Assembly: GCA_050298595.1 (NCBI GenBank) | Contig: JBNKUM010000030.1 | Location: forward strand, 34,723 to 98,722 | Direction: 5' to 3' | Origin: Gammaproteobacteria bacterium | GTDB lineage: Bacteria; Pseudomonadota; Gammaproteobacteria; GCA-001735895 | Length of the DNA: 64,000 bases | Made by a program: the position numbers and the translations under genes | Notes under the pieces: model-generated | Told to the model about the DNA's origin: nothing | What the model saw: only the letters and a program-made list of their open reading frames with translations | Database searches by the model: none | Part shown: piece by piece, positions 1-64,000 of the stretch | Position numbering within the stretch: position 1 is the stretch's first letter | Layout of the letters: each line of letters begins with the position of its first letter

Positions 1-350
1 AATCCCAGAGGAGTGACCAGTTCACGCCCCAGAAACAGGTTTGATGTGGCGTTAAGATTATCCGCCAACGCCAGGGTTTGATAAATGGTTTCAATGTTAT
101 AAGTACGAGCATCGCGTGGATTATTAATAACCGCCTTTTTACCATTGATAAATATTTCGCCACCATTGCCCTGATAGGCACCGGAAAGCATTTTTATCAG
201 TGTTGATTTACCAGCGCCATTGTGACCAAGCAGGCCGACAACTTCCCCTGCATACAGATCTACAGTGACACCATCTACTGCCTTTATGCCACCAAACGAG
301 AGATGCATATCTCTCATTTCTACTAAGGGGGGGGATTGATTCATGCTCAT
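1..350 (-). CDS. xylG: Sugar (xylose) ABC transporter ATP-binding protein, runs off the window edge
   Basis: Not in ORF track. Minus strand from ATG at 350 reads [51 protein letters not shown] (Walker [10 protein letters not shown]); abuts the permease stop. Confidence 0.85.
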
Positions 351-1673
351 CTATCTCTGCCCTGTTTTACGTCGATAAATAATATCCAGATAAACCGCCA
401 CAATCAGTACCAGTCCGACGACGATAGATTGTAAGGGTGCATCCACCCCTACCATCGCCATTCCAGATTGCAGCGATTGCATGATCACGGCACCGAGGAT
501 AGCACCATAAATAGTGCCAAAGCCACCAGATAACGCAGTTCCGCCAATTACCGCAGCAGCGATAACGCGTAATTCATCAAGTGTACCCAGATCGTTACCC
601 ACCGCACCGAGTCGGGCAGAAGCGATGACTGAGGCAATGGCCGTTAATCCACCCATCAGTGCAAATACTTTAACAGTCATCATTTGGGTGTCTATGCCTG
701 ATAGCTGAGCGGCTTCAGGATTACCACCCATGGCGTAAACATAGCGTCCAAAACGAGTACGTTGGGACACAATGGTCATAATAATGGCGATTGCCAACAG
801 GATGAGTACGGGAATAGCGATACCGTGATAAAGCGTCAAACCCTGTTCAGGGATCTCAAGCCCCTGGTCTTCGGCGATGCGTTTCACTGCACCAGAAGGT
901 ATGGGGTAGGAATTCATTATCCAGACAAAGCCCATAATCAAAGTGACAGCAACACCGATCAGGGTCACTTCTGCCCATACCGGTTTCAATGAAAAACCAT
1001 GATTCGCTTTTTGTCTGCGACTGGCAAGCATAAAGAAGACGGCAATAAGTGTCGCAACAACGCCCAGCAACCAGCTCAACGTGTCTCCCAGTGTGCCTTC
1101 TGCACCACCACCAAGAAGTTTATAGGTCGCATCAAGTGGTGCCACCGTCTGACCCTGAGTAACCCACCAGGCTGCGCCGCGATACACCAGCAGGCCACCG
1201 AGCGTAACGATAAAGGCGGGAACGGTGAGATAACCAATAATCCAGCCTTGAAAAGCACCAATCAACACACCACAAAAAATACCAAAGATTACAGTGATAA
1301 ACCAGATAGACCAATGTCCATAGCCTAGATACTCAGGTAGGAAGTGAACTTGCAGCGTTCCCATCAACATACCCAGTAATCCGAGCAGAGATCCCACCGA
1401 AAGGTCGATGTGACGGGTGACAATAACGAACACCATGCCCGTAGCCATCACTGCGACGGAAGCGGTTTGTACCGACAGATTAAACAGGTTTCGGGGAGTC
1501 AGAAAGCGCCCATCAGTAAACTGATTAAATACAAGCCATAGTAACACCAGTGCACCAAGCATGCCCAGGATACGAGTATCGACGCCTAATTTGGAAATGA
1601 AGTTTTTAATGACGTTGTTCAGAGCTCGACCTTTATAATATTCAAATTTAATACCGACCTTGCCTACATACAA
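351..1673 (-). CDS. xylH: Xylose ABC transporter permease (true start possibly downstream)
   Basis: BPD_transp_2 motifs (IDLSVGS, PAFIVTLG, GGNPEAAQLSGI, IAAAVIGG); lies downstream of xylF. Confidence 0.9.
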   Translation of the reverse strand: MYVGKVGIKFEYYKGRALNNVIKNFISKLGVDTRILGMLGALVLLWLVFNQFTDGRFLTPRNLFNLSVQTASVAVMATGMVFVIVTRHIDLSVGSLLGLLGMLMGTLQVHFLPEYLGYGHWSIWFITVIFGIFCGVLIGAFQGWIIGYLTVPAFIVTLGGLLVYRGAAWWVTQGQTVAPLDATYKLLGGGAEGTLGDTLSWLLGVVATLIAVFFMLASRRQKANHGFSLKPVWAEVTLIGVAVTLIMGFVWIMNSYPIPSGAVKRIAEDQGLEIPEQGLTLYHGIAIPVLILLAIAIIMTIVSQRTRFGRYVYAMGGNPEAAQLSGIDTQMMTVKVFALMGGLTAIASVIASARLGAVGNDLGTLDELRVIAAAVIGGTALSGGFGTIYGAILGAVIMQSLQSGMAMVGVDAPLQSIVVGLVLIVAVYLDIIYRRKTGQR

Positions 1674-1720
1674 TATACGTAATACCAGATGGAGGTAAAG
1701 ACTTTTTTCAGTAATAAATA

Positions 1721-1750
1721 AAGCCCTCTTCTATTCTGAAGAGGGCTTTG
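1721..1750 (-). terminator. Hairpin between xylF and xylH (terminator or mRNA stabiliser)
   Basis: AAGCCCTCTTC-tattct-GAAGAGGGCTT inverted repeat; T-run follows on the minus strand. Confidence 0.7.
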
Positions 1751-1757
1751 GTAACGA

Positions 1758-2789
1758 TTACTTACAAACAGGAACCTTGCTTGGGCTTACACCTGAGCAG
1801 AGAACTTTTTTGCTTATCCAGCCAGCATCCAGTACCACGTTAAGATTTTTACGTGTAATGGGAACGGGTGCCAGAAATCTAGCAGTCATCTTGGTACCGG
1901 ATGGAGAAGTCCAGGACCTGGAGCCTTTAATCGATTTTAATGAACGACCTTTCGCCAGCTCAGCAGCAATTTCAGCGGCTGCTTTACCCAGCTCACGAGC
2001 ATCTTTCCACACCGACACGGTTTGGGTACCAAGCGCAACTCGATTCAGTGCTGCATGATCACCATCCTGACCAGATACCGGAATACCTTCCATACCCTGT
2101 GCTGTCAAGGCAGCTACGACGCCACCCGCAGTACCGTCGTTTGAAGCGACAACAGCATCAACCTTGTTGTCTACAGAGGTCAGAATCTGTTCCATGTTGC
2201 GTTGTGCATTGGCTGGCACCCAGCCATCGGTATAGGCTTCACCGACAATCTTGATGTCGCCCTTTTTGATTGCTTTCTGCAGAATTTCCTGCTGGCCACC
2301 ACGCAGAAAATCAGCGTTAGGATCCTGGGGTGAGCCCTTGATCATGACGTAATTTCCTTTTGGCTTAGCCGCCAGAACTGCGCGTGCCTGCATGCGTCCG
2401 ACTTCAACATTATCGAAGGTCAGGTAAAATGCACGACTGTCTTCGATTAATCGATCATAAGCAACAACGGGAATGCCCTCATCGCTTGCCTGATCTACTG
2501 CCGGACGAATAGCCGAAGCATCCTGTGCCAGTACGATCAATGCTTTAGCGCCTCGAGCAATCAGACTTTCAATATCTGAAAGTTGCTTGGATGAAGAACT
2601 TTGAGCATCGGCAGAGATGTATTTTGCACCAGCGGCTTCCAAAGCTGCTTTCATAGCAGCTTCATCGGTTTTCCAGCGTTCTTCCTGGAAGTTTGACCAG
2701 CTGACGCCGACCACAAGATCAGCAGCTGAGAGTGATGTAGCCACAAACAGTCCTGCCATAAACAGAGTAATAGTTTTAATGAATTTCAT
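1758..2789 (-). CDS. xylF: D-xylose ABC transporter substrate-binding protein
   Basis: Signal peptide; [38 protein letters not shown] and QTVSVWKD motifs of XylF. Confidence 0.93.
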
Positions 2790-3088
2790 ACGTGCTCCTA
2801 ACCTTATCGGTATATCATTTGTTTCAGAATCTTAAGTTTCAAAAAACAACATTTTTTTGTAGTGCCATTGTAAAATTCGGTCTTGAAAAAACCACTGAAA
2901 AACAAAAAAAAACAATTCCAAATAAAAAAAAACAAATTTTTTGTCTTATGTTATCCGATATCTAAATGGATTATTCTATTTGTGTTTCAATTAGACCTTA
3001 AAATAGCTTATCAATTAAATGCGGAATAAGATATCTTGTTCGCTCAAAAATCTTAATCGCTATACTTACACAAAAATTAAACGGACCT

Positions 3089-4666
3089 ATGATATCCCAC
3101 AGATTAAACTCCTATATCTTCACTTTATCACTAATATGGCCTTTATTAACGTCAGCGGCTGATGTGTCTTTCAAGCGGGTAGATGCTGATTTAATCAAAC
3201 ATCAGTACACTGGTGGCTGGGAACATTTTGTCGGAGGCGGAATTAGCAGCTTCGATTGTGATGGTGATACCTTTCCCGAATTGTACCTGGCCGGAGGCTC
3301 CGCTCCAGCCACGCTGTTGCGCAACCGCTCAGCATCCGCCAGGGGAAAGCTTCACTTCGAAGCGCAAACACCTGAAGCCTTATCCATCTTGCATGTGACT
3401 GGTTCTTATCCATTAGACATTGATAATGATGGTTTACTCGACCTGGTGGTTCTTCGCGTCGGAAAAAATGTGCTATTACGCGGAGAAGGCGGATGTCGTT
3501 TCACCCCATTTCCAGCTTCTCTGGGGTTTGACAGTGAGGATCATTGGACGACCGCCTTTTCAGCTACCTGGGAACACGGGCTAAGCTTACCTACTCTGGC
3601 TTTTGGTAATTATGTAGATCGAGAGCAACCCGATGGACCATTCGAAGCCTGCGATGACAATCGTCTGTATCGTCCCTTGCAGAAGCAATATGGCCCCCCG
3701 TTAAAACTAAGCCCTGGCTATTGCGCATTGTCGATGTTGTTTTCAGACTGGGGAAAGAATGGTCGAATGGATCTGCGTATAAGCAATGACCGCCATTACT
3801 ATGTGCGTAAAGGTTCGGAACAACTATGGGCCATGGAACAGCATCCACGGCTTTACGCCGCTCAGGATGGCTGGATTGACTACTCTTTGTGGGGTATGGG
3901 CATCGCCAGCCGTGATCTGACGGGTGATGGTTATCCAGAAATATTCCTCACCTCGATGGGTGATCAGAAACTACAGTCTCTGGACCGATCCGTCAACGGC
4001 CCAAGGTACCTGAACGCAACCTTCGATCGTGGTATCACAGCGCATCGACCTTATACCGGCGATGACGGCAGACCTTCTACCGGCTGGCATGCGGAATTTG
4101 CCGACATCAATAACGATGGTCGTGACGATATCTTCATCTCAAAGGGTAATGTCGAGCAGATGTTGTCAAGCGCAGTACGCGACCCGAATAATCTGCTGGT
4201 TCAAAACGGCCAAGCGCTGTTCAAGGAGCAGGCATTAACTGCTGGTGTTGCTAGCTTCGCCAAAAGTCGTGGCGCAACCCTGACAGATCTTAACCTCGAC
4301 GGCTTTCCCGACCTGGCGGTTTTAAACCGCAACGCTGCGGTAGAAATCTATCAAAACCAGAGCTCGTCAACTGGACACTGGTTATTACTCAAGCTAATTC
4401 AAGCGGGAAGCAACAGGGATGCCATAGGCGCCTGGATCGAAGTCCGCAACAATGATGCTTCCTGGTTTCGCGAGATCACCATAGGAGGAGGACATGCAGG
4501 AGGTGCTTCTGGCTACCAACATTTCGGTCTGGGGGATGCAGAGTCCGTAAGCATAAGAGTGACCTGGCCGGATGGTGTAGTCAGTGACTGGTTAAACCTC
4601 GACACAAATCACAAAGTCCAGATCACAAGGAACAATTCTGACTCCTTAGTAGCAATCAATGAATAA
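3089..4666 (+). CDS. CRTAC1-family secreted protein (FG-GAP-like repeats plus ASPIC/UnbV C-terminal domain)
   Basis: Signal peptide; repeated DxDxDG..D motifs (DCDGDTFPE, DIDNDGLLD, DLTGDGYPE, DINNDGRDD, DLNLDGFPD); C-terminal HFGLG...VTWPDG. Confidence 0.88.
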   Translation: MISHRLNSYIFTLSLIWPLLTSAADVSFKRVDADLIKHQYTGGWEHFVGGGISSFDCDGDTFPELYLAGGSAPATLLRNRSASARGKLHFEAQTPEALSILHVTGSYPLDIDNDGLLDLVVLRVGKNVLLRGEGGCRFTPFPASLGFDSEDHWTTAFSATWEHGLSLPTLAFGNYVDREQPDGPFEACDDNRLYRPLQKQYGPPLKLSPGYCALSMLFSDWGKNGRMDLRISNDRHYYVRKGSEQLWAMEQHPRLYAAQDGWIDYSLWGMGIASRDLTGDGYPEIFLTSMGDQKLQSLDRSVNGPRYLNATFDRGITAHRPYTGDDGRPSTGWHAEFADINNDGRDDIFISKGNVEQMLSSAVRDPNNLLVQNGQALFKEQALTAGVASFAKSRGATLTDLNLDGFPDLAVLNRNAAVEIYQNQSSSTGHWLLLKLIQAGSNRDAIGAWIEVRNNDASWFREITIGGGHAGGASGYQHFGLGDAESVSIRVTWPDGVVSDWLNLDTNHKVQITRNNSDSLVAINE

Positions 4667-4693
4667 CGGTGACCAGGAAAATTAAGTCTGTAC

Positions 4694-4745
4694 CATCCAT
4701 GCTGAAAACCCAACAGGTGAATCCCGCTACGAGCTGAATTGCACG
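4694..4745 (+). repeat. Dispersed ~52-bp repeat (inverted copy at ~10199-10252)
   Basis: CATCCATGCTGAAAACCcAAcAGGTGAATcCCGCTACGAGCTGAATTGCACG matches the reverse complement of 10199-10252 with about 3 mismatches. Confidence 0.85.
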
Positions 4746-4749
4746 TCAG

Positions 4750-4844
4750 CGTGGTATTTGCTGTTGGGGCGAATACTTCATGGAATCTTGTCAGGTAAAC
4801 CCCTGGCTTTGGAACCACCGCGCCAGCTTGGCGAAAAAATCCAT
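4750..4844 (-). pseudogene. IS91/ISCR-family transposase C-terminal remnant
   Basis: Minus strand, allowing frameshifts: DFFAKLA / VVPKPGVYLTRFHEVFAP / SKY, resembling the IS91/ISCR segment AKLAALVPKPRVNLTRFHGVFAPNSK. Confidence 0.7.
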
Positions 4845-5073
4845 GCATAGAAAAAAATAAATGAAAAACACTGGTTTTTGGTATTGACAATCGAAAGATA
4901 TACACATTTATATTCAAGTTTCGAAAAGAGGTCAATATTCGTACGCATTTTTTACTATAAAAATATTAATACTTGTAAGCCATTGAATATAAGGGATAAA
5001 TTAAATTGTTCGTAAATCATACAATTTAACACAACTGTAACATTGGCGCGGCCTGGATATCTTTTTCAAACAC

Positions 5074-5108
5074 TTATTCACAGACTTATACACAGAAAAT
5101 GTGGATAA
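5074..5108. promoter_or_regulatory. Cluster of three DnaA-box-like 9-mers
   Basis: TTATTCACA (5074-5082), TTATACACA (5086-5094), TGTGGATAA (5100-5108, inverted TTATCCACA). Confidence 0.65.
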
Positions 5109-5591
5109 GTGATTATTATCAAATTTGACAACAGCTTAGCTATCGGCGAATAGAATTTACTCTAACTAGTGAGTGTAAGTGTGTTTTGTTTTGAGTAGAA
5201 AAAGTTGTACTACCAGATACATCTTTGCTGCCGCAAGCATATTTGCTGGTATATCCAGAGTTAGTGATTTTCAATCTTGTTTGATTGTGTCCCTACGTTT
5301 ACGGTTTGATATGGCTCCGCGAAGGCAAAACCGTAAGTTTCTGTTCAAATGCCTCCGTTAATCCTGATTGAAGCCGACTGTCGCTTAAATTGTGAAGCGA
5401 GGTAAGCACTGGTTTTCGAGACACGTGAAACTGTAAAATTGGTCATTTACTGTGCCCTACTTTGGAAAGATGTTATCTCTGGCTTGCAATATGGGTATGG
5501 GGCTTTTATGATGCACACCTTTCTCAGTATTTCCCCCATAAAACCACTTTGAGTCCTGTTTTCATCCACGACTCCGACAGATTATTTTCTA

Positions 5592-7169
5592 ATGCTTTTT
5601 AAACTTTTCGAAAAGAAAAACGGTAACTATAAAGACGATACCCTATCTGGATTGACGGTTGCTCTTGCACTGGTTCCTGAAGCTATCGCTTTTTCCTTTA
5701 TTGCAGGTGTTGATCCTATCGTTGGCCTTTGGTCGGCAGTTTTCCTGGGCTTGATTACCTCATCCTTCGGCGGTCGCCCCGGTATGATTTCAGGCGCAAC
5801 CGGTGCCATAGCTGTCGTTGTTGCCAAGGTTGTAGACATAGGTACTACCACTGGTCTGGAAATGGGCGTGGACAATCTCGGCATGCAGTATCTATTTGTT
5901 ACTTTACTCCTGGCTGGATTCATCCAGTCCCTTGTCGGTGCACTTAAACTAGGTAGATTTATTCGATTGGTACCCCACCCTGTCATGATGGGTTTCGTCA
6001 ATGGCCTGGCTATCCTGATTCTGCTGGCCCAGTTTGATTCCTTTCGCGATGCAAATGGTAACTGGTTAGACAGTAGTCAATTAATCGTCATGGGCGGATT
6101 AGCGCTACTCACTATGGCAATCATTCAATTCTTTCCAAAACTGACTCAGGCCGTACCTTCTATACTAGTAGCAATCGTCGGCGTCAGTCTGCTGACTTAC
6201 TTTGATGTGGTCAGTACCAAGACTATTGCTGACGTACTTTATGAAGGCACCGGTAGCGCATCGCTAAACGCTTCACTACCCACTTTTACCTGGCCCAGTG
6301 ATATAGTCTGGAATACCAGCACCTTGCTGCTGATTGGAGGAACTGCTGTAACCGTTGCTCTGGTGGGTCTTATCGAATCACTCATGACACTTCAGCTTAT
6401 TGATGACATGACTGAGACACGTGGTCAGGGCAACCGTGAATGTTTTGCTCAGGGTGGAGCCAACTTTCTGTCTGGCCTATTTGGGGGCATGGGGGGGTGC
6501 GCTATGATTGGTCAAAGCCTGATTAACATCAAATCGGGCGGACGCGGACGCTGGTCGGGTTTTATTGCTGCAATATCTCTTACCTTCCTGATCATGGTGG
6601 GCGGCCCTGTTATTAGCCAGATCCCCATCGCCGCACTGGTTGGCGTCATGTTCATGGTAGTGATAGGAACCTTTGAATGGGCAAGCTTTATGACTTTGGG
6701 CAAAGTGCCCTTCTCTGAAGTCATCGTCATTCTGGTCGTAACACTGACCACTGTCATCATGCATAACCTGGCGCTAGCCGTGTTTGCCGGTGTGATCGTC
6801 TCTGCACTGGTATTCGCCTGGCAGAGTGCTCAGCATGTTCGGTTGAATCCACACAATCTCGAAGACGGAACACGAATCTACAACCTTCAAGGCGTTTTGT
6901 ACTTTGGTTCGGTACGTGAATTTTCTGAGAGGCTTTCGCCTGCGACTGATCCCGACCAGGTTATTATCGACTTTAAAGAAGCCAGAGTTGCGGATTACTC
7001 AAGTATGGAAGCACTGAATGCCATCACCGAGCGATATCGTAAAGCTGGCAAAAGACTGCGCTTGCGTCATCTAAGCCCAGAGTGTCAGCAAATGATAACC
7101 ACAGCCGGTAGCTTGATTGAGGTAGAAGTGGCTGAAGATGATCCACATTACAATATTGCGCGGATTTAA
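5592..7169 (+). CDS. SulP/SLC26-family anion transporter with STAS domain
   Basis: SGLTVALALVPEAIAF, GGRPGMISG and GGCAMIGQS motifs; C-terminal STAS (LYFGS, VIIDF). Confidence 0.93.
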   Translation: MLFKLFEKKNGNYKDDTLSGLTVALALVPEAIAFSFIAGVDPIVGLWSAVFLGLITSSFGGRPGMISGATGAIAVVVAKVVDIGTTTGLEMGVDNLGMQYLFVTLLLAGFIQSLVGALKLGRFIRLVPHPVMMGFVNGLAILILLAQFDSFRDANGNWLDSSQLIVMGGLALLTMAIIQFFPKLTQAVPSILVAIVGVSLLTYFDVVSTKTIADVLYEGTGSASLNASLPTFTWPSDIVWNTSTLLLIGGTAVTVALVGLIESLMTLQLIDDMTETRGQGNRECFAQGGANFLSGLFGGMGGCAMIGQSLINIKSGGRGRWSGFIAAISLTFLIMVGGPVISQIPIAALVGVMFMVVIGTFEWASFMTLGKVPFSEVIVILVVTLTTVIMHNLALAVFAGVIVSALVFAWQSAQHVRLNPHNLEDGTRIYNLQGVLYFGSVREFSERLSPATDPDQVIIDFKEARVADYSSMEALNAITERYRKAGKRLRLRHLSPECQQMITTAGSLIEVEVAEDDPHYNIARI

Positions 7170-7204
7170 CTGGATTATTGCCGCCTGTCAAAAGTTCATG
7201 CCTG

Positions 7205-9091
7205 TCAAGCTTTCGAATCATCCAGCACAACCGCATTTCGCCCCGCCTTCTTAGCCTCGTACATCGCTTTATCTGCCCATGTGATCAGATTGTCTGTTGT
7301 AACCTCCTTATCGAGAAAAATCACCACACCGATACTTACTTTACACTGGTGCTGGACCGTTTTCTCTTTTCCTGTGTCCTCGGTAAATGTTAGTGTATAG
7401 GGCTCGGCCAGAATAGCACGGATCTTTTCTGCCACATTGCCAGCTTGCAATGTAGATTTGGCCTTATCCTTATCCAGTTCAGTGACAACAACCACAAACT
7501 CATCACCGCCATATCGGCCAACCGTATCTACCTGTCGTACACAGCTTTTCAATCGTTTTGCTACTTCAATCAATAACAGGTCTCCAACGCTATGACCATG
7601 CAAGTCATTAAGCGGCTTAAAGTTGTCCAGATCAAGAAACAGCACGGCTGAATAACGGCCACTACGTGAGCCGGCCTGTATCGCATGACCCAGGCGATCG
7701 ATCAACAGACGACGGTTAGGGAGTTGTGTCAATGAGTCATAAAAGGCAAGACTGTGTATCTGCTCTTCCACTAACTTGCGTTGTGTAATATCGACAAAAG
7801 TAACCACTGCGCCTAGCACAACACCATTATTAATGATGGGCTGCGACCAATATTCCACGGGTATAGCACTCCCATCTTTTTTCCAGAATACTTCATTCGT
7901 TACGTGAATTTCCTTTTTAAAAAATGCATTAAACGATTTGCACTCCGACTGTGGGTACTCACTACCATCTGGATATGAATGATGTATGAGTTTATGAGCA
8001 TTCTTACCGATAAGCTCATTGGTATCTTCGTAGCCAAGTATTTTCAGAAATGCACGGTTTACAAATTTGAATTTCTCATTCATGTCGACGCCATAGGCTC
8101 CCTCCGCCATAGAGTTGAGTAGTGAGTACATTTGTTGATGGGATTCATGCAGGCTTGTCACATCCTGAGCAATACTCACGCCGCCTATGATCTTTCCTTC
8201 AGGACTACGCGAAGGCACGCAAGTCATGGTTATCCAGAAAATGGATTCGTTGAAGGCAGTAAAATAATACCCCTCGTAATAGCCATGCTCTCCTTCCAGA
8301 GCCTTTGTTAAGGCGGGCAGAAAAGACTTATCATTGAGCAAATTCAGATCCAGTCCGACAGGGTGCTCACGAAAGTTGCGCAAGGTATCTGCGAAGCGAT
8401 CATTGCAGTAGGTGACGATGAGATTGGTATCGTAATACATAATGCCAACGGGTGAGTAATTCAGCAATAACTGATAGCGCTCTCGCGCTATATCCTCACG
8501 TTCGGATGCCTCAAGACGCAAATAAATGTTGTCACAAATATTGCTATTCATATAACGCGAGATCACGATCATAAAACCAAGATACAGCATGACAGCTATG
8601 CCCATAGACATATACAAACTGTTCCCTGCTGAAAACAGGCGAATGAGAATAGGCGTAGAAGCAAATACAGAAAAACCTATAGAACAGGCAAGATCGGCAG
8701 CATATGAAATCACGCCGCCAGCCGTTAAACCAGCCAGCATGAAAACTAAAAACATCTGATGAGGTGGGTCGTTGGGCGGGAACATCACAATCCCTGCCAT
8801 TCCCCACACTAAACCAACCGCAAGTACACCAACTCGAAATCTCAACATGCGTGCATCAGGCGAGGTGTTTTCATTCAGCGGGAAACGTCTATAAACAAAA
8901 ACAAGAATGGAGCGAGAGATAGCGACCAATAAAATCAGTGCTAGCCAGATTATAATCACGCTGGAAGCGATTAGACCTTGCTGCTCATAAGCTAAAACCA
9001 CCGCAAGCAATGTGCTGGTAATAATTGAAGTGTAACTGGAGGCTAGCATCTGCCGCAGCAGTGCAGCCTTTATCGCTTTCTGTTTATCCAT
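7205..9091 (-). CDS. Membrane-bound PAS-PAS diguanylate cyclase
   Basis: N-terminal TM helices, two PAS domains, YDSLTQLPNR, DLDNFK, intact RYGGDEF. Start placed at MDKQK; ORF track extends to 9142. Confidence 0.9.
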   Translation of the reverse strand: MDKQKAIKAALLRQMLASSYTSIITSTLLAVVLAYEQQGLIASSVIIIWLALILLVAISRSILVFVYRRFPLNENTSPDARMLRFRVGVLAVGLVWGMAGIVMFPPNDPPHQMFLVFMLAGLTAGGVISYAADLACSIGFSVFASTPILIRLFSAGNSLYMSMGIAVMLYLGFMIVISRYMNSNICDNIYLRLEASEREDIARERYQLLLNYSPVGIMYYDTNLIVTYCNDRFADTLRNFREHPVGLDLNLLNDKSFLPALTKALEGEHGYYEGYYFTAFNESIFWITMTCVPSRSPEGKIIGGVSIAQDVTSLHESHQQMYSLLNSMAEGAYGVDMNEKFKFVNRAFLKILGYEDTNELIGKNAHKLIHHSYPDGSEYPQSECKSFNAFFKKEIHVTNEVFWKKDGSAIPVEYWSQPIINNGVVLGAVVTFVDITQRKLVEEQIHSLAFYDSLTQLPNRRLLIDRLGHAIQAGSRSGRYSAVLFLDLDNFKPLNDLHGHSVGDLLLIEVAKRLKSCVRQVDTVGRYGGDEFVVVVTELDKDKAKSTLQAGNVAEKIRAILAEPYTLTFTEDTGKEKTVQHQCKVSIGVVIFLDKEVTTDNLITWADKAMYEAKKAGRNAVVLDDSKA

Positions 9092-9116
9092 ATTAGATTT
9101 GAATCCTTCATTCTGC

Positions 9117-9464
9117 TTAATCCATCCTCTCAACCACATCATCCAGAAAATCCAGTGAGTTTAGCTTATCCATCGACAGCTTGATCGCAACACGCAGTGA
9201 CAACCCTGCGTACTGTAATGCTTTGGCTTGAATCAGCGCATAAGTCAGCACTTTTTGCCTGCATTCATCTTCGCCACTAAGCAGTATCAGGTTGCTAACA
9301 TGATCATGCTCGACCTGATGTCGCACAAATTCCACCCCATCCATTTGAGGCATATTGAGGTCTGAAAGAATCAACTCGTAGAAGTCGCCAGGATGTCCCA
9401 TCGAATCCAGTACGGCCTGTCCGTTTTCGTAGCTGAAATTTATTTTTGGACTGAATTGAGTCAT
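9117..9464 (-). pseudogene. Internally deleted response regulator (REC fragment joined to EAL-like fragment)
   Basis: REC motifs ENGQA, LILSDLNMPQMDGVEF, LILLSG, then an abrupt switch to LRVAIKLSMDKL (EAL-like VAVNLS segment); no complete domain. Confidence 0.6.
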
Positions 9465-10103
9465 TGATTATTTCCTTATATGGGATTTTCAGATTCTACT
9501 CGAGCAACACGAATGTGTGGCCGATCAATGAAGTCATTCTTGAACGGGTGTAGAAACGTTGATTACGCAGTTGATGATTGAGTTTTTTACGCTCATTTTC
9601 GATCTGTTTGCGCACTTTCAGCATGGTTATATACTGACCATCATCAATATTGATATCAGTTGTGCTGGCGGACTTGTCGAGGGCCGCTGGAAACGACTGC
9701 ATATTAAGCATGGCACCTTTCTTCTCCTTAGATAACACGATGTTTCGCTTATCCTTAGTTCACGATTACCACGTTTCGAACTTTATAATGTTGGCTAGTA
9801 CAGACCTGCACTCACTAATCCATGTTAGTTTCTCCTAATAATAGGCCTAACATGGGGATATGTCGAAATTTTGAGCAGGTTTTGTCGTGTTTTATACTCT
9901 GACAGTTAAAAAAGGGCTGCTTTCCTGTTTAACTACTGTGGTGAAAACTCGCTTAAAGAGTCAGAGTGTCCATCAGCTTTTTGTTGCTGAAGACAATAAT
10001 CTACAGCTTCTCTAATGAGAGAATTGAAGAAATAGCCTGAACTTGCGAGGTATTATTTCACCTTAAAAAACTATTCTACCTATACCTACAGTGAAGGAGT
10101 TAC

Positions 10104-10197
10104 AAGGCTTCCGCGTCCTGCTCTCGCCCCTTACCTATGTCCCTATAGGCAAGGCTTACGCGTCCTGCTCACGCCCCTTACCTATGTCCCTATAGGC
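10104..10197 (-). repeat. Two tandem copies of a 47-bp REP-like unit
   Basis: AAGGCTT(C/A)CGCGTCCTGCTC(T/A)CGCCCCTTACCTATGTCCCTATAGGC twice; related inverted copies at ~10276-10320 and 28584-28628. Confidence 0.9.
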
Positions 10198-10198
10198 A

Positions 10199-10252
10199 AC
10201 GTGCAATTCAGCTCGTAGCGGAATTCACCTATTTGGTTTTCAGCATGGATGA
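10199..10252 (-). repeat. Dispersed ~52-bp repeat (copy of 4694-4745)
   Basis: Near-identical to the reverse complement of 4694-4745. Confidence 0.85.
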
Positions 10253-10581
10253 TGTTATTCCGCGAATGCATGGACGCCTACATGGACGTAGGTGTTAGAG
10301 CGAAGCAGGAGGCCAGAGCCGGTGCATAGGAGCGTGAAAAGATATTTAGACTGTAATGGTCCACGAAACAGTGAGTTACCCTCTAATACGAGCCATCAAC
10401 TGCGGAATCCAGGTTTAACTGTTCCAGACGTCGCCAGTTTTCCTGATAAGTTAAAGCTGCCAAACCTTAAATCATTCTTATAAAGGCATTGGTATAAGTC
10501 ATAATTTACTTCAAACTATTACCGTGTAAGATACTGGGTAAAATCATCTAACTCAGAATGCTCTTTAGAAGAAGGACAAAA

Positions 10582-11178
10582 ATGGATACATCACTGATCA
10601 TTTTCCTCATCGTTATTGCACTGATTATCTTTTATATAATCGGTATTTATAACAAACTGGTTTCATTAAAAAACCGATATCTGAATGCTTTTTCTCAGAT
10701 AGAGGTTCAACTAAAACGCCGTTACGACCTGATACCCAATTTGGTAGAAACCGCAAAAGGCTATATCAAACACGAAAGAGAGACACTGGAAGCCGTGATT
10801 CAGGCTCGAAACACTGCAGCCCATAGTCTGCAGAAAATAGCTTCTGATCCAGGCAATGCCAGTGCCATGGGGGAATTGATCGGTGCTGAATCAAAATTAG
10901 CTGGTGCCCTGACTAACTTCAATGTATTGATGGAAGCCTACCCTGATCTCAAGGCTAGCGAGAATATGATGCAGTTAAGCGAAGAATTGGTTACTACCGA
11001 AAACCGAGTGGCCTTCGCACGACAGGCATTCAATGATCAGGTGATGGAATATAATGCTTACCGCCAGTCCTTTCCACAAACTATTTTTGCCTCTACCTTT
11101 GGTCACCCCAAAGATGCCGTTTTACTGAAATTTGAAGACAGTGCTGCGATACAGTCTGCACCAAAGGTTTCATTCTAG
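10582..11178 (+). CDS. lemA: LemA family protein
   Basis: N-terminal TM; [23 protein letters not shown] and ENRVAFARQ motifs; AAGGA RBS before ATG 10582. Confidence 0.93.
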
Positions 11179-11193
11179 CTCCAGACCATTTTT

Positions 11194-13161
11194 ATGAATT
11201 TTTTTGCCTCCCAGGCACAGGCCCGCAGGAATACTTTTCAACTGGTTTTTCTGTTAATTCTTGCTGTCTGCTGTCTCATCATACTGACCAATCTGGTTGT
11301 CATGCTGGCGATGGGTTTTTTTAAAAACTCAAAAATCACCGATTTTAATAGCATGATCCAGCACATGGACTGGTGGACATTCGGCATGGTCGGGTTGGCG
11401 GTATGGGTTGTGGTATTAGCCGGCAGTGTCAGCAAAATTATAGCTTTATCAGCAGGTGGGAAAGTTATTGCTGAGGCCCTCGGCGGTAAACTTGTTTTAC
11501 GTAATTCTACCGATCAAAAACATCGACGTTTACTCAATGTAGTCACTGAGATGGCGATAGCATCCGGTACTGCTGTACCGCCCGTTTACATCATGCCACA
11601 GGAGCGCGGTATTAATGCCTTCGCGGCTGGCTACTCCAGCCGTGATGCCGTGATTAGTGTCACTCAGGGTCTGGTTGATCATTTAAGCCGTGAACAGTTA
11701 CAGGGCGTTATCGCGCATGAGTTCAGTCATATCTTTAATGGAGATATGCGACTTAATATCCAGTTGACAGGCACTTTAAATGGCATTCTGATCATCGGCA
11801 TCATTGGTTATGAATTACTGCGTTTACCATTTAGAGGATCGAGTTTTAGCACAAGAAGCAGAAGCCGTACTAGCGGAGGCGGAGATGCCAAACTCACCTT
11901 TTTCCTGGTCGCTCTGGGACTAAGTCTGATGATTATTGGGTACACTGGAACCTTTTTTGGGAATATGATCAAGGCCGCAGTCAGCCGACAACGTGAATAT
12001 CTTGCTGATGCATCTGCCGTACAGTTTACCCGTAATCCTAAAGGACTTGCTGGGGCATTAAAACGAATTGGTGGATTAGAAACCGGCTCACGTATGCAAA
12101 CCTCTGCCGCTGTCGAAATCAGCCATGCCTTTTTTGCACAGGGTATTTCCAACTTTCTCGAATCGCTGTTTGCCACGCATCCTCCGCTGATTAAACGTAT
12201 AAGGCGAATTGATCCCTACTGGAATGGACATTTCATCACCAAAGACAGAGAAGATACAGAAAAGGCGAACAGAAGTTTCAACCCATCGGTATCTTCTTTT
12301 GCGGGAGATTCCTCGCTAGCACCATCGACTACTAGCCAGGATTTAAATCAGACTATTCTAGCTGCAGGCGAGCTAACCCAGCAATCCATAGAACTCGCGC
12401 GTACCCTGTTATCAGGCATCTCTGCCAATATACGTCAAACAGCTGCCGAGCCATTTGGTGCCAGGGCCGTAGTTTATGCTCTACTATTAGATAAAGCATA
12501 TCCCGTTCGAGTCAAACAACTGGAGCAGTTGCAATACCATGCCGAGCGCGAGGTTTACCTGTTAACGCAGAAAATCATGACAGAGATGGATGCCCTGGAT
12601 TTTCGTCTGCGCCTGCCCCTGATAGATATCACGATCCCTGTACTGAAACAGCTTTCTAACTATCAATACCAGGACTTCCGAGATAATGTATCTTCTCTCA
12701 TGAATGCCGATGGGAAAATAGACCTGATGGAGTGGTCGCTACAGAAGATTCTGTTCAATCATTTAGACCAGCATTTTCATAATCAACCAAAACTCAGGGT
12801 TAAATCTCCCAGGTTATCACAGCTAAAAGTAGAGGTTAGCGTTATGCTATCCTTACTGGCTATAGCGGGTCATAGCCGAATTGAACTGGCTAGAGCAGCC
12901 TTTAACGCAGCAATGACTCATCTTAAACTCGAGCATGTTGACTTCATTGAACAAAAAAAGATGAAGCTGTCGGCAATAGATAACGCCCTGAAGAAATTAC
13001 AGCACATGTCTTTAATGCATAAAATGACTTTGCTCGAGGCCTGTATATTATGCATTGAACAGGACCAGATTAGTTCCAGCAGAGAGGTTGAATTATTGCG
13101 CGCTTTTTCATCCGCTATAGATTGCCCTATTCCTGTAGTGGTTCAATCATCAACACAATAG
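11194..13161 (+). CDS. M48-family (HtpX-like) zinc metalloprotease with C-terminal extension
   Basis: INAFAAG, AHEFSH (HExxH), SRQREYLADA, FATHPP; follows lemA. Confidence 0.9.
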   Translation: MNFFASQAQARRNTFQLVFLLILAVCCLIILTNLVVMLAMGFFKNSKITDFNSMIQHMDWWTFGMVGLAVWVVVLAGSVSKIIALSAGGKVIAEALGGKLVLRNSTDQKHRRLLNVVTEMAIASGTAVPPVYIMPQERGINAFAAGYSSRDAVISVTQGLVDHLSREQLQGVIAHEFSHIFNGDMRLNIQLTGTLNGILIIGIIGYELLRLPFRGSSFSTRSRSRTSGGGDAKLTFFLVALGLSLMIIGYTGTFFGNMIKAAVSRQREYLADASAVQFTRNPKGLAGALKRIGGLETGSRMQTSAAVEISHAFFAQGISNFLESLFATHPPLIKRIRRIDPYWNGHFITKDREDTEKANRSFNPSVSSFAGDSSLAPSTTSQDLNQTILAAGELTQQSIELARTLLSGISANIRQTAAEPFGARAVVYALLLDKAYPVRVKQLEQLQYHAEREVYLLTQKIMTEMDALDFRLRLPLIDITIPVLKQLSNYQYQDFRDNVSSLMNADGKIDLMEWSLQKILFNHLDQHFHNQPKLRVKSPRLSQLKVEVSVMLSLLAIAGHSRIELARAAFNAAMTHLKLEHVDFIEQKKMKLSAIDNALKKLQHMSLMHKMTLLEACILCIEQDQISSSREVELLRAFSSAIDCPIPVVVQSSTQ

Positions 13162-13163
13162 GA

Positions 13164-13403
13164 TTATGTAAAGGCATTAAAAGCAATAATGGTATGCGTA
13201 TCCCGAATACCTGGAATACTATGAATCTGTGTTTCTACATAACGACCGATATCTTCAGAATCACTAAGATAACACTTCGCCATTAAATCGTACTGACCTG
13301 AAATCGAAAAAACCTCTGAAACACTGTCACGTTCAACCAGCTCGGCAGCGACTTCATAAGCCTTGCCCAGTTCACATTTTAATTGTACGAATATGGCTTG
13401 CAT
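13164..13403 (-). CDS. Stand-alone Lrp/AsnC ligand-binding (RAM) domain protein
   Basis: SISGQYDLMAK...IPGIRDTHT pattern; no HTH. Confidence 0.8.
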   Translation of the reverse strand: MQAIFVQLKCELGKAYEVAAELVERDSVSEVFSISGQYDLMAKCYLSDSEDIGRYVETQIHSIPGIRDTHTIIAFNAFT

Positions 13404-13585
13404 GTAACTTTCCTGAAATAGATTTGTTTCCATAGCAGTATAAACCAGCAGATATTTTGGTCAATCAAGGAAATCGTGCGAAGCTGAATTAAAGCGAGCT
13501 CGTGAGCAGTTCAAACTGCACCCTGATTAATGCCTCTGAGGAAAACATCACCTTAGGTCTATATCTTGTGATTTAAGGCATCTTT

Positions 13586-15835
13586 TTACAAACCCTGTAT
13601 ATATTGTGCATTAGTCGATACGCTAATGTGATTACTTATTTGTTGTCGCGCCTGGTTAGCACCGTTTATCAGGTTTTCAAAGTATGTGACCAGTTTCGCT
13701 TTATCCTGCTCGCGCCCGGAACCAGCAGCTATATTCGTCAGATCAATAAAAAACTCGTCAAATAAATCGGCAAGATCGCTCACTATGTCCAGATTTAAGA
13801 ACTGCTCATGATTATAGATACTGGGATATCCCCCCCTTTGTTTATCTACGGCAAAAGAAACACCTTTGATATTGGTAATAGTGGTAGATTTTTTACATGT
13901 CAGCATACAAGCATCATCGATGCTGGGCTTTTTACAACCTACAGTTTGCTGGAAAAAACACTGGCGACTGGTCATCATCAAAATCGGATGATAAATGCTA
14001 TAAAGCAGTTTGAAATTGTCCGGACGTGCAATATTTTTGATTTGCATACGATTAATTTCGTTTGAAATAAAGGCTCCTGCACACTGTAATTCTTCTTTCA
14101 AGGTTAACAATGCATAAGAGTTGGTTGTGTTGAGGAATGGACCAGCAATCCACTCGATACCCATTTCAAATGCCTTATAGGCAATGCCGGTATTATTACT
14201 GACGATTCGTTTTGGACGAACCTGTTTAAGGATTCTCACAGATTCGTCGTAATCTTTACCAATTAATACTGCAGGAAACCATGGAATCAGGCGAGGATTG
14301 TGCAATAAGATATCAATGTGTTTATTGCAGCCTTTTTTGAGACTTTCCGGCAACTTGAAATACACATCAGCGTCAGTTAGATCAGACAGATGCATATCTT
14401 TTTCATCGGCAATTAGTATCGACAATGTCGGATTAATAGCCGTTTTTTTATGCTTATCTAACGCAGGCACATCGACAAAAGGAATAATTTCTACTGAATT
14501 TTTTAATAATGAAGTCGCCTGTTTTTTCAATTGGGTTAGTTCCTTAAACGGAATAGTTAAGCCATCATCAAGACCATAGTATTCAATATCTTTAATGCTG
14601 TAATTGTTGCGGGCCAGGTTTTTGAATTGCTTTTCTAAAGCAACCTGATTGATAGGCTTTTGACTGGCAGGTCGGAGCAGCGATGTAGTTTGCAAGCTGA
14701 AAACCTTGTTGTCATCACCTACTGTCATAGTCAGGCAAAGAGGCTCGTTCAATTGACCAGAAAAAGCTAATACTAGCGGTTGTTTAGCAATGCTGAGATT
14801 TTGAATTTTTTCTGCGAGATCTGCCCCGAGTTCATTTTTCTTCCTGTGAAGTTCATCTCTTACATGCTGAATATCCTTCACCAGTACAGCATGACTTTTC
14901 TCAATAGCATGTTGAACACTATGATCACGCGGATTGTCGATAAACATATCTTTGCTGAGGTTGCCCTTTAAAAAAGCGTTGGTGAAATCACGATTAAAAA
15001 CGCGGTGCAAGTTAGAGTCATCCGTCAACAGATTTCCTGTATTAACAAACTCGTCGATTTGCTTTCGCCAGCTATCAACTACGGTATAAACATAGTGTGC
15101 ATTTTTGATACGACCTTCAATTTTCAAAGAGTCAACTTCAGCATCAACTAAAGCTGGTAGATCAAAATATACAGAATTGTCTTTCAGATTGAGAGGGAAA
15201 CGATTGCCCGCCGCAGTTATTTCATATTCATCACGACATGCCTGGCTACAACTTCCACGGTTACCTGAGTTGCCAACGCTGACCGAACTGGAATAACACT
15301 GTCCAGAAAATGCAATACAAAGTGCACCATGTACAAAAACCTCGGTTTGTACGCTGTGTTTGTGGGCCAATGCCGTCAATGATTTAATTTCGTCAATATT
15401 TAATTCACGCGACAGGTTAACGCGAGATGCTCCGATTTTTTTCAGGAATAATATCTGACCTTCGTTAAGCGTTGTCAGTTGGGTAGAGGCATGAATATTG
15501 ATGGAAGGAAAATATTTCTTTACCAGATTAAAAATGCCCAGATCCTGTACGATAATTCCATCGATACCAGAATTGACCAGCTTGTTCAGTAGTTTGATCA
15601 AGCTGGGAATCTCTCGTTCCAGGATAACCACGTTTAAGGTCAAAAACACACTACAATCGTACTTGTGTGCTAAAACTATGATGCCCGATAAGTCATCAAA
15701 ACTAAGGTTAGAGGCCCGGTTCCGAGCGTTAAAGTTATCCAGTCCACAATAGACTGCATTCGCACCAGCAACAATGGCTGCTTTAATGGCTTCAACATCG
15801 CCACCGGGCGCTAATAATTCAATATTTCTTTTCAT
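13586..15835 (-). CDS. U32 peptidase-family protein (RlhA-like RNA hydroxylation Fe-S protein)
   Basis: ELLAPGG, HASTQ, LSREL, VHGALCIAFSGQC, NRGSCSQACR, SLKIEGR; long C-terminal extension. Confidence 0.88.
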   Translation of the reverse strand: MKRNIELLAPGGDVEAIKAAIVAGANAVYCGLDNFNARNRASNLSFDDLSGIIVLAHKYDCSVFLTLNVVILEREIPSLIKLLNKLVNSGIDGIIVQDLGIFNLVKKYFPSINIHASTQLTTLNEGQILFLKKIGASRVNLSRELNIDEIKSLTALAHKHSVQTEVFVHGALCIAFSGQCYSSSVSVGNSGNRGSCSQACRDEYEITAAGNRFPLNLKDNSVYFDLPALVDAEVDSLKIEGRIKNAHYVYTVVDSWRKQIDEFVNTGNLLTDDSNLHRVFNRDFTNAFLKGNLSKDMFIDNPRDHSVQHAIEKSHAVLVKDIQHVRDELHRKKNELGADLAEKIQNLSIAKQPLVLAFSGQLNEPLCLTMTVGDDNKVFSLQTTSLLRPASQKPINQVALEKQFKNLARNNYSIKDIEYYGLDDGLTIPFKELTQLKKQATSLLKNSVEIIPFVDVPALDKHKKTAINPTLSILIADEKDMHLSDLTDADVYFKLPESLKKGCNKHIDILLHNPRLIPWFPAVLIGKDYDESVRILKQVRPKRIVSNNTGIAYKAFEMGIEWIAGPFLNTTNSYALLTLKEELQCAGAFISNEINRMQIKNIARPDNFKLLYSIYHPILMMTSRQCFFQQTVGCKKPSIDDACMLTCKKSTTITNIKGVSFAVDKQRGGYPSIYNHEQFLNLDIVSDLADLFDEFFIDLTNIAAGSGREQDKAKLVTYFENLINGANQARQQISNHISVSTNAQYIQGL

Positions 15836-16281
15836 GTTGCGAATTACATAATTCCAGATAATACTTAACAGGCTAGTTTGTTTTGGGTTGGCATAATAGA
15901 TAGGGAATACAATCTTCGGGGCACAATTTACAACCTTAGGGCTGGCCTTACGTTTTACATAGGAGTTGCTTAAGCTTTTACAGCCCGACTTACCATTGCA
16001 TAGCTGTAGTCAAAATACTCCCCCTACCTGCTCCAGGATATATTGCCAGTTAAGCCAGGCTTTTGCCATGCTGTATTTCTCACTACAGCCTTCTCATCGT
16101 AATCGCCAGGTGATTAGTGTGATACCTGTTCCTTTTTCTTGGAATATCCTTGAAAGACAAGCCTGAACATATTTTTACCCTATTTCGCCAACATCTGTGA
16201 TTAAATAATCGATTTTCCTGGCTTATAGATGGCAATAGCATTCAGAATATGGGCCAATTGGACATTCATAAATTGAACATA

Positions 16282-17160
16282 ATGATAAAACTACATAACT
16301 CACCAATCCAGAATATAACCTTTCAGAATCAATCTTTCTTAATCAAAAGAGATGATTTACTAGATGCTGAATTTTCAGGAAATAAAGCCAGAAAGTTTCA
16401 CTACTTTTTGGTAAATGAGTTTCCAGATATTGATACAGTTATCAGCCATGGCTCAAATCAATCTAATGCCATGTACTCATTATCAGTTCTTTGTAAATTA
16501 AAAAAATGGAACTTTATATACTATGTGGACCATATACCGACTTTTTTAAAAGAAAATCCAGACGGAAATTATAAATATGCTTTAGAAAATGGTATGCATT
16601 TAAAGACATTTGAAAACAATCAAACAATAGCTGATATCGAATATGATACTGGTAATACTTTATTTATCAATGAGGGCGGAGCCAACAAAGAATCTCAATA
16701 TGGTATAGAGATTCTTGCGAATGAAATAATACTTTACAAAGATGAAAATAAAATAAAGAATCTAAAGATATTCCTACCTGGCGGTACAGGTACTACTACT
16801 CTTTTTTTACAAAAATATATCAATGATGAAGTTATTACCACACCTTGTGTTGGGGATGAAGAATATCTAAAAAAACAATTTTTAGAGCTTGAAAGTGATG
16901 TATCAATACATCCGACCATTATACCAAATGATAAAAAGTATCACTTTGGAAAGCTGTATAAAGAAAATTACCTATTATGGAAAAAGTTAAAAGAAAAAAC
17001 TAATATTGAGTTTGATTTATTATATGACCCTATTGGTATGAAAATATTTTTAGAACTTAAAAAAGAGAATGACTTCAAATATATTTATATTCACCAGGGC
17101 GGTATAAAAGGAAATGAGACTATGATAAAAAGATATAAATTCAAATTTAAAGATATTTAG
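16282..17160 (+). CDS. PLP-dependent ACC deaminase/D-cysteine desulfhydrase-like protein
   Basis: KRDDLL..SGNKARK, GSNQSNAM, GTGTT, FDLLYDP, YIHQGG; markedly AT-rich. Confidence 0.85.
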   Translation: MIKLHNSPIQNITFQNQSFLIKRDDLLDAEFSGNKARKFHYFLVNEFPDIDTVISHGSNQSNAMYSLSVLCKLKKWNFIYYVDHIPTFLKENPDGNYKYALENGMHLKTFENNQTIADIEYDTGNTLFINEGGANKESQYGIEILANEIILYKDENKIKNLKIFLPGGTGTTTLFLQKYINDEVITTPCVGDEEYLKKQFLELESDVSIHPTIIPNDKKYHFGKLYKENYLLWKKLKEKTNIEFDLLYDPIGMKIFLELKKENDFKYIYIHQGGIKGNETMIKRYKFKFKDI

Positions 17161-17255
17161 GCACTCAAGTTTTGGAGTTCAAATCCAATCAAAAAAATTT
17201 GATCGGCCGAGCCTAAACTGTATGAATCATTTTGAACTCCGAAACTTGAGTACCT
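17159..17255. mobile_element. ~97-bp MITE-like element
   Basis: Terminal inverted repeats AGGCACTCAAGTTTTGGAGTTCAAA ... TTTGAACTCCGAAACTTGAGTACCT. Confidence 0.75.
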
Positions 17256-17477
17256 TAATATCTCCTTCTGTCTTCAATCAGCCAATTGCAGTGCATACTC
17301 CAATGGCTGCGTCCTGAAAGACTATCTTATTAAATCATAACTAATTCATCAATGTGGCAGATATAACTGTTTGCTTATATGCAGATACAGGAAGCTAACC
17401 TAGCCAGCCTTTCTCCGCGCCAACAAATCTGGCATCACACTCAATTGGCAAAATCATGTCAACTTTATCATTTGAGT

Positions 17478-17505
17478 ATGTGGGATGTGGGATGTGGGAT
17501 GTGGG
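17478..17505 (+). repeat. Heptamer tandem repeat (ATGTGGG)x4
   Basis: Four perfect units, followed by a degenerate GGGCCT..GTTAAC TIR-like motif. Confidence 0.9.
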
Positions 17506-17538
17506 CCTATGTTAACGACATCAACACTAAATCAGAAA

Positions 17539-18417
17539 CTAATAATCCGCCAGATATTCACGAATTAGCGCTAAGGCTTCGCGAGAAGCATTGCCTTTTT
17601 GCTCAGATAGCTGCAATGCTACCTCCCCTAGTCTGGCATATAGACTGGCATATTCCGGGTTCCACTGAGAAATTGCCAACAGCTGATTTTCTACTACCAT
17701 GTCATCACCCCGTGCTATAGGTCCTGTCAATGCGTCAGCCGTACCCAGGTGAAATATATTATTCAGCGTCTCGCGCACCATGGGTTGCATAACATCCATT
17801 GCTTGCTCACGATCTAATCCGGAATTTTGGTAGGTTTGTATTCCAACTTCCATCAATGCCGTTAAATAGTTACATACCATGACACTGGCGGCATGGTAAT
17901 ATATTTTGCTCTCAGCCTGTACACGAAATACCCTGCCACCGATACATTGCATCGCGGCTTCAATAATATCTAAAGCTTGCGGGTCACCTTCCACACTACA
18001 ATAAGTGCCCATAAAGTTTTCCACCGCATTTGATGGATCGGCAAAACTTTTTACCGGGTGCATGCTGCAGATGAAAACATCGTACTCCCTCGCTTGATTT
18101 AACGCTTCGGAAGACAGTGCGCCACTGCAGTGAAACAAAACATCACCTGGTTTTAGTAAAGCAGAATCAAGCAGAGATTGACAGGTATTGATAATTTCAT
18201 TATCAGGCGTCGCAATTAAATAAACTTTGCCTGGAGGCATTTCATCCAGATTAGATATTGCAACTCCAGCCTCAATAAAATCGATGGCCTGAATTGAACT
18301 TTCGATAGATCGATTTAATACCCCTCCTATTTCAAAGCATTGATGAGTTGACCAGAGTCTCGCTAGTGATCTACCAAGATGGCCGCAGCCGATGATGTTG
18401 AGCCTAAACTTATTCAT
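17539..18417 (-). CDS. Rossmann-like and DUF2520 domain oxidoreductase
   Basis: IIGCGHLG, HCSGA, HPVKSF, YHAASV, LTGPIARGD motifs. Confidence 0.9.
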   Translation of the reverse strand: MNKFRLNIIGCGHLGRSLARLWSTHQCFEIGGVLNRSIESSIQAIDFIEAGVAISNLDEMPPGKVYLIATPDNEIINTCQSLLDSALLKPGDVLFHCSGALSSEALNQAREYDVFICSMHPVKSFADPSNAVENFMGTYCSVEGDPQALDIIEAAMQCIGGRVFRVQAESKIYYHAASVMVCNYLTALMEVGIQTYQNSGLDREQAMDVMQPMVRETLNNIFHLGTADALTGPIARGDDMVVENQLLAISQWNPEYASLYARLGEVALQLSEQKGNASREALALIREYLADY

Positions 18418-18667
18418 TTATTGGATAATCCATACAAACCAGCATCTTACGCACTGAGAAGATGCATTTTATATATAAAAATTCCAAATGTAGACTAGAA
18501 TGATTATATCTACGAAATACTCAGTCTGAAGTGAATCTAAATTTAAGCTTATTTTATCGTTATTTATATGTACTAAACATGCGAGTAAGATTGAATTATT
18601 TTGAACATTTCATAGGGTCATAGGTTGTACAGAATCCCATTAACTTAATAAATGAGTTGATATAATA

Positions 18668-20575
18668 ATGTTAAAGAAGATTAATATTGGCACTTTGCTA
18701 GGGCTGAGTTTTACCGCTGTTTTATTGTTAGTTACTTTAGTTAATATACCTGTTGTTATATCCACGGTTTCCTCGGTGGTTCAATCAGCCGAAGAGCGTG
18801 AACTAAAGGCTCTATTTAACACCGCCACTATGGAACTGGAGTCAGAAGGCCATCTGGCGAGCGCACTGGCAACGACTATTGCCAATATTGAAATTTTCAG
18901 TGATAAGTTTGCCAATCAGGATAGAGAAGGTCTGTCACAGGATCTTGCCGGTGTCTTTAAGGTCTTAAAAAAGGATTTTAATGCGCGACAGTTTCAATTT
19001 CACACACCACCAGCAACCTCTTTTCTTCGTCTGCACAAACCTGAAAAGTTCGGCGATGACCTGTCTTCCTTCCGAAAAACGGTTATTGCCACAAATAAAG
19101 ACAAAAAGAATGTAGTAGGCCTGGAGAAAGGGGTTGCGGGACTCGGTATTAGAGGTATTGCCCCTGTTTTCTCAAAAGGCCAGCATATTGGCTCGGTAGA
19201 GTTTGGTATGTCATTTGGTCAGGCATTTTTTGAAAAATTTAAACAGCGCCATGATGTTGATATTTCTCTTTACATAAACAATGGCAATGAATTCCAGAAA
19301 TTTGGTTCCACGCTTAAGGGCGAGCCTCTTTTAACATCCGCACAACTTGAGAGCGCTATGGAAAAGCCTGTTATTCAGGAGCTTTCAGTAGATGGTCAGG
19401 ATCTGGCCGTCTACGCCTACCGGGTTGACGATTATACCGGTCATGCAGTAGGCGTACTCGAAATTGGTATGGATAGCAGCCACTATGTTGCAACCATTGC
19501 TGATGCAAAAAACACCGCAATCATTATTGGCGTGGTAGCGTTGGTGGCGGGATTAATCATTGCTTCTTTTATCGGACGTCTGATTGCTACCCCCTTATGC
19601 TCAACCGTTGAAGCTATGAATGAGATTGCTGAGGGTGGTGGTGACCTCACTCGCCGCCTGGATGAATCGGGTAATAACGAAATCACTCGACTGGGTAAGG
19701 CCTTTAATCAATTTGCTGAGAAAATCCGTAACACAGTAAGTAAAGTTAGTAGTTCAACTTCCCAGCTCGCTGCAGCTGCCGTCGAAATGTCCACTATTAC
19801 TGAACAAACCACCCTGGGTACTGAGAAACAACAATCTGAAACAGTGATGGTAGTTACTGCCATGAATGAAATGACTGCCACTGTGCAGGAAGTTGCTCGC
19901 CATGCCAATGAAGCTGCAGATGCTGCCAATAGCGCTGATCAGGCTTCAACCGAGGGGAAACAGGTCGTCATTAAAACAATGCAGGCTATCGAAGCGTTGT
20001 CTGAGGAAGTTCATTCCGCAGCAAATGTGATTGGGCAACTTGAAAAAGATAGCGAAAATATCGGATCGGTACTGGATGTCATCAGAGGTATTGCCGAGCA
20101 AACAAACTTACTCGCCCTGAATGCCGCTATCGAGGCCGCTCGTGCCGGTGAACAGGGGCGTGGTTTCGCGGTTGTAGCCGATGAGGTGCGTAACCTTGCC
20201 AGCAAAACCCAGCACTCCACACAGGAAATCCAGCAAATGATTGAAAAGCTTCAGCATGGCGCTCAAAGTGCGGTCAAGGTAATGGACGAAAGTCGGGATA
20301 GAGCCAATAACAGCGTGGAACAGGCCGACAAAGCTAATTCATCACTTCAAATCATCGCTGACTCAGTATCAAAGATTAAGGATATGAATACTCATATCGC
20401 TCACGCTGCTGAGCAGCAAAGTGCAGTAGCTGAAGAGATCAATAGAAATATTGTGAACATTAATGATATCGTTGACGATACTGCTAAAGGTGCCTCTCAG
20501 ACAACCCAAGCAAGTGAAGAGCTGTCTCGTCTTGCTGTTGATTTACAGCAATTGGTAAATCAGTTTAAGGTTTGA
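18668..20575 (+). CDS. Methyl-accepting chemotaxis protein with Cache sensor domain
   Basis: Two TM helices, [16 protein letters not shown] Cache segment, [38 protein letters not shown]. Confidence 0.95.
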
Positions 20576-20671
20576 TGGAATTTCTAAACAGGAGTCAATC
20601 CACCTTATGGTAAAGTAGGCCTTGAATTTTTTGAGCTGTAGACTTTTATACAAAAATTGGGGACATCAACC

Positions 20672-21688
20672 ATGTGGCTAGCAGACAGCAATCGTTATCA
20701 GACCATGAGTTATCAGCGCTGTGGTCATTCTGGGTTATTACTTCCTTCAATCTCATTAGGTCTTTGGCACAATTTTGGCGATGACGTCGCTCACCTGACT
20801 AAACAGGCAATCTGTCGTCGTGCATTTGATCTTGGTATCACTCATTTTGACCTGGCTAATAACTATGGCCCTCCTCCTGGATCTGCTGAACTCGCATTCG
20901 GTCGAATTTTAAAACAGGATTTCCTGCCTTATCGAGACCAGTTAATCATTTCATCAAAGGCCGGATATGAAATGTGGCCAGGCCCCTATGGTGAATGGGG
21001 TAGTCGTAAATACCTGATTGCCAGTTGTGATCAAAGCCTGAAGCGACTTGGACTGGATTATGTAGACATTTTCTATTCACACCGCTTTGATCCCAACACC
21101 CCTTTAGAAGAAACGATGATGGCACTGGATCAGATCGTAAGATCTGGTCGTGCTTTATATGTCGGCATATCATCCTATAACTCACAGCAGACCCGCGAAG
21201 CCCTGGCCATTCTCGACAATTTGAAAACCCCCTGCCTGATTCATCAGCCGAGTTATTCACTGTTGAATCGTTGGATTGAAAGTGATGGCTTACTCAATAC
21301 ACTGGAAGAGTACGGTGTCGGGAGCATCGTATTCTCTCCTCTTGCTCAGGGGATGTTGACAGACAAATACCTGAATGAGATCCCTGAAAATAGCCGAGCT
21401 GCTCAGAGCAAATCATTAGACCCCAATTTTTTGAATGAAACTAATATGTCAAATATTAAAGCTTTGAATCAGATTGCCTTATCTCGTGGACAGTCATTGG
21501 CTCAAATGGCGATAGCCTGGGTACTTAGAGATGACAGGGTGACTTCGGCGTTAATTGGTGCAAGCTCGGTACAGCAATTAGAAAATAGTGTAGCAGCGCT
21601 TAATCAACGAGAGTTCACGCAAGAGGAACTCATAGAGATTGATAAATATGCTCAGGAAGCGGGTATAAATATCTGGGCACGGCGTTAA
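20672..21688 (+). CDS. yghZ: Aldo-keto reductase, L-glyceraldehyde-3-phosphate reductase (YghZ/Gpr type)
   Basis: SLGLWHNFG, FDLANNYGPPPGSAE, SSKAGYEMWPGPYGEWGSRKYL. Confidence 0.9.
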   Translation: MWLADSNRYQTMSYQRCGHSGLLLPSISLGLWHNFGDDVAHLTKQAICRRAFDLGITHFDLANNYGPPPGSAELAFGRILKQDFLPYRDQLIISSKAGYEMWPGPYGEWGSRKYLIASCDQSLKRLGLDYVDIFYSHRFDPNTPLEETMMALDQIVRSGRALYVGISSYNSQQTREALAILDNLKTPCLIHQPSYSLLNRWIESDGLLNTLEEYGVGSIVFSPLAQGMLTDKYLNEIPENSRAAQSKSLDPNFLNETNMSNIKALNQIALSRGQSLAQMAIAWVLRDDRVTSALIGASSVQQLENSVAALNQREFTQEELIEIDKYAQEAGINIWARR

Positions 21689-21758
21689 TTCATTCTCTTG
21701 TTGAGCATGATCAGAAAACTCATGTAAAAATAGTACCCGACTGGATAACTCAGTAAAT

Positions 21759-23140
21759 TCACACAATGCGTACTTCAGTTTCCGGATCAAAAATAATGGC
21801 TTTAGAGGTATCAAACTTTAAGCGTATGGTATCGCCGATCCTGTACTCAGAAGATGACTGGACCCTGCTGACAACATTTGTTTCGTTCATATGGATGAAA
21901 ATTAACGTATCTGGTCCAGTGGTTTCATACATTGTTATGGTAGCGCTACAGGCTGGCAGCGAGGTAAACGCTGTACCATAAACGACATGGACGAAAACCA
22001 GCCCTGTCAGAGTGCCTGAGATACCAAGAACACCCAGTGTTTTTGCCACGGGTAGCAAGACCACCTGAAACGGGATAAAGCATCCAGTCAATAACATTCC
22101 AAAAAACAGATCAGAACCTTTAAAGCGCCATTGTGTCAGCACATATCCATTCACAGTACCCAGCATGGTTGAGATTAAAACTGCTGGTATCACCTTCACC
22201 ATAGAATTCCAGAAATATCCCTTCGGACCTTCACAGCTAACACTGGTACAGGCAGAGTTCCAGGCAATCCCCCAGGTCTCCAGAGTGGGTGATATGGGCA
22301 GGTCGAGAAGTCCTCCTGAACGAATTTCATCCATTGTTTTAATCGATGTGATAACCATGACAACCTGTGAATCAGTCATTGCGGCCACTCCTCACTTCAG
22401 AATAAAGATAGGGAACCATACTGTAAGCAGCATCATGGCGCTAACAGCACCCAGACCGAATCGAATGACTTGATCATTGTCTTACTATTTAAAGTAGTAG
22501 AAGGATCAAGGTCAACAAGAGCCTTACGGTTGAAATCTGCACCACCAACACCTGGCACAACTGACTCAAAGGTTGTTGCATCTTGCCAGGATTAACCACC
22601 ATGAGCGACAGAAATAAACACTGTGGCTTTAATTTTATCGTCAGCAACAAAAAACTCATTCCAGGTTGTTGGGATTTTGGCGCCAGCTTTCTTGAATATG
22701 GCTGGATTGGCCCACATCCAGTTAACGTGATATACATTCACGGGAACGGCAAACCTGTTTGCCTTTGTACTTCATCACATTTGCCACTACGTCTGGCAAT
22801 AACTTATCCCAGTTTCCTTTTTTGGCGACATCATCCAGATTCGCAAGCACACCTTCATCACCCCATTCCTGAATTGATGACCCTTTAATCCAGGCTGCTG
22901 TAGGCGGGTTACCAGAAACAACACGAGATTTGAGTACGGTCATAGCATTTTCGCCACCACCACCCGCTACTGCGAAGTCTTTCCAGGTATGGCCTTTTGC
23001 TTTGAGCAAGGACTTTAACGCGGCTGCTGAGCGCGCTTCACCACCCGAAGTCCAATAGTGAAGTACCTTAACTTCACCAGCTGATGCTGCCGTATCAAGC
23101 GACAGGGTGATTGCAGTTGTAACGAGAGATTTCTTTATAA
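21759..23140 (-). pseudogene. Collapsed glucose ABC transporter operon (fragments of binding protein, two permeases and ATPase; gtsABCD-like)
   Basis: Binding-protein piece [21 protein letters not shown] with frameshifts and stops, start apparently ATA; permease piece TSIKTMDEIR..FIPFQVVLLP joined in frame to an ATPase tail (ETTGPDTL..FDPETEVRI). Confidence 0.85.
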
Positions 23141-23215
23141 TTCCAGGAATTACTTCTTATCCTTTCAGGATTTATCAACGTTGTTCAACAGGAATTCCTG
23201 TCGATTAAAAAATTT

Positions 23216-24250
23216 TTATGTACTTTTATTATTTTCATGATGTGATACACCTAAATGGCTATATACATCCGCCAGTGCACAAGCGGCTCCAGTTAAAGCT
23301 GGATGCTTATCGATGATTACGAATACGGGGATGTTTTTAAGATAATTACTAAAACGCCCCTTTTGTTCAAAGCGTTGCATAAATGATGAGCCATGAAATG
23401 TTTCCAACAAGCGAGGGACAATGCCACCACCGATATATACCCCACCTTGAGCGCCTAAAGTTAAAGCCAGGTTTCCAGACACAACACCCAGCCACCCAAA
23501 AAACAATTCCATCACTTCTTTGCAGATAGGACAGGTTCCTGAAATAGCCCTTGAAGATATTTCATAAGCTTGCAATTGCTGCTTAGGTTTATTGTCAATT
23601 TCACAGATTGACTGGTAAATTTCGCATAATCCCGTACCGGAGAGTAAGCGCTCAGCAGACATGTGTCCGAATCGTTCCCATTGCTTTTGAAAGATTGCTA
23701 GCTCACGTTGCGTTGTAGCACCGATGGTTACATGACCGCCTTCTCCTTCTATCGGCATCCAGCCATCTCGCGATGGTAGCAGGCCTGAAACGCCAAGACC
23801 TGTTCCCGCTCCAATAACCGCTATGGTACTACTGTCGACTTTTATACCGTCTGAAACCTGTAATAACTGATCGGACAGAAGTTTAGGAATAGATAGCGCC
23901 AGGCCGGTAAAATCATTAATGAGTTTGACAAACTCCAGGTTGAATCTCTGGCACATTTCAGTCAAGGAAAATGTCCAGCCATTATTGGTCATCTTTATCG
24001 TTTCACTACGTACCGGCGTTGCAATAGCAAGGCAGGCTTTTCTAATCTGGATATTGGGGAATTGAGAAATATAGTCAGCTATCGCATCGTATACGGTTGA
24101 ATATTCACTGGTAGGATAGCTCTGAATAGCTTCTGGATGATTATATGATCCGTCATCGAACTCTGACACAAGTCCAAATCGAGCATTGGTTCCGCCAATA
24201 TCGCCAACAAGTACTCTATGAGTTATATGACCAGTTTCCTCTAGCTTCAT
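23216..24250 (-). CDS. glk: Glucokinase
   Basis: DIGGTNARF, INDF, GAGTGLG, EGGH, SAERLLSG, GGVYIGGGI. Confidence 0.95.
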   Translation of the reverse strand: MKLEETGHITHRVLVGDIGGTNARFGLVSEFDDGSYNHPEAIQSYPTSEYSTVYDAIADYISQFPNIQIRKACLAIATPVRSETIKMTNNGWTFSLTEMCQRFNLEFVKLINDFTGLALSIPKLLSDQLLQVSDGIKVDSSTIAVIGAGTGLGVSGLLPSRDGWMPIEGEGGHVTIGATTQRELAIFQKQWERFGHMSAERLLSGTGLCEIYQSICEIDNKPKQQLQAYEISSRAISGTCPICKEVMELFFGWLGVVSGNLALTLGAQGGVYIGGGIVPRLLETFHGSSFMQRFEQKGRFSNYLKNIPVFVIIDKHPALTGAACALADVYSHLGVSHHENNKST

Positions 24251-24357
24251 TTTATAATTATTAATTTGATTAAATTTATTTCGTAAAGTAAATTAAATCA
24301 ACAACCATATTTTGTCAATTATTTTTACTAACGAAATTTTTAACCTCGGGACTTTCA

Positions 24358-25557
24358 TTGAGCAAATCTAAGCACAACTTAAAATCAGATAAGTCGCGTC
24401 GTTCTGGTCCAGCGCTGATTCGACAGACAAACCGGTTGGCAATACTTCATTCAGTTCGAGAAATGGGTCCAGGCTCCAGAAGCGAGATCACCAAACGTCT
24501 GGGGCTTTCTCCTGCCGCTGTATCGGCAGTTGTTGAAGAATTGATTGTTGATGGGCTATTGATTGAAGGGGGATCTACCCTACCCACAAAAGGCCAGCGC
24601 GGTCGTCCTATAACTCCGATCATGTTGAATCCAGAAGCTGCTTACTCATTAGGGTTAACACTGCGTCCCTATCATAATCAATTAGAAATAGAAGGATCAT
24701 GGTGCAATTATGCAGGTGAAGTTAGCGTCACCTATTGCAGGCTGATAAGTGATAACAGCGATTGTGAATCGACACTTAAGGCCGTGAGCAAAGCGCTCAA
24801 CACACTAAGTAATGAGGTTCCAGACAAGTCACGTATTACAGCTGCTGGCATAGGAATTCCTGGGATAGCCACCACTGAACGCATTATGTTTGCGCCCAAC
24901 CTGTCTTTTTTAGAAGGCGATAGTTTTATTAAGACACTCACTGAACAACTTCCCTACCCTGTTTATCTGGAGAATGATGTCAATCTATCTGTGATATCAG
25001 AACTTGACCTGGTACCTGAACTTAAGCAAATGCGTTTTGCTTACCTGTATATTTCCAGTGGAGTAGGCGCTGGCATTGCAACCCATGGTAAACAAACATC
25101 AGGCTATGGATGGGTGGGTGAAATTGGTCATATTAATGTTCCGGCAGCCAATGGTCAGTTTAATTCGTTAGAAAAATTTCTAGGAATAGACGGTTATCTA
25201 GCCGAAGCATTACCCCGCTTAGGTCTGGCTAAAGACGACTGGGAAGAGTTGGCAAGACTTTGTTCAGTAGGTGATAGTAAAGCCGAGGAAGTGGTATTTA
25301 GTTATTCGGCTAATCTTTATTTAGCCTTGCAAATTCTGAATGCTGTTGCCGATCTGGATATTGTTGTTATCGATTTTCCGTCGAAAAGTCTGTATGAATT
25401 TATAGAGAAAGCGGTAAATAAGCTGATTAGTGAGTCTGTATTAAAAACAGAAATTATGCTCTGTAACAGTGAGCATCATAGCAGCGTTCGTGGTGCAGCA
25501 CTGAATGCGCTGATGATGTCACTGAACTCTCTGGAGTCGCGTAAAAGATCAGGCTAG
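24358..25557 (+). CDS. ROK-family transcriptional regulator
   Basis: N-terminal HTH (SRSEI..LSPAAVS..GRP); ROK motifs GIGIPG, ENDVN, GVGAG, GEIGH; divergent from glk. Confidence 0.88.
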   Translation: MSKSKHNLKSDKSRRSGPALIRQTNRLAILHSVREMGPGSRSEITKRLGLSPAAVSAVVEELIVDGLLIEGGSTLPTKGQRGRPITPIMLNPEAAYSLGLTLRPYHNQLEIEGSWCNYAGEVSVTYCRLISDNSDCESTLKAVSKALNTLSNEVPDKSRITAAGIGIPGIATTERIMFAPNLSFLEGDSFIKTLTEQLPYPVYLENDVNLSVISELDLVPELKQMRFAYLYISSGVGAGIATHGKQTSGYGWVGEIGHINVPAANGQFNSLEKFLGIDGYLAEALPRLGLAKDDWEELARLCSVGDSKAEEVVFSYSANLYLALQILNAVADLDIVVIDFPSKSLYEFIEKAVNKLISESVLKTEIMLCNSEHHSSVRGAALNALMMSLNSLESRKRSG

Positions 25558-25569
25558 CAAGCTAAACTC

Positions 25570-25803
25570 TTATCTAATAAGGGTGTTATCACGTAAATCA
25601 TCCAACTGGTCTTCCAGTTTCTGGATTTCCAGCCTGATGAATTTAGCTCTCGGTGAATTCGGATCCATTTGTTCGATTTTTTTTACCGAACTGGTCATTT
25701 CATTAATGGTTTTTACCAGTCTAATTTCATCTACAGATAAGTCGAAATTTCTAAGTCTTTGACTTACCGTTTGAGTTTCTTTATCAAATTTTGTCATACT
25801 CAT
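25570..25803 (-). CDS. Small coiled-coil hypothetical protein
   Basis: 77-aa ORF with protein-like composition and an upstream AGGT; family not recognised. Confidence 0.6.
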   Translation of the reverse strand: MSMTKFDKETQTVSQRLRNFDLSVDEIRLVKTINEMTSSVKKIEQMDPNSPRAKFIRLEIQKLEDQLDDLRDNTLIR

Positions 25804-26062
25804 TTTTGACCTGCACCTGTTATATTGTGTAGATAACCGACTTTGAAAGCCATGATCTAATTATTTATATAAGTCTATTTATAGACCGAGCTAAAAAAAA
25901 TGCTATGTTCTCGAGTAATATAGTTAAATTTAGCACTTTAAGTTTAGACCTAAACCCAAAGTAGAAGTATCTTTAAAATAATGCTCTAAAATCTTGAAAT
26001 AAGGGCGTATTCCATCCACATTATTGCAGAACTGGAGTAATTAAGTCCAATCATAAGTATAT

Positions 26063-26225
26063 AGGAGTCTGTTGGATTTAGTGATGAATCTACTGCGGAA
26101 AAGGCACTTTGGCCAACAATCCGATCATTTTCGTTAAATGGGCTCACTATTCGCCTCAAATGATCGAAATATTTGACTCAAAATGCCATTCCCTCGCTAC
26201 GATCACCTAAACCTGACAGGCTCCT
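26063..26225. mobile_element. ~163-bp MITE-like element
   Basis: Imperfect TIRs AGGAGTCTGTTGGATTTA ... TAAACCTGACAGGCTCCT and internal palindromes; ends a few bp from the yebC stop. Confidence 0.75.
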
Positions 26226-26232
26226 GGACGTT

Positions 26233-26949
26233 CTATAACTCGACATTGTGATATACATTCTGCACATCATCCAGATCGTTCAGCATATCGATGAATTTAT
26301 CAAACATTTCCACATCATCTTCACTTATTGGAGCTGAGTTCTGAGGCAGGTATTGAATTTCATCGACGTCGAAATCAATTTCACCAAAACTTTCAAGTAA
26401 GGCTTTTTTGGCGTTGAAATATTCAGTATGTGGTGCAAACACCGATATTTTACCCTCTTCATTTTCGATGTCGGTAACATCAACATCGGCCATCAACAAA
26501 GCTTCTAAAACGGCATCTTCATCATCGTGATCAAAAACAAGGATAGCACTGTGGTCAAACATGTGACTGACACTACCCTGTGTACCTATTTTAGACTTGG
26601 TCTTGGTAAAACATTGTCGAACATCGCCAAAGGTTCTATTCGGATTATCGGTAAGACACTCAATCATAACCATGCAGCCACCGGGACCGTAGCCTTCATA
26701 GATAGCGGGATAAAAGTCTTCACCACCACCCCCTTTAGCCTTGGTAAGTGCTTTTTCAATGACATGGCTGGGCACCTGATCCTTTTTGGCGCGATCAATC
26801 AGGCCACGTAAAGTTAGATTACCCTCCGGTTCGGCCCCACCCGCTTTTGCACAAACATATATTTCTCGGCCATATTTGCTGTAGACCTTGGCTTTGGCAT
26901 CAGATGTTTTAGCCATCGACTCTTTGCGGTTTTGGTAGGCTCTGCCCAT
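26233..26949 (-). CDS. yebC: YebC/PmpR family protein
   Basis: [34 protein letters not shown]. Confidence 0.93.
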
Positions 26950-27075
26950 GTATCGGCTCCTTAATGAAGACTGGTTGAAAATTGTGTGAATCTTACAGAT
27001 AACTGGTGATACAGAAAACTGTTTCAGAAAAAATTTCGTTTCTCTGAGTCAGGCACAAGTTTAAACCGCCATTTT

Positions 27076-27092
27076 AGGGCCTGTTAACACTA
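27076..27092 (+). repeat. Solo MITE terminal repeat
   Basis: AGGGCCTGTTAACACTA is the exact reverse complement of 28713-28729. Confidence 0.75.
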
Positions 27093-27106
27093 TCTACCAA
27101 CCTGGA

Positions 27107-27592
27107 CTAATCGTCAATTCCAGCAACAGTTACCTGAGGTAATTGAGGGGTAGATAGTTCAGTATTGTTTTTTGGAGGCATGACAGTTGCTTCCCCCTGA
27201 GTAACAACTTCACCCCTTTGATTGAGTACTTTACAGTCAAGTACCACATACTGTCGTTTTTCAATTTTTTCTTTTACCGTTAAAACTGCAGTTAAGGTAT
27301 CTCCAATCCGTACCGGTCGTTTAAATTTCAAATCCTGAGATATATAGACACTACCTGGCCCAGGCATAACCATACCGATAACTGTAGAGATTAATCCCGC
27401 CGACCACATACCATGAGCAATACGAGTTTCAAAAAGCGTAGTCGCTGCATATTCGTCATCAAAATGAACAGGATTTATATCCCCACTAGTTTCACCGAAC
27501 AGAACAATATCGCGTTCGGTTAATTGCCTGGTAAATCGACCTTCAGCACCAATCTCAAGGTCATCATATGTCTGTGGTTTTAATTTATTCAT
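27107..27592 (-). CDS. MaoC/PhaJ-family (R)-specific enoyl-CoA hydratase
   Basis: SGDINPVHFD, RIAHGM, PGPGSVY, FKRPVRIGD hot-dog fold motifs. Confidence 0.9.
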   Translation of the reverse strand: MNKLKPQTYDDLEIGAEGRFTRQLTERDIVLFGETSGDINPVHFDDEYAATTLFETRIAHGMWSAGLISTVIGMVMPGPGSVYISQDLKFKRPVRIGDTLTAVLTVKEKIEKRQYVVLDCKVLNQRGEVVTQGEATVMPPKNNTELSTPQLPQVTVAGIDD

Positions 27593-27978
27593 AAATATTA
27601 AGGGTTTATTAAGTTCTTATGGTCAGATATTGATGGGAAAATAATCAATAGAGAACTCCTGCAAAACTATTGAATATTGCCAAAGGTATATTAACTTATG
27701 TTTATTTTGGCTGCTCATTAAAGTTATACGCAACCATTGAAATTCAATCATAACCCATTGAGTTGTGACATGCTCTAGCTACGATTCTGAACTGAGTATT
27801 CATGATAATGGGTAGTTTCATGATGCTAATTTCGTGCTTGCAGGCTACTCTTTTATTTCTTTCACTAAAGATAAAGTGAACCGTGTATGCTGCAACGCAA
27901 TATATCACCGGGACAGACCATTAAATCCACTAATAAAACCCTTACATTTCAACAACTTAAAAAGTTAAAAATTTTTTG

Positions 27979-28007
27979 TTGACAAGCCCGATAAACAGGC
28001 CTATAAA
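27979..28007 (+). promoter_or_regulatory. Sigma70 promoter
   Basis: TTGACA (27979-27984), 17-bp spacer, TATAAA (28002-28007); AT-rich upstream tract. Confidence 0.8.
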
Positions 28008-28037
28008 GCGCACATTCAGACAACAGATATTTAGCTT

Positions 28038-28088
28038 ATGAGTACAAAACAACTTACTTTTACACATTTTTTAACACAGGGGTTTTAA
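28038..28088 (+). CDS. Putative attenuator leader peptide MSTKQLTFTHFLTQGF
   Basis: 16-codon ORF 30 bp after the -10 box; 3 Phe (all TTT) and 4 Thr; stop overlaps a hairpin upstream of a terminator. RBS weak. Confidence 0.5.
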   Translation: MSTKQLTFTHFLTQGF

Positions 28089-28120
28089 CCCAGTCTGTTG
28101 TGGTTCTACTTCGATTTTTG

Positions 28121-28147
28121 AAGGGTCGCCACAGGCGGCCCTTTTTT
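28121..28147 (+). terminator. Intrinsic terminator (attenuator-like)
   Basis: AAGGGTCGCC-aca-GGCGGCCCTT followed by a long T tract. Confidence 0.85.
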
Positions 28148-28192
28148 ATTTTTAACCTTAACTTTTTATTTTTACTTTTTTTGGAGACGATA

Positions 28193-28279
28193 ATGGAAAA
28201 CAAAATGATTGTTCAAGTTGGTATGGCATACATTGGTGCTATCCTGGCTTTATCGATGGTTTCTGTGCTAGTTGCATAA
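28193..28279 (+). CDS. 28-aa hydrophobic small protein MENKMIVQVGMAYIGAILALSMVSVLVA
   Basis: GGAG RBS at 28183-28186, ATG 28193, TAA 28277-28279; single TM-like helix; own terminator downstream. Below the ORF-track cutoff. Confidence 0.7.
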   Translation: MENKMIVQVGMAYIGAILALSMVSVLVA

Positions 28280-28299
28280 TTAAGACAGAATACGCTATC

Positions 28300-28331
28300 A
28301 AAAAAGGCACCCTACTTAGGGTGCCTTTTTT
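28300..28331 (+). terminator. Intrinsic (bidirectional-type) terminator
   Basis: AAAAAAGGCACCCTA-ct-TAGGGTGCCTTTTTT. Confidence 0.9.
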
Positions 28332-28370
28332 ATTTGCAGCTAGAATAAACATCCTCAGTATCCTGAACTC

Positions 28371-28730
28371 CAGGGCCTGCTAACACGTGTTGATTGCCAC
28401 TGCTGGAGGGCATTTTTTTCCAGCAAGGCAGAAGGCGCGCTGTGTAGTCATTCTACATAAGCAACTTATGTCCATGGAAGGACTGTATTTCGACAATGCA
28501 GGAGCAATTGTCGTGATAACGTAGCTGGGAGAAAAATGCCCCCAGCCCTTTAGGTTGTGGCTAAAAATGTGCCACTCGTTGTTGCCTACATGGACGTAGG
28601 TAAGGAGCGTGAGCAGGAGCGGAAGCTTTGCTCGTCGCTCATTTGGAATGACCAAACTTCGTTCCTCGCGCCTAGATTGGCACATTTTTAGCCACAACAG
28701 AGACAATCAAATTAGTGTTAACAGGCCCTG
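28371..28730. mobile_element. ~360-bp MITE with nested REP-like inserts
   Basis: TIRs CAGGGCCTG(C)TAACAC ... GTGTTAACAGGCCCTG; internal palindrome GTTGTGGCTAAAAATGTGCCA/TGGCACATTTTTAGCCACAAC; contains the 47-bp REP-like unit at 28584-28628. Confidence 0.85.
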
Positions 28731-28765
28731 ACCATCATGTAGAATACCGACTCTTCTTTTTCTGA

Positions 28766-30157
<1,392 letters not shown>

Positions 30158-30171
30158 AGGTAAATGTAGCC

Positions 30172-31326
30172 ATGTGGGAATTAAAGAACTTCGATGTCGA
30201 GTTGTTTCTAGCCGAGTACTGGCAAAAAAAACCTGTATTGATTCGACAGGCTTTTCCAGGTTTTCAAACTGTGCTTTCACCCGAAGAGCTTGCTGGCCTG
30301 GCCTGTGAAGAAGGTGTGCATTGCAGACTGGTGATAGAGAAAGATGCCGCAGAGCCCTGGCAATTAACCTATGGTCCGTTCAAGGAAGAAGACTTCACCA
30401 GCCTGCCAGAAACACATTATTCACTGCTGGTATCCGAATGCGAAAAATGGATTCCAGAGCTGCAGGATCTGGTTGAGTGTTTTAATTTTATCCCCAAATG
30501 GCGTATTGACGACCTGATGATTTCCTATGCCCCGGATCAGGGATCGGTCGGACCTCATATCGATGAATACGATGTGTTTCTGATTCAGGCCAATGGCAAG
30601 AGAGTCTGGTCTATCGAGAGCGAAATCAAACACAATCCAGAACTGGTTGGCGATGTGGATCTTGCTCTCATGAAGGAATTTAATGCTGATCAGGAATGGT
30701 TAATGGAACCAGGTGATATGTTATATCTACCACCCAAAATCCCCCATCATGGCGTTGCAGTAGGCGATGGATGTATGAATTATTCAGTCGGTTTTAGAGC
30801 TCCTGCGGTTAGCGATATCATGGATAGTTTCCTGATGGAAGCCAGTGATAAAGGTCTGACCGATGAACGTTATTATGATGTACCATTAAAACCAGGCCGC
30901 GATGCTGCTGAAATATGCGATGAAGATATCACTAAATTCAAATCTATGATTTACCAGATGCTGGATAAATCTGACCCCATATGGGCGGATGTAGTTGGTA
31001 AACTGGTTTCCGACAGCACGCTCTCAGAAGATGTTGAAACTATTCAATGTGACAGCATTGAACAAGCTTCACAACAGTTATGGCAGAAACACCCGGATAG
31101 TAAAATATTCTATCACCGCGATGACAGCCAATTGAGAGTCTACTTTAATGGAGAAGTTAAAGCTCTTGAAATTTCAGACATTAATTTCGATTTCTGTAAA
31201 ACATTATGTAACCAGTGCCTGATCACGATTAGTGATTATTACGACATACTACCGCAGGATGCACGCGAGCTATTTATGCAGCTAATCGACAGTCGAGCAT
31301 TAATCCCTGTACTGGATGATGACTGA
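30172..31326 (+). CDS. roxA: JmjC/cupin ribosomal protein uL16 hydroxylase-like (RoxA/YcfD)
   Basis: YWQKKPVLIR, WRIDDLMISYA, VGPHIDEYDVFL, PGDMLYLPP..HHG, YSVGFRAP; follows purB. Confidence 0.9.
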   Translation: MWELKNFDVELFLAEYWQKKPVLIRQAFPGFQTVLSPEELAGLACEEGVHCRLVIEKDAAEPWQLTYGPFKEEDFTSLPETHYSLLVSECEKWIPELQDLVECFNFIPKWRIDDLMISYAPDQGSVGPHIDEYDVFLIQANGKRVWSIESEIKHNPELVGDVDLALMKEFNADQEWLMEPGDMLYLPPKIPHHGVAVGDGCMNYSVGFRAPAVSDIMDSFLMEASDKGLTDERYYDVPLKPGRDAAEICDEDITKFKSMIYQMLDKSDPIWADVVGKLVSDSTLSEDVETIQCDSIEQASQQLWQKHPDSKIFYHRDDSQLRVYFNGEVKALEISDINFDFCKTLCNQCLITISDYYDILPQDARELFMQLIDSRALIPVLDDD

Positions 31327-31750
31327 GTACATGATACAGTTTGCCGACTGGAAAGAAGATGAAGAGCGCTTAACAGCACTACGTCATCAAGTGTTTGTTT
31401 GCGAACAAAAGGTACCCGTCGAGATTGAAATCGATGACATGGATAGTCAATGTCAGCATATAAAAGCCTGTCTGGAAGATGAACAGATCATTGGCACAGC
31501 ACGCCTGCTACCCGATAATTACGTAGGCAGGATGTGTGTAGCCAAAGAATATCGTCGCCAGGGCATTGCCGGGGCGATGCTAGAATTCATCATCCAGCAC
31601 GCCAGGTATCAAAATTTTAAATCGCTACACCTGAATGCCCAGATATCCGCTCAGCCTTTTTATGAAAGCTACGGATTTGTTGCAGATTCTGATATCTTTA
31701 TGGAAGCAGGCATACCACACAGACATATGAGCTTGCCACTCGACACCTGA
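31316..31750 (+). CDS. GNAT N-acetyltransferase (ElaA/YjcF-like)
   Basis: LRHQVFVCEQ, IGTARL, GRMCV..RRQG, FYESYGF, EAGIPH. Confidence 0.9.
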   Translation: MMTEYMIQFADWKEDEERLTALRHQVFVCEQKVPVEIEIDDMDSQCQHIKACLEDEQIIGTARLLPDNYVGRMCVAKEYRRQGIAGAMLEFIIQHARYQNFKSLHLNAQISAQPFYESYGFVADSDIFMEAGIPHRHMSLPLDT

Positions 31751-31791
31751 TCGTTAACCAGGATTACTAACTCAAATATAGAAAAATAACT

Positions 31792-32520
31792 ATGTCAAAC
31801 AATCACATACAGCACTCTTTTGATGCCGACTTACAGAATATCAAAAAACATATCATCGGTATGGCTGATATGGTCAACCTGGAAGTTAATGAAAGCCTTA
31901 GCGCATTCGCCGAGCGCAATGAAGATCAGGCAAATGATACGATGGAAACTGATCAACTGATCGATGCCAGTGAACGAATTATCGATAACGAAGTAGTCAG
32001 TGCCATCGTATCACATCAGCCTATGGCTACAGATTGTCGTCAGTTAGTAGCCGCGCTTCGCATTAGTCGAGAGCTGGAACGTATTGGTGACTATGCCTCC
32101 AATATCGCCATGCACTCAATTACTCTGGACCAGCTTGAATTAACCGGCGAAGAAATTCGAGTACTGGATATGGGGCACGCTGTTCTTACCATGCTGGAAG
32201 AAGTCATCGAAGCCTATACCGATGAGGATGCCAAAAAGGCAGAATTGATACGACAACAGGATGAAGCGATTGATGAGATTTACAGCAAAATTTTCGCCGA
32301 CCTGCTTCAGATAAATACTGAAAATCCGGGACAAGCCAGCGCCTGTACTCACCTGATATTTATTGCGCGTTTTCTGGAACGCATGGGAGATATCATTACC
32401 AATATCGCGGAAGAAATCCTGTTTATTATCAAAGGTGACTTTACTGCTGATACTCGGCCCAAAGCCGATACCACTGCTTTTATCAGCACAGATGATAGCA
32501 AATTGCAGCACTCGAATTAG
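31792..32520 (+). CDS. phoU: Phosphate signalling protein PhoU
   Basis: Two PhoU repeats: QPMATD, ELERIGDYASNIA, LERMGD..TNIAE. Confidence 0.92.
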   Translation: MSNNHIQHSFDADLQNIKKHIIGMADMVNLEVNESLSAFAERNEDQANDTMETDQLIDASERIIDNEVVSAIVSHQPMATDCRQLVAALRISRELERIGDYASNIAMHSITLDQLELTGEEIRVLDMGHAVLTMLEEVIEAYTDEDAKKAELIRQQDEAIDEIYSKIFADLLQINTENPGQASACTHLIFIARFLERMGDIITNIAEEILFIIKGDFTADTRPKADTTAFISTDDSKLQHSN

Positions 32521-33758
32521 TCTGAAATAGCGTTTGCTCTAGCCTGCTCTGGGTCGTCCAGCTTTAGCGAGAACGCCCCAGCGCAGACTACAAAAGCTGT
32601 CGATAACCATAGACAGCCCGTGAGTCCCCACAGTTGATATGACCAACCCGAAAGCACCGTGCCAACTAATCGACCACCTGCATTCGCCATGTAATAAAAA
32701 CCTACATTCATGGCCACCTTGTCATGGTCAGAATAGGCAAGGATGAGGTATGAATGAAGCGCTGAATTAATCGCAAATACAAAACCAAAAGCCGCAAGTC
32801 CAGTGATCAGAACATAAGTCGGGTCGAACCCAATCAGCAAAGCAGTGGCTATTCCTGCCGGGAAGGCAGCCAGCAAAAACACCCAGAACCGTGCTAAGTT
32901 GCTGCCGGGCGCAATATCAGAACGAGAAAAACCCATTAAGCCAGGGGCAACAGCTTGCACCAGGCCGTAGCCAATAACCCATATCGCTAGAAACGCACCT
33001 ACCTCCGCATGTGCCCAGCCCAGAGACGAGCCCAGGAAAACCGGTAAAGCCACTACAAACCAGACATCTCGTGACCCGAACAGAAAAAAACGTGCTGCCG
33101 AAAGCCAGTTGATGGCAGGGGTTTTAGAAAAAACCTGGCCGAATTTGGCTTTCTGTTTGCTGCGGCCAATATTGTCAGGCAACAACAAGAAGGTCACCAC
33201 AAGCAGAATGAAGAGTGCTGACGCGAGTATTAGCAATGCCATACGGAAACCAGCCATTGATAATAAAACCCCGCCCAGAAAAAAACCTGCGCCTTTCAGA
33301 GAGTTTTTCGACCCGGTTAGTACAGCAACCCATTTAAATAATCGATTTTCAGAATGTGCCAGCCCTGCTGGTAGCATCAATTTCACACTGGCCTTGGCGC
33401 TCATTTTATTCAGATCTTTAGCGATACCGGATAAAGCCTGTGCCGCCATCACATAAGCCACAGTCAAAAAGGCATCGGGCACCGTTAGCATTAGGAGAGC
33501 AACCACCTGCATCAACATTCCAATATGCATGGTTCGATTCAGACCGATGCGGGCACCCAACCAGCCACCGATCAGGTTGGTTACTACACCGAAAAACTCA
33601 TAGAACAGGAATAACATGGCGATTTGCAACGGGCTGTAACCAATCTGATGAAAGTACAGCACCACCAGCATACGAATCGCGCCATCGGTGATGGTAAATC
33701 CCCAATAGCCTGCCGTGATGACCAGATAACTGCGCAGGCCAGATTGAGTCGAATCCAT
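32517..33758 (-). CDS. arsJ: Organoarsenical efflux MFS transporter ArsJ
   Basis: YWGFTITDGAIRMLVVLYF, AQALSGIAKDLNKMSAK, LTGSKN, VGFYYMANAGGRL; adjacent to the GAPDH. Confidence 0.93.
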   Translation of the reverse strand: MDSTQSGLRSYLVITAGYWGFTITDGAIRMLVVLYFHQIGYSPLQIAMLFLFYEFFGVVTNLIGGWLGARIGLNRTMHIGMLMQVVALLMLTVPDAFLTVAYVMAAQALSGIAKDLNKMSAKASVKLMLPAGLAHSENRLFKWVAVLTGSKNSLKGAGFFLGGVLLSMAGFRMALLILASALFILLVVTFLLLPDNIGRSKQKAKFGQVFSKTPAINWLSAARFFLFGSRDVWFVVALPVFLGSSLGWAHAEVGAFLAIWVIGYGLVQAVAPGLMGFSRSDIAPGSNLARFWVFLLAAFPAGIATALLIGFDPTYVLITGLAAFGFVFAINSALHSYLILAYSDHDKVAMNVGFYYMANAGGRLVGTVLSGWSYQLWGLTGCLWLSTAFVVCAGAFSLKLDDPEQARANAISD

Positions 33759-34766
33759 TTACAGGGTACGCGCGATCATCTGGGCTATATCCATCATGCG
33801 GTTAACATATCCCCATTCGTTATCGTACCATGCGAGGATTTTTACCTGAGTGTCGTCGATAACCATGGTGGAAAGAGCATCAATAATCGAAGAACGCTCA
33901 TCCCCCTTATAATCAATCGAAACCAGAGGAAGTTCTTCGTAACCTAAAATGCCCTGTAGTTGAGATTTGGAAGCCTGTTTAAGCAGGGCATTCACTTCAT
34001 GCACAGACGTTTTACGCTCAGCCTCGAATACAAAATCAACCAGAGAAGCATTAAGCAAAGGTACCCGGACGGCCAGGCCGTTTAATTTACCTTCTAATTC
34101 GGGAAATATTTTGGTGATGGCTTTAGCAGAGCCCGTCGAGGTTGGAATCAGTGACTGGCTATTCGCACGTGCGCGACGTAAATCCTTATGCCCTTTATCT
34201 ATAATCGTCTGGGTATTGGTAATATCATGGATGGTTGTCATACAGCCATGTTTTATACCAATTTCTTCGTGCATCACTTTTACTACCGGCGCCAGGCAAT
34301 TGGTTGTACAGGAAGCAGCGGTAATGATGTGGTGTTTATCAGGGTGGTATAGATGGTGGTTTATCCCATAAACAATATTTAACGCTGGATCAGGTACTGG
34401 TGCTGATACCAGAACCTTCTTGATGCCCTGATTAAAATAGGAATGTAATAATTCGGGCGTTTTAAAGTGACCAGAACAATCGATCAATAAATCTATCTCT
34501 TTATCAGCCCAGTTAACCTCTTCAGGAAAAAAATGGGTGCTAAATCCAATAGTTTTGCCATGAATCGAAATACTATTTTCATCGAAAAAGATATTTTGAT
34601 CCCAGCGACCATGAACAGAATCAAATTCAAGCAAATGCGCGTGACAGGCCACATCTCCAATAATTTCATTGATATGCACAAACTCGAGATCAGGGCGATT
34701 CCAACCTGCTCTTAGTCCCAGTTTGCCCATACGACCAAAGCCATTAATACCGATACGTATCGTCAT
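33759..34766 (-). CDS. gap: ArsJ-associated glyceraldehyde-3-phosphate dehydrogenase
   Basis: [39 protein letters not shown]; directly upstream of arsJ. Confidence 0.93.
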
Positions 34767-34883
34767 AAATCCGCCTGAAAAGTAAACAACTTTACTGTTT
34801 AATTATGAAAATTTGGTTACATGATACAATAGCTCGTATTTAGATTGGCTTTTAAATAAATATTACTTCTATTACAGATACTT

Positions 34884-35372
34884 ATGAGTAAAACCTTAGT
34901 CAAAGCTTTAACTGATAAACAGGAATGTAGTGATGCAATCCAGCACCTGGTCGATAACGCTGATCGACATATTGCAATCTTCAGCCAGCAACTGGAACCA
35001 CTTCTTTATAACCATCAGGACGTGTGTGAAAAAATGGCGCAACTGGCGCGTAAAAACAGGCATAGCCTGATTCGAATCATTGCACAGCAAACGCGTTCAA
35101 TAACATCTGAAGGGCATTGCCTGATTCATCTGGCGCAAAGACTGTCCAGTTATGTGCAAATCCGCACACCGAACACTCCCGAACTGCAAAGATTTAACCA
35201 AAGCTGGTTGATTATAGACAATCATTCGATCTGTGAAATCAGCAATCCTGAGCGCTATGAAGGAAAGCTGATCGAAGATGACCCTAAATATGTAAAAACC
35301 CAGCTAGAATTTTTTGACCATGCCTGGGAAAACAGTGACCCTGATATTCACAGCAGGCGCTTAGGTATCTAA
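34884..35372 (+). CDS. Conserved hypothetical protein of the type usually paired or fused with the ElaA-like GNAT after purB-roxA
   Basis: IFSQQLEPLLY, HCLIHLAQRLSSYVQIR, FFDHAWENSDPDIHSRRLGI; family recalled from memory. Confidence 0.7.
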   Translation: MSKTLVKALTDKQECSDAIQHLVDNADRHIAIFSQQLEPLLYNHQDVCEKMAQLARKNRHSLIRIIAQQTRSITSEGHCLIHLAQRLSSYVQIRTPNTPELQRFNQSWLIIDNHSICEISNPERYEGKLIEDDPKYVKTQLEFFDHAWENSDPDIHSRRLGI

Positions 35373-36830
35373 GTCAGTTCTGATCAACAGCTGTTGCGCC
35401 TGTTGCTCAAGAAATTCCACCACCGCTTTTATATCGTGCTTACGCGTTCGATGATTGGTAATAGAGGCTCGAATAACTCTATATTCATTCCAGTGCGTCA
35501 GCGAAAACACGGCATCTCCAGATAACTGCAAACGAGTTACAATCTCTTCACAGTACTGATTATTCAACGCAACATCCTGTTCCTGCTTAAGCCTGAAAGT
35601 CACGATATTAGAAACTGGTTTTTCAATAATCTGAAAACTTGTCGATTGATTGATACATTCGGCCAGGTATTGTGCTAACTCGCAATTTTGCTGGATCGCT
35701 TCACCCAGTTTTTTTAAGCCATATGTTTTAATCGAAAACCACACCTTAAGCGCCCTGAACGAGCGAGAAAGCTCCAGCCCAAAATCACATAACCACGGAT
35801 CACCACCGGCAAGAGCTCGCCCCTGCCTGGCAATATAACTGGGTCTGACGGTAAACAAATCCTGCTGAAATTCTCCGTGTTTAACCAGTAATGCGCCGCA
35901 GTCATACTGAACGTACATAAGCTTATGAAAATCAAAAGCCAGTGAATCCGCCAGGTTGATATGATCGGTTAACTGTCGATAAGGTTGATCAGCTAATCTT
36001 AACCACGAACCAAAAGCCCCATCCACATGCATCCAGCAATGGTATTCGTCACATAAGTTTCGGATTGCTGCAAAATCATCGAATGCCCCCGTGTTTACCG
36101 TGCCTGCATTAGCAATCACCATAAAGGGTTCAAACCCATCTTCAATATCGCGTTGAATTTGTTGTTCTAACGCCTGCAGTGAAATACGATGATGGCCATC
36201 GGTAGCTACTGCGATGAGGTTATCAGTACCTATACCGCAGGCATGAATAGCTTTGATAATAGAACTATGCCCTTCGATAGAGGTGTAACAACGTAGCGCC
36301 TTTGGCAAGCCAAAAAGGCCTTTTTGTTTATATTCCAGCCCCACTTTTTTGTACATAGCCAGCTGCATAGCAAGGTGGGTTGATGCTGAAGTCCCAGAAG
36401 TAAGCAACCCTGCGGCCTGATTCTCGAAACCGAATATCTGCTTGCACCATTGCATCACCAGTCTTTCGACATAGATAGCAGCGTGTTCTCGCCCACCGCA
36501 GTTAGAATTCATTGCTGCAGTAGCAAATTCAGCCATTAAGGCTGGAACTGTGCCGCTGCCCTGTACCCAGCCAAAAAAACGGGGGTGGGTATTACCAGCT
36601 CTATAGGGACGGATATGTTGCCGATAACTATCAATAACTTGAGAAATGTCCAAACCTTCAACAGGAAGCGAGTCATGCTGAAGAAAATCCCGGGAATCTT
36701 TACTCAGTGGCTGCCAAACGGATGAGTGCAGGCTTTCGCCCAGCTCTTTATATTCATCTTCGACAAACCGAGAAAGGAAGGCACTGAATTCATCCCAGTT
36801 TACAGGATCGAGACCATCAACAAAATTCAT
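35361..36830 (-). CDS. Group II PLP-dependent amino-acid decarboxylase
   Basis: HPRFFGW, TSGTS, AGTVNTGAFD, WMHVDGAFG, DSLAFDFHK (PLP lysine), SRSFRALKVW. Confidence 0.9.
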   Translation of the reverse strand: MNFVDGLDPVNWDEFSAFLSRFVEDEYKELGESLHSSVWQPLSKDSRDFLQHDSLPVEGLDISQVIDSYRQHIRPYRAGNTHPRFFGWVQGSGTVPALMAEFATAAMNSNCGGREHAAIYVERLVMQWCKQIFGFENQAAGLLTSGTSASTHLAMQLAMYKKVGLEYKQKGLFGLPKALRCYTSIEGHSSIIKAIHACGIGTDNLIAVATDGHHRISLQALEQQIQRDIEDGFEPFMVIANAGTVNTGAFDDFAAIRNLCDEYHCWMHVDGAFGSWLRLADQPYRQLTDHINLADSLAFDFHKLMYVQYDCGALLVKHGEFQQDLFTVRPSYIARQGRALAGGDPWLCDFGLELSRSFRALKVWFSIKTYGLKKLGEAIQQNCELAQYLAECINQSTSFQIIEKPVSNIVTFRLKQEQDVALNNQYCEEIVTRLQLSGDAVFSLTHWNEYRVIRASITNHRTRKHDIKAVVEFLEQQAQQLLIRTDLDT

Positions 36831-36891
36831 ACAGTAGTGACTAGCTGGTTAAAATAAAAAGACCAGCGATTATATCAGTACCTTTAAGTGC

Positions 36892-37527
36892 TTATTCAGT
36901 TTTGTATCGCCAGCTCAGAAAAGCAATTAACACCACAAAACTGAATAAAAAGTAGAACAACATAAGATCATTAACATAATGAGTTGATACCTTAAGATCA
37001 GTTATTGGGTAGATAATTTCAACTACACCAGCAACCTGTCCGGGCTTCGAATTTTCATGACACTCCTGACATGTTTCTCGAAATTTTGCGGGGTAAAGGA
37101 AACGTACACGACTATCCCTGGAAAACATGTTCTCCTGCCCTGTTTTAAATACATCAAAGATTGCCAGATCATTCTGGCGTCTGAGCATATCTACTTTTAT
37201 TTCACCATATTTTTCTGCGACTACAGGTCCTCTGATAACTGAAATCAACATGCCGGGGCCAGTATCCCTCATTCGCCTGGCCGCATTTTCAATACCTTCT
37301 ACGCCCTGACCTGCCAACATAGCGGTATACATAGATTCAAAGACCATTTGAGAGATATGATGAATTTCATCCCTGGATATATCCTCGTAGGCATGATTTT
37401 TCATTAAAGTGGAAAACAGGAAATACAGGGCAATGGACAAAACGGCGTATACGATTCCCACCTTGATCAACAAATGCTGGAATTTTCTGGTTTTATTCAT
37501 GGCCTGACTCATATTATTCTTTTTCAT
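36892..37527 (-). CDS. Membrane-anchored c-type heme (CXXCH) sensor-like domain with no output domain
   Basis: TM - periplasmic domain with CQECH..GQVAGV - TM; stop follows the second TM. Confidence 0.75.
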   Translation of the reverse strand: MKKNNMSQAMNKTRKFQHLLIKVGIVYAVLSIALYFLFSTLMKNHAYEDISRDEIHHISQMVFESMYTAMLAGQGVEGIENAARRMRDTGPGMLISVIRGPVVAEKYGEIKVDMLRRQNDLAIFDVFKTGQENMFSRDSRVRFLYPAKFRETCQECHENSKPGQVAGVVEIIYPITDLKVSTHYVNDLMLFYFLFSFVVLIAFLSWRYKTE

Positions 37528-37875
37528 TTTTGTCGTTATCCATAGCTTATCCCTTTAGCCTTTTTATATAACTTTACTGAGCATGTAAATAAATTATTGT
37601 GATGTTTTGCCCTTTAATGCTCTGGATCAATATTAATCAAACGCTATTTGCGAGTGACTTACTGCAGGCATCATCGAGAAGCGTTACGGCCTGGATTTAT
37701 CTATGCCGAGATGCATGCTGATGGCGGTGAGCCAGGTCGAGTTGAGCGGGTGCAAGAAAAGGTGCCAATGAAGCGCGGCGGACAAGCTGAAGAAGTCGAA
37801 TTCTATAGTTACGGTCCGATGAAGCAAGTTATTCTACTGGAAGCTTTTTTAGATATAACTGGGGGAAAGTGTTGT

Positions 37876-39804
37876 TTATAAACTACCAGCAAAGATTAAC
37901 GCCTTTTCTCTTTGAGTTGTAAGCTGCATGTCCGGCAAACTGCCCAACATATTCTTGCCATAGGACTTTGTAGTTAGCCGATTGTCAGCAATCATCACCA
38001 TGCCTCGGTCATTGATATCACGTATCAGTCGACCTACCCCCTGACGTAACGCGATGATGGCTTCGGGTATCTGAACATCATTGAAGGCATTGCCGCCCTG
38101 TTCTGAAACCTTTTGCAATCGTCGCTTGTAAACCGGGTCTCCAGGTGATTTAAAAGGCAATTTATCGATAATAACCAGTTTCAGATGATCACCTTTAACA
38201 TCTACACCTTCCCAGAAACTACTGGTACCCAGCAGAATGGCATTGGGTGCTTTCAGGTAAGCCTGCAGTAATTCGCTACGTTGCATTTCACCCTGAATAA
38301 ATAACGGATAGCGCATCCTTTTTCGCAACATATTAGCGGTCAGTGTTAGCATGCGATAGCTAGTAAATAGAATAAAACAATTACCTTCAGTTGCATTAAT
38401 CAAAGTGCAACATTCTTCAATGAATACGTTCAGAAAATTATCATCAGATGGTTCTGGCATATTCTCAGGCAGATACAACATGGCCTGATTTTGATAGTTG
38501 AAGGGACTATCAAAACTGGCGCATTGAATATCCGCGATCCCCAATCGCCTGGTGAAATAGTCAAAAGAATGGTTAGAACTCAAGGTAGCTGAGGTGAAAA
38601 ACACTGATTTAATAGCGCTACTAATAAGTTGATGGCTAAATTCGTCAGCAATTTCAATGGGAGAAATCATCAAACGAAAGCTATGCTCATTCCATTCATA
38701 CCAGCTCACAGAATTATTATTTTCCAGTTCGAAGTCTGCCAGAGACTGACGGAAGGTCTCCAGTCTTGCATAGCATGCAGCCAGCTCCTTACCTCGGGGT
38801 TTCAATTCTTCGAGTTTTTTCGAGAGCTGTTGAATCTCTTCCTGCATGGTTTCTATGGCTTTGCGGATCTCAGGCGCATTCTTGATATGCCGCCATTCAC
38901 CACGCGATGTAAACTTACCCAGTAATAGTCGAAAGTCTGCCATCAAGGTTTTATTTTTGTCACATAAGGGCTGGATGTCAGCGCTATCACGGGCTTCCTT
39001 GACCTGCGCTTCTGTAATCTCCCGCATTAACATATCGAACTGACGCATTGTAATACTGCGACCAAAAAAATGACTCGCGATATCTGGCAGTTGATGAGCT
39101 TCATCAAAAATCAATACATCCACATCGGGTAGCAATTCTCCAAAGCCTTCTTCGCGTAGTGCCTGATCGGAAAAAAACAGATGATGATTGATCACCACAA
39201 CATCGGCATCCATGGCTTTGCGACGTGCCCTGGTGACAAAGCACTGGGAAAATTCAGGGCATTCGCTACCCAGGCAATTATCGGCATTTGAGGTGGCATA
39301 AAACCACAGGCTGTCATTTTCGGGTATATCTGCGAATTCTGTAATATCTCCAGTTAGCGAGGTTTGTGACCAGTCAGCCAGGGCATCAAATACTCCGGCT
39401 AACTGTCGTGTCTGAAAACGGCGCTGTTGACGGTATTTATTGATACGATGCGGGCAACAATAATTACTGCGGCCCTTTAATAATGCAAGCTGCTTGCCCG
39501 ACACTATTGTTTTATTGATTAGCGGAATATCCTTTTTAAACAGTTGATCCTGCAGGTTTTTGGTACCGGTTGAGATCAGAATTTTGTGTGCTGACAAAAA
39601 TGCCGGCACCAGATAAGCAAAGGATTTGCCGATGCCAGTACTGGCTTCAATCACGTGGCTTTCACCAGCTTTGATACAACGCATGATCAGCTTAGCCATA
39701 TTTAATTGGCTATCGCGTGTCTGATACCCATCGATGTATTGTTGCAGTATGCCCTGTTCGCCCAGCACATCTTCAACTTCGAGTTCTGAAGCCAGCTTTA
39801 CCAT
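37876..39804 (-). CDS. yoaA: DinG-family ATP-dependent DNA helicase
   Basis: EASTGIGKS, KGRSNYCC, Fe-S cysteines, DEAH, SATL, FWEGVD, QGVGRLIR. Confidence 0.92.
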   Translation of the reverse strand: MVKLASELEVEDVLGEQGILQQYIDGYQTRDSQLNMAKLIMRCIKAGESHVIEASTGIGKSFAYLVPAFLSAHKILISTGTKNLQDQLFKKDIPLINKTIVSGKQLALLKGRSNYCCPHRINKYRQQRRFQTRQLAGVFDALADWSQTSLTGDITEFADIPENDSLWFYATSNADNCLGSECPEFSQCFVTRARRKAMDADVVVINHHLFFSDQALREEGFGELLPDVDVLIFDEAHQLPDIASHFFGRSITMRQFDMLMREITEAQVKEARDSADIQPLCDKNKTLMADFRLLLGKFTSRGEWRHIKNAPEIRKAIETMQEEIQQLSKKLEELKPRGKELAACYARLETFRQSLADFELENNNSVSWYEWNEHSFRLMISPIEIADEFSHQLISSAIKSVFFTSATLSSNHSFDYFTRRLGIADIQCASFDSPFNYQNQAMLYLPENMPEPSDDNFLNVFIEECCTLINATEGNCFILFTSYRMLTLTANMLRKRMRYPLFIQGEMQRSELLQAYLKAPNAILLGTSSFWEGVDVKGDHLKLVIIDKLPFKSPGDPVYKRRLQKVSEQGGNAFNDVQIPEAIIALRQGVGRLIRDINDRGMVMIADNRLTTKSYGKNMLGSLPDMQLTTQREKALIFAGSL

Positions 39805-39829
39805 GGGTTGTTGTTACTCGTAGAAAAAT

Positions 39830-40213
39830 TCAAGGAGAACACTGCTCAAGCAGTATCTTGTTTGCTCGTTGTAGATCAGCGTCAAACTGGCTGTAGGCTA
39901 TGGCACGTTGAATCATATCCCGACAACGTGGAAAATCCTTTTTATGCCAATAGTTCTGGGCCAGGTAATGCCAGTTTAGAGCATTGCGAGGGGCAATCTT
40001 AACCGCTCTTTGCAGGTACTCGATTGCTGAATCATATTGCTGCTGGTTCATTAACTTGAGAGCCTGCATTTGCAGACTGTTTAAAGTTTTTTGCTGTACC
40101 TTGCTACTATCGTGTTGATGGTATTGATCGGTTTCAAAAACCGGTTTTGGCGTCGTGCATCCAGCTAATAATGCCAGAGCAACCAGTAATATTAGAATTG
40201 ATCTTGTAACCAA
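39830..40213 (-). CDS. TPR lipoprotein, probable PBP1B activator (LpoP-like)
   Basis: Lipobox LAGC, TPR segment (AIEYLQRAVKIAPRNALNWHYLA); overlaps the 3' end of mrcB. Confidence 0.75.
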   Translation of the reverse strand: MVTRSILILLVALALLAGCTTPKPVFETDQYHQHDSSKVQQKTLNSLQMQALKLMNQQQYDSAIEYLQRAVKIAPRNALNWHYLAQNYWHKKDFPRCRDMIQRAIAYSQFDADLQRANKILLEQCSP

Positions 40214-42501
40214 CGTATTCCCCGATCTATAAAATCTTGTTTACATTCGCTGCTGAAATCAGGCTGCTTTCCTTTCTCAAAAGGCAATAGTGCCGTAGAT
40301 TCACAACCCTTTTTCGTTTTACCACCTTTTATTTCATCGACATAGATCCACTCAAGTTCAGGATCTGGCGATAACTTAAGAGAACTATCATCTACCTTGT
40401 TCATAATATCGGCCCAAACGCGCAAAGCGCCGGACGAACCGGTTAATCCTATGGGATGATTTTCATCATTGCCCAGCCATACTACCGTTAAATAACGGTT
40501 AGCAAAACCGGCAAACCAGGAATCTCTCAAATCGTTGGTGGTTCCCGTTTTTCCGGCAAAGGTTTTTTCTGCAAAACGATTTTTCAGATAACGTGCAGTT
40601 CCCTCTTCGGTTACACCAATCATAGCTCTCTGCAGCTGTATCATCTCGCGTCGATCAAATACCTCCTGCGAAGAAAGTGGAATACGCGTCAGCAACTGAA
40701 AGTGATCATCAGTTACTTCACGTATGGTAGTGAGTGGAGAAAAATAGCCAGAGTTAGCGATTACCTGATACATCTGGGCAACTTCATAAGGCGTTAACTG
40801 TATAGCGCCCAACAGCATAGAAGGATAGATCACGCTTTGTTTCTGTAAATGAATCTTCTCAAGATGTTCGGTCAATGTTTGCAGGGCGCCGCTTTCCACG
40901 CCAAGATTCACGAATGGCAGGTTATAGGAATGGATAAAAGCATTATATAAAGTCATCTTGCCATGTAATTTTTTGTCGTAATTTTGCGGTGCCCAAATCT
41001 GGCCATCAGACTGTTTAATGCGAATTGGTCGGTCTTCAACCAGTGTTGCCAGAGAATTCCCTGATTTCAAAAGCCCATAAAGCAACATGGGTTTGATCAG
41101 GGAACCAACAGGTCGTTGAGCCATGACTGCTCGATTGTAGCCGGGATAATCGGTATCTCGATCACCCACCAGAGCAACTAGATCACCGCTTAAATAATCA
41201 GCCATGATGACGGCGGATTGAATCTCCTTGTTTTTGAAACGGTCAAGACCATGCTGCAAGCCCTTTTCCAACTGCTGCTGACGCAAAGGGTCAAAGGCTG
41301 TGAAAATATTCAACCCCTTATTGGATAAATCCTGCGCTGAATAATTACTATTGAGTTGTTTTTTTACCAGATCGAGATAGGCAGGAAAACGATTCACCGT
41401 AGGCAGTCGTTTAATCACACCAAGCGGTCTATTGGAAAGGTGCTCATATTCCGTTTGCGTAATCTGTCCATCTGATAGCAAAACCTTAAGCACCTGATTG
41501 CGCCTTTTAAGCGCATTTTCGGGATTGGCTATTGGATTATATAAAGAAGGTCCTTTTACCATCCCGACTAACAGCGCAAGACGATCAGTGCTAAGGTCTG
41601 TTAAGGGCTGTTTAAATAACAGCTTACTGGCCAGTTCAAAGCCATGTACCGAGGTATTCTTCTGCTGCAAAAGAAATACTTCATTGATATAAGCAGTCAA
41701 TATCGTTTTTTTGTCGAAACGAAATTCGAGCATCAAAGACAATAAGGCTTCGTTGATCTTACGGACCAGAGATCGTTCTGGAGTTAAAAACAGGTTTTTC
41801 GCCAGTTGCTGGGTCAATGTACTTCCACCCTGCACGGTTTTTCCCGCTCTAATATTCGCCACTAAGGCACGCACTATAGAAAGTGGATTGACCCCAAAAT
41901 GACTGAAAAACAAACGGTCTTCAACCGCCAGCAGAATATCCACTAATTCATCAGGTATTTGATCCTCATCGACCACCAGCCGATCTTCCCCATTGCTGGG
42001 TATGTAACTACCAATTAAAGCTGGGGTCAGCTGATAAAAATCAAGTAGCTGCGCTGTATCCAGATTTTTAACTTCACTTACCTGCTCGTCATTGAATCGG
42101 ATCCGCATATGATTCTGCGGCTGTGGCTCAGCCTTGCCAGGTAGCTGGAAGGGTTTGGCAAAAAGCTCGATGATAGAACCTGACCTGGAAAACTGGCCTA
42201 CCGCTACAACCTTTTTGACTGGTTTGTAATCAGCCAGTCTCAATTCAGACATGAGCTGTTCAGGGCTAAGTTTCAAACCCGCATAAAGTTCGAGTGGACG
42301 TGCATACACACGTGAGGGTTTTGCCCAGGTATCTCCATCGAATCGTTGCTGAATAAACCGGTTCAGGTACCAGCTATAGGCAATCAGTATTACAGTAAAT
42401 ATCAGCAACAATCCCAGCAGGATTTTTTTCCAGCTAAAAGATGAGATTTTTTTTGGCTTTGAGCGCTTGCCAGATGATTTCTTTTTACGAACTTTTGTCA
42501 T
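40192..42501 (-). CDS. mrcB: Penicillin-binding protein 1B
   Basis: UB2H region, EDRLFFSHFG, QGGSTLTQQLAKN, GSLIKP, SYN, KTGT. Confidence 0.95.
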   Translation of the reverse strand: MTKVRKKKSSGKRSKPKKISSFSWKKILLGLLLIFTVILIAYSWYLNRFIQQRFDGDTWAKPSRVYARPLELYAGLKLSPEQLMSELRLADYKPVKKVVAVGQFSRSGSIIELFAKPFQLPGKAEPQPQNHMRIRFNDEQVSEVKNLDTAQLLDFYQLTPALIGSYIPSNGEDRLVVDEDQIPDELVDILLAVEDRLFFSHFGVNPLSIVRALVANIRAGKTVQGGSTLTQQLAKNLFLTPERSLVRKINEALLSLMLEFRFDKKTILTAYINEVFLLQQKNTSVHGFELASKLLFKQPLTDLSTDRLALLVGMVKGPSLYNPIANPENALKRRNQVLKVLLSDGQITQTEYEHLSNRPLGVIKRLPTVNRFPAYLDLVKKQLNSNYSAQDLSNKGLNIFTAFDPLRQQQLEKGLQHGLDRFKNKEIQSAVIMADYLSGDLVALVGDRDTDYPGYNRAVMAQRPVGSLIKPMLLYGLLKSGNSLATLVEDRPIRIKQSDGQIWAPQNYDKKLHGKMTLYNAFIHSYNLPFVNLGVESGALQTLTEHLEKIHLQKQSVIYPSMLLGAIQLTPYEVAQMYQVIANSGYFSPLTTIREVTDDHFQLLTRIPLSSQEVFDRREMIQLQRAMIGVTEEGTARYLKNRFAEKTFAGKTGTTNDLRDSWFAGFANRYLTVVWLGNDENHPIGLTGSSGALRVWADIMNKVDDSSLKLSPDPELEWIYVDEIKGGKTKKGCESTALLPFEKGKQPDFSSECKQDFIDRGIRWLQDQF

Positions 42502-42549
42502 TGAAACTTATGTTAGACTCTGCGGATTTTAAAGGCTGGATTAGTTAAG

Positions 42550-43347
42550 ATGTGGGTTGTACGAATTATAACTTTTTTAATACTGTATTACACATTCAAT
42601 GTTTCTGCAGATTTAAGCATTCGCTACGATATTGTTAAACCTGGTAAACATCTTCCCTATCACTCAATATTGATAAAACGCGATCTTGTACGTATCAATC
42701 AGGATAGTGATCAGGCGAATGCCATTTTGCTTAACCTGCGTACTGGAGATATTGCCCAGTTGCATAACCCAACATCACGCTACTTTGAGATTAATGCCCA
42801 AACCATCGATCAATACATCGGCTTTTATAAACAAAATAAAACCCTGCTACAGGGTTTAATTGACCAGGGAATGGCTCAGCTCGATCCCCAGCAACGGAAT
42901 CAGCTACAACAGTTTCTCGACCAGTATAAAAAGCCAGCAACTGCTGAACATTTTGATATTAAGGTAACCAAACGCATACGACAGGTGTTAGGCGTGGACT
43001 GCATGGTTATTGCTGTATTTGAACAGAATAAGCTGCAAAGTGAAGTCTGTATGTCTGGTTACCAACAGCTGGGTTTGCATGCGGACAATATCAACAGCCT
43101 GGAGTTGCTGAGAAAATTCATTCAGCAATTTAAACAATCTGCCCCCAAACAACATCAGCAGTTATTCGAATTGATAGCACTTCCTGGTAAGCGAACTAAT
43201 GGCATACCCATGCAGATTGTAAGTTATCGAGCAGATGGAAAAGTAGCTAATATCATCCAGGCGGGTGCCATTTCATTAAAACCTGTACCCGAACAGGCCT
43301 ATCGTATACCGCCCGGTTTCCAGCCCAACAGCGTCCCCGTGCTGTAG
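42550..43347 (+). CDS. Secreted hypothetical protein (DUF4412-like)
   Basis: Signal peptide, VLGVDC segment and C-terminal YRIPPGF typical of DUF4412-like proteins. Confidence 0.65.
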   Translation: MWVVRIITFLILYYTFNVSADLSIRYDIVKPGKHLPYHSILIKRDLVRINQDSDQANAILLNLRTGDIAQLHNPTSRYFEINAQTIDQYIGFYKQNKTLLQGLIDQGMAQLDPQQRNQLQQFLDQYKKPATAEHFDIKVTKRIRQVLGVDCMVIAVFEQNKLQSEVCMSGYQQLGLHADNINSLELLRKFIQQFKQSAPKQHQQLFELIALPGKRTNGIPMQIVSYRADGKVANIIQAGAISLKPVPEQAYRIPPGFQPNSVPVL

Positions 43348-43374
43348 ACCCTGTTGAGCTTCAGTTAAAACTCT

Positions 43375-44427
43375 TTATTTGCTGGAGCGAGCCTGTTTTA
43401 CAGCTTCTGCCAGGGTGTATAACAGTTTTTCGCTGTCATCCCAGCCCAGGCAGGCATCGGTAATACTCTGACCATAGGTGAGTTCCCGCCCATCGGTATC
43501 CTGTCTACCTTCTACCAGATGAGACTCAATCATCACACCGAAAATAGCTTTCTGTCCGGTTCTTAATTGATGAGCGATATCTTCACCAACTTCAACCTGT
43601 TTGTGGAATTTTTTAGAACTATTGGCATGACTAAAATCAACCATAACCCGTTCTGGCAGGCCACACTCCTGTAATTGACGAGCTGCATCATTGACACTTT
43701 CGCGATCATAATTCGGACGACTACCACCGCGTAAAATAACATGGGTGTACTCATTTCCTGAGGTAGTGAAAATTGCCGAATGCCCCTGCTTGGTTACTGA
43801 GAGAAAGCTATGTGGTTTGGAAGCAGAACGGATAGCATCTATAGCTATCTGCAGACGGCCATCGGTACCATTCTTAAACCCAACCGGACAGGACAAACCT
43901 GATGACAATTCTCTATGCCCCTGGCTTTCAGTCGTGCGAGCCCCAATGGCTCCCCAGGCAACCAGGTCAGCGATATATTGTGGACTAATCAGATCCAGAT
44001 ACTCGGTACCTGCAGGAATGCCCATGTCTGATAATTTGAGTAACAATTCACGCGCCATTCTGACACCCTTATTAATATGAAAACTCTCATCCAGATCTGG
44101 ATCATTGATCAAACCTTTCCAACCAACGGTAGTGCGAGGTTTTTCGAAATACACCCGCATAACGATGAGTAACTCATTTGACAGTTCATCCATCACCTTT
44201 TTCAGGCGGCCGGCATATTCCAGAGCAGCTTCAGGGTCATGGATCGAGCAGGGGCCTATCACAACCACCAGACGATCATCTTTGCCATCAAGCACACGAT
44301 AGATATCCTGTCTGGCCTGAAAAACGGTTTCGTTGCCTTTTTCAGTAATAGGTAATTCATTGTGAACCTGTTCCGGAGAAGCCAGTTCCTTGATCGCTGT
44401 AATTCGTAAATCGTCTGTTTGATGCAT
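43375..44427 (-). CDS. aroG: DAHP synthase (class I-alpha)
   Basis: GPCSIHD, RVYFEKPRTTVGWKGL, GARTTESQ, GFKNGT, DFSHANS, YGQSITDAC. Confidence 0.95.
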   Translation of the reverse strand: MHQTDDLRITAIKELASPEQVHNELPITEKGNETVFQARQDIYRVLDGKDDRLVVVIGPCSIHDPEAALEYAGRLKKVMDELSNELLIVMRVYFEKPRTTVGWKGLINDPDLDESFHINKGVRMARELLLKLSDMGIPAGTEYLDLISPQYIADLVAWGAIGARTTESQGHRELSSGLSCPVGFKNGTDGRLQIAIDAIRSASKPHSFLSVTKQGHSAIFTTSGNEYTHVILRGGSRPNYDRESVNDAARQLQECGLPERVMVDFSHANSSKKFHKQVEVGEDIAHQLRTGQKAIFGVMIESHLVEGRQDTDGRELTYGQSITDACLGWDDSEKLLYTLAEAVKQARSSK

Positions 44428-44487
44428 GATATTTGATGTCAAATGCCCTTAGGGCGTTAAAAAAGCGCTCTATTCTTCCTGATCAAA

Positions 44488-45492
44488 TCAGGAATTACCA
44501 GAATTATATTGATGTAAGATATCCAGGCTATCCTGAGTACTTAAACGGGGCCCAAATTGAGTAACAATTTTTGAGGAAGCCAGCGAAGCCAGCTGTCCAG
44601 ATTCAACATAACCATAGCCATGAGTTAGACCGTAGAGAAAGGCTCCAGCAAACATATCCCCTGCCCCCAGGGTATCAATAGCAGTCACTGGATTAGGTTC
44701 AATCTGATGCAGTTCTTCTCCATCGAAAACCAGTGCCCCTTGTGCACCCATGGTTACCACAAAGGTTTTAGCAAAGGCTTTCATACGCTCTACCATTTGT
44801 TCAGTATCCTGAGCTTCGGTTAATTCCAGCGCTTCTTCCTCGTTGGCAAATAACAGGTCAACACCCTCGCCGATCATCTCCAGCATACCTTCACGAAAAA
44901 ACCTCATCATATTCGGGTCTGATAGGGTTAAAGCGATTTTAACGTCATGTTGCACAGCATATTTTTTGGCCAGCAGTACCGCATCACGTGAACGCTGATC
45001 GGTGACCAGATAACCTTCCAGATAGATATAATCGGAATCTGCTATAGCATCTTCAGACACAAAACTATCGTTTAGATCTGCACTGGCACCCAGAAACGTA
45101 TTCATGGTCCGATCAGCATCCGGGGTAACGAACACCAGACATTTCCCAGACATACCGCCGTCTACCATATGACGGTCAGAATTAGTATGTAGCCCTGATT
45201 TTTTCAGGTCCTGGACAAAAAACTGTCCAGCCATATCGTTCGCTACACAGCATGAAAAAAAACACTGACCACCCATTTGAGCAATGGCAATGAGTGAGTT
45301 TGCCGCTGAACCGCCGCAAGCCATTTTCTCATGATCTTCACCCAGATAATTCACCAGATGGTTGTGCAGGTTTTCATCAATCAGCGTCATTACACCTTTC
45401 TCTATACCCATAGAAATCAGCTCAGCGGGTTCTTTGTGATACTCTATATCTACCAGGGCATTACCGAGCGCGTATACGTCATATTTTTTCAT
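44488..45492 (-). CDS. PfkB-family (adenosine/inosine-like) kinase
   Basis: GNALVD, GGSAAN, RTMNTFLG, ANEEE, DTLGAGDMF. Confidence 0.9.
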   Translation of the reverse strand: MKKYDVYALGNALVDIEYHKEPAELISMGIEKGVMTLIDENLHNHLVNYLGEDHEKMACGGSAANSLIAIAQMGGQCFFSCCVANDMAGQFFVQDLKKSGLHTNSDRHMVDGGMSGKCLVFVTPDADRTMNTFLGASADLNDSFVSEDAIADSDYIYLEGYLVTDQRSRDAVLLAKKYAVQHDVKIALTLSDPNMMRFFREGMLEMIGEGVDLLFANEEEALELTEAQDTEQMVERMKAFAKTFVVTMGAQGALVFDGEELHQIEPNPVTAIDTLGAGDMFAGAFLYGLTHGYGYVESGQLASLASSKIVTQFGPRLSTQDSLDILHQYNSGNS

Positions 45493-45695
45493 TATTTATC
45501 CTAATTTTATTAAATTTCAATGTATTACGAGTATTTTAGGAGATTTTATTTAATCTAAAACCTTAATTATTTGATTTACCGAGCAAATCAAAATTAATTT
45601 TATCCATGGGTCAATTTTTTGTATACAAACACGTCATTTCCGTTTTTAATGCGTGTCCCAATTAAAAAAATTAAAATACCTGGAGGTGATCAACT

Positions 45696-45908
45696 ATGAC
45701 TTATCGTATTGAAACCACAGACCCAGTGACGGGAACATCTATAAAACAACTCATGGATATGCCATACGTTGTTGAGAGTAGCGAAAAGGATGACCTGGTC
45801 ATTTACTTCGAATCAGAACAAACTAGAGAAATATATCTGCAAGATCCAAAAAATCACGAACTGGAACATTATAACTCACACCCCGGTTCACCAAAAATAC
45901 TTTCCTGA
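45696..45908 (+). CDS. Small YHS/TRASH-like protein
   Basis: GGAGG RBS; TDPVTG...IYFESEQT pattern; downstream terminator. Confidence 0.7.
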   Translation: MTYRIETTDPVTGTSIKQLMDMPYVVESSEKDDLVIYFESEQTREIYLQDPKNHELEHYNSHPGSPKILS

Positions 45909-45910
45909 AC

Positions 45911-45940
45911 AAAAAGCCACTGAAAAGTGGCTTTTTTTTT
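45911..45940 (+). terminator. Bidirectional intrinsic terminator
   Basis: AAAAAGCCACT-gaaa-AGTGGCTTTTTTTTT between convergent genes. Confidence 0.88.
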
Positions 45941-45957
45941 GCAGTAAACAAACTATT

Positions 45958-47394
45958 TCAAATAACTTCAGATCGAACTACCAGCATTTTCTCTACTTGC
46001 ATATCTCTGAAAGTATAAGGGATTCCTCCAACCCCCAGGCCAGACTGTTTCAAACCTGCAAAAGGCATCCAGTCAACGCGAAACGCTGTATGATCATTAA
46101 CCATGACGGCTGAGGCATTGAGGTTTTTGTAGCAATACAATGCGTTATCCAGATTAGTTGTTGCTACTGCCGCCTGAAATGAAAATGGAACATCATTAGC
46201 CATCTGTACCGCCTGTTCCAGCTTATCGAAAGTATAGATACAGATGACCGGACCAAAAATCTCCATGCGACTGACCTTACTATTCCTATCCGGTTCGAGT
46301 AAAACTGTGCACTGATAGCAATTATTTTCAACACGTTTGCCACCCGTCACCAATGAAGCGCCTTCTTCGACGGCCTCATCAACCCACTGAGAAATACGTT
46401 GAGCTTCCAGCGGCCGAATCAAAGGGCCTACCTCGGTATTTTCATCATTAGGATCACCACATTTCAATGCATTAGCCATCTCGGCCAGTTGTGCCGTCAC
46501 CTGATCAACAACAGACCTGTGAGCAAATACACGCTGCACAGAAACACACACCTGTCCTGCATGGTAAAAGCCTCCTTTTGCAAGCAGCGGCAGAGTATCG
46601 TCAAGATTTGCATCCTCGCAGATAATAACCGGCGCAACCCCGCCATGTTCCAGTGCACAACGGGTACCGGGAGCCAGCTTTGATCGCAACATCCAGCCTA
46701 CTTTGGCACTGCCAATAAAGCTGAAAAAACCTACCCTTGTATCACAAACCAATTGTTCAGAAACTTCCACACTTTCTGTCATAAGAGCCATACCATACTC
46801 TTCCGGCAGGCCAGCTTCACGCAAAATACTCAGTAATCTGAAACAGGATAAGGGCGTATCTTCAGCGGGTTTAACGATTACAGGACAACCCGCCGCCACA
46901 GCCGGAATAACCTGATGAACGATTAAATTAAGAGGATGGTTAAATGCGCTAATAGCGACTACGACACCAACGGGTTCGAAACTGGTCATTGCTATACGAT
47001 GGGTAGAAGCTGGATTGATATTCATTTGGATCTCACGACCTGCATTGCTGCGTAGACATTCGATAGTGTTGTGAACACCGTCTATGGCTCGCGCAACCTC
47101 AACTTTAGAGTCGCGCAAAGGTTTGCCGCCTTCGCGTGCAGCTTCAGTTGCCAGATCATTGGCCATGATTTCCATAATTGCCGCAGTACGTTTAAGAATA
47201 TCCATGCGTTTTGAAACCGGCAACCAACGCGAACGATCTCGAAATATTGAATAGGCCATCTCCAGGGCAAGTTGAATACCATCAGAATTTAACTGAGGCA
47301 CTGAACCAATTATCTTACCGCTCCAGGGGGAAGTTACCGATAAACGCGCAGTTTCATGGGTACCGGGAACCATATTGGTAAAATCGTTATTCAT
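45958..47394 (-). CDS. Aldehyde dehydrogenase (possibly succinate-semialdehyde dehydrogenase)
   Basis: AFNHPLNL, VKPAE, FIGS, LEHGG, AGQVCVS, EIFGP, MPFAG. Confidence 0.9.
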   Translation of the reverse strand: MNNDFTNMVPGTHETARLSVTSPWSGKIIGSVPQLNSDGIQLALEMAYSIFRDRSRWLPVSKRMDILKRTAAIMEIMANDLATEAAREGGKPLRDSKVEVARAIDGVHNTIECLRSNAGREIQMNINPASTHRIAMTSFEPVGVVVAISAFNHPLNLIVHQVIPAVAAGCPVIVKPAEDTPLSCFRLLSILREAGLPEEYGMALMTESVEVSEQLVCDTRVGFFSFIGSAKVGWMLRSKLAPGTRCALEHGGVAPVIICEDANLDDTLPLLAKGGFYHAGQVCVSVQRVFAHRSVVDQVTAQLAEMANALKCGDPNDENTEVGPLIRPLEAQRISQWVDEAVEEGASLVTGGKRVENNCYQCTVLLEPDRNSKVSRMEIFGPVICIYTFDKLEQAVQMANDVPFSFQAAVATTNLDNALYCYKNLNASAVMVNDHTAFRVDWMPFAGLKQSGLGVGGIPYTFRDMQVEKMLVVRSEVI

Positions 47395-47416
47395 ATCTAT
47401 ACCTCGTCACTATCGC

Positions 47417-49054
47417 TTAAATGGGACAAACCAGCTTGCCGAGCTTTTCTGTGAGCTTCATATTTTCAGAATAATCTACCGGACAATCGATGACCACAAC
47501 GGTGTTATCCTGTTTTGACTGTTTTATTGTGGGAATTAAGTCGCCAGCCTGCTCAATGCGATAACCCTTTGCACCAAAACTTTCCGCATATTTGACGAAA
47601 TCCGGGTTTTTAAAGCTGATATTTGTCTCTCGTCCAAAACGTCGTAACTGATGCCATTTGATCAGACCATATTCACTGTCATTCCAGATCAGGATAATGA
47701 TGGGGATTTTATAGCGTAAGGCAGTCTCAATCTCCTGAGAATTCATCATAAAGCCCGCATCCCCGGTGACTGTTAAAGCCGTTACCTCAGGGTGAGTTAG
47801 CTTAGCAGCTATCGCTCCAGGTACACCTATGCCCATTGAAGCAAAACCATTTGAGATGATACAGGTATTAGGACGCTCGGCCTGATACATCCTGGCCATC
47901 CACATCTTGTGTGCACCCACATCGGAGATAACAATATCTTCATCATCCAGCGCCTGACGTAAATCCCAGATGATGCGCTGTGGTTTCAGCGGAAAAGCGT
48001 CATCATTGGCATGAGCAGATAGCTCATCAACAATAGTCTCGCGCAGATTGCCGTGCGAATTGTCATTGACACGTCGGGTTTCGCTAGCGATCTCTTTTAA
48101 CGCAGCGCTGATATCTCCAATAACGCCACATTCAACAATGTAATGTTCATCGACTTCCGCGGCATTCATATCGATATGAATGATTTTCTTGTCCTTATGG
48201 CCATGCCACAGATGCGGGTGGTACTCCACCATGTCATAACCGACACAGATAATGACATCGGCACGATCAAAGCCACAGGCGATATAGTCTCTGGCCTGCA
48301 AACCGACAGTACCCAGAGAAAGGTAGTGGCTAAACGGGATTGCCCCCTTAGCCATGAAGGTTGTCGCAACCGGTAGATTGAGTTTTTCTGCAAATTCAAT
48401 CAATTGATCACTCGCTTTTGCACGAATGACACCATTGCCTGCCATTACTATAGGAAAACGTGCGTTATTAATGACCGCTGCTGCCTGTAATATCTTTTCA
48501 CGCGGAGGAACCGGACATAATGCTGATTGAACCTTGAGTGGCTGTTTGTCCACAGTCAGTTCCATATGTGCGATATTCTCTGGCAGATCGATAAAGCTAC
48601 CGCCCGGTTTTTCTGCTTCGGCTGACTTAAAAGCCTTGCGTACGATTTCCGGGATAATTTCAGGTTCTTTCACCTGTACGCTATATTTTGAGATGGGGGC
48701 AAACAGATTGACCAGATCGAGTATCTGATGACTTTCCTTATGCATACGGGTGGTGGCACCCTGACCAGCTATGCCAATAATAGGGGCTCTATCCATATTC
48801 GCATCAGCAAAACCAGTGACCAGATTGGTAGCTCCAGGTCCTAATGTCGCCAGGCAAACACCCGCCTTTCCGGTTAGGCGCCCATAAACATCTGCCATGA
48901 AGGCTGCACCCTGTTCATGCCGGGTAGTGATAAATTGAATTTTGCTATTGATGAGCGAATCCATTACATCCAGATTTTCTTCGCCAGGTATGCCGAAAAT
49001 GTACTCTACATACTCATTTTCCAGACACTTAACAAATAAGTCGCTCGCTTTCAT
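47417..49054 (-). CDS. TPP-dependent acetolactate-synthase-like enzyme (possibly 2-oxoglutarate decarboxylase)
   Basis: FGIPGEENL, RHEQGAAFMAD, TLGPGATN, MHKESHQ, DVGAHKMW, GDAGF..N; no small regulatory subunit nearby. Confidence 0.85.
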   Translation of the reverse strand: MKASDLFVKCLENEYVEYIFGIPGEENLDVMDSLINSKIQFITTRHEQGAAFMADVYGRLTGKAGVCLATLGPGATNLVTGFADANMDRAPIIGIAGQGATTRMHKESHQILDLVNLFAPISKYSVQVKEPEIIPEIVRKAFKSAEAEKPGGSFIDLPENIAHMELTVDKQPLKVQSALCPVPPREKILQAAAVINNARFPIVMAGNGVIRAKASDQLIEFAEKLNLPVATTFMAKGAIPFSHYLSLGTVGLQARDYIACGFDRADVIICVGYDMVEYHPHLWHGHKDKKIIHIDMNAAEVDEHYIVECGVIGDISAALKEIASETRRVNDNSHGNLRETIVDELSAHANDDAFPLKPQRIIWDLRQALDDEDIVISDVGAHKMWMARMYQAERPNTCIISNGFASMGIGVPGAIAAKLTHPEVTALTVTGDAGFMMNSQEIETALRYKIPIIILIWNDSEYGLIKWHQLRRFGRETNISFKNPDFVKYAESFGAKGYRIEQAGDLIPTIKQSKQDNTVVVIDCPVDYSENMKLTEKLGKLVCPI

Positions 49055-49327
49055 GGCAACACCCCCCCTTGAATTTTTGTTTTATTTATAGCTTTAGTAG
49101 ATACCCATTAGAACTTATAAGTTTCAAATGCTAGTGAATTGTTTGTTATAGAATATTATTTAGTAAAGACAATGATAGATATATTATCAATTGAGGATTT
49201 AAATCGATGACATTGCAAAAATTAAATATACATTGACGTCGTGCTTGTTAGACTACAGCACATGTGTAAGCCATTAGCACATACTAATCCTTAATCCTTA
49301 ACACTTCTTACAATCTACGGAGGCAAT

Positions 49328-49747
49328 ATGTCCCTTAAAGGATCAAAAACAGAGCAAAACCTGAAAGATGCTTTTGCTGGTGAATCTCAAGCTAATCGTC
49401 GTTACCTGTATTTCGCTGCAAAAGCAGATGTAGAAGGCTATAACGATGTATCCGCTGTTTTTCGTTCAACTGCTGAAGGTGAAACAGGCCATGCACACGG
49501 TCATCTGGAGTACCTTGAAGAAGTAGGCGATCCAGCAACCGGTATGCCTATAGGCAGCACTTCTGACAACCTGAAAGCTTCTATCGCTGGCGAAACCCAT
49601 GAATACACAGACATGTATCCTGGTATGGCTAAATCAGCTCGTGAAGAAGGTTTTGACGAAATCGCAGACTGGTTCGAAACTCTGGCTAAAGCTGAGCGTT
49701 CACACGCTAATCGTTTCCAGAAAGCACTGGATAACCTCGAAGGCTAA
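49328..49747 (+). CDS. Rubrerythrin (short form, no rubredoxin domain)
   Basis: [37 protein letters not shown] diiron motifs. Confidence 0.95.
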
Positions 49748-49765
49748 TCCAGGCTAATGTAACGG

Positions 49766-49800
49766 TCACACCAGAAGCCCTCGAAACTTCTGGTGTGGCA
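49766..49800 (+). terminator. Hairpin after rubrerythrin
   Basis: GTCACACCAGAAG...CTTCTGGTGTGGC; no T-tract, so probably a stabiliser or partial terminator. Confidence 0.5.
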
Positions 49801-49837
49801 ATATAGTTCTATCCACTAACTCATATAGATCATAGAT

Positions 49838-51169
49838 ATGGCTACACGTGAAGGCAGTTTACAAGCTCCAACCCGACATCCATTAGGTCAGAATGGCCCA
49901 GATTTTTATGATGAAGACAAACTTTTCGAAGAACTCGAACGGGTATTCGATATCTGCCACGGTTGCCGACGATGTGTCAGCCTGTGCCAGTCCTTCCCTA
50001 CTTTGTTCGATCTGGTGGATGAATCAGAATCCATGGAAGTCGATGGAGTTGATAAAAAGGATTACTGGAAAGTAGTCGATCACTGCTATCTATGTGATCT
50101 GTGTTATCTGACCAAATGCCCTTATGTACCACCACACGAATGGAACCTGGATTTCCCCCACGTCATGTTACGTGCCAAAGCCTTTGGTTTTAAGAATGGC
50201 AGAACCAAAATACGCGATAAAATAATGACCTCGACCGATACCATCGGCAAGCTGGCCAGCATCCCCATTGTAGTCAATGTGGTGAATGCAGCGAATAAAA
50301 ACCCGCACAGCCGTGGATTATTGGAAGACCTCCTCGATGTGCATAGCAAGCCGAGATTACCGGCCTATACCAGTAACACCCTGTCCAAAAGAACCGCTTC
50401 ACATAAACCCGATATATCCCAGGTTAAAGCGACAGAAACAACCACCGGTAAGGTAGCCATCTTTGGCACCTGTTACGGTGAATTCAACGAACCCCATCTG
50501 GGTGAAGATTTAATCAAGGTATTCGAACACAATGGCATTGCCATACAGGTGATAAAGAATACCCACTGCTGCGGTATGCCCAAGTTAGAACTGGGCGACC
50601 TGGCTACCGTAGAAAGCCTGATGAACCATAACACCCCCATCATGGCAAAACTGGTCGATGATGGCTGGGATATCATTGCCCCAGTCCCTTCCTGTACGCT
50701 GCAATTCAAACAGGAATTACCGCTGATGTTCCCGGAAAATGAACAGGTCATCAAGGTTCAGCAAGCCATGTTTGACCCGTTTGAATACCTGATGCTCAGG
50801 CATAAGGAAGGGCTATTAAATACCGATTTCAAACACTCTCCCGGAAAGGTCAGTTACCAGGTCGCCTGTCATCAACGTGTACAGCGCATTGGTAATAAGA
50901 CTCGCGATTTACTCAGCCTGATTGAAGGCACCGAGATCGATACGATTGAACGCTGCTCGGGTCATGATGGTACCTACACCTTCAAGAAAGAGTCCCATGA
51001 ATCAGCGATGAAAATCTGTAAACCTGTCGTTAGCCGCGTAAAAAAAGAACAACCGAATGTCTACACCAGCGATTGTCCCATGGCTGGACATCATATCTCG
51101 ATGGGTCTGGATGACGGCACGGATTCGGTACACCCGATTACCCTGTTGCGACAGGCTTACGACTTATAA
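49838..51169 (+). CDS. Rubrerythrin-associated Fe-S oxidoreductase (GlpC/HdrD-like)
   Basis: CHGCRRCVSLC, CYLCDLCYLTKCP, CCGMP, CSGHDG, SDCP. Confidence 0.9.
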   Translation: MATREGSLQAPTRHPLGQNGPDFYDEDKLFEELERVFDICHGCRRCVSLCQSFPTLFDLVDESESMEVDGVDKKDYWKVVDHCYLCDLCYLTKCPYVPPHEWNLDFPHVMLRAKAFGFKNGRTKIRDKIMTSTDTIGKLASIPIVVNVVNAANKNPHSRGLLEDLLDVHSKPRLPAYTSNTLSKRTASHKPDISQVKATETTTGKVAIFGTCYGEFNEPHLGEDLIKVFEHNGIAIQVIKNTHCCGMPKLELGDLATVESLMNHNTPIMAKLVDDGWDIIAPVPSCTLQFKQELPLMFPENEQVIKVQQAMFDPFEYLMLRHKEGLLNTDFKHSPGKVSYQVACHQRVQRIGNKTRDLLSLIEGTEIDTIERCSGHDGTYTFKKESHESAMKICKPVVSRVKKEQPNVYTSDCPMAGHHISMGLDDGTDSVHPITLLRQAYDL

Positions 51170-51186
51170 GCATTGAGGATATAAAC

Positions 51187-51777
51187 ATGAACAATACTCA
51201 CCAATTATCCAGAAAAGATCTGTGGTCACTGGAAGAATATGCAGAAAAGCGTAGTGATTATCGCCAGCAGGTGATGGCACATAAAAAGAATCGTCAGGTA
51301 GCCTTAGGACCCAATGCAACCCTGTATTTTGAAGACAGGCTGACCATTCGTTATCAAATCCAGGAAATGCTGCGAATCGAAAAAGTCTTCGAAGCCGATG
51401 GCATAGAGGATGAGCTACAGGCCTACAACCCTCTGATTCCTGATGGAAAAAACTGGAAAGCCACCTTCATGATTGAATATGGTGATCCTGAAGTACGTGC
51501 TGCTCAGCTGGAAAAAATGGTTGGCATTGAAGAACTGGTATGGGTTCAGGTTAATGACATGGACAGGGTCTGGTGCATATCGAATGAAGATCTGGAGCGT
51601 ACTACTGCAACAAAAACCTCTTCGGTACATTTCATGCGTTTCGAATTAAGCGATGAAATGATTAGCGCTTTAAAAAATGGTGGTGAATTGAAGATGGGTG
51701 TTGAACACAGCATTTATACCCATCAACTGACTATTGATGACGACACCAAAGCCTCCCTGATCAACGACCTCGATTAA
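51187..51777 (+). CDS. DUF3501 family protein
   Basis: [26 protein letters not shown]; standard third gene of the rubrerythrin cluster. Confidence 0.9.
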
Positions 51778-51778
51778 T

Positions 51779-52234
51779 ATGAAAGTCTGGGTAGATGCAG
51801 ATGCCTGCCCGGTAGTCATCAAGGAAATATTGTTTAAAGCGGCACATCGAACCGGAGTACAGCTTACTCTGGTCGCCAATCAATCTATCAATGTCCCAGC
51901 TCTGAGCAATATTAAAATGCTCAGAGTCTCCTCGGGGTTTGACGTAGCCGATAATGAAATCGTCAAACGACTCGCCCCAGGCGATCTGGTCATTACCAGT
52001 GATATACCACTAGCTGATGAAGTATTAGATGCCAAAGGCGTAGCACTCAGTCCACGCGGCGAATTATTCTCCAGAGAAAATATCAAAAGCCGCCTGAATA
52101 TGCGTGATTTCCTGGAATCCATGCGTGCCAGTGGCGTTCAAACTGGCGGACCCGCCTCATTCAGTCAGAGTGATCGACAGGCTTTTGCTAATGCCCTGGA
52201 TAGATATCTTACTCAAAACCTGAGTGATTCCTAA
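51779..52234 (+). CDS. yaiI: YaiI/YqxD (DUF188) family protein
   Basis: [31 protein letters not shown]. Confidence 0.92.
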
Positions 52235-52325
52235 CCCCACTCTATTCCCAAACTGGCACTATAGAGTTCATGTTCTATAATATATTTATCTTCTAAATTA
52301 TTGATAAATTTAATATTTATAGAGC

Positions 52326-53552
52326 GTGAATAAACCTCGGTATTTCCTGTTTTTATTGATTGGTACCCTTCTCTGCATCAAGCCAGTGACAGCTGATCTA
52401 AAGATCACAACATCAGCCAATGAGGAGAGCAACCGTGTGGCCTCGTTTATATACGTTCCCTCTAACAAGACCATTCTTGAAGGAATAAAAAGGAACAGCT
52501 CTCCCACTGAATTGGCGCAACAAATTCCCTTTTCAGCAAAATTAACTGATGAACCTGGTGAGATGGATAAGATACAGTGGGAAGTTCGTATTCCGGATAA
52601 GGCTATAGGCCGTATTAAAGTCATTTCCAACTTCCAGGGTTCTTATATACACGTTAAGCCGGGTTACCTGTGGCGCTCTAAGGAACTTGATACTACCGTC
52701 AAGCAACGTAACACTCTGATTTTTAAGCCTGACCCTCAAGCACATCAGACTGCGCAATATAAAAAAGGGCGATCACGACACAATGTACGACAAAAATACG
52801 GTGGCGGTACAACCAGCAATAACGATTACATCTACAATCCACGCCTGAGATACACCTTGACTGTAAAAATATTGAATGCCGGTAACGTCACCAAAACCTA
52901 TAGTGCAACCATTCAACAGGATGACCGAGATTTACTTCGGCAGGAATATATCAATCACTATGGGCGCTCACGCTATGGACGAGGGGATGCTGGAAACATA
53001 CCTGTTCCCAAACGCGAAGAATTAATCGAAAATAACGCAACGCAAACAAGTCTGGCTGGTACCGGGGTATCACAAAGTTGTTACTCTGTAATGATTGAAG
53101 ATGGTGTTATCCAGCTGGCTGAAAAAATTGCCGATGCCTTAGAGCAAAAAAAACAACAAATAATACAGCATAAAAGTGATTTCTCAGATCTCCATGGAAA
53201 CCCACTCCCTGTCACAGAAAACAAACCCTGGTTAAGCAGTGGCTGGCGAAACCCGGAACGTAATGAGTGGTATAGTAATGCGATCAACGGCATCCATCAG
53301 CGTGGCGCTGCTATCGATATAATACCCAATGAACAACCTGGAACAATCGAAAGCGCAGCAACCTTCTGGCTATTATGGAAAACACTAAACGATAAACAGT
53401 TCAATCTTACCGGCTACTGGCAACTCGAAACCCTTGGCCGTCCGATGAAGTCCAGAGAATACATTCAGGACATAAAACCCGAGAACGGCATTCCAGATGC
53501 TTTCGATATTGCAGATCACCTGCATATCCAACTGGAAGAGATATATGAATAA
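52326..53552 (+). CDS. Secreted protein with C-terminal peptidase M15-like (Zn D-Ala-D-Ala peptidase fold) motifs
   Basis: Signal-like N-terminus; SSGWRNPERN...HQRGAAID...DHLHIQ matches the M15 pattern SGxRxxxxN..HxxGxAxD..HxH. Confidence 0.65.
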   Translation: MNKPRYFLFLLIGTLLCIKPVTADLKITTSANEESNRVASFIYVPSNKTILEGIKRNSSPTELAQQIPFSAKLTDEPGEMDKIQWEVRIPDKAIGRIKVISNFQGSYIHVKPGYLWRSKELDTTVKQRNTLIFKPDPQAHQTAQYKKGRSRHNVRQKYGGGTTSNNDYIYNPRLRYTLTVKILNAGNVTKTYSATIQQDDRDLLRQEYINHYGRSRYGRGDAGNIPVPKREELIENNATQTSLAGTGVSQSCYSVMIEDGVIQLAEKIADALEQKKQQIIQHKSDFSDLHGNPLPVTENKPWLSSGWRNPERNEWYSNAINGIHQRGAAIDIIPNEQPGTIESAATFWLLWKTLNDKQFNLTGYWQLETLGRPMKSREYIQDIKPENGIPDAFDIADHLHIQLEEIYE

Positions 53553-54396
53553 AATATTAATATCGGTGTTAATTATGGGCTCTCTCTGGCCACCAGGCGT
53601 AATCGCTCAAGCCTTATTTTCTGACAGCTTTGAATACGAAGCTACTAAGCTACCTCAGTATGTCGATAAAATCACCGCAGAATATTTCGAAGACTCCCCC
53701 TACCCTATTCAACAGCGTCTTCAGCAATACAGGAAATTCGCTAAACAACATCAGCAACAGTATTCTGAGAAACATCGCGCCATCTGGTACTTTATTAAAG
53801 GATTAAACAACATGAATATTATCAGTGTCCTGAAACAGATTCAGAGTGAGATGAATGCTGATAATCAATCCGAGATTGAAAAATATAATACTCGGTTACA
53901 GCTGGCATTTAAAAAAGCACTCTCTGAAGATAAAAAATCTAATGAATTAACCGCTAGCATGTACTCAGTTATGCAGCGCTCACTTGACGATCATTTAAAA
54001 ACCGAAGCTATCCTGAAGGAGTTAGAACTAGGAGGAAGCGGTGATAGTGAGGCCAGTTACTGGTTCAAGCACTGGCATGTTATTGGCGCATTAAAAGATG
54101 CTGGCAGATTTAACGAGGCCGATCAGGCACTTAATAAGATGAAACAGGAACTTAACGAAGCAGGATTACAGAAATCTGCGTATGCCCAGCTTGAACAACG
54201 TGCGTACCAGGATCTAAAAAATGCGCGCAGCTTATCAAATACACAGTCTCAAGCACAGAAAAGTAAGCCTACAGCCAGGCCACGATCAGTAGTAGAAATA
54301 TTTTTAGGCCGATATTGGCCCATAATTATGACTAACGGCTTTATATTTACCTTTATTATCATAGTCTGGGCGAGGGCTTATATAAAGAAGTTCTGA
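53545..54396 (+). CDS. Hypothetical exported helical protein with C-terminal membrane anchor
   Basis: ATG overlaps the previous stop region; signal peptide, helical body, C-terminal TM followed by basic residues. Confidence 0.7.
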   Translation: MNKILISVLIMGSLWPPGVIAQALFSDSFEYEATKLPQYVDKITAEYFEDSPYPIQQRLQQYRKFAKQHQQQYSEKHRAIWYFIKGLNNMNIISVLKQIQSEMNADNQSEIEKYNTRLQLAFKKALSEDKKSNELTASMYSVMQRSLDDHLKTEAILKELELGGSGDSEASYWFKHWHVIGALKDAGRFNEADQALNKMKQELNEAGLQKSAYAQLEQRAYQDLKNARSLSNTQSQAQKSKPTARPRSVVEIFLGRYWPIIMTNGFIFTFIIIVWARAYIKKF

Positions 54397-54480
54397 GCCG
54401 GAATATTCACTTTAGCTCATTTACATTTCATACCTGTCACCAGTTTTTACCCTGTTCTGAATCACCCTGTTATACCCGAG

Positions 54481-55440
54481 TCAGACTGTATTCGGCTGAC
54501 GAACACTACCCGGAGAAACCCCATACACTCTTTTAAAAGCCCGACAAAATGCAGCTTCCGATTTATATCCCAGTCGATCTGCAAGTACCGATAAGGTATC
54601 CGATGACTGTAGCAACTGAGCACGAGCACTTCGCATACGCCAGCCGGTCAGATAATGCATAACAGATTCACCGACCAGATCGGTAAAACGTGCAGAGAAA
54701 CCTGAGCGGGACATGCCAATCTCCTTCGCCAGGCTTGCAACAGTCCAGTCCTTTTCAGGTGAACGATGGATAATGGAAAGCGCCCGCCCCACCTGCCTGT
54801 CTCTTAACGCAGCCAGCCAGCCACGTTCTGCAGAAGGTACAGAGTCAATCCAGCTACGTATCGCCTGAATGATGAGGATATCCGCCAGATGTGTAATCAC
54901 CGTTTCACCCCCGGGTTTTAAAGCCTCGGCTTCATTGGTAATAAAACGCAGCGTACTTTGCAGCCAGCTACTTTCTTCATCCGCCCAGCTATCAATCTGT
55001 AAAACTTTGGGCAACAGTGAGATCAGTTGTTGGCCGGCAATATGATCGAAACGCACCACACCACAGGTCGCCTGGGTTAAATCACCATCGCCGCCATAGC
55101 GCATAATTTCGTATCGCTCACTCACCTGTTCCACCGGGATATCGAACAGAGGTACAGCCAACTGTGATGCATTACTGCGTATTGAGTGTCCAGTGCCATG
55201 AGGAATCAGCGTCAGACTGCCCTGTTGTAACAGCCGTGACTCATCACCTTCAACCTCCAGCCAGCAATGCCCCTGAGTCACAATATGGAACATCATGCAA
55301 TCCTCGAAAGGAGGCATATCAATGCCCCAGGGCGCAGTTAATTCCGAGCGACAGTACAGCGTTCCCGTGAGTCGCAGCAGGTGCAGGGTTTCACCGAGTG
55401 GATCGCTGAAATCAGGAATGGGTCTTTTTCCAGTTTTCAT
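54481..55440 (-). CDS. AraC-family regulator with cupin_6 domain
   Basis: DPLGETL..PWG..FHIV N-domain; WTVASLA..MSRSGF..F, GYKSEAAFCRAFKR HTH. Confidence 0.92.
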   Translation of the reverse strand: MKTGKRPIPDFSDPLGETLHLLRLTGTLYCRSELTAPWGIDMPPFEDCMMFHIVTQGHCWLEVEGDESRLLQQGSLTLIPHGTGHSIRSNASQLAVPLFDIPVEQVSERYEIMRYGGDGDLTQATCGVVRFDHIAGQQLISLLPKVLQIDSWADEESSWLQSTLRFITNEAEALKPGGETVITHLADILIIQAIRSWIDSVPSAERGWLAALRDRQVGRALSIIHRSPEKDWTVASLAKEIGMSRSGFSARFTDLVGESVMHYLTGWRMRSARAQLLQSSDTLSVLADRLGYKSEAAFCRAFKRVYGVSPGSVRQPNTV

Positions 55441-55611
55441 ATTCTGGATATTGCCATGGATATTTGCAGGATGTCTATACAGATTGGACGCCTGGTAAAG
55501 TTTTATAGATGAATCGTGATTGTTAGTCTGGTTTGCTTGAGAGATATTAATATTCATGGCAGGAACAACTCCTGTCGTATTAAACCATTAACTTACTCAG
55601 GAGACTAACTC

Positions 55612-56454
55612 ATGAAATCAACTCCCATACTCATCATCGGAAAAAATGGCAAAACAGGCGCCAGAGTCAATCAACGACTACTGGATCAGGGCTATACTAC
55701 ACAGGCTGTTTCTCGTTCCACAACACCCTCCTTTGACTGGGATAATTCCCACAACTGGGCATCAATATTGAACGGCGTGAAAAGCGCCTACGTTACCTAT
55801 CAACCAGACCTGGCTGTACCTCAGGCTGAGGCAGCAATTAAAGAATTCGTTCGTGTATCGCTCGACAGTGGTCTGCAACATATCGTACTCCTTTCAGGTC
55901 GAGGGGAAGAAGGTGCAGAGAGAGCTGAGCAGATCCTGCAAAACAGTGGTATCAACTGGAACATTGTGCGTTGTAGCTGGTTTTCGCAGAATTTTAGTGA
56001 AAACTTTATGCTGGAGGGTATTCTGAATGGTGAACTGGTACTGCCTGCTACAAATACCATTGAGCCATTCGTGGATGCTGACGATATCGCCGATGTTGTG
56101 GTGGCAACCTTAACCCGGACAGAAATGCATAATAAACTTTATGAGCTGACCGGCCCGCGCGCATTGAATTTTGCAGACTGTGTTGATGAGATTTCACAGG
56201 CTTTAGGACGTCCATTGAAATACACAGCACTACCGATAGATAACTATATAAACGCTTTACAGCAGCAAGGCGTGCCTGAAGATATGCAGTGGCTGATCAG
56301 AGAGCTATTCACCGTAGTTATGGATGGTAGAAACAGTCAGGTGAAAAATGGTGTAGAACAGGCACTCGGACGACCCGCTACCGATTTCAAAACCTATATT
56401 CAAAAAACCATTGAATCAGGTGTATGGAACTCTCTCCAACAAGAGACGGCATAA
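55612..56454 (+). CDS. NmrA-like NAD(P)H-binding protein
   Basis: GKNGKTG, VLLSGRGE, WFSQNFSE, FVDADDIAD, YELTGP; divergent from the AraC gene. Confidence 0.9.
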   Translation: MKSTPILIIGKNGKTGARVNQRLLDQGYTTQAVSRSTTPSFDWDNSHNWASILNGVKSAYVTYQPDLAVPQAEAAIKEFVRVSLDSGLQHIVLLSGRGEEGAERAEQILQNSGINWNIVRCSWFSQNFSENFMLEGILNGELVLPATNTIEPFVDADDIADVVVATLTRTEMHNKLYELTGPRALNFADCVDEISQALGRPLKYTALPIDNYINALQQQGVPEDMQWLIRELFTVVMDGRNSQVKNGVEQALGRPATDFKTYIQKTIESGVWNSLQQETA

Positions 56455-56469
56455 TGCTTTTGAATGGTT

Positions 56470-56706
56470 AGAATATTGCTATGAGCCGCTGCTTCTAGCA
56501 GTCTCATAGCCTTGATTCGTAGGCCAACCTGGAGCTCGAGACTCGAGCTTGTCAGATCAGTGAGTACAGGGATTTTGAGAGGGTGAGTGCTGATCTTAAC
56601 ACAGTCATCGATATTCTCTGGTTAGGAAGAACTGAAGTAGTCTTCTATCCGTTTGATCGATTTCAGGGGGAAAGTGTCAATAAGGGGGCTACCGCAAAGC
56701 GGTTTA
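56470..56706 (-). mobile_element. Probable non-coding end of an IS91-family element inserted at an attC core
   Basis: Follows attC core GTTGAAC (GAAC/GTTC is the IS91 target tetramer); contains CTGATCTGACAAGCTCGAGTCTCGAGC and the hairpin GCTATGAG..CTCATAGC. Resemblance to such elements is from memory; no transposase present. Confidence 0.4.
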
Positions 56707-56775
56707 GTTCAACGTTAAAGTGAGGAACGCTGAGCGGCTTTATCGCCCAGCGTCACCTCGACCGCAGGGTTAGGG
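56707..56775 (-). other. attC site (hydrolase cassette)
   Basis: Minus strand CCCTAAC-CCTGCGGTCGAGGTGACGCTGGGCG-ATAAAGC-CGCTCAGCGTTCCTCACTTTAAC-GTTGAAC, an imperfect palindrome. Confidence 0.85.
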
Positions 56776-57263
56776 CTACGCCTCCAGAGCCACACCGCCC
56801 AAGCGATGACAGCTAACTCCAGAAGGAATGACCAGTGAAGGATGAAGTTTAGCCACCAAGGTTGTAAAGCAGCTGGAACAGTAGCCAGAGAAAATGGTCG
56901 ATTAAAGAATGGCGCCAACCACCAGATATCGCCAACGATCGTGTCAAGAATCAGGTGGAAAAACCCTGAAATTGAAAACACTAGCGCATAGATGCCGAAC
57001 TTTTCGCGGGCGGTTTGGGACATGGAAAGGATTGAAGCGATGACAACTAGCCCAAGCCAGACAATTGGGTAGTGAGAGAAATACTTGTGATGATGCGTCT
57101 GACGGTGATCGATAAGATGGAAATAGAACATGTCCAGATCGGGTGCAATGGAACCGAACATTCCCCAAAACATGTACGTTCGATACCTGCTTATAGAGTG
57201 AGCAAACTGAGAGGCACTCAGCTTTGACAAAATGTATCCTGCCGGAAGGTGACCAATAATCAT
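56715..57263 (-). CDS. Gene cassette: membrane metal-dependent hydrolase (YdjM/DUF457-like)
   Basis: GHLPAGY, PDLD, HHKYFSH, HLILD; ORF reads through into its attC. Confidence 0.85.
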   Translation of the reverse strand: MIIGHLPAGYILSKLSASQFAHSISRYRTYMFWGMFGSIAPDLDMFYFHLIDHRQTHHHKYFSHYPIVWLGLVVIASILSMSQTAREKFGIYALVFSISGFFHLILDTIVGDIWWLAPFFNRPFSLATVPAALQPWWLNFILHWSFLLELAVIAWAVWLWRRSPNPAVEVTLGDKAAQRSSL

Positions 57264-57267
57264 ATTG

Positions 57268-57337
57268 CCCTAACCGCCAAGCTCACTCGACGAAAACCGT
57301 AAAGCGTTTTTAGGTCGAGTGGAGCGCCGAGTTATCT
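57268..57337 (-). other. attC site (L,D-transpeptidase cassette)
   Basis: AGATAAC-TCGGCGCTCCACTCGAC..GTCGAGTGAGCTTGGCG-GTTAGGG; the core GTTAGGG complements inverse core CCCTAAC of the next cassette. Confidence 0.9.
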
Positions 57338-57339
57338 GT

Positions 57340-57825
57340 TTATGGTAGTATTTCAATTGGAGTTCCTGCCTTAACTAAATTCCATATTTCGTCCATTTCA
57401 CTGTTTGTTACAGCAACACACCCATTAGTCCAGTTGAAATTCTGAGATAGCCACGACAGCCAACCCAACCCATTCTTCTGCCCATGAATCATAATCAGAC
57501 CGCCAGGGTTAACACCTTTTTCTTTTGCTTTGGCCTTGTCTTCTTCGTTGGGGTAGGAAATATGTATTGCTTTGTAAAATGAACTATCACTCTTTTTGTA
57601 GTCTAGTAAATACTTTCCTTCCGGGGTTCTTTCATCCCCCTCCTTCTCTTTGTGACCCTTCGGATTAGCGCCAAGGGCTATAGAATATTCTTTGATCTTC
57701 ACACCATTAGAGATGAGATACATTTTCAATTCAGATTTCTTCACAAGAACATGATCAATATCTGTCCCTTGGGCAGATATTGACCATGAAGAAAGAAGCA
57801 GGAATATAAGAAAGATGTATCTCAT
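57340..57825 (-). CDS. Gene cassette: YkuD-family L,D-transpeptidase
   Basis: Signal peptide; GDERTPEG, ISYPN, IMIHG..WTNGC (catalytic His/Cys). Confidence 0.9.
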   Translation of the reverse strand: MRYIFLIFLLLSSWSISAQGTDIDHVLVKKSELKMYLISNGVKIKEYSIALGANPKGHKEKEGDERTPEGKYLLDYKKSDSSFYKAIHISYPNEEDKAKAKEKGVNPGGLIMIHGQKNGLGWLSWLSQNFNWTNGCVAVTNSEMDEIWNLVKAGTPIEILP

Positions 57826-57832
57826 TTTTTAC

Positions 57833-57910
57833 ACATAATGCCCGCCATCACAGGAGGCAAAACCAGAGCATAACGGCGGTTTTGACTTTCTTTGCATGGC
57901 CTTGTTAGGC
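57833..57910 (-). other. attC site with mutated core
   Basis: GCCTAAC-AAGGCCATGCA..CAAAACC..GGTTTTG..TGATGGCGGGC-ATTATGT (GTT replaced by ATT). Confidence 0.8.
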
Positions 57911-58309
57911 TTATTGATATTTGATTCCATTGTAATGCCAGGTCTTGTTCTCACCAAACTTAATGGAATAGAAACCATTGGATATTTCTGTTGTTATTTC
58001 TAAATTACCATGCGTTATTAAATTAGGAGATATTTCACGCCATTTGCTTTTTTCTTTTACCAATATAAAGGTAGAACAGCCTCGTGTACCGCAGAAATAT
58101 GGATGTAATAGCCTAGCTATAATTTCTTTTGGTGCTTTATCGTTTAATTCTATTTCACTAGCTTCTATTTCTAGAGGAATGGATGTGGGCATTTCCTGAA
58201 CTTCTTGAATTTTATATGAGTAAATTTCTTTAACTATTTCTTCGGGTGTTTCGGCAAAAATACTAGTAGTTACTAAAGACAATAAAGCTAGTGTGAAAGT
58301 TTTGATCAT
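57911..58309 (-). CDS. Gene cassette: secreted hypothetical protein with CGxxGC motif
   Basis: Signal peptide; FCGTRGCS motif; AT-rich; stop abuts attC. Confidence 0.75.
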   Translation of the reverse strand: MIKTFTLALLSLVTTSIFAETPEEIVKEIYSYKIQEVQEMPTSIPLEIEASEIELNDKAPKEIIARLLHPYFCGTRGCSTFILVKEKSKWREISPNLITHGNLEITTEISNGFYSIKFGENKTWHYNGIKYQ

Positions 58310-58322
58310 ATTTCCTGATTAA

Positions 58323-58436
58323 CATAGACGCTTTGCTAACTGGCCCAGCGTAGTGTAGCCAGCATATGTTAAAGTGAGCGCAGCGAACATATGCTGGCGG
58401 AGAGTAGCTGGTTCCGCGTTGAGCAAATTGTTAGCT
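58323..58436 (-). other. attC site (GNAT cassette) with degenerate core
   Basis: AGCTAAC-AATTTGCTCAAC..GCCAGCATATGTT..AACATATGCTGGC..GTTAGCAAAGC-GTCTATG. Confidence 0.75.
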
Positions 58437-58883
58437 GCGCGTTCCGCTATAAACCATTGGCTGGAAACCAATACCATCTTTATACCCAGTTTCACCTGAA
58501 GCTATAAATCCAAATTTAGTATACACAGGAACCGCATAAATTGACGATCTAACTGAGCAATTCTCTATATCCATGGTTTCAATACAATGTCGCCAGAGTG
58601 ACTTGGCAATTCCTTGTTTATGAAACTTCGGCAACACGAAAAGATGATATAAATGGATACTTCCCTTCAAACTAATGTACCCAACGATTTCACCATCTAT
58701 CTCAGCTACGAAATTATGATAGCTAGAGTCGCTTATTCGTTCAGCAAACGCTGAATCGGTTAAAGTTGATTTAAGCCAATCCGGCAATTCATCAACACCA
58801 TGTTCCAAATAGTAATGAGAAAGCCCTCTTACGAGCTCTGCTACTTGGCTACTATCCGAATGTTGTACACTTCTTATTTTCAT
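58431..58883 (-). CDS. Gene cassette: GNAT N-acetyltransferase
   Basis: HLFVLPKFHKQGIA, SSIYAVPVYTKFGF; stop codon lies in the attC inverse core. Confidence 0.9.
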   Translation of the reverse strand: MKIRSVQHSDSSQVAELVRGLSHYYLEHGVDELPDWLKSTLTDSAFAERISDSSYHNFVAEIDGEIVGYISLKGSIHLYHLFVLPKFHKQGIAKSLWRHCIETMDIENCSVRSSIYAVPVYTKFGFIASGETGYKDGIGFQPMVYSGTRS

Positions 58884-58917
58884 ATATCGACTGATAACAT
58901 CTTAGCATTTATACGGT

Positions 58918-59791
58918 TAAAGGGTTAAAAGGGTCGGAGGCACATGGGAATTATTCTCAATTAATCTATCTATGAAGCAAACCAGTTTTTAGCCTTCCCC
59001 GTGCGGTGTGACCAACGGATTTACCCAATGTTGACTCTATACCTTCTTTAAAGTGATTATTTCCCAGCGGTACAGAAAATGCCACTGCTTTACGCACATC
59101 ATGGAAATCTCTAGCATCAAGATCTGTACGAAACAGCTCCCGATAAAAGTACATTCGCTCTTCTGGTGTTGATGCTATTCGAAGGAATACCTCGTGATCA
59201 TTGATAATGCTCGTAGGACTACCTGTCGCATGACAATGATAACTGGACCATTGCTAATCACCAGGATGGTCAACCATATTCGCTCGAACAGGATTCATTT
59301 CAATATATCTGTAACAAGTTATCAAATACTGCTCGGCATCAATCAAACTAGCCTTATGGAGACCTTCCCAAAGCGTACCTGTTTTCCTGTATTTCTTGTT
59401 AATGTATTGAACATAACATAAAGATATCCCAATAGTTGCATCACTCGAGATATTCCAGATTCTGTACTGGGCGTCATTAACAGGTGAATATGATTGGTCA
59501 TCAATACATTGGCGTGGATAGCAACGTCATAACGACCACAGGCATCCTCCAGACAATCCAGAAAGAACAAGTAATTCTCTTCTTCGAGGAAGCAAGGGCT
59601 TTGATCATTACTTCGCTGAACAACGTGACCTGGTATACCCGGTAAAAACATCCTTGATTTTCCTGGCATAGAAACTCCTTTTCCTATTTATATCTCGTTT
59701 TCCTGGGTATATACGATATCATTAAGTTGAGAGGAATTCTCATACACCTCCGACCCCTTTAACTCTTTAACTCTTTAACTCTTTAACTCTT
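58918..59791. mobile_element. RAYT-type element bounded by ~48-bp imperfect inverted repeats
   Basis: 58918-58965 is an imperfect inverted repeat of 59721-59769 (CCTCCGACCC(C/T)TTTAAC core); right end extends into (CTTTAACT)x4. Confidence 0.75.
58966..59669 (-). pseudogene. REP-associated tyrosine transposase (RAYT, Y1 HUH family), frameshifted
   Basis: HVVQR, LMTNHIHLL (HUH), then after a frameshift GTLWEG..YIEMNPVRA..QWSSY; internal stop. Confidence 0.88.
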
Positions 59792-59847
59792 GGACCCGTA
59801 AATAATTTATTTCCTTATATAGAGTACCAGCCCCTACCACCGGGCAC

Positions 59848-59918
59848 GTTCAACAATGGGATAGTCGCGGCGGGCGCGCGACATATCCTTATTTGTTACA
59901 TATCCTTATTTGTTATGC
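59848..59918 (-). other. attC-like site of the GGDEF-EAL cassette, with a 17-bp tandem duplication
   Basis: GCATAAC-AAATAAGGATATGT(x2)-CGCG-CGCCCGC-CGCGAC-TATCC-CATT-GTTGAAC; ACATATCCTTATTTGTT at 59881-59897 and 59898-59914. Confidence 0.7.
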
Positions 59919-61887
59919 GATTTAATAAATCGAAAATACCATCTTCATCCAGGGGTTTAGAAAAATAGAATCCTTGGTTTTGCTCACAGCCGATCCCAAC
60001 CAGAAAATCAACTTCCTCTTTTGTTTCCGCACCCTCTGCAAGAACTGATAAATTCATCCCTTTGCAAAGCCCAATAACGGATTCAACAATAGCTTGGTTT
60101 TGTTTATCTTTTGCAATATTGGTTATAAATGACCTATCTATTTTTATTTGATCGACAGGCAGATCCTTTAGATACGATAGCGAGGAATATCCGGTTCCAA
60201 AGTCATCTATTGATATTTCAATACCCATATTTTTAATTTCGTGAAGTTTAGAAATCGAAGCAGATTGATTTTTCATTATAAACTGTTCGGTGATTTCAAA
60301 CTTAAGTGAATCCGGTTTGCACTCATACTTGATTAACAAGTGATTAACAATTTCTATGAAATTAACCTGATAGAGTTGTAGTGGAGAAATATTTACTGCA
60401 ATTTTAATACTACCTGAAATATTTGCATTTCTCAATTCTGTCGCTTTGGATATCGCGCTTTCCAGCACGAGATTTCCGATATCAATGATTAAACCACTAT
60501 CTTCTGCATAGGGAATGAATACGTCTGGCGAAATAAGCCCTTTTTTTGGATGTTCCCAGCGAAGTAAAGCCTCCAACCCGATAACTGAATTTGTGATAGC
60601 GTTATATTGTGGTTGGTATACCAGATAGAACTCACTCTGATTAACTCCTTCAATAATATCTAGCCTTAACTCAGACTTTTTATCACACGCTTCCTTAATC
60701 TCAGGTGTAAAAAAGCAGTATCCTTTTTTTCCATCCCGTTTAACCTTATGCATTGCCATATCGGCAAACTGAATCAACTCACTAGAGTTTTTAGCGCTTT
60801 TGGGGAAAAGAGAAATCCCGATGCTGCATGATATGTAAAACTGATATCCCATTACGTCTATTGGCTTAGCGAAAAGATCAATCAAAGTTTTTGCAGCATC
60901 AGAGATCGAATTAAGTTTATTCCCGTAAAAAATAAGCACAATAAATTGATCACCTTGATATCTGACAAGAATATGATCTTTACCCAGCGCCTCATTGAGT
61001 CGTTTAGAAGTTACGTTTATTGCAGCGTCGCCAACATGATGATTAAAGCCATCGTTAATTTCATTTAGATCATCAATGTCTATATAGAGCAACGCGATGT
61101 TTTTTTGTCGCGAGGTTTTTGTTGAAAGCGTATCCTCGAGGTATTCAGATAGAAAAAGTCTGTTGGATAGTTCTGTCAGGCTGTCTGTGTGCAGTAATTT
61201 CTGCAATCTTATGTTCTCTTTCCATAACAAATAAACAATAGAGATCAGAAGCGGAACAAGTAACAATAGATGTATGAACCCTTGTGCATAAGTATCTATG
61301 GTGACATTTTTCCGTAAATCATCTACCTCTTTCAAATCCACTTCTGCTACTAAGACTACGGTATGACCATTATTGAACTTCACAGGTATAAAGAGACCTC
61401 TGAAATGGCCCCACTGATCTTCATATTCCAGCGCTTTAGAGTTATCGCTTTCAAAGACAGAAAATAGCTCGGCGGGCGCCGTAAAGTAATGATGAAAGTA
61501 ATGTAACTCTGTCTTAGAGTTCAGCTCTTCCTGTGTCGCACTTGATGCGATTACATAGATTTCATCTTTCTTTTTGATTGCTGCATATAAAAAGGCCAAT
61601 TCTGTGTTTTCGGTTAAAGCAGATAATCCCCTAATATTGACCCAGTCCTCCTTAGAAGTAATGGAGTTTGCGTGAGTTGCCCTCATTAAAAAGTCATTGC
61701 CCAGCAAATAGCGAATAGCATATGCGCCACTTTTTAATCTTTCATCAACTTTAAAAATAGCTTCGTTTTCCTCAACCTCTAAAGAGTAAAGTGTATACAA
61801 ATATGTACCCATAAGATAAAAAGCAACTGAAAACACTATATGGATATATCCAATTTTCACGGAGGAATTTTTAGTCAGTTTTACCAC
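59896..61887 (-). CDS. Membrane sensor GGDEF-EAL protein, probable c-di-GMP phosphodiesterase
   Basis: TM-periplasmic (YEDQWGHF)-TM; degenerate GGDEF (RYQGDQF); intact EALLRW, DDFGTGYSS, KID, EGAET. Confidence 0.9.
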   Translation of the reverse strand: MVKLTKNSSVKIGYIHIVFSVAFYLMGTYLYTLYSLEVEENEAIFKVDERLKSGAYAIRYLLGNDFLMRATHANSITSKEDWVNIRGLSALTENTELAFLYAAIKKKDEIYVIASSATQEELNSKTELHYFHHYFTAPAELFSVFESDNSKALEYEDQWGHFRGLFIPVKFNNGHTVVLVAEVDLKEVDDLRKNVTIDTYAQGFIHLLLLVPLLISIVYLLWKENIRLQKLLHTDSLTELSNRLFLSEYLEDTLSTKTSRQKNIALLYIDIDDLNEINDGFNHHVGDAAINVTSKRLNEALGKDHILVRYQGDQFIVLIFYGNKLNSISDAAKTLIDLFAKPIDVMGYQFYISCSIGISLFPKSAKNSSELIQFADMAMHKVKRDGKKGYCFFTPEIKEACDKKSELRLDIIEGVNQSEFYLVYQPQYNAITNSVIGLEALLRWEHPKKGLISPDVFIPYAEDSGLIIDIGNLVLESAISKATELRNANISGSIKIAVNISPLQLYQVNFIEIVNHLLIKYECKPDSLKFEITEQFIMKNQSASISKLHEIKNMGIEISIDDFGTGYSSLSYLKDLPVDQIKIDRSFITNIAKDKQNQAIVESVIGLCKGMNLSVLAEGAETKEEVDFLVGIGCEQNQGFYFSKPLDEDGIFDLLNRITNKDM

Positions 61888-61907
61888 TTCGCTCTATAAC
61901 GCATAAC

Positions 61908-62158
61908 GAGGCTGTAGAAATACTCTAAAGGTAAACGAGTAGTTTCTACCGCCAAATATTTTAAGTTCTTTTGTCATGTGATCTTGATGACTCTTAATTA
62001 GGTCAGCTTATTTTTATTCTAACCTTATTTTCCTTACGCTCATGCCGCTATCGTTCCGTAATTCATGATTTTCTCAATGTTGTGAACCATACAGTATAAG
62101 TGCCATTGTCCCTAGACCTTTTCTTTGTCTCGCAAACTGAACCTGTTGAGTCGTTTGT
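61908..62158 (-). mobile_element. IS1182-family 3' remnant (transposase tail plus terminal IR)
   Basis: Minus strand KRLNRFSLRDKEKV*GQWHLYCMVHNIEKIMNYG; end sequence GAGTATTTCTACAGCCTC directly before GTTATGC. Confidence 0.75.
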
Positions 62159-62248
62159 CACGTAAACGCGCACCCATATATTGAACATTGACAACTACAA
62201 TCAAAAGTCGTAGTTTTTAAAACCTAATCAAATCGCAAGGAGCGCATT

Positions 62249-63362
62249 GTGCCTAAAGCCAGGAAAACTCAGGTTTCTATTGAAGCCACCCCTTACTACC
62301 ATTGAATTTCCCGCTGTGTACCCAAAGCGCTTCGCGGGGCAGGCTCTCCGCCGTGCCTTTTTGTGCGGCAAAGATTCTCAATCCGGTCAGGATTATGAAC
62401 ACAGAAGACAGTGGATCGAAGATCGATTACTTTCATTATCCAACACCTTTGCTATCGATATCGCAGCCTACGCGATTATGAGCAATTACTATCATGTCGT
62501 ACTGCATTTCGATCAACCAAAAGCTGAAGCCTGGTCTACTCGTGAGGTCTGTACGCATTGGTACCAATTGTTTTCAGGCTTTAGCCTGTCCTATCGATAT
62601 CTGGCGGGAGAACCCTTATCACCTGCAGAAGAAGATCAGTTAGCGCAAAAAGTAAAAGAATGGCGACAACGCCTAATGGATATCAGTTGGTTCATGCGTT
62701 GTTTGAATGAACCTATTGCACGTCAGGCTAACCAGGAAGATAAGGCAACAGGCCGGTTTTATAAATGCCTTCCCTGGCATTTACCCTTCGGGCCAGCTTC
62801 ATCATTCAGCTGTTCAAAATGATTCCAGACCATTTTGTGGGAAGGACATTTCAAATCACAGGCCCTGCTAGATGAAAAAGCATTGGCAGCCTGCATGGCC
62901 TATGTCGATCTCAATCCCATTCGTTCCCGCATGGCAGAAACACCTGAAACATCGGATCACACCTCTGTTAAGAAACGCATCAAACACCAATCCCAGACTA
63001 CTCCAGTTAACCCAGAAGCAATACGTGCCCAACCCAGTGAGTTACTACCATTCGCAGGCTATCCGCGTGACAAGATGCCAAAAGGCTTACCCTTTCGCTA
63101 CACCGATTACCTTGAGCTGGCGGACTGGTCAGGACACATTCTCAGGGATGATAAAAAGGGATACATTCCGGAACATCTTCCTGACATACTCACCCGACTG
63201 AATATCGATCCCAGGCACTGGGTTTACCTGACGAAGGATTTCGAAATCCCTTTTAAATCACTGGTGGGTAGCGCATATAAAATCAGACAAGCCTGTGAGC
63301 AAATGGGCAAGAACTGGGTGCACGGCGTGAAGCGCTGCGCTGAAGTTTTTCCTGACACCTAA
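62249..63362 (+). pseudogene. RAYT-like Y1 transposase disrupted by a stop codon and two hairpin insertions
   Basis: AAGGAG RBS, GTG 62249: PKARKTQVSIEATPYYH*ISRCV [28-bp insert] RRAFLCG..MSNYYHVVL..DISWFMR..GRF [78-bp insert] WEGHFKSQ..YVDLNPIR. Confidence 0.9.
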
Positions 63363-63567
63363 CCCCAACAACCCTCTAAATATTCTTTCAAACACCAACC
63401 TTGTATCAAAGGTTGCCGGATCATTTTGTCCTTTGAAGCCAGCCGAAGAAAAAACATTCACTAAGGTTAAACAAAAATCTATTTTTGACTTAATACCCCT
63501 TTCATTTAACTGAAACCATAGCTGAATAGTTGAAGCTTTATTTCCTTTCTAATCGCTGGGTAATCGC

Positions 63568-64000
63568 GTCGCCGTAGGGCCCTGGCTCGTGATCAAAGGT
63601 CACTCACCAGGCCCCCGGCGCAGATCCGTACGTGCGCTACTAACGCATACGGCTCCTGCCTTGAGTCAAACATACCACCGGTGATTCGGATATGGGTGAT
63701 TGAGCCTACATTGCTCTACCCATAGGTCTAAGACATAGTGCAAATAGATATTCGCATAAAAGGGCGATACTGACCCTTGCGGCGTTCCGACCGTTGTCTT
63801 TGACCAAACCCCTTCTTATTCAACTCCTGCTGTTGAATTGAAGCTTGGGTTCCCGCTTAGCAGCGGCACGTATACGCGCCAGTCCGCTCTCTGTTCCTTC
63901 CAGGCACTGTGTCCCGGTCACAGGAGGCTGACACGTATTTCTCTTGGCCAAAACCCTTCGCTCCACGAATTCCGCCGATTTCAATGTTTACTGTCCTCTT
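63568..64000 (-). mobile_element. Group II intron, 3' portion, with internally deleted reverse transcriptase ORF
   Basis: Domain V GAGCCGTATGCGTTAGTAGCGCACGTACGGATC (63623-63655); domain VI ending CCCTACGGCGAC; RT fragments GLARIRAAAKREPKLQF, GTPQGSVSPFYANIYLHYVLDLW, HPYP. Confidence 0.92.

Follow-up and report, generated by a model that had tools for sequence, protein, structure and literature searches.

The unit described here occupies positions 27979–28331 of the window, which is the whole 64-kb stretch of DNA that was analysed, and lies within a 1.2-kb intergenic gap between a MaoC-like dehydratase gene on the minus strand (27107–27592, upstream) and purB on the plus strand (28787–30157, downstream). 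Read along the plus strand, it comprises a sigma-70-type promoter, an ORF of 16 codons, a strong internal terminator (T1), a Shine-Dalgarno (SD) sequence followed by a 28-codon hydrophobic ORF, and a final terminator (T2). A sequence-only reading had placed all of these elements at 27979–28331 and had regarded them as a self-contained unit; when the sequence is read and translated, every element is present and the layout stands, isolated from purB, as does the remark that both ORFs are too short for gene callers. Farther upstream lie a YebC-family gene and a gene for a ROK-family regulator, and farther downstream come the genes of a JmjC/RoxA-like and a GNAT protein. Neither the unit nor the peptide encoded by the 28-codon ORF has a paralogue within the 64-kb window.

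Promoter, terminators and leader RNA

The promoter (27979–28007, plus strand) consists of TTGACA at 27979–27984, a 17-nt spacer and TATAAA at 28002–28007, and it matches the consensus at 11 of 12 positions, in agreement with its earlier description as near-consensus. The −10 hexamer ends in A instead of T, and this strongly conserved position is the only one that departs from the consensus; the promoter scan of the tool requires T as the final −10 base, and the site is missing from its output for this reason. Directly upstream of the promoter lies an A/T-rich tract (27958–27978). No other site on either strand of the 64 kb reaches at least 11 of 12 matches, and mononucleotide shuffles of the whole window yield 1.9 ± 1.4 such sites, so the count of such sites is not enriched; it is the placement of this one that is not ordinary. 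We infer that the RNA starts near 28014.

T1 (28120–28156) is an intrinsic terminator with an 11-bp G+C-rich stem (28120–28144) and a 3-nt loop, followed by TTTTTTATTTTT, a T6AT5 run, and it folds with −18.1 kcal/mol; both the GC-rich hairpin and the long U tract of the earlier reading are thus found in T1. Read on the minus strand, the T1 hairpin has no T run behind it, and T1 therefore works on the plus strand only. T2 (28300–28331), the second strong terminator that had been noticed, has the form A6-GGCACCC-loop-GGGTGCC-T6 and is terminator-like on both strands, with −20.5 kcal/mol when its A/U extension is included and −17.8 kcal/mol in the window-wide hairpin scan; it separates the unit from purB. 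In that scan, hairpins followed by T runs were collected from both strands of the window, giving 39 sites, among which T1 ranks second and T2 third, on the same strand and 183 nt apart (T2 read on the minus strand ranks sixth). By the same measure, T1 is about as strong as the terminator of the thr attenuator (−18.1 versus −19.1 kcal/mol). A span of less than 350 nt on one strand thus contains the top-ranking promoter of the 64-kb window and two of its three top-ranking terminators, and this clustering of the promoter, T1 and T2 exceeds chance. Furthermore, the whole 322-nt RNA folds with z = −5.55, and none of 100 shuffles folds as well.

A transcript from this promoter that ends at T1 would be a leader or sRNA-like RNA of about 135 nt (28014–28153, plus strand, with its start placed from the promoter and its fold from prediction). 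The fold of 28014–28152 has an energy of −35.1 kcal/mol (z = −4.23). When T1 is left out (28014–28119), the z score amounts to only −1.33, a fold equalled by 18 of 200 shuffles, and this gives no sign of a structured aptamer; a riboswitch was considered and rejected on this basis and for lack of an Rfam family. Within the leader, both the MFE and the centroid structures contain a 9-bp long-range helix (28020–28028 with 28093–28101) that would enclose the 16-codon ORF, and this helix, taken alone, is without statistical support. An orphan promoter and an intrinsic terminator with a U tail thus lie together in an intergenic position, as would be the case for the gene of a trans-acting sRNA.

The 28-codon ORF and its peptide

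T1 is followed by a U-rich spacer of 38 nt with a G+C content of 11% (28145–28182). Next come the SD sequence GGAG (28183–28186), found where the ribosome-binding site had been proposed, 6 nt before the ATG at 28193, and the 28-codon ORF itself (28193–28279, plus strand; translation MENKMIVQVGMAYIGAILALSMVSVLVA), whose stop codon lies 20 nt before T2. Codon usage was scored with a log-odds model built from the 36 ORFs of at least 200 codons in the window, with the first ATG taken as the start. In its own frame the 28-codon ORF obtains 0.390 per codon, compared with −0.743 and −0.014 in the two other frames. With the limitation that the test covers no more than 28 codons, this value lies at the 83rd percentile when ranked among 28-codon chunks taken in frame from true genes (n = 516; 0.256 ± 0.143). 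Spurious short ORFs inside genes (n = 184) score −0.013 ± 0.162, and two of them reach 0.390. The SD/anti-SD duplex has an energy of −6.4 kcal/mol, a strength found in 19% of the 36 long genes and at 3.4% of 2000 random positions. With filters of a codon score of at least 0.3 and an SD of −5 or lower, 2 of the 638 ATG ORFs of 20–60 codons in the window pass both, and the 28-codon ORF is the top one. The other, at 51694–51777, may be the end of a longer gene read in the same frame. Furthermore, the spacer has a G+C content of 11% and the ORF one of 38%, and the change falls exactly at the ORF boundaries. Judged by these sequence properties, the 28-codon ORF looks like a genuine unannotated gene.

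The opposite view is that the 28-codon ORF is untranslated and that the locus is only an sRNA gene with a bidirectional terminator. Short ORFs are indeed common, as the total of 638 in the window indicates, and no homologue or family match of the peptide was found in the collections searched. We nevertheless consider this view improbable, given that the ORF is the best of the 638 on codon score and SD combined, that so few spurious ORFs attain its codon score, and that the base composition shifts where the ORF begins and ends.

The predicted peptide consists of MENK followed by a hydrophobic stretch of 24 residues. Its GRAVY is 1.52 overall, and residues 5–28 have a mean hydropathy of 2.15, from which one membrane-spanning helix after a short polar MENK head is predicted; as a prediction, the single-TM small peptide of the earlier reading is therefore upheld. 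If the peptide is translated and inserted into the membrane, its short polar N-terminus would probably be cytoplasmic.

Relatives of the peptide were sought with the in-frame 59-aa ORF that contains it (28100–28276) as the query, in protein collections that hold only proteins of at least 30 aa, and true 28-aa relatives would lie outside this scope. None was found among proteins of 30–31, 32–104 and 105–2000 aa, and the last of these classes gave nine candidates, none with E ≤ 10. The sole match among the representatives of 1.84 billion proteins, a 2337-aa protein (P0002), shows just a weak alignment to the N-terminal stretch of the query, which is non-coding, and it was dismissed as spurious; a Pfam match to Med17 (E = 0.32) was taken as noise. 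In the ESM Atlas the best score was 0.87, under the lead level of 0.9, and NCBIfam, PADLOC, PHROGs and PDB sequences returned nothing for the peptide. The tblastn search that had been suggested for the 28-aa peptide gave no match in plasmids and phages, and neither did a blastn search of plasmids with the unit; the low-complexity filter was active in these searches, and it may hide hydrophobic peptides.

A genome scan with purB was used to find equivalent loci, and the best 80 of at least 600 stretches, among which the species of the window itself is absent, were compared. The nearest purB genes among the matches listed are those of a gammaproteobacterial MAG (L001, 82% identical), of Cocleimonas (76%) and of Thiothrix (71%). 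L001 and the window have purB, the JmjC gene and the GNAT gene in common; the L001 locus holds only 167 nt upstream of purB, and the sequence there differs from that of the window. Searches of the best 80 of at least 600 loci with both peptides (tblastn) and with 27593–28786 (blastn) remained at chance level, with best E values of 0.83 and 0.64, and so the comparison with related genomes that had been suggested recovers the peptide, the leader and the intergenic DNA in none of these 80 purB loci. The lineage is poorly sampled. In the literature, searches by context rather than by sequence found no paper that describes the unit or the peptide.

Small size, hydrophobicity, insulation and orphan distribution are features that resemble those of type I toxins, and the 28 aa, extreme hydrophobicity, tight transcriptional insulation and orphan distribution of the candidate raise the idea of a type I toxin-like membrane peptide, silenced by T1 together with an RNA antitoxin. 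This reading concerns function and overlaps with the other explanations considered here. We consider it improbable. Antisense promoter-like sites over the ORF reach only 8 of 12 matches (at 28215 and 28216), and the 5′ RNA pairs with the translation start region at −18.7 kcal/mol, compared with a shuffle mean of −22.4 kcal/mol, with 84% of 500 shuffles doing at least as well. PADLOC, Pfam and NCBIfam offer no match, and the C-terminus of the peptide has no polar tail. Of the earlier claim of a toxin-like peptide, the small hydrophobic peptide is retained, whereas the pairing analysis and the promoter scan find no antisense or complementary RNA antitoxin at the locus.

KdpF, YohP and TisB are examples of enterobacterial small single-pass membrane proteins or type I toxins. 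The candidate is like them in having fewer than 30 aa and a single hydrophobic helix and in having been overlooked by annotation. Unlike them, it has no similarity to any family model searched and no evident antisense RNA, and no partner gene, such as one for a transporter or an oxidase, is adjacent to it. If the peptide is real, it would be one more unannotated single-pass membrane protein, here from a poorly sampled lineage whose nearest purB relatives among the matches listed are Thiotrichales-type gammaproteobacteria (Cocleimonas, Thiothrix).

The 16-codon ORF and control of T1

The 16-codon ORF (28038–28088, plus strand; translation MSTKQLTFTHFLTQGF) had been proposed to encode a leader peptide. 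Its four Thr and three Phe codons are present as described, followed in frame by PSLLWFYFDF*, and a 4-bp hairpin, GGGT (28080–28083)-TTTA-ACCC (28088–28091), indeed overlaps its stop codon. The ORF ends 32 nt before T1, and T1 (28120–28156) lies between the leader and its cargo. In having a promoter, a short ORF and an equally strong terminator before the cargo, the unit is like the thrL and pheL attenuators (RF00506 Thr_leader, RF01859 Phe_leader), and it had been suggested that it works in the same manner, as a Phe- or Thr-responsive attenuator that controls the peptide.

The composition of the 16-codon ORF does not support this proposal. Its four Thr and three Phe are scattered, with a longest single-residue run of 1, while the thrL leader has 8 Thr, a top-two residue count of 12 and runs of 3. 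Among 335 random ORFs of 12–22 codons in the window, the count of the most frequent residue is at least 4 in 33%, and the count of the two most frequent residues together is at least 7 in 24%; the bias is therefore ordinary. The codon score is 0.001 per codon, compared with 0.256 ± 0.143 for the true-gene chunks, and 3.7% of the true chunks score as low while 46% of the 184 spurious ORFs score at least as high, in a comparison that is rough, as 16 codons are set against 28-codon chunks. The ORF also has no SD (duplex of +0.4 kcal/mol), although this point is weak, since E. coli thrL reaches only −2.4 kcal/mol. On these grounds, the 16-codon ORF is probably not a functional regulatory ORF.

An attenuator of this type depends on where the ribosome stands, and we modelled the ribosome as a mask that covers the first base of the A-site codon together with the 15 nt before it and the 12 nt after it, placed on each of the 17 codon positions before the RNA was folded. 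With the whole terminator present, the mean pair probability of T1 is 0.89–0.95 at all 17 positions. This equilibrium version discriminates poorly, with the terminator of E. coli thrL falling only to 0.54–0.80, at codons 9–10, and a second version was therefore used, in which the RNA is cut before the 3′ arm of the terminator and the capture of the 5′ arm by an antiterminator is scored. In the thrL control, arm pairing is 0.81 at codons 1–15 and 0.13–0.22 at codons 16–22. In the candidate, the 5′ arm of T1 is 0.70 paired wherever among the 17 positions the ribosome is placed, and also without one. This constant value is due to a local alternative hairpin (28099–28133, −11.9 kcal/mol) that pairs the T1 5′ arm, sharing 28120–28133 with T1 and three nucleotides (28099–28101) with the long-range helix. 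The best upstream duplex with the arm has −7.4 kcal/mol, versus −18.1 kcal/mol for T1, whereas the antiterminator of thrL has −18.7 kcal/mol versus −19.1 kcal/mol for its terminator, with a clear switch. The masking fold test, which reproduced the E. coli thrL switch, thus yields no ribosome-dependent antiterminator in the candidate.

The 1:2/2:3/3:4 layout that had been drawn for the leader is formally present when the 28099–28133 hairpin is included, and its helices differ from those originally drawn; the alternative pairing of ACCC with GGGT also exists, at a length of only 4 bp. Upstream RNA subjected to dinucleotide shuffling pairs the T1 arm at least as much in 38% of 300 cases, and this, with a leader that is not unusually structured without T1, gives the overlapping helices little weight. 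The suggested check against Rfam gave no match at the gathering score in the whole window. Phe_leader (30.1 and 27.8 bits) and Thr_leader (20.6 bits) stay below the gathering score of 55 and match the T2 hairpin only, none of it over the leader; between 27600 and 28800, with E values up to 10, there are 23 weak matches, all sub-gathering and nearly all on terminator hairpins. Furthermore, the cargo is a 28-aa peptide and not a biosynthetic operon. Together, the absence of a regulatory codon run, of a comparable antiterminator and of any dependence on ribosome position sets the unit apart from thrL and pheL, and the pheL/thrL-type mechanism is not borne out. In spite of the short Thr- and Phe-containing ORF just before a strong terminator and of the 4-bp alternative pairing, we regard a Phe/Thr-responsive attenuator as highly improbable, and an amino-acid attenuator with the peptide as its only cargo is not supported. 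In these models, stalling of a ribosome on Phe or Thr codons does not govern the read-through of T1.

A ribosome on the leader could also report on translation in general. In the Sinorhizobium meliloti duf1127 small gene, transcription attenuation that depends on a uORF was shown with reporters, requires the C-rich codons with which the uORF begins and has as its signal the translation status and not one amino acid (PMC12218461). It provides a precedent for uORF-dependent attenuation of a small gene, and the unit is like it in that a uORF and a stand-alone small gene are separated by a premature terminator. In this reading, translation of the 16-codon ORF would open the 28020–28028/28093–28101 helix, and the 28099–28133 hairpin would then compete with T1, so that the attenuator would sense ribosome availability or stalling of the antibiotic type. 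The three helices partly overlap, and in the model a ribosome on the first codons or on the stop codon allows the full −11.9 kcal/mol hairpin to form. Yet the value of 0.70 for the T1 5′ arm does not change when a ribosome is placed at any of the 17 positions, T1 keeps a probability of at least 0.89, shuffled RNA often pairs the arm as well (the 38% of 300 given above), and the uORF has no coding signal. Unlike duf1127, the candidate combines a uORF without coding signal and no switch in modelling with a cargo that is a family-less membrane peptide and not a DUF1127 protein (PMC12218461). We give such translation sensing a low probability.

Transcription of the unit and related systems

One good promoter precedes both T1 and the 28-codon ORF, and this favours a single transcription unit. 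The locus would then be one small self-contained unit with a premature terminator, in which read-through leads to the peptide, and it is this reading that we tentatively prefer, with a confidence somewhat short of even. The promoter at 27979–28007 would start the RNA near 28014, and most transcripts would end at T1; the product, about 135 nt long, would be sRNA-like, unstructured and CA- and U-rich. The RNA that reads through T1 would carry the U-rich spacer, the good SD and the 28-codon gene and would end at T2. Presumably, T1 would act as a premature terminator that holds the expression of a very hydrophobic peptide low, with read-through either as a fixed leak or set by a factor that acts from elsewhere. 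Several observations weigh against a single unit. Conservation, covariation and dN/dS lend it no support, as the searches turned up no relatives of either the RNA or the peptide; the promoter has no conserved final T in its −10 hexamer; no read-through mechanism is visible for so strong a terminator; and a weak internal promoter is possible.

This last point leads to two adjacent, independent genes, namely an sRNA gene that runs from the promoter at 27979 to T1 and a small-protein gene with its own weak AT-rich promoter. An orphan promoter, a strong terminator and a long U tail make up the classic signature of an sRNA gene, and all three are present here. T1 also appears too efficient for much read-through. 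The evidence for an internal promoter consists of two sites within the T1 tail and spacer (28143 and 28145), which have only 7 of 12 matches, whose −10 hexamer (TATTTT) ends at 28172 and which would start an RNA directly before the SD. Sites with 7 of 12 matches are common noise, however, and the resulting 5′ UTR would have only about 12 nt; the 5′ RNA, for its part, has no significant structure beyond T1 (z = −1.33) and no Rfam family. Two separate genes therefore seem to us rather unlikely, if still worth considering.

In the preferred reading of one unit with a premature terminator, a more specific form would make T1 an undescribed conditional terminator that has neither an aptamer nor an amino-acid leader, with the peptide as its sole cargo and with the leader doubling as a trans-acting sRNA. 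The CA- and U-rich leader would be where control is exerted, for example by an RNA-binding protein or by the general state of translation. We regard this combination as a long shot.

If the peptide is real, the unit would illustrate how a gene for a small protein can be placed behind a strong terminator in its leader. Its value is for the annotation of small proteins and sRNAs, and no concept is changed by it; leader-derived sRNAs and small genes that follow a premature terminator have both been published before (PMC12218461, PMC7815308). E. coli ChiZ and IspZ are sRNAs that come from 5′ UTRs, where premature termination yields stable short RNAs (PMC7815308), and S. meliloti rnTrpL is reported as an sRNA derived from an attenuator (PMC6614838). 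Like ChiZ, IspZ and rnTrpL, the short RNA that would arise from termination in the 5′ leader of this unit could act in trans.

Inverted repeats and hairpins around the small unit

The interval between T2, the second terminator of the small unit, and purB contains three nested inverted repeats (window 28371-28730), of which the outer pairs 28371-86 with 28715-30, the second 28408-21 with 28528-41 and the third 28554-77 with 28675-98. In combination, the three repeats resemble an insertion, either MITE-like or composite palindromic. The right arm of the outer repeat (28715-30) extends into the promoter-like site of purB (28718-28745), and a 108-aa minus-strand ORF overlying the region gave no matches in a Pfam search. 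Within this repeat element, 45 nt past T2, lies a third, weaker terminator-like hairpin on the plus strand (28375-28419; −9.9 kcal/mol, followed by ATTTTTTT). The same gap between genes contains a further plus-strand terminator-like hairpin (27810-27858; −11.3 kcal/mol, followed by TTTTATTT), roughly 120 nt upstream of the unit's promoter at 27979.

A short repeat family is shared between window 28581-28631 and 10103-10293, and it resembles a REP-like element. Two tandem copies of an approximately 50-nt stretch occupy 10103-10200 with 86% identity, and an exact 18-nt palindromic core recurs at 10276-10293.

Other short ORFs in the window

Besides the 28-codon ORF of the unit, the only short ORF to pass both the codon-usage and SD filters is a 27-codon plus-strand ORF at 51694-51777, which may simply be the in-frame C-terminal portion of a longer gene. 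A 77-aa minus-strand ORF (25570-25803), flanked by the ROK regulator and YebC genes, matched nothing in Pfam or NCBIfam.

Gene order downstream of purB

The order purB, JmjC/RoxA-like gene, GNAT gene is common to window 28787-31750 and to positions 168-3131 of L001, the nearest MAG (a gammaproteobacterium), with identities of 82%, 67% and 55%, respectively. Since this purB, the nearest among the best 80 of at least 600 stretches, is only 82% identical, the genome collection covers this lineage poorly. In the window, purB and the JmjC gene overlap by 4 nt, from the listed TTG start of the latter to the purB stop.
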